DNA from: Collodictyon triciliatum
Lineage: Eukaryota
Assembly: GCA_043381765.1 (NCBI GenBank)
Contig: JBHJMP010000080.1
Coordinates: 1 to 34,955, forward strand
DNA length: 34,955 nucleotides
Direction of reading: 5' to 3'
Shown here: positions 1 through 34,955 of the stretch, piece after piece
How the letters are laid out: each line of letters opens with the position of its first letter
Position numbering within the stretch: the stretch's first letter is position 1
Position numbers and translations under genes: made by a program
The notes under the pieces: generated by a model
Database searches by the model: none
Told to the model about the DNA's origin: nothing
What the model saw: only the letters and a program-made list of their open reading frames with translations

Positions 1-105
1 ATAGTAATAATAGTAATAATAGTAATAATAGTAATAATAGTAATAATAGTAATAATAGTAATAATAGTAATAATAGTAATAATAGTAATAATAGTAATAA
101 TAATA
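1..105. repeat. (AGTAATAAT)n 9-mer tandem repeat, in an intron of the kinase gene
   Basis: Period-9 array read directly, running off the window start. Confidence 0.95.
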
Positions 106-204
106 TAAACGAAAGCCGTAAAATTGAATGCTAAGGACCAAAAAAAAAAAAAAGAGAAAGAAACCAACCTAACTTTAGTGTATTTTATTTTATTTTATTT
201 GTAG

Positions 205-1235
205 GGGTATCTCGTACTTACATTCCTTTAAACCTCCTGTAATTCACCGAGATTTGAAAACAGAGAATCTTTTGGTGAGTCATTTTTTTTTTTAAAAAAA
301 GCCATATATAAGGCTGAGTGTGAAGTGTTGACCAGAAGACTCATAACATTAATGTATTTCTCTTTTTATGGTTTTCATTTTGTATGCTTTCCTTCTTTTA
401 TATTTAAATTGATTGTCAAGGTGGATCGAGATTATCATATTAAGATAGCAGACTTTGGTATATCCCGAGTCAAATCGGTCTCATGCGCCATGACCCAATG
501 CGGAACCCCCAAATATATGGCCCCAGAGGTACCGCACACATTCAAACACGATTTAACTTCATATACGTACTCTGTGCAAAGGAAATGGTTGCCAGTGGAA
601 TGAAACAGATTTCTGCCTTGCATGCACCCTATCGACCATACTTTAAGAATGTCCTCTTACCTAGGTTCTCAAGAACGATAAGTACGATGAGAAAGCAGAC
701 GTGTACAGCTTCGGAATGGTGATGTGGGAGATGCTATCTCGCGAGGTAAGTTATTCATAATATTAATATGTTTAGTTTCAAAAAGGAGTTCTTTCTCATC
801 AAAAACAAGACGTCTGTTTGTTCACCCAAACTACCCTGCTCATAATATTAGGAACCATATGCCGATATGCACCCCGTGGTCGCAGGGATGAAAATTGCCT
901 ACAAAGGTCTGAGGCCCAACATTCCTGACGGGGCCAACCCCGAGTTTGTCAGTCTCATCAAGGTTTGCTGGGAGACTGCTTCAACAAAACGCCCACCCTT
1001 CACTGAGGTACGCGTTCGCTGCTTTCTTTCTCTCTCTACATAAGTCCTGTTATTTAAAATGATATTGGTGCTGTCAACCGTATCCGGTAGATTAATTGGT
1101 ATATGTTTATGTCCCTTCTTCATGTCCTGAATCTATATATCTACTCTATAATGTAAAGTATTCCGTAAAGGTCTCCTACATTTAATATTCTAGATAATCA
1201 CGCGGCTTAGCGCACTGGCCAAAACAATCCGATAG
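205..1235 (+). CDS. Protein kinase, TKL/Raf-like group, C-terminal half (5' end lies outside the window)
   Basis: Exons 205-274, 421-528, 665-745, 852-1007 and 1194-1235 splice in frame: GISYLHSFKPPVIHRDLKTENLL|VDRDYHIKIADFGISR...CGTPKYMAPE|VLKNDKYDEKADVYSFGMVMWEMLSRE|EPY...GLRPNIP...CWETASTKRPPFTE|IITRL...*. HRDLK, DFG, GTxxYMAPE and CW..RP are kinase subdomains VI-XI of TKL type. Confidence 0.93.
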
Positions 1236-1399
1236 GTCTATGCACAAAAATGACCGCACCGACCAACCTATGCTTGTCGTCTGCACTGTGTCGTAGAGCC
1301 ATTATTCAAAGTGGCACCTACCCCAGAACAATAAACATCACATGAATCGTAACTGTACTAGGCTAATTCCTTTCATCGATACTCATCATTTCAAAAAAC

Positions 1400-2076
1400 N
1401 NNNNNNNNNNNNNNNNNNNNNNNNNNNNNNNNNNNNNNNNNNNNNNNNNNNNNNNNNNNNNNNNNNNNNNNNNNNNNNNNNNNNNNNNNNNNNNNNNNNN
1501 NNNNNNNNNNNNNNNNNNNNNNNNNNNNNNNNNNNNNNNNNNNNNNNNNNNNNNNNNNNNNNNNNNNNNNNNNNNNNNNNNNNNNNNNNNNNNNNNNNNN
1601 NNNNNNNNNNNNNNNNNNNNNNNNNNNNNNNNNNNNNNNNNNNNNNNNNNNNNNNNNNNNNNNNNNNNNNNNNNNNNNNNNNNNNNNNNNNNNNNNNNNN
1701 NNNNNNNNNNNNNNNNNNNNNNNNNNNNNNNNNNNNNNNNNNNNNNNNNNNNNNNNNNNNNNNNNNNNNNNNNNNNNNNNNNNNNNNNNNNNNNNNNNNN
1801 NNNNNNNNNNNNNNNNNNNNNNNNNNNNNNNNNNNNNNNNNNNNNNNNNNNNNNNNNNNNNNNNNNNNNNNNNNNNNNNNNNNNNNNNNNNNNNNNNNNN
1901 NNNNNNNNNNNNNNNNNNNNNNNNNNNNNNNNNNNNNNNNNNNNNNNNNNNNNNNNNNNNNNNNNNNNNNNNNNNNNNNNNNNNNNNNNNNNNNNNNNNN
2001 NNNNNNNNNNNNNNNNNNNNNNNNNNNNNNNNNNNNNNNNNNNNNNNNNNNNNNNNNNNNNNNNNNNNNNNNNNNN
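1400..2076. other. Assembly gap (677 N)
   Basis: Run of N; probably hides the 5' exon(s) of the hydrolase. Confidence 1.
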
Positions 2077-2102
2077 AAAAAAAAAAATGCACCTTCGACC
2101 AG

Positions 2103-3951
2103 AGCCCTTTCCCCCTTTTTCCACGTCATGTGCGTGGACGTTGTCGGCCGAGGCAAATCTGACAGACTCGAGGAAGCGGCTCATTACAACTATTCACAGT
2201 ACTGCAATGACTTAGCTACGGTTCTGGCACCTTATACTAAGGTTTACTACGTAAGTGATTCTGAATATAACTTGCATATAGAAATGTTGCATTGGTCTTG
2301 GGCATCGATGCGTTTAATAACAAATAAAAGAAAACTTCAACAGCTCGGGACATCCATGGGTGGAATCATAGCGTAAGTAACGTGCGCTATCACTATATCA
2401 CCCCATATATCTTTGAATCGAATAAGGGGAAAAAATCATCCCATATATATCCCAGATGAGAGCACATACAAATTTATTAGAAGGAACGCAGAATGAGATT
2501 TTGCATGATAAATAATAATAAATAAGACGGAACAAATATAAATCAAAAGAGTAATTATGTAGAATATAATAATTTACTCGTCTATATATTATGCAACATG
2601 TCAAGCGTTGAAGGGTTTGATCCTTGCTCGAGTTGATAGTTAAAAAGGGATTTTTATTCTTAAAGTTTGGGTGTAATGACCCTCTGTAACAATTTTCAGG
2701 ATGATGCTTGCATCTCGACATAACCACCCAATCGAGCGTTTGGTCTTGAACGATATTGGTGCGTTTGTCCCTGCTGCTGGCCTGAAGAGAATATCTTCTT
2801 GTATGTTCTAATCAGTTTTTTTTTATTTTTATTGAAACACACATGCATTTTAAAATTAATTCTGTAATTCTAGCTTTGAGTTCTCCCCAAAAAAAGTGAT
2901 ACAATTTGGATAACTTGCACAATCTGATACAGAAATCGAATATCGATACCAAATTATCTTTCCTTTATTCGATTCAAATTGATGTCGATTCTTAACTGAA
3001 CAGATGTTGGGAAAGTGGTGCGATTCGAGACTCGAGATGATGCCTTGGAGTACTATCGCGTGGCAATGAGTAGCTTCAATTTATCTGGCGGTGACTTAGA
3101 GCGCTTTGTGGACATCTCCATCCGCCTTACGGAGAAAGGTGATTACGAAGCGAATTACGACCCAAAGATAACTCAGGTGACCCCAACTTGCAATACCTAT
3201 TTCAGTTTGACTTTGGGTTTGTCTCAAGGCAAAAGAGATCCCTCAATGAGTTTGCATTATCTCAATAATCTTGTTGGTGGATTGCCCAAGTTTCTCTCTG
3301 TTCTTACATGTATCTTATCCATCTGGAAAGGCAGGCTCTATTGAACCAAAAGCAAAAGCAAAAGCAAAAGCAAAAGCAGAAGCAAAATCAGGAACTTACC
3401 CAAAAAAAAAAGTAGCAGAACTAAATATAATCTCTTTATTCAAAAGGTCTTCAACTCAAATCCAAATGATATAAGCTTCTGGAATCTGTGGGAAAAGATA
3501 GATGTCCCCGCCCTTATCGTCCATGGTTCTCTATCCGATATCTTACTCTATGAAACGATTGAACAAATGCAATCAAGTGGTAATTGCTTGACACTTTCAC
3601 TCTCAAACCAAAGAGGCTCGGCCCTAGTGGCACCTTGGGCTGCTTGACAGGCCGTACCCAGTTAGAGTCGCGCTTTTCTCGAACGAAAGAAAGCCGATTC
3701 CACTATTCAACTTCTGCTCTGTTATGTCCCAATCTGTTTTATAGAAATAATCTAAGCGCCGCGTTTTTTTTTTTTTTACTGAATACCTTCAAAACACAGC
3801 CAAAAACACGCTTGATCTTCTGGACGTCCCTGGTGTAGGCCATACCCCTATGTTATGGTCACCTGATCAGATCGGCTACGTCGTTGACTTTTTCCGAAAG
3901 GGCCTCGATCCCGGCTTGGGAGGCACCAAAGAAGCTCTGGTCGATTGTTGA
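2103..3951 (+). CDS. Alpha/beta-fold hydrolase (esterase/lipase-like), 5' end missing in the gap
   Basis: Exons 2103-2250, 2344-2372, 2700-2800, 3004-3176, 3447-3579 and 3800-3951 splice in phase. Motifs: CVDVVGRGKSD, nucleophile elbow GTSMGG, RLVLNDIG, YDPKI, HGSLSDIL (acid), PGVGHTP (His); TGA at 3949-3951. Confidence 0.92.
3347..3387. repeat. (GCAAAA)n short intronic repeat
   Basis: Read directly in a hydrolase intron. Confidence 0.8.
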
Positions 3952-4676
3952 GACGGCGGGCAAGGAAAGGAGCTTCTGGGATCCGAGCCACAAGGACCTG
4001 ACGTCAGCTAGTCCGCTCGCCAGCCTCAGAAATCATGCCGACTGCGGCAAAAAAAACAAAGACAAAAACAAAAACGAAAACAAAAAACACAAATAAAAAA
4101 AAAAAAAAGGGAAAAATGAGCGCGCTATGGCACACGTTCAGTATTGTTGTATTGCTGTGTGCATGGGCCCAGGTCGTAAGTGGAGCGAGAGAGAAGCCTT
4201 GATCGATCGGCGGGCCAACCACAATCGTTCTGCAGTCCGGCTACAAAGACCGGCTCGACAGTCGAGACGACGAACCACAGACACCCGCGCCTACTTTGTG
4301 AGGAATCTCTTCAATCGGCTGATTGTACTGGTGGATGAGAAAGGATCTATTTGTGCTCTTAATATGGCGATTTCTTTGGATTCAAAGCGATTGATGACAG
4401 CATCACCTATTTTGCACGGCTATAATAGCCCCCACCGAAGGGCTCGCGTGTTAGACGCCTGTCCTCAATGCCGGGCGATTGTCTTGGGTCTGGCTGGCCG
4501 TTTGGTGGCAGAGAAGCGATGCGGTTTGTGTGCGCCAGTCGGCTCGCACGCATGCGAGTTTCGGGGCGGCCGTGCCGTGTGTTTGGGGGGTGTGGTCGGG
4601 TCTCTATTCATCGGGTGCGAGTTGATCGCTGTGCAGCCGAACGAAAAGGGGATCTCCCTGGCTGGACAAAACTTGA

Positions 4677-4934
<258 letters not shown>

Positions 4935-5021
4935 GGACACAAAATAAGCATGTATTGCTAAAATAAAGGTGTGATTCTTTTGCATATGATTTTTTTCTTC
5001 GTTTCGAATGGCATCGCTGTT

Positions 5022-8000
5022 TTAATCGAGAACAGCTTTCTGAGGTAACATAATTGGTGGCCCACCGTAATCAAAAAGCCACACTCTCTGAGAGACTCCA
5101 GCATTCGAGTACGAGCCCACGAAAAAGACAAACACATTCCTGATTGAGACCCCCGGGGAAGTAGGTAGAAGATAGGAAGGGAGGACGGACGGCCGCTGTG
5201 TCCATACTCTCAACTCTATTTTCCAAACCATTTGTTATGATTAGATTGACTCAGCCAGCATTTGAATGGGATCTCTTTTGGCTCAGCGTTAAATGAAGAA
5301 TGTGCTGATAGTTCGTTTAGATTGTCCAAGACACTATTATGTTCTTTAATGTTCTCTTCTTGCAATAAACATCACAAATGTGTTAAGTTAAAAATAAAAT
5401 AATATGATTATGATTTTGGGTATGATTGTACCTTTGGAGAAGCTCCACATATCAGCTAAGGATTGACCTTTATCGTCAACACCTCCAATGACAAAAATAT
5501 TCCCGTTGTAGAGGCCCATTTGATGGCCGCTTCTGGGTGTCTTTATGGGTATGCATGTGTTGCAATTTAGTCGAAAGTATTAGATTGTATTCATAACTGC
5601 ACTATTAATGCGAGCTGAAAAGAACATTTCAGTGGGATGTGGTGTTATCTGAGAACAGCAATATTATCTCACCGGACAATTTTGCAACGAATATGATGTT
5701 ATGTAATTGGAGTGAACGTCCCAACGGAATATTGATTGATAGTTCTCACGACCCGAAACTAGAGAAGATGCCTACGTGTATTTTTATCCTTAAAGAAGCG
5801 ACTTATTTTAATGGATAATTCTAATGTGACCAACTGGCGAGCTTCATTTGAACTTGAGTTGGTATATCAACCCGGTTCTTCTGATATCTCTCGATGCTTA
5901 ACAAGAAGAAAAAAAAAGGAAATATAGGAAATACACTCTCAAAAATTCGTTTTGAAGAACCAAGAAAAAGACAAGATGAAGATAGCTTTACCCATCCACC
6001 AAACATCCAGTACGTCGAACCTTCTTGAACAATTCCGATATTAAAGCGAGAAAAGGGTCTCTCATCACTGGCTAAGTTACCAGCGACAGTGCCGACAGTC
6101 CAAATCAACGTATCTATCCATGTGTGTGTGTGTTTTTTTTTTAATAGAAAGTACGCTAGGTTATGCAAAGTTTTGAATAGATATCATTTTCATAAATTAA
6201 TATATTATCGAAAGGAACACCAGGGGAAGACCATTGGATTATCTAAATTAATATTTAGATGATTTTCTTTCTTTCTGATTTTAAGAACAGACCAGTGTCC
6301 AGATACCACAGATTTGTGTCTATCAGACCCTCATCCTCGGAACCACCCCAGATGTAAACTAGACTTTTGTAAGCAGCAATCGATGCCATGGACCTCGCGG
6401 CAGGCCCAGTAGGCGTATTTGAAGGGGGGACGATCAAAGTCCATTTACGAGTACCTACCATTTAAATTCAAAAGATGAGACTCCTTTGGTAGTAGTTACT
6501 ATTTTCTTGGTGAATATCTGTTTTGTTTTGTTTTGTTTTGTTTTGTTTTGTTTTGTTTTGTTTTGTTTTGTTTTGTTTTGTTTTGTTTTGTTTTGTTTTG
6601 TTTTGTTTTGTTTTGTTAATTTCCTTTGATATTTTCAACTAAATCACTGACTCAGGTTGAAATTCCATAAATCATTCAAGAGTAAGGAGTAGAGATATTC
6701 CGTTTTGCCTCCGAATACAAGGACGGAATTATTGCCATTGGACGCGATTCCAGAATCTCTTCGTTGCATGGGCTGATAGTAAATTGACGAGTCTGCCCAT
6801 GTTCGTAATTCTGAAAAGTGATAAGTTTCATAATTAATTTACATATTATGATACTAGTGGAATTTTTCAAACACAGTTCTTATTGGAAGGGGGGAAGGGT
6901 TGAGAAGTAGCAAGGAAGGGGAAACATATTTGATGAAGGGGGGGACAGGAAAGAGGGGAAAAGTGTCGATAAAAGATACCTGCATCCCAAACCCAACAGT
7001 CTGAACCTATTTGCCCTTCTTTTGGGGCGCCTCCTATGATTATAAGTCTAGTCCCTATGACGGTCGAAGCAGCTCCAAACTTGGTTGTTGGCGCCAAGAT
7101 AGGGACATTTGTGTTCAAATTATCATAAGACTGATAGAAGGTAATCTTCAATTGGGCTATATTGTAAGTTAATTTTGTGTGAACCTCTATAACCGGAGAT
7201 ATGGGCAGACACAAGCTTTGGATTTCAATTTTATTTTGTGATCAACCTATTTTGTCATTTATTTGAAGAGAAAAAATGCATACCCAAATCTATGATGATG
7301 GAATCACGAAGGGCAGTGCGGCCTTTGATGCCACCAAATATATGCAACTCAAACCCGATTACGCCATAATTCATCGAACTACGAGCAAAGTTACACGCCT
7401 TGGCATCTTGGCATGCTGTTACACACTTGCTCGTTTGAATTGTACCTCCAAATTTCCATGTTGAAGATGCTAAGGGGCCAAAGAAATCTTTAGCATCTGA
7501 TTTAAATTTGATGGGAGTACTAAATTTAAATTGGAGGGGAAATGTTAACCTATATCGTATATGTAAATATGTGAGACATCCGTGGTTCCATCCCAGCCTC
7601 CAAACATGAATATTTTGTCATCTAGAATTCCACCGCTGGAATGCGAAAGAGAAGGCGTTTTCCCAACCGTTTCAATCGGAATAAGAAAGTCTCTGACTAT
7701 CGATTTTAATCAGAGCAATTCGCGATTAGTAAGGTATACATCTAAGTTTATTTATACAAAATAACAGTATATTGAATTATACCAGGGTCGAAGGTCCACA
7801 TCGCTGATTGAGGTACTTTATTATGCTAAAGCATTGGGATTTTACTTAACCAATATTGAAGAAGGTTGGCTAAATGTCAACATGTTATATTTTTGAAGAC
7901 TTTCATTAATCTAATTTAAAAAAATTAAAAAATACCGATGCTCCTCCTATCATGTATATCATATCGTTGTAAAGAACACACAATTGCCCAGACATTGAGA

Positions 8001-11000
8001 CGTTATATGATGACCTCAACTTTGTCCAGGTAAAGTTTGTGATATTCATGAAGTAAATATTGTTATCAGATGTATCCGATCCGATTCCCCCAATTAGAAA
8101 GAATCCATCCTTGTACTCCACCAGGCAACCGTCCGCACGCTCTGTTGGTGTATCACCATACGCAAAGTCCCGATACCAGATATTAAGGTCTAATGTATGC
8201 ATTAAAGACTTTAGGCTAATTTCATGTTTTTGAGGACTGGGTTTCCCTGGTGTAAAGTTGAGAAAAGAAAGGTAAATAACCAGAAGAAATTGAAAGCTCA
8301 GAAAAATTGAAAAGCCAAAAACAGAAACAGAGACAGAAACAGAGACAGAAACAGAGACAGAAACAGAAACAGAAACAGAAACAGAAACAGAAACAGAAAC
8401 AGAAACAGAAACAGAAACAGAAACAAAAACAAAAACAAAAACAAAAACAAAAACAAAAACAAAAACAAAAACAAAAACAGAAATAAAAACAAAGACAAAA
8501 ACAAAAACAAAGAACAGCATACAGCATACAGCATACTGAATTCATGGAACGAACCTGAGATATCACTTTGACCACGCATTTCCAATTCTTTTGAGTTATC
8601 TACTTCTAAGGATATGCTTGCTTCTTTCTCGGGTTGTATGCCGTTGACTGGACATGGGCTGTGGGCAAGGTGTGTTTTCTCGCTAATGGCCTTTAGGGGT
8701 GTAGGTGTATCCTGTGCAGTTTTGGAACTCACACTAACTTGTTTGAGCTTCACTTTGAATTTTGACTAAAATTTGATGATGATTGATTGTTAAAGGCAGT
8801 CCAAAGAACTCGTAACGAGTCTATTGTAGGAAAACAAGAAACAAAGGAGAAACTTAAAACTGAAGAAAAAAATACACTAGAGGAAACAGCTGACGGTCGG
8901 GCTGAATCAAAAGAAGGGTTTTCATTCAAATCAATCTTCAAAGTTTGGCTTTGAATGTCAGTAGGTGTATCCACATTTCCGTCCTTTTGTTTTGATTTTT
9001 TCTTGGGACACTCTTCATTTCCTAGAGTAGTGTAATATATATATATATATATGTATATTTATTAAAAAGCTTGAATATTAGTGCCTAGAGAAATTGCAGT
9101 GAGGTTTTTGGCCACAGAGGGGTATCTTATCGGTCACTTTAATTATGCTTTTTTTATACAGAAATTAATAATCTTTAAACTAACCTTCGCCAGGCTCAGA
9201 ATGCGGTCTCTTTGCTGTACCATCTGGTGGGGATATGCCTATATGTGATAATGCAAGAGTAAGTGTGAGCGCCGAAGAGGAGGTACATACTGAAGAGAGG
9301 ACCTTATTTTATTAAAATAATGAACAAGAGTTACCATCAGCAAGGGCTTTTACCGAATGACCAGCTGTAAGTTTATCAGAAGAGATTTCTGCTTTGAGTG
9401 AGGTATTGGTGCGTCGGTCAAGATGAGTTTCAGGTGCAAGTGGGCCACTTATAACTGGCTTTTCAGCGGAATCCTTTGGGTTCATAACACTTTGGTCTGG
9501 TAAAACCTTTGATTTCTTTAAAAGTATTGCCTTTTCACTTTTTATTAGCGGAGAAATAATTTCTTTCTTGTCATTTTCTTGTTTTTCGGGCAAGGAATCA
9601 TATTTTCCCTTCACTTCTGTGTTATAGTGAGTTTGCAATTTATCATTTGTTGTAAGAGAAACATGATTAGGGTCACCGTGGGGGTAGATAATTTGATTCA
9701 CAATATGGGTTTCATCTTTAGGGTAATTGAGGCTTATTTTGCAGGGCTCAGGGCTTAAAGTTTCATTAATGGCACCATCCTGATTCCTTTTCGTGGCAGA
9801 ATTTCTCTTCACAGGCTTTGTACTGATTATTGAAGCTAGATTTTTTGTTCCACTGTCCTGATTTGTTTCTGAGAGGCTATCAATTTTGTGTGCCCCAGCA
9901 TTGTTCACGTATTCCTTCTGTTCAATTGTATGCTCAACCTTATTACCGGGAGTATTCCCTTTAGGAGTATTTCGATGCTTTTTACTTCCTCCGGATTGTG
10001 ATAAGTCCGTTTCATGGTGAGATATTGGTACAGATTTTGATGGTATTACCGATTCGTGTTTTGGAGCTTGATTCAACCCTGGTTTCGTGATCAATGGCGA
10101 TATGTTCGATTTTTTAGATGGTTCATCGCTAGAATTTTGTGAAGTCATCCATAGCCTCGATTCTGGGTCAGAGTTTTGTTTGAAAATTTCTGCGTTGGAT
10201 GTGGTTGACCCTTGACATAAGATGTCAAGAAGTGTCATCTTGATGTCTATGATTTCCTTTGGGGCATTAGAAGCACTTTTTGGCAGAGCTGGTGAATCTG
10301 AATCAGATTTCCGTGCCGGCTTTATGATAAAGCTACCCTTTTTTGATGCCTTTTCATTCTCAGCTGTGCTGAGGTCTACTCCAACGGCATCCTTTTTTTT
10401 ATTTTCTGATAAAGCTTCCGAATCGTTCGAAATCGCCTTTGTTTCTACTTTTTCTCTGGCCTCTTTGGCCCCTTTGGCCTCTTTGGAATCTTTTACATCT
10501 GCTTTGGAGTCCTTCTTCGTATCAGAAGACCTTTTCAGATTATCTTTTCTATTTGGATCATAAACATTTGCTTCGTTTGTTTTCTTTGGTATTAATACTT
10601 CTGATGTTGTTTCAATTCGTTCGATGAAATTAACAGATGATATCAAGACATGTTGATTATCCACCTCTCCGTTGCCTATGGACTGGGAACCTGAATTCAT
10701 ATTTGATGATTTAGATTTTTTTGTGGATATCGATTTTGGCAGCACCGGAGTACTCGGCTCTATCGCCCCTGATTCATCTAGTTCTTTAATTTTAAACTCT
10801 TGAAGTGAGTTTGATACCAATATGGCTATCGAAGGCTCAGTTTTGATAACATTTCTAATGGAGGGCGACTCTTCACTCTCAATATTTGGTTTGGAGAGAA
10901 TAAAATCGGAGTGTGTTGGAGATTTACCCAGCTCATAAATTTTGCTCGATTCAAGAACTCTGGTCGCACTAGAATTGTCAACTTTCGGAAAGGATACTTT

Positions 11001-12965
11001 GGATTCAGTTGGCTCACCTCTCTCGTTCTGAATGGAGGATGAACTGGGGATTTCTGTGTTGAGTTGAGTAATTGAATATGCAAAGAACAAGAATCACGAT
11101 ATTATTTATCGAATCGATAACATTTCTTCCGATGACGATGCCAAACTTGAATAACACAATTCGATAGAGAAAATAATATACCTTTTTTTTTTTTTTTTGT
11201 AAATTGGAACGAAATAAGCATGAAAAAAATGATACACAAGAACAGTAATGCACGGTACCTTTTAGCTCCCTCGATGAAATCAAATTTATCAAGGGGTTTG
11301 TATCTTTTTTTTCTCTGGATGGGGTGTACCCTGGGTCTGAATCCTTTTCTTTTTTCTGAGAAACTTTGCTGAGTTTTGTTTTTGGTGTTTCCATAGGTTC
11401 TTCGATGAGGTCGATATTTTCTTTGGTGTCTTTCTCCTTGTGCTTCGGGTGTGATTCAATTCGTAGAAGTTCCCATACGTTCACTTGTGTGACAGTATCA
11501 TCGCTGTCCCTATAAATAGTAGCGGTATAAATGGAGAAAACTGTTTTCAAAAATGAAATCGTAATGAATTTTGATTAAAACGTAAAAGTAAAGACTATCT
11601 TTAGATATTAAAATTATGAAAAGACAATTGCTGACCAATGGACGGTAATGCTCTCCCAATCTTTTCCATCATTTCTTATTTCTTCAATTCGACCTGAATA
11701 CACGATACCGTCGTCAAATTTCATTCCACAGGAGTCTCCGATCTTTTGTTAGTAGATTGAGTGCGTCAGTTCGATATGAGTGATGAAGGTTTTATAGATT
11801 TAATACATTTTGAGACTTATTGCAGATAATATATATGTTTGATATATCCAGCCAAATACATACTTTCCATTTTTTCGTTAGTGAGTCCTGGTAGATTTTA
11901 TACGGAACAATAAACGGAGTAAAATCAATGCCTTTTTTTGCGATGTAATCTAGCTTCAACTATATAATATCGAAATAGGAAACGAAATGTAAAAGAGAAG
12001 CAATTTGCACATATACTCGTCGGTAATAAGTATAAATATAAAAAAAACTAATGGCTACATCATAGAAAAATACTCCTGACAGCCCCAAACATTATTATAT
12101 ATTGAAATAACAAACTTCGATTTTCTTATCAGGAACAATGAATATGATTGAGACGGAACAATCAGGTAGAAGGTTTGAAGCTAAAAGATTAAATATAGAT
12201 TAATTGATTGCAGCAAACACTTGAGGTTTTTTTTCATTAGAAAAGCTTCGATACGTCAACAATTGATCTAATAATTGAATGATGTAGAATAGAGAACAGG
12301 AAGCAACCCGTGATATTGATAACCGAAACATCAGGAAATGTTCTTAGATTCAAGCGGCAACTCTCTTCTTTCATTTCTTCCCAGAGAACATGCCCAGCTT
12401 TAAAATACACGGCCTTGTCGCCAACCTGTTTTTTTGTTTTTTTGTTTTTTTTTAATGTTATGTATAGCTTTTAGAATTCTTTCAATCTAGACTCGGCTGC
12501 AATACCAAAATCCTTTTCGGTTTTCTAAATACATCAGCATAAGAATATGTAATCCACTTAAAACATATTTTTGATATCAATGTATACTTAGTATTAATTA
12601 TACATTGATATCATTTTCTAAAATAAAAGAAGTTGGGAGAAAACCTAACGGCTCAGCAATCTCTATGAACAATTATAAACTATCCACTAATTTTTTTATT
12701 GAACCTTGGGAATGTAAACGTCGGGTGCGAGTTCGGCAACAACAGTTTCTTCCTGCTTCCCTTTTTTTTTCGAGGCCTCTTTAGCGTTGGGTGCTAGAAT
12801 CATTAAGCTTGAGTCAGGCTGAACTGCACAAAATTAGCTTCACAGCTCAATTGACTTCGATTCAATAAGAAAATATTGTAATAAAAAAAAAGAAGCTTTC
12901 TTTTTTTTTTTTTCAATAACAAGCTCATCTGGTAGGTAGCACTCACTTTTCTTCTTCCGATCCAT
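5022..12965 (-). CDS. Large multi-exon protein: N-terminal PHIP/BRWD cryptic-Tudor (ancillary-like) module, long Ser/Lys/Glu-rich linker, about 10 C-terminal Kelch repeats
   Basis: About 22 GT-AG exons traced with compatible phases from ATG 12965 (MDRKKK|TPNAKE...) to TAA 5022. N-terminus VYIPKVGDKAVYFKAGH...FIVPYKIYQDSLTKKWKIGDSCGMKFDDGIVYSGRI...WESITVHWDSDDTVTQVNVWEL. One large linker exon at ~11053-9330. Kelch motifs FLIGG, YMIGG, FMFGGWDG, HIFGG, IIIGG, LVFGG, YIWGG, WMFGG, PRSGH...FVIGG...MWSF, VWLFD. Confidence 0.85.
6520..6617. repeat. (GTTTT)n intronic microsatellite
   Basis: Perfect pentamer array. Confidence 0.97.
8318..8510. repeat. (ACAGAA/ACAGAG/ACAAAA)n compound hexamer repeat, intronic
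   Basis: Hexamer array with a unit switch; followed by (ACAGCAT)3. Confidence 0.95.
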
Positions 12966-13439
12966 CTGTGTGATTGAGAAAGGTCGACTGCCGAATTGTC
13001 CTTCGTTATAATCATTGTCAGCATTATCTTTAATCGAGATTAATGAACGAAATAAAAAAAAATAAACTGCTCGGAGAGAGAAGGCTTGCAGGTTTAGCAA
13101 CGAAAGGATTCGCCGATCCACATCACTCTGAGCTTCGAGAGATCGAGTGCGCCAAACTTAACTTTGCGGTTGAAGAAAGAATGAAATCTTCCACATTTGT
13201 ATATATTCGGTTGTAAAGGTTTGTGCTTTCTCTCTTTTTTTTTAAGGATGCGCTTCGTTGCGATTACCTCTTATTATCGTTTCCTCATTTTATCCAATTC
13301 AAAACGGTGATTACTTCTGATTAATTGGCACCAAGATTTTGTCATGCTTCTACTTTGTTGTGTTTGTTTTCTTTTTTGTGCGAATGATTTCATAAAATAA
13401 GTTGCCTTTTTTTTATGGTGTCGAAAGCTCGTGTGGCTC

Positions 13440-14675
13440 TCAATGGCAGAAAGAGCGTCCGTTCTTTTGCAGGTATTTTTGATGGTATTCTTCGGCAGGG
13501 TAGAAGACAACCGCAGGCACAATTTGTGTTACAATTGGGCGACTGAATCGCTTCTGCACTTCCTTGACAGACTCTTCAGCTTCCAGCTTTTGTGCTTCTT
13601 CATGGTAAAATATGGCAGATCGGTACTGACTACCAACGTCGGGGCCCTACAGCTCGTGGTTTCAGTGTTTGGTTCTCTCCCTTTTCTTTTATTCGCTGAT
13701 TAGCTGACCCCCGTGAAAGCAGAAAGCAACCAAACATAAAACATAAAACATAAAACATAAAACATAAAACATAAAACATAAAACATAAAACATAAAACAT
13801 AAAACATAAAACATAAAACATAAAACATAAAACATAAAACAAACAAAACAAACCAAACAAACCAAACAAACACAAAAAATAAATGTATAAATGTCTTTGA
13901 TACAATTTTAAGTGCATATGCATGAAATTGTATTACTATATGTTGAATAAGTAAACATGATTTTTATATGGAAGACACGAGAATTACCTGTCGGTTTAGA
14001 GTTGTCGGGTCGTGAGACTTCCAAAATATGTCCAGCAACTGGCGATAGCTATACATGTTATAGGTTCAATACTAGAATACCTTACCATTGATTTGGTGGG
14101 GAAGTTGCACAAGTTAACTTTGCCTGTATTTCGGGTTGACATGATGGGAATATATCCTCAAGATTTAACATATGTCAAGCACTCCCAGATAAGTTATTAC
14201 ATGTGACCGAGAAAATTGCCAAGGATAAAACTAGGATAATAGACAGGAACTGGATGGATGAAAGAAATTGTGGGGCTTTATCTCTACAACTCACACCTGA
14301 CCTGACCCTCATCATAGTCGATAAGAATAGCCTCAGCGTGACCGGTTGTGTCCGAGCAGACTTGCTGTGTAATATAGAAAAGCAAGGCATGAATTAAGAG
14401 AGCAGCAGAAAACACGGCAGTTGCTCATGAGCAGGATGACGCCGACCGTGAGTTCAGCTAGATATCCTCAACCCAAAGACAACCGCCCAGACCCTCTCGC
14501 ATCGGCTGAAACTAAAACTCCTGGAAAGAATGAACACAAAAGAGTGTACCCTGTATGTTGGATTCAGGACAAAGCCGCCAGTGTAGCCGACAAGGGTTTT
14601 CTTGACCCCAGCCAACTTCATGAAGGTGGACTCGACTCCCCAGAAGCAGCCGGCTGCAAAGGTTGCCTGCTTCAT
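13440..14675 (-). CDS. msrA: Peptide methionine-S-sulfoxide reductase MsrA, 153 aa, 4 exons
   Basis: Exons 14675-14550, 14364-14297, 14048-13988 and 13646-13440 give [15 protein letters not shown]...[17 protein letters not shown]...[34 protein letters not shown]...[21 protein letters not shown]. All MsrA signature motifs are present. Confidence 0.97.
13732..13840. repeat. (AAAACAT)n heptamer repeat in msrA intron 3
   Basis: Read directly. Confidence 0.95.
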
Positions 14676-15197
14676 TCCTGAGCTTCCTTGACTTGAAACC
14701 TGAGAGTATGGGTACGAGTGAACTGGGGCACAGGTTCTTGCGACAGACTTCCTGCAGGTTTTTTCTGGAAGCTTCCGCCAGAGAACTGCTGCGTTTTATG
14801 CGATCGCACCAGACATCAATTCCGCACACAGAAAGCAAGGCATCTGGCTCGATTTTCATCGCTTGTTTACTATCTTGTGTAAATATGCATATTTATCTTT
14901 TTTTGATTTATATATACTGATTTTAAATGAGAATGAAGATACAGATAGGTATATGCAGTAATTTCCACATGCATTAAATTAATCTGGAATTGCATTCTCA
15001 AGACGAAAAATGAATCAGTTTTAGTTTGGCTTGATCGAACAGGAAGCAGGCTGACCGCATCCTCCGATGTTTGCTGAAGCCACAAAGACCCAAGGCACAG
15101 TTGCCCACATACTCGAAATCTAGCAACAACCCAAAGCCAGTAATGTTCTACAATTCTCAGATGAGGCACGACCTCTTTTCTGCAGTTTTTTTGGCTC

Positions 15198-15314
15198 CAA
15201 TACAATACAATACAATACAATACAATACAATACAATACAATACAATACAATACAATACAATACAATACAATACAATACAATACAATACAATACAATACAA
15301 TACAATACAATACA
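15198..15314. repeat. (TACAA)n pentamer repeat just upstream of the Nup160 start
   Basis: Perfect array in the divergent msrA/Nup160 intergenic region. Confidence 0.97.
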
Positions 15315-15336
15315 GTAAAATACAAGGTGAAAATCT

Positions 15337-20403
<5,067 letters not shown>

Positions 20404-20510
20404 GTATGTCTATTCCAAAATAAGTTGTGTTGACTAAAAAAAAAATATTGCTTGGTTTGGTGATGTAAAGAGTCACTTTTAGACAATATTATGTTATTCT
20501 TATTACTACC

Positions 20511-20822
20511 TTTACTTTACTTTACTTTACTTTACTTTACTTTACTTTNNNNNNNTTTACTTTACTTTACTTTACTTTACTTTACTTTACTTTACTTNNN
20601 NNNNNNNNNNNNNNNNNNNNTTTACTTTACTTTACTTTACTTTACTTTACTTTATTTTACTTTATTTTATTTTACTTTACTTTACTTTACTTTACTTTAC
20701 TTTACTTTTATTTTCATCTTATTTTACTTTTATTTTACTTTTATTTTCATTTTACTTTACTTTACTTTTATTTTACTTTTACTTTTACTTTTACTTTTAC
20801 TTTTACTTTTACTTTTACTTTT
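20511..20822. repeat. (TTTAC)n/(TTTTAC)n array containing gaps 20549-20555 and 20598-20620
   Basis: Read directly; lies at the junction between the Nup160 5' half and the truncated IFT70. Confidence 0.95.
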
Positions 20823-20899
20823 CTTTAAATTTCTTTACTTTGCTTTGCTTTGCTTTACTTAACTTTATTTTATTTTATTTTATTTTCACTCTGCTGTAG

Positions 20900-23800
20900 C
20901 TATGAAAGTCTGGTCAAACTCTTCCCCGAGGTCGATGAGTATCGCTTGTATCATTCCCAATGTCTGTTCAAGTCTGGCCAGTATGTTGAGGCCACAAAGA
21001 GTGCACACTTGATTGAAAATACACAGTATGCGCAGCGGGTAAGTGGCCCTATATTTTTCAGCAGTTTCACCTAGGCTTTTTTGCATGAGCAACTATTCAT
21101 GTATCCCCTTTTAATATCCAACTCCAGGATTATTTTTTCTTTGGTATTTTTGATTCATATATCTGTTTTCTTTATCTGCTCATCTTTTCACAACATTAAG
21201 CGGGAAATTCTTGGAGCCCAAGGTTCTCACTCTATTCAATTTTATGGCAGGTCACCAAATTGAAAGTCAATATCAGCTATGAGCAAGGGGACATTGAAGG
21301 AGCTCGTTCGTTGCTAGATCAGCTTCCCGACGATGGTGATACTATCGTGAATCTTGGGTGTCTGCTTTTCAAGGTTTCTCTCCAATTTCTATTTGGATTG
21401 ATATTTGTATTCCTTGCTCTTATATCCAAGGAGTCTCACTTCTCCAATAGCATGGGAGATTATTTATTTATTTATTTATTTATTTTTAAAAAACTCTACA
21501 TAACCAGGAGGGACAGTTCGAAGAGGCACGTATGAAGTTTACTGAGGCGATGAATTCGATGGAATATCAACCGCAGCTTGTTTATAATGTGGCGCTGTGC
21601 TACTACAAGCAGAAACAGTACGGTATGGCATTGAAACATGTTGCTGAGGTGATTGAGCGCGGCATTCAAGAGCATCCTGGTATGTTGCAATATTCGTTGT
21701 CTTCCTTATTCGATAAAAGTTCAAATCATAATGTCTATTCTCAAATTTATTAATTTCGTCAATCAATGCGGGGCATTCTATTGACTGCCTATCTTTCAGT
21801 ACTCAGGAAGGCGTTTTGTAACCTTTGTTCTTTAAAAATAATAATTAGAATTGAGCGTTGGAAGCAATGCAGACGGTGTGGAGGCACACAGCGTTGGAAA
21901 TACTGGGGTTCTGTTGGAGACAGCACTTATTGAAGCGTTCAATCTGAAAGCTGCGATCGAGTATCTAATGAAAAATGGTTTGGCATACTACCTGTTCCAC
22001 GATATCGCCGTGATTAAATTGAAAATCAAAGTAACAACATGCGACGTAAGCAATTATGGTGTTTTTAAAAGGAAAATGATTTGTGCACAAACAGAGGAAG
22101 CTGCAAGAGAGGCACTGGCCAATATGCCTCCACGAGCAGAGGAAGAGCTTGACCCTGTCACCCTTCATAACCAAGCGCTTATGAACATGGATTCAGATCC
22201 AACAACGTGAGCCTTTTCCACATTTTCCTATATTTTGTTCATGATGATATAGTGATAAGTATAAAACAAACTTGCTGTCGTAGCTCAGCTAGGTTTTGCT
22301 TGTGTCTTCATTTATGTGAACTCTCATAACCTGTCTTCACTATTACGATTATTTGATATATTACTTTCCACAGCGGTTTCCGGAAGCTCAATTATCTGCT
22401 GCAAAGTGTTCCATGCCCCACTGAGACATTCTCCAACTTGCTTATTCTTTATTGCAAGTTCCAGCACTTTGACCTTGCTGCAGACGTGATGGCTGAAAAC
22501 TCCTCTTTGACTTATGATGCACTCTCTCCTGTACACTTTCTTTTATCTTCAAATTCCTTTTCGTTTTTTTCTATTTTTACAAAAAAAAAAATTCGACGAA
22601 ATATGCATAACTTTCTAGTATATGACTATCCGAGCGTCTTTAAATATTTATACGTAAACACGGTAGGAAATATTTGAGTTTTTGGATGCTACCATCATGT
22701 CTCAAAGTGCACCAGAAGAAGCATATAGAAAATTCGAGGACTTGTCAAAGAAACATGTAATTTGCTGTTAAAATTCATTTGAATGTGGTTATTTGGTTTT
22801 ATTTAGTAAATAGACTAATTCAGGAATTGATTCCATTTCATGATTCTTATTACTCTTTTTAGACCGAAACACTTCGGAAATTGACCAAGCAAGTCCAGGA
22901 TGCTCGACTAGCCCATGATAACGAAGGAGTAAAACGAGCTGTAAAGGATTACGACATGGCCTTAGAAAAGTACACCATAACATCTTGTAATTTATAAAAA
23001 GAGAAAGAAACCACATTCACACACCAACACAGGAGCTATTTGCAACACTATACGATACTTTGCAAGTAAATATATGGCCATGCTAGGTATCTTTTAGACT
23101 AAGAATAATGACCAATACTCTGCACTTGTTCATCATAGATATGTCCCTGTACTAATGTCACAAGCTCGCATTTACTGGGAATTGCAAAATTATGAAATGG
23201 TGGAGAAACTCTTCAGGCAGTCCGCAGAATTTTGCTCCGAGCACGATGTATGGAAGTTGAATGTGGCACATGTCTTCTTTATGCAAGAAGCCAAATACAA
23301 AGAGGCCATTCGATATTATGAACCAATCGTCAAGAAGCAACAAGATGATGTAAGTTGACATACATATATTTTTCTCCCATCCATTTTCCTTTAATTTCTC
23401 TTTAATTCATATGCTGTGTAGTTTGAACAGATGTTAACAGAATCAAATGTAGATTCTCCAAATTCCCGCCATGATTCTGGCCAATCTCTGTGTATCATAT
23501 ATCATGACAAGCCAGAATGAAGAGGTCAAAACACAATATTTTTTTAATCCACGCAAATTGCCATTCATACGAATATATAATTATCTTGCATTTTTTTTAA
23601 AATAAAAATACTCGAAAATAACTCGTTTATTATTTTTTTAGGCCGAAGAATTAATGCGCAGAATAGAGCGTGAAGAAGAGCGGGTTACTTTTAACGATGC
23701 TGAAAAGAAGACTTACCACCTTTGTATTGTGAACCTGGTCATTGGTACTCTATACTGCGCTAAAGTAATTGTTCAACAGGCAGCTTTGTTCATTCGTAAT

Positions 23801-24609
23801 TCCCAATCACGGAAGCGAGAAGAAAAAGTAAATATCATAATTGCACATCTAGGGAAATTTTGAGTTTGGTATTTCTCGAGTTATTAAGAGCCTGGAACCT
23901 TTTGAGAAAAAACTCGGCACAGATACATGGTTAGATAACAATATATAAAATCTCTTGTATATTTTCTTTTCTTTAATTTCTTTTCATGGAATGGTACGTA
24001 TTATAATATAGGACTCTTGATGTTATGATAATCAAAGTATACTTTATTGCGTGAAATACCCCCGTATATGCAGCCCAAAGTCATTTCATTATTGTTTTTT
24101 TTTTCATGTTTCTTTATACTTTGAATAACTTATTAGGTACTATTCCAAGAGATGCCTGATTGCTTTATGTGAGACACTCGCCAAACACATGATAATGCTT
24201 AAAGATGCATCCTACTACGACATTCTGAAGTTTCTGGAAGGAGTCGAAGTTTGCATTCTTTTTTTTTAATTTCTTTCCCTTAATTGTCTTCATTCCGCCG
24301 CATGAATGGATTCATCAAAGATGACTACTCGCTAATCGCGTCGTCCCTCGCAGAACGCTGGGAAGACAATACCGGCTGTGATTCACGTGCATCCGAATGC
24401 AAAGATCGACCCGCTCAAGAATCTTGTCAGGTTTGTCAGCCATGAGATAAGGCGAATGAAAGCACATTGGCGAAACACACAAAACCAGACATGTTCGTTG
24501 ATATGATACAACTGCATGACACGCGTAATGTCTTATTTCATCGCGATTCGACTTTAGTTATGAGGCACGCCAGATTCGAAGAATGTTTCTGAAACTATTG
24601 GATTGGTGA
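20900..24609 (+). CDS. TTC30: Intraflagellar transport protein IFT70/TTC30 (fleer/DYF-1), TPR protein; N-terminal exon(s) absent
   Basis: About 15 exons, including YESLVKLFPEVDEYRLYHSQCLFK, YNVALCYY...ALKHVAEVIERGIQEHPELSVG, LIEAFNLKAAIEY, MPPRAEEELDPVTLHNQALMNMD, FRQSAEFCSEHDVWKLNVAHVFFMQE, HLCIVNLVIGTLYCAKGNFEFGISRVIKSLEP, SYEARQIRRMFLKL; TGA 24607-24609. The first visible exon starts in phase 2 with no ATG. Confidence 0.96.
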
Positions 24610-25004
24610 TAAAGTCCCTTTCTGTGATTGATTCTGTCAGAGTCGGTGACAAGCAGTGTGCCTGTTTTTTGTTTTTTTTTTTTAAAAAAAAATGATGCAG
24701 TTTTGCTTTTGCAACGTGTCAGGTTTCATTGTGGATATGACGGATTCGAAACATGAAAAAAAAAAAACTATCATCAAATCATCAAATAAACAACCAAAAA
24801 AAAATAAAACTAAAATGGTTATTAGCTGCAGCGCCTACCATTAATAATCTTGCGATGGGGTGAAAGTGCCCATCTCCATTTTATTTTATTTTATAGGGGA
24901 AGGAGTGAAAGAAAAGGTTGGTAAATAGTTTATCCAAATGTCATTTCGTTTGACAAGAGAAAGAAAAGAAGTAGATGAATGACGCCTTTGTGTCTCTGCT
25001 TTCT

Positions 25005-26269
25005 TCAGGCACTTTTGTGTGACTCCAGGAAATGGATGATTTCCTCGAGAGACTCGTCAGTCAAATCCTGATTGTGTTGATTCTCCTCTTCATTTCCGTA
25101 ACGCTTTAATGTTGGAATCATCTCTTTGCATTTTTCTATGTCGCTCGGCACGAGTTCGCAGAGCGCAGCCACCTCGAAGCCTTCCAGCTGCTTGTCCGCA
25201 AGGAATCTTGTTGGTGGTTGCGATGGTTAAAATATCGCGGTTTCTTTTCTTTTCTTAATAGTCGCGAATACATGGAGATTGTGAATGATAAAGGAGAGAT
25301 GGCATTACCTGTGGACAGCGTGGAGTTCACTTTCTTCAAACTTCCTCGACTTTGTCGAGTATTCGAGAAACTTTGTGAATCTACGAGGATGGTGGGTTTG
25401 GTTTACATTATGCGATGTGAATGAAAAGCAAAGGATCGAGAATCTCATGTCATGGTAAATATGTAGACTCGGTGTTATATGTTTTATTATGATTATTATT
25501 ATTATGATTGTGATTGTGATTGTGATTGTGATTGTGATAGTGATTGTGATTATAATAAAAACAACAGTGGTTATCATCACGATGAAATGGGCATCGGTGA
25601 ACGAAGGAATGAAAAAAGAATTTACAGCTCATCATTTTCCATCGTCTTCATTCGCTTGTCAAGCTCTTTCTTCCGCTGGCTCAGAAGATTGAAAGCGTGT
25701 GACGAGGAGAGGAATACTGCGTTGTTAAACTCTGCGTATTTGAAATGTATTTAGCCAGTGAGGGAAAAAAAAAAGAACGAGATGAGGCCTGACAGAGAAG
25801 GTTCTCGGTAAGATCGGTTCTGTTGTTGATATACTGAGATATCTGAACGACTCGAAAAGGCCAAAAAGAAAAATGAAAAGAGAAAAGAAAAGAGAAAAGA
25901 AAAGAAAAGAAAAAAAGAAAAAGAAAAAGAAAAAGAAAAGAAAAAGAAAAAGAAAAAGAAATGAAAAAAGAAATGAAAAGGAAAGAAAAAGAAAAAGAAA
26001 AAGAAAAAGAAAAAGAAAAAGAAAAGAAAAAGAAAAAGAAAAAGAAAAAGAAAAAGAAAAGAAAAAGAAAAGGAAATGAAAAGGAAATGAAAAGGAAATG
26101 AAAAAACAAAAAGGAAAAGAAACGACTCGAAAAGGCCTATAAGAAAAAGGGAAAGAAACGAAACGAAAAGGAAAAGGAAAAGAAAAAGAAAAAAGAAAAG
26201 AAAAGGGTCACCTTTCGGAAACTTCAGCGATTGGGCGCACTCGTCATCATATCCTTCTGGAAAGTTCAT
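25005..26269 (-). CDS. RPB4: RNA polymerase II subunit RPB4, 4 exons
   Basis: Exons 26269-26212, 25731-25626, 25380-25309 and 25206-25005 give MNFPEGYDDECAQSLKFPKEFNNAVFLSSSHAFNLLSQRK...LFTKFLEYSTKSRKF...LEGFEVAALCELVPSDIEKCKEMIPTL...DESLEEII...*, matching the RPB4 pattern (LxFPKEF, FExAxLxxLxP, IPSL). Confidence 0.88.
25487..25556. repeat. (GATTGT)n/(ATT)n repeat in RPB4 intron 2
   Basis: Read directly. Confidence 0.9.
25863..26204. repeat. (GAAAA/GAAAAA)n purine tract in RPB4 intron 1; the main part is bracketed by a 17-bp direct repeat
   Basis: AACGACTCGAAAAGGCC occurs at 25846-25862 and 26121-26137. Confidence 0.9.
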
Positions 26270-27021
26270 GTTGGCAAGTTCTGTCCGTATCTCCTTTATG
26301 TGTGAATATGTGTGCGTCGGCGTTGTTGTCTGAGTGGGTATTTTGTTTGGGCGGTTGTATGAGCCCGAGAGAATCAGCAGCATCGTGATCCGGTCAACCG
26401 TGATCGCTTTTTGTAGATTCCAATCATTTATTTTCCACAAAGGCAACAAAGCGATCTGAAATTCAGCCAAAACAGTACCTAGATTTATTGCATACATACT
26501 CAATTAGTGATTATATATAGCAGTTACGTATTAAATTGATATATGTCATATTTAATGAGACTATAAGCATGCAAACACAGTATATTATTAAATTCCAGAA
26601 TAAGGGTTTGGCCGAACCAAAGTCAAATATGTGCGACACAGGAATTCCGGCTCCAATCAATCCAACCACTTTGATCAGAAACACAGAATCCACGCCAAAC
26701 CTCGTGCGCTGTTCTGAGTTCTTTGAGAGGCGTCACTAAGCGAGCTTCAAAAACCTTCACTGCAAAGTCAGACGAAGTAGGGAAGCGGGACACCACTGTA
26801 TCCAGATTCATACCTTCTCACCCAGCAACGGGCTTTTTTGGCCTCGCTCCTCAGTCTTTTTTTTTGGGTGGTCAACGCAACTCAACATGTTTCTCTGTCT
26901 GTTTTTCTCTTTCTTCTTCCTTTTACTTTGTGGTAATACTTGCTTGTCGATTTTTTTTTTTTTTTGTATATGTTGACTATCTTAACTCATTGATTCAACT
27001 TAGTTTCATATTTTGTTGAGA

Positions 27022-27476
27022 ATGCTCAAGCAAAGCATCTTCTCTGGATTTTTATTATCGGGTCTGCTACATCTCTCCTTCGTCTCAGCCTTTTATCTAC
27101 CCGGCGTCGCCCCAGTGGATTACCCAGACGAAGCAAAAGTTGATCTCAAAGTATGCTTCCACCGGTTTTTTCTCCAAATTGCCTTTTTTATTTTATTTTA
27201 TTTTGTTTCTAGTCCTGTCTCCTTTTCACTTTGACGACAATGTTTGGCTCACGCTCTAATATATATTATTTTTCTTAAGTCTTGATGAGTCAGCAAATTA
27301 GGTCGGCAGTGAAATCTCCATTTTTCGAATAGGTGAACAAGTTGACTTCAGTAAAGACACAGCTACCATACGACTACTACTCCCTTCCGTTCTGCCGCCC
27401 GGCAAAAATTGAAAGCACTGTCGAGAACCTTGGTGAAGTTCTCTATGGAGATCGCATCCAAAACTCACGCTATGAG
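27022..27476 (+). CDS. TM9SF: Transmembrane 9 superfamily (TM9SF/EMP70, nonaspanin) protein, first two exons only
   Basis: Exons 27022-27150 and 27333-27476: signal peptide then [12 protein letters not shown]...[27 protein letters not shown]...[18 protein letters not shown], the diagnostic TM9SF N-terminus. The remainder is absent after the gap. Confidence 0.95.
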
Positions 27477-27626
27477 GTGATCTCGCTGTTCTATTGCTTC
27501 TATTTTATTACCTTTCGTGTCTGTTTACACTGCAGTGTTTTGATGTGCTAGTGGTATTTTGCCAACTTTTTTTTTATTGTGGCTGCTTGTTGTACTTGTT
27601 TGTAAAGAATTGGTTAGCAACAATGC

Positions 27627-27916
27627 CAAAAACAAAACAAAACAAAACAAAACAAAACAAAACAAAACAAAACAAAACAAAACAAAACAAAACAAAACAA
27701 AACAAAACAAAACAANNNNNNNNNNNNNNNNNNNNNNNNNNNNNNNNNNNNNNNNNNNNNNNNNNNNNNNNNNNNNNNNNNNNNNNNNNNNNNNNNNNNN
27801 NNNNNNNNNNNNNNNTTTACTTTACTTTACTTTACTTTACTTTACTTTACTTTACTTTACTTTACTTTACTTTACTTTACTTTACTTTACTTTACTTTAC
27901 TTTACTTTACTTTACT
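27627..27916. repeat. (AAAAC)n, then a 100-N gap (27716-27815), then (TTTAC)n
   Basis: Different repeats either side of an exactly 100-N gap. Confidence 0.95.
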
Positions 27917-28054
27917 GTACTTTACTGTACTGTTGTTTTTATGTTTGTTCAATCCGATTGTTTCTCCCCTTTATTTTTCTCTCATGATGTCGTCATTTTT
28001 GTTGAAAAAGAAGTACGAAATGCATACAGACAACGAACAACTAACAATAATTAG

Positions 28055-31000
28055 ACAACGAAGACACCTTGCTTGATTTTGTTCTCGATTCTTACGTCAG
28101 AGAAAGAAACGATGACAGGTCTAAACAGCCGGGATTCGCAAGCGAGGAGATGAAAGTTGTTTTGCAAACCATGTTAGCGAACTTTATTTCTTCACGATAT
28201 TTCATTCTATCCATGGGTCCAATTACCACATCCCTTTATACATTTTTTTGTACCAATTGATAATAGCAAGACAAGACAATAAACAATTCACGACAATTTG
28301 TTTCTTATCCAGAGACGAGATCAAATCGCTTGATATTCTCCTTATTTTGTATCACAAGAAGGAGTTTGATATCGTCCTAGTAAGCACACTTAGCATTTGC
28401 GAGCATGAAGCATTACCTTTTTTATAAAAAATTAATTACAATGTTGAAAGCCGACGTAAGATATGAAGTTCAAATCATGATTTTTCTTTTTCTTTTATTC
28501 TTGTATTCTTTTTCCTTTTTTTCCTTTTTTTCCTTTTTTTTCCTTTTTTTCCTTTTTTCCTTTTTCCTTTTTCCTTTTTCCTTTTTCCTTTTTCCTTTTT
28601 CCTTTTTCCTTTTTCCTTTTCTTTTCTTTTTCTTGCTCTCAAACCACAGGAAAATATGAACGAATTCGGGCTGTCTGATGATGTTCGTTCGGTAAGTAAT
28701 TTCCTTCAAGAATTGCTCCAAGGATAAAATACGTCCAATCGAAATTCAGAACCAAGATATTGGCCCAGCATATACATAAAAACATTTAGTGAAATACCTG
28801 ATAGTATGCAAATAGAAAAGGAAGAGAGAAATAAATCAAGAGGGAAAGAAAAAGTGAAGCCAGACTATACCAGAATGATTCACAATCCCCTTATGTTAAC
28901 TATATTTTCTCTCAAAAAATTCAGTGCTTTCTTGGATTCATTTGGGCTCATATGGGGAATATCGGTGCATTGGATGAATTTGAAAAAGTGAATGTATCTC
29001 GAAGTATGTTTATAGGAAGACCGTAGTGAAAATAACGGCAGTACACTGATTGACAACAAAATCACATTTCTTTGCTGTGCAATAAATTAATATATATATA
29101 TAACACAAACGCTAAATATTTATACTTACATAACTAGTTCCAAAGTATATTACATTTGGACTGAATTATCCTGAAAAACAAACGACCAGTGGTGATTACA
29201 CTCACCACTTTGCAAACAGCGTCTTACAAGCCCTTATCGATATGTCTACAAGATCAGGTTTATATTAATTTCACAAAAAAAATTTTAATTTTGAAGTCAA
29301 TGCTATGGAGAGCTGAATCTATGAGCCAATAACCCTAGTCTCCAAACCAATTCTTGTTTTTTTTTCTTTTATCCTGTGTCATTCTCGATCTTCGGGAATA
29401 TTTTGCAATTAAATAGGACACAAAGAAAAGATAGACCCTTCCAGAATATTCGATTTCGTGAAGCGAATATGCAGTGAGTATACGGAGGAAGATTATATGA
29501 TAGACATGTCACAGGTACATATGAATAGACGGAAAATTTTTTTATCGTATTTTCCCTTTTACCTGCCCCTAATTCTAGCCCATTTTTTTTTTGGAAGGAT
29601 TTTCTTTAACGTCAATTTTTAAGGTAATATCGCACCCAAAAAAATAACATTAGATATATGAGTTCCAAAAAAAAGCATTCAGATACTTTCTCAGCGTTGA
29701 ATCGTTTGACCACGCACTTGAAATCTTGGACAAAATATTTGCGTAGGATTGATTTACATGGCATGAGCATGCCCCCCGCACTCAGTTTTTCTCTTGATAA
29801 TTTTTTTTTTTTTAGAAAAAAACTCTTATCTATTTGAAATTAAATACGTAAACTGAGGTCAAAAAATTGATATAAATCCATGGATATATATATATGTTAA
29901 AAATTGGATGAATTCAATAGGCACTTCAGTATGAGGCGAATGGAATTGCTAGATTCTAATATCAATCCCCAAGAAGAATTCAGTGAGATGTTGGAAATTT
30001 TTGTGATTCGTGCAGTTACGCCAAGGGAAACACAATCACTACAATATCAGACAATAGGATTTCAAGTACTTAATGACATGCACTCTAATACTCCTTAATA
30101 ATATCAAGAAAATATTTTGAATAATCGAATGAACTTCAATAACATTAATAAATAAACAAAAAATCAAAGTCCCTAGGAAATTTGCATAGAAAATATTCGT
30201 ACTACGTGACGGATTCTCTTCTTCACTTAATTGCGAAGCTGAAAATCGAGCAGGTAAATTATTATTACTTTTTTTTTTTTTTTTTTTTTGCTTATCTCCT
30301 AAGAGCTACAGGATAACATTCGAGTCTTGCTCAATCCATCATTTCATCCCCTCGCTTGATTAAGTTGGTTGTGTGCAGTTTTTCTTATGAAGCTGAACAC
30401 GTACATCGTAGTGTGACATTTACTTCAAAGGACTCTACACACTGTTCTTGGGTGTAAAAGAGTATCGATTAGGTAAAGTTCTTCTAACTTTCCTCACGTG
30501 GACAATTTATTTGTTTATTTGTTTATTTGTTTATTTGTTTATTTGTTTATTTGTTTATTTGTTTATTTGTTTATTTTTTATTTTTTATTATTATTATTAT
30601 TACTATTACTATTACTATTACTATTACTATTACTATTACTATTACTATTACTATTACTATTACTATTACTATTATTATTGGGAACTTTACCTAGACAAAT
30701 AATTATATATATTAACAGTCAACTTTATTACCTATCTCTACGGATATTGTGTATAGCTGCATCAACCATCATCCACTTGGCTGAAAGAATAAATTATGAA
30801 TGCAAGCAAATGGATGAAAACACAATTGAAGTAATATGAATTTAATTATGTGACGGTAGTTTTTAGGACGAAAGATTTTTTTTTATTGGTTAATCATTCA
30901 ATACGAAGGTTAAAATACGCTATCATTGACAATTTTACATAAAGAATATAAAAATCACATACATTTGTCATGTTATAGAGTTTAAGAAACTGCTATCTGA

Positions 31001-32443
31001 CTGCCTTGACCTTGATGCAATTCAGCGGATGTGCATCCATAACATCGGCTTATGTTTATGCAGTATTATATCTATTCATTGTTGCGCGAAATATTTTATT
31101 GTCTAGTTTTCTTTCTTATTTTTTTAATATAAAAACAACAACCAAACTCACTGTTGCTTTAATAGAGTGCAGATAGCCCGTGGGCCACATACAAGGCAGC
31201 ATTACAGCCTTCCGGTAAGAGAGCATACAACAACAGTTCTTTTTTTTCCCTTACATTAGCATTTTTGCCGATTATTTTTTATTTTCCCTTTGCGCATTTT
31301 TATGCTCGTGTTATACAGCATCAGCACGAGACCGATTATTTTCTATGAAGGGGTTATGTGTGGAAACTAACAGTTTTATTCAAATTAGTCTCAGATACAA
31401 GGTTCTGTCGCTTCCCTGTTTATACGATGGATGACATAGAACAAAGATATAACATATTTAGTGCATACTGTGCCATAAGAAAGTGTGAGTAAATGATATC
31501 ATTCTCACCCTTTTTATTTACTACTTTTACTTATTGCTAGTACTAGTAATAGTAATAGTATTAACATCAATATATCACTATTGAATCCCCACAACGAACC
31601 CCTTTAGAAAATACACTCATTAAAAGGAAGAAGGTTTTCCCTTTTTCTTCAGCATTGACCATTCTCTAAAATTTAAATGCAAATATATGTAAAATATTAG
31701 GTCAGTCTGGCGACCATACAACAGAACCGACTGAGATCGTGCGTGAGCTAATAAGGCTCGGCGAAATCGGTCTGGCCTCTAGTGTTGCTGTAGATGACGA
31801 AGATCCTCACGGAGCCTTCTTTTTCTACCTCACATGCCTATACGTTGATATTCACAATGCAGATGATTTTTTGTAGGAATATTACTCTGGAAATACTTTT
31901 CATGTATACATATATAAATGTACACATGACGTAAAACGATTCTACATTGGACAATATTCGCTGTTTACAATTTCTCGGTTGCTCTTGATATTAATTGCAA
32001 ACTGTCGCACTCAGGAATGATAAGCCTCGACTTTTGAGTATCATCACATCGTACGACGCACCAACTTTACTGGAATCTTGTGCTAGGTAGGATTATATGT
32101 TGTAATATCAATTTTTAGAAAAAGCTGCATAATCACATTATTGAACATCTGACTGTATTATGCTGTGTTAATATTATATATATCTATACATTCCCTCTTC
32201 TTTTCATCTCTTTCGTGAATGGGGCACTTTCATCACTCAGCCGTTCGATGATTAAATTTACAGCATGTATATCTCATCTTATGTAGGCTGGTTACGAAAT
32301 ACTTGAGATTAATGAGCACATCCGAGGTCTCGCATCGCTATCACTTTGTTGTAAAGGACACACTGGAGGAACTGATCCATTCAAGCAATCATGAGATTTT
32401 GATCGACAAGACTCTGAGTAGTGAACTCTCTACAACACGCTGA
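28055..32443 (+). CDS. NUP160: Nucleoporin Nup160/Nup120-like, C-terminal helical part
   Basis: First exon follows CTAAC...TTAG and starts in phase 1 (xAC AAC GAA...). Peptides CFLGFIWAHMGNIGALDEFEK, YFKGLYTLFLGVKEYRLAASTIIHLAERI and RLVTKYLRLM...RYHFVVKDTL resemble remembered Nup160 C-terminal motifs (YYELLYAFHIYRHNYRKAG; WRLLSTYLERY...YHHCV); TGA 32441-32443. Not every middle exon was traced. Confidence 0.72.
28508..28632. repeat. (CCTTTTT)n pyrimidine tract, intronic
   Basis: Read directly. Confidence 0.9.
30506..30679. repeat. Compound (TTGTTTAT)n + (TAT/TACTAT)n intronic repeat
   Basis: Read directly. Confidence 0.92.
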
Positions 32444-33462
32444 GCGGGAGCCATCAACCAACGCCGACGGTCTGTTAAGCCTTTAAAAGTCTCAAAACAA
32501 AGTTGGAAGAAAAGGAAGCAGAATGAAATAAACATGATTTCCGCGAGGAACGAACGACTCGGCACAGTAAGCATCATATGCAACCCTGAATAAGGCCTGA
32601 TTCATTCCTTTTCATTTTCCAATCGTTCTTTCTGCTTCACAAACCCGTGCAGCTGCGGTGAATGCGCGCTCCGTGCGTAACATTGGGGATTGCGAAGAGT
32701 AGTTGTCTCATGGCAACAATGCTTTCCATGTATGCTTATAAAATAATTTTACGTCATATTTTACAGTCTGTGTCCAATTCTCTAATTTACATATGAATTA
32801 TGATCATATTTACTATAAATTCCAATTGTGTAAAATAAAAGAAATCAAAATTGTGGTATCGTGGTCATTTCCACTATGGCTACCCAATTGGGATGAAGCA
32901 ATCGCGCGAGGAAGGACAAAACACTATCCTAATACATGGTAATTTTTATAGAATATCACCCAAATTAATCATGATTTGTCTGAATTCGTTTGTTATGCGG
33001 CGCGTGCTGTTCATGCGCGCCTACTGTGGAATATGCCAAATTGGGTTTCTAGTGGAATCCTTCCTGCCAAGCCAAGTTTTTTTCTATAAGAATTCTTGGT
33101 GTGGCAATCGAAGGATAATGCGTATAATGTACATTTTTTTTCTGAAGCCATCCGTAGCAGCCACACCATTTTGTGCCTCAACATTTTGATTATTTTTTTC
33201 CTTTGAACCGGTGTGGCATTTGGAAATTGTCAAGACGTATGAGTTGGTTGGTTAGAACAAAACAATACAAAAGCAAACATATAAATAATAGAGCAGCGTT
33301 TGTTTTTCTTGGCGGCTACACAAATTCTCTGGAGCTTTCATCAGAACACACAGCTTCACGTCGAGCTTTAGAGACGATAGCAAACACCCACAGACATACA
33401 GATGCGAATCCAGTTGACAAGAATCGTGGAAGACTCAATAACAACCTAATACCCGAAGCTAG

Positions 33463-34077
33463 ATGGAGAAGACAAATACCAAAGGACGATCCAAGATGTG
33501 GACCAAGCAAGAAGATCACATCCTCGTTGCAACTGTGGGCCTTCTTCCCAAGTGCTGCTGGAAGCGAGTGTCACAGGTATAGGGCACAGAAAACAACCAC
33601 CTAACTCTCGCGACTGATAATAAACACCAGATAATCCATCATGTCAATGCGTCATTGCAGGCCCTTGGTGGACGACGCACGGCTGAACAATGCTGCCAGC
33701 GCTGGCACCGAGTTCTGAGTCCCAAGGTGCGAGAAGGCGTGTGGACAGCCGAAGAAGATGCGACTCTCATGACCGCAGTAGAGCGCTTGGGACTGCGTGC
33801 TTGGCGCTCTGTGGCAGAATGTCTCGCGCCTCGCTCCGAACTGCAGTGCCGTTTGCGCCACACGCAGCTTTCACGGCGAGCAAATCCTGTTTTCCACAAC
33901 CTCCCTTTCCCACTGAATTCTCACAGTCTTGCGTTGGGCACACCGTCCGCGTCCCATCGTAGCAGTGGCTACATCCCGCCCGAGCCCAAGCTTGAGTCTC
34001 CAACGCCGGCTCAAAGACACGGACTCTCGCACGTCGCATCCGATCCGCGAATGGCCATCTCTTCCCTTCTCAACTAA
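33463..34077 (+). CDS. Two-repeat (R2R3-like) Myb DNA-binding transcription factor, 2 exons
   Basis: Exons 33463-33576 and 33661-34077: WTKQEDHILV...WKRVSQ|ALGGRRTAEQCCQRWHRVLSPKVREGVWTAEEDATLMTAVERLG..AWRSVAECLAPRSELQCRLRH. An extra upstream exon is possible because the ATG follows TAG with CTAAT nearby. Confidence 0.9.
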
Positions 34078-34506
34078 CATTCACATTCCTGCACATGGCG
34101 GTTGTGTTCTCTTTTTTTTTCTTTCTTCATGGGAAGTGTCGAGCTAATACCATAGCGGAGAGCCTTAGCTAGCAATCCTTCCTTTTTTTTTTTTTTATCA
34201 TAGATATGTAGACTCAAAAATAAAAGAAATTAATAAAATCAATAAACCAAAATAAGAACGAGAGTAACATCAACTTTTCCAGGGTAATCCATGCGTGGTG
34301 TGCCTTGGTATGGAGTTAATCTTGTGTTATCATTACACGCGGTTGCCTCCACTGTTTGCAGTAAATGGACTATATACGATAGTTGTATATTTTATCTCAA
34401 CCAGGCTTCTCGGGCTAGTAATTCGACAAAAAGACCACCCGCAGCCCCATCTGGGCACGCATATATCATTATTGTGATTTTATTGCCAATGAAGTATTTA
34501 GGGAGT

Positions 34507-34723
34507 CTAGTAAACTCTTCTCCATGGTTCGCCTGCAGACGCAATCAAGATTAATGCGGGTTCGCTCTCTTCCTCTAATTTGCGCAGTCGGTCATGTAGT
34601 TTGGTTATGTCTTCCTCTATGGGTGTTCCTTGATCGATTAAGTAGCATTATTAAATTGTTTAAGCCTTAGGGGCTCTTGCTCTCATAAATCAGTCCGAGG
34701 TTGGTAAAATATATGGCATGAGT
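34507..34723 (-). CDS. Possible terminal exon of an unidentified minus-strand gene entering from the right
   Basis: Downstream of a minus-strand pyrimidine tract are AG-flanked open segments 34723-34667 (THAIYFTNLGLIYESKSP*) and 34628-34507 (TPIEEDITKLHDRLRKLEEES...*). No family recognised, and they cannot both be terminal. Confidence 0.25.
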
Positions 34724-34758
34724 CTAGAAAATTGTTCTCTGACATAGATACGACATTA

Positions 34759-34955
34759 AGAAAAGAAAAAAGAAAAAAGAAAAAAGAAAAAAGAAAAAAG
34801 AAAAAAGAAAAAAGAAAAAAGAAAAAAGAAAAAAGAAAAAAAAAAAAAAAAAAAAGAAAAAAGGAAAAAAGGAAAAAAGAAAAAAGAAAAGGAAAAAAGG
34901 AAAAAAGAAAAAGGAAAAAAGAAAAAGGAAAAAAGAAAAAAGGAAAAAAGAAAAA
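34759..34955. repeat. (GAAAAAA/GGAAAAA)n purine tract running off the window end
   Basis: Read directly. Confidence 0.95.

Follow-up and report, generated by a model that had tools for sequence, protein, structure and literature searches.

The window, a 34,955-nt stretch of Collodictyon triciliatum contig JBHJMP010000080.1, carries on its minus strand (12965-5216) a series of 22 exons with GT..AG at every intron. Spliced as modeled, these yield an open reading frame (ORF) of 4,533 nt (1,510 amino acids [aa]), which is in phase throughout and has a single terminal stop. The exons specify a compact N-terminal domain, a long charged linker, and a Kelch repeat array, as follows (joints are those observed in transcript contigs).

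Exon 1, 12947..13000, minus strand: 35-nt 5' untranslated region (13000-12966), then coding from the ATG (12965..12947; MDRKKK plus 1 nt); joint 12793/12947.
Exon 2, 12705..12793, minus strand: basic, nuclear localization signal (NLS)-like stretch (..KEASKKKGKQEE..) and start of motif 1 (DVYIPK); joint 12793/12947, and adjacent to exon 3 in X1 record 6.
Exon 3, 12308..12425, minus strand: VGDKAVYFKAGH..., initial strand region in the DD half (the first Tudor-like one); joint 12180/12308.
Exon 3b, 12116..12180, minus strand: ASNLLPDCSVSIIFIVPDKKIE, DD half; joints 11959/12116 and 12180/12308, in X1 and X2.
Exon 4, 11864..11959, minus strand: LKLDYIAKKGIDFTPFIVPYKIYQDSLTKKWK, where DD ends and AD starts; joint 11742/11864, in X1.
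Exon 5, 11636..11742, minus strand: IGDSCGMKFDDGIVYSGRIEEIRNDGKDWESITVHW, central part of the AD barrel (the second Tudor-like one); joint 11508/11635.
Exon 6, 11259..11509, minus strand: last AD strand (DSDDTVTQVNVWELL), then the beginning of the charged linker; joint 11053/11259, in the 1,220-nt X2 contig.
Exon 7, 9335..11053, minus strand: 1,719 nt, open throughout; disordered linker rich in S/K/E/P, without a Pfam domain; joint 9237/9334.
Exon 8, 9185..9238, minus strand: linker; predicted 3' end at 9185; joint 9237/9334.
Exon 9, 8876..9021, minus strand: linker with a PKKKSKQK NLS-like patch; predicted 5' end at 9021; joint 8765/8876, in X2.
Exon 10, 8555..8765, minus strand: linker, 70 open codons, no stop; predicted 3' end at 8555 (donor gttcgt).
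Putative intron 10, 8247..8554, minus strand: 308 nt, mostly hexanucleotide microsatellite, recognized from the sequence.
Kelch part, 5216..8246, minus strand: 11 exons, 552 aa, nine hhhhGG blades.
Kelch exons 1 to 6 of the exon model, minus strand: 8246-7936, 7825-7783, 7696-7550, 7469-7284, 7156-6980, 6810-6652.
Kelch exons 7 to 11 of the exon model, minus strand: 6454-6293, 6113-5992, 5771-5673, 5540-5432, 5358-5216 (including the stop).

Transcript evidence was drawn from the contigs of runs X1 and X2, which represent two related organisms (three runs in all, presumed to be RNA). These contigs span nine introns between the 5' end and 8765, each of them bounded by CT..AC as read on the plus strand.

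Bridged introns, minus strand, X1/X2 contigs: 12946-12794, 12704-12426, 12307-12181, 12115-11960, 11863-11743.
Bridged introns, minus strand, X1/X2 contigs: 11635-11510, 11258-11054, 9334-9239, 8875-8766.

Eight of the nine are represented by direct joints, and the remaining one (12704-12426) by adjacent pieces of X1 record 6, in which 12702-12793 is joined to 12308-12422; a single X2 contig of 1,220 nt spans exon 1 into exon 7. The gene structure is thereby established up to 8555, within which the junction from 9185 to 9021 is predicted from reading frame and splice consensus. An earlier note, made from the sequence alone, had described in-phase splicing into a protein of about 1,500 aa, and this description holds for the 1,510-aa ORF and the nine bridged introns, while no contig spans either 9185 to 9021 or 8555 to 8246. 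Thus, of the two intervals which that note had singled out for transcript confirmation, 11260-11050 is confirmed by the joint 11053/11259, and 9330-8250 is confirmed at introns 9334-9239 and 8875-8766 and not at the two junctions just named. Two details required correction: the third exon ends at 12308 rather than near 12330, and a 65-nt exon (12180-12116; ...ASNLLPDCSVSIIFIVPDKKIE) lying between it and 11959 had been overlooked, so that the module has one more beta-rich piece than was originally given. The donors of the gene are degenerate, consisting of GT followed by almost anything, and an Rfam search of the window returned no match.

Exon 1 begins behind an AG at 13002-13001, at which point a foreign leader of 23 nt precedes the gene in the contigs of X1 and X2; it is identical in both runs, non-genomic, and found nowhere in the window. 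Addition of a shared 5' leader to the mRNAs of this organism therefore seems likely, in which case closely packed separate cistrons would be possible; a literature search returned no match to the leader motif, nor was the term "spliced leader" found among the papers listed for Diphylleia, Collodictyon, Mantamonas, or Rigifila. The upstream neighbor is a separate MsrA gene on the same strand, approximately 440 nt away. With the ATG 35 nt behind the leader junction, the module does indeed lie at the extreme N terminus, as had been claimed.

The N-terminal residues on which the domain was first recognized (YIPKVGDKAVYFKAGH ... IGDSCGMKFDDGIVYSGRI ... ITVHWDSDDTVTQVNVWEL) are present in the sequence, and the region of approximately 150 aa in which they lie (about aa 30 to 180) is, by profile comparison, a genuine, compact double Tudor domain (DD-AD) of the type found in PHIP and plant ARFs. 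To obtain comparison loci, the motif YIPxxGDxxxYFxxGH was back-translated from the window and run against metagenomes, yielding 22 loci, among which Pfam analysis of the ORFs identified WD40 together with BRWD_AD (PF25313; 88.6 bits, cut-off 40) in L006, WD40 together with ARF_AD (PF06507; 44 bits, cut-off 27) in L008, and a bromodomain in L003. A profile of the AD half, which had played no part in locus choice, was built from four of these loci and scored the spliced window segment at 32.9 bits, against 12.9 bits for the best of 20,000 shuffles. When the profile was restricted to the two Pfam-verified loci, the segment scored 18.6 bits against 11.9 bits for the best of 5,000 shuffles, ranking first of 5,001, while L008 alone gave 10.5 bits, below the shuffles at 12.1 bits. 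Alignment of the whole module by hhalign extended over 144 columns with a probability of 97.5% and an E value of 5e-12. The homology to the PHIP/BRWD cryptic Tudor and ARF DD-AD proposed in the earlier note is thus upheld.

Searches with individual exons were less productive. Pfam returned no BRWD or ARF match at E<=5 for single N-terminal exons, across three of which the 72 positions of the AD model are spread; PDB sequence searches with exons 3 and 5 retrieved only a designer PPR and LSm6 (E of about 1), and no PHIP chain, while the L006 module retrieved ARF 6sdg as its sole match. Exon 5 gave no usable match in the ESM Atlas, and neither exon 7 nor its first 137 aa found a match in a word-index protein search. 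These exon-level results, together with the selection of the comparison loci by the motif itself, could be read to mean that the likeness is a chance motif match and that a different small beta-rich domain occupies this part of the protein. Such a reading is considered highly improbable in view of the AD half exceeding the best of 20,000 shuffles by 20 bits, the first rank retained with the two verified loci, the colinearity across 144 columns, and the near-invariance of the module exons in three organisms while the linker drifts. Indeed, the module exons differ from X1/X2 at one position, which is synonymous, as opposed to 11 synonymous and 25 non-synonymous differences in the remaining coding sequence (N-terminal tail plus linker); the module is strongly conserved among the three organisms while the rest of the protein drifts. 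As had been noted previously, neither WD40 nor bromodomain is present in the 18 exon and ORF translations scanned with Pfam, and the same scan detected no B3 domain.

Behind the module, the fast-evolving linker of approximately 770 residues is S/K/E/P-rich and disordered and bears basic NLS-like patches; no bromodomain was detected by Pfam behind the module in exons 6, 7, 9, and 10 or in the Kelch exons. The Kelch array is real, with Kelch_1 scoring 24.2 and 29.2 bits (cut-off 20.1) and Kelch_4 scoring 23.9 and 27.9 bits (cut-off 21.6) on single exons, and with Kelch families matched in five of six Kelch-region ORFs and in one of five further Kelch-region exons. Its nine blades form a unit of approximately 480 aa, residues 20 to 505 of the Kelch part being colinear with a repeated unit of similar length in Diphylleia rotans proteins (best single stretch 250.6 bits, 28 to 31% identity). 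All seven relatives looked up in EukProt (P0008, P0082, P0113, P0117, P0038, P0096, and P0141) belong to D. rotans, and the nearest relatives found are Kelch-kinase proteins of Diphylleia rather than HCF-1; Pfam Kelch_HCF remains below cut-off even in these. In the window, the ORF ends 47 residues past the last blade, and no exon matches a kinase in Pfam. For the first Kelch exon, a word-index protein search gave no match, and a metagenome scan gave 81 pattern matches, none of which was confirmed. One Kelch exon retrieved only generic Kelch clusters from the ESM Atlas; the RAG2 fragments among them reflect general Kelch likeness only.

Whether the module with its linker and the Kelch array constitute one protein or the products of two adjacent genes depends on the putative junction from 8555 to 8246, and the evidence on this point is finely balanced. 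No X1 or X2 contig crosses it, the interval 7136-8495 is without cover in any run, and beyond this interval the Kelch region is represented only by low-depth contig pieces, one of them unspliced (X2, 6746-6894); such a gap in cover counts neither for nor against a junction. In favor of a single protein, exon 10 stays open for its 70 codons, and the coding frame must run past 8555 to reach a stop. Furthermore, the first AG after a strong pyrimidine tract, at 8248-8247, matches the phase of the 8554 donor, a separate mRNA starting from the 8246 acceptor would have a 4-codon ORF opened by an upstream ATG (8225), and the Kelch unit occurs as an internal module in the multidomain Diphylleia proteins. 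As the donors are degenerate, an in-phase path has roughly a one-in-three chance of arising in any case. The frame could also be closed by unspliced read-through at 8554, whereby exon 10 would be the last coding exon, the hexamer microsatellite would be translated as a poly-Leu/Phe tail up to the TGA at 8300-8298, and the Kelch gene would be separate. The repeat units do keep the frame open, and X1 contains unspliced contigs for two other introns (8766-8875 and 9239-9334), but a hydrophobic tail of about 70 residues is implausible on a charged nuclear protein, and the X1 contig stops short of 8554-8521; we regard this reading as very improbable.

The arrangement as two adjacent genes on the same strand, with the in-phase join a coincidence of degenerate splice signals, is a serious contender, to which we assign somewhat less than an even chance. 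It would comprise a cryptic-Tudor protein of about 959 aa with a disordered tail, ending through a splice from 8555 to 8215 or another terminal exon, and a Kelch protein of about 537 aa starting at the ATG at 8202, possibly made from a common precursor as a leader-capped mRNA of its own. Alternative acceptors near 8246 are found at 8215, 31 nt downstream, which gives an immediate stop (Ala-TAA), and at 8189, which is in frame. The ATG at 8202 lies eight bases past that stop, and homology to the Diphylleia Kelch proteins begins only 4 to 8 residues after its Met, as would be expected of a self-standing Kelch protein; of 164 Kelch relatives compared, none has an AD-like part (best score 5.6 bits). 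The leader at 13002 and the proximity of MsrA suggest trans-spliced, tightly packed genes. Moreover, the X1 contig stops exactly at 8555 and continues into the SMART template-switch adaptor in place of a next exon; the causes considered were a start in antisense, mispriming of the adaptor on a spliced mRNA that begins CC..., and strand invasion. Against two genes stand the lack of a stop in exon 10 itself and the purine-rich, poor tract of the 8215 acceptor, compared with the strong tract at 8246. In addition, a stop at 8213-8211 ahead of ten introns would make an unusual mRNA, and no contig joins the leader to a Kelch exon, although contig absence is not proof.

We propose that the N-terminal residues represent a pared-down PHIP/BRWD-type cryptic Tudor of a protein which is probably nuclear, and that the reading frame most likely continues through the microsatellite-filled intron (8554-8247) into the Kelch unit. 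The AD barrel, in which profile alignment places Y, W, W, and W at the four conserved aromatic positions of the family, would bind a methylated lysine in a histone tail, in the manner of PHIP binding to H3K4me, while the Kelch propeller, at the far end of a flexible linker, may hold a partner protein at that chromatin, the whole acting as a putative chromatin adaptor. This explanation in full, a nuclear protein that couples methyl-lysine reading to partner docking, seems to us evenly poised. That a single 1,510-aa protein, in which a cryptic Tudor lacking WD40 and bromodomain is tethered through the linker to a nine-blade Kelch propeller, constitutes a third architectural class of DD-AD falls just short of an even chance.

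The DD-AD/cryptic-Tudor scaffold has, in the available parts of one survey, been described in two settings, the PHIP/BRWD readers and the plant ARFs (PMC11685440). A free-standing N-terminal copy represents an independent instance in which the scaffold has been detached from its usual partners and put to another use, whether or not Kelch is joined to it, and its size would make it handy as a minimal form in structural and binding studies. If the fusion is true, it would represent a simple design of reader plus docking platform in a poorly studied eukaryotic lineage; if false, the locus would hold a novel, minimal representative of an already known domain family beside an ordinary lineage-specific Kelch gene. 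A single protein would also mean that a histone-reading scaffold underwent a recombination separate from the one behind the plant ARFs, in a flagellate lineage that branches deeply, has its Kelch relatives in Diphylleia (CRuMs) alone, and seemingly uses a spliced leader.

The closest known systems include PHIP, BRWD1, and BRWD3, which share with the window protein the order of elements, the P-x-x-GD-x-x-x-YF-x-x-GH strand, the beta-rich DD, the AD barrel, its conserved aromatic positions (Y in ..VYSG.. and W in ..DWES.., ..VHW.., and ..VWEL..), and the lack of a B3 insert; the window module is, in addition, colinear with the PHIP-type metagenome modules. Unlike these proteins, it is neither preceded by a WD40 propeller nor followed by a bromodomain and instead precedes an extended disordered linker, with Kelch repeats possibly behind it. 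The module occupies 176 to 353 aa in four metagenome loci, as opposed to about 150 aa, at the N terminus, in the window, where the conserved P-W after motif 1 is missing and the WW pair of L006 is replaced by V-Y. The plant ARF DD-AD (PDB 6sdg and 4ldx) is a homologous scaffold, and the eight residues YIPKVGDK of the window recur in the ARF-like contigs L004, L009, L010, and L013; however, a B3 domain could not fit into the roughly 55 residues between motif 1 and AD, and neither a Pfam B3 match nor a PB1 domain is found. The gene neighbors and the Kelch relatives also suggest an organism outside the streptophytes. The multi-Kelch proteins of D. rotans, which combine the colinear Kelch unit with tandem TKL kinase domains, differ in having at least two Kelch units, with kinase domains in three of five scanned, versus one unit and no kinase in the window, and none has a Tudor-like part; at about 30% identity they are paralogue-level relatives rather than orthologues. 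RAG2 combines a Kelch propeller with a PHD finger that reads H3K4me3, and HCF-1 is a Kelch protein that partners COMPASS. If the fusion is real, it would add another pairing of a Kelch propeller with a methyl-lysine reader, differing from RAG2 in domain order and in the use of a Tudor-like rather than a PHD reader. As for function, the PHIP module binds H3K4me, and its W1081A substitution abolishes binding (PMC5710144). The DD-AD survey derives the ARF DD-AD from a PHIP cTudor, the ARFs presumably having originated when a PHIP fragment was captured; the accessible text of that survey, which discarded single-domain hits, describes ARF-type and PHIP-type architectures only and does not mention Kelch, and the combination of cTudor and Kelch, which the earlier note did not recognize from any known protein, is absent there (PMC11685440).

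A series of exon-sized open frames extends along the minus strand from 12965 to 5216, and a 22-exon model, whose borders were set from the sequence and located by script, joins them across introns that all start with GT and end with AG. The predicted spliced product of 4,533 nt specifies 1,510 aa and contains no stop other than the terminal one, reproducing the in-phase splicing into a protein of approximately 1,500 aa proposed in the earlier note. That reading was largely right, in its exons as in its module assignment, although the end of its third exon was misplaced (truly 12308) and a 65-nt exon had been overlooked. No run annotated as RNA covers this region. Contigs from X1 and X2, the sequencing runs of two related organisms, were placed on the window as spliced pieces, most of which are 95 to 99% alike to it; they supply the additional exon and bridge nine introns, the plus-strand ends of which are CT..AC in all nine cases.

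Exon and introns placed by X1/X2 contigs
12180-12116, minus strand: extra exon of 65 nt, directly after the third exon (end 12308)
12946-12794, minus strand: bridged intron, contig joint
12704-12426, minus strand: bridged intron, adjacent pieces of one X1 contig (record 6), the other eight being direct joints
12307-12181, minus strand: bridged intron, contig joint
12115-11960, minus strand: bridged intron, contig joint
11863-11743, minus strand: bridged intron, contig joint
11635-11510, minus strand: bridged intron, contig joint
11258-11054, minus strand: bridged intron, contig joint
9334-9239, minus strand: bridged intron, contig joint
8875-8766, minus strand: bridged intron, contig joint

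A single 1,220-nt X2 contig starts in exon 1 and reaches the long exon 7, and the X1/X2 contigs show that the exons of the N-terminal part belong to one transcript with the long linker exon across 11260-11050, a junction that the earlier note had singled out for checking. The segments 8766-8875 and 9239-9334 are unspliced in X1 contigs and spliced out in X2 contigs; were 8766-8875 retained, TGA 8752-8750 would close the frame, and the resulting isoform would be shorter and lack exon 10. In one X2 contig, 11742 is connected to 11870 across seven other letters, the ends being CT..CA, while X1 has the canonical joint 11742/11864, reflecting either a species difference at the end of exon 4 or an alignment effect.

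Both X1 and X2 contigs locate the mRNA start just upstream of the ATG, where an identical stretch of 23 non-genomic letters precedes 13002, behind the AG at 13002-13001 (the minus-strand 5′ end of exon 1). This 23-mer was not found anywhere in the window with up to three mismatches allowed, and we regard it as a candidate spliced leader. The nearest Kelch relatives in this organism's case come from Diphylleia, and no paper was found that connects a spliced leader with that group. Because the mRNA begins so close to the ATG, a WD40 part could not be accommodated ahead of the module. Approximately 440 nt upstream lies the gene for MsrA, and this gene, the cryptic-Tudor gene and the Kelch array all share the same orientation at close spacing. 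The window is eukaryotic in character, with a G+C content of approximately 36%, introns that are short and numerous microsatellites, and it contains five N runs totaling 907 N. Microsatellites with units of five or six nucleotides, GTTTTT/GTTTCT and CAAAA among them, are unusually frequent, chiefly in introns and intergenic sequence.

Neighboring genes and microsatellite places in the window
232-603, plus strand: protein kinase exon (Pkinase, 31.8 bits)
13440-14795, minus strand: MsrA, peptide methionine sulfoxide reductase (PMSR, PF01625), at least two exons
21200-22677, plus strand: ORFs with no Pfam match, which we take to resemble an IFT70/TTC30-type TPR protein
33583-34077, plus strand: Myb-type DNA-binding protein fragment in a GC-richer stretch
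8309-8520, 6512-6628, 6108-6150: microsatellites
4815-4950, 15100-15330, 20480-20900, 25500-26200, 27600-27950: examples of further microsatellites

Because the exons, taken singly, lack the length needed for Pfam and PDB sequence searches, homology of the N-terminal module was assessed indirectly through metagenome loci. A degenerate DNA pattern derived from the protein's first conserved strand, YIPxxGDxxxYFxxGH, retrieved 22 such loci, and in eight of these the remaining module sequence shares that strand's open frame. Among the six ORFs scanned with Pfam, L006 possesses WD40 repeats and BRWD_AD (PF25313; 88.6 bits, cut-off 40), L008 possesses WD40 and ARF_AD (PF06507; 44 bits, cut-off 27), L003 matched a bromodomain only, and L014, L001 and L004 gave no match. 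Four loci (L004, L009, L010 and L013) resemble the plant ARF N terminus and have YIPKVGDK in common with the window. As the loci were picked by the first strand, only the rest of the module constitutes an independent test; accordingly, profiles of the AD half (the second barrel) were built from L003, L006, L008 and L014, together or in part, and the spliced window segment was scored against its own shuffles.

Scores of the window segment against AD-half profiles
L003+L006+L008+L014: 32.9 bits; best of 20,000 shuffles, 12.9
L006+L008 (Pfam-verified only): 18.6 bits; best of 5,000 shuffles, 11.9
L003 alone: 22.4 bits; best of 5,000 shuffles, 12.3
L006 alone: 15.8 bits; best of 5,000 shuffles, 9.6
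L008 alone: 10.5 bits; best of 5,000 shuffles, 12.1 (not set apart from shuffles)

When the whole window module, selecting motif included, was compared with the four-sequence alignment by hhalign, a probability of 97.5% was obtained (E 5e-12, 144 colinear columns). In the alignment to the AD-half profile, the barrel retains aromatics (Y, W, W and W) at the corresponding positions. The module exons differ from X1/X2 by one synonymous change, compared with 11 synonymous and 25 non-synonymous differences in coding sequence outside the module, which is therefore the constrained part. The PHIP/BRWD-type assignment made earlier is supported by the profile and hhalign scores, and we conclude that residues ~30 to 180 constitute a compact member of the PHIP cryptic-Tudor/ARF DD-AD family.

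In the 772-residue linker that follows, S (14%), K (13%), E (9%) and P (7%) are abundant, and no Pfam domain was found in exons 7, 9 and 10. Across all 18 exon and ORF translations scanned, Pfam detected no WD40, bromodomain, B3 or PB1, in agreement with the lack of the first two remarked upon before. Basic patches at residues 3-6, 15-17, 467-469 and 846-848, together with the module, suggest a nuclear location.

Kelch families were matched by Pfam in five of six Kelch-region ORFs and in one of five further Kelch-region exons, several above curated cut-offs, which bears out the repeats originally read here. With the first Kelch exon as query, HMMER searched all of 1.84 billion representatives and returned 642 matches at E<=0.001, of which none reached E<=1e-30; a close orthologue is not on record. 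When the whole spliced Kelch part was scored against 150 proteins among the matches listed, a group of 1,588- to 2,518-aa proteins stood out, with which residues 20-505 are colinear (best stretch 250.6 bits, 28 to 31% identity). All seven group proteins looked up, as well as the Kelch relative P0040, originate from the Diphylleia rotans EukProt transcriptome. Each of five Diphylleia relatives scanned with Pfam contains at least two such Kelch units, three of them with tandem protein kinase domains, and it is with the repeated unit of these Kelch-kinase proteins that the window unit (8246-5216) is colinear. An AD-like part was absent from all 164 Kelch relatives compared. The window unit displays nine hhhhGG blade signatures in approximately 480 aa, more than the six or seven blades usual for Kelch.

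No X1 or X2 contig crosses the junction 8555/8246 between exon 10 (8765-8555) and the first Kelch exon, and, judged from sequence, the chances that a single protein would join the module to the Kelch part are about even. The region may instead comprise two separate genes, a cryptic-Tudor gene followed by a Kelch gene. In favor of two genes, donors in this gene are very degenerate, so that an in-phase path is cheap; in favor of one, the 308-nt gap is intron-like, and the AG at 8248-8247, the first behind a strong pyrimidine tract, keeps the phase of the 8554 donor. Two genes would also fit the acceptor at 8215, 31 nt further on, which would lead to Ala-TAA, with an ATG (8202) eight bases past this stop and homology to Kelch relatives beginning 4 to 8 residues past its Met. 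One gene is favored by the upstream ATG that a separate mRNA from AG 8248-8247 would hold, and by exon 10, which remains open for 70 codons with no stop of its own and whose unspliced frame would yield a Leu/Phe tail via a hexamer microsatellite up to TGA 8300-8298. The apparent spliced leader would permit tightly packed separate cistrons, and a relative with the combined architecture was not found, both in favor of two genes; in favor of one, the related Kelch unit serves as an internal module in other proteins. One X1 contig ends exactly at 8555, the inferred exon 10 donor, followed by the 3′ end of the SMART template-switch cDNA adaptor in the orientation expected of a plus-strand molecule starting there. 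Antisense transcription from this point, mispriming of the adaptor or an intermediate of splicing could each account for it, and it does not clearly favor either one gene or two.

The module has a double Tudor-like DD-AD fold that is also present in ARFs (PMC11685440). At the place where ARFs carry B3, the window module has approximately 55 residues and no B3 insert. When UniProt reference proteomes were surveyed with phmmer and single-domain hits were discarded, two architecture groups emerged, ARF-type and PHIP-type, and the word Kelch is absent from the main text of that study (PMC11685440). In the portions of PMC5710144 and PMC11685440 consulted, we found no description of an N-terminal minimal copy of the module, nor, above all, of one joined to Kelch repeats. 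Two metagenome ORFs carry the module without WD40: L014:56-2281 (minus; 742 aa), which has no Pfam domain, and L003:575-3607 (plus), which has a single bromodomain and, inside DD, an insert of ~230 residues. Other uncultured eukaryotes thus also have the module in settings that match neither described architecture, and loss of flanking domains is therefore not unique. In PHIP, the CryptoTudor is the H3K4me-binding part, and W1081A abolishes binding (PMC5710144); the window protein would be a fusion of such a module to a Kelch array, with a putative function as a chromatin adaptor.
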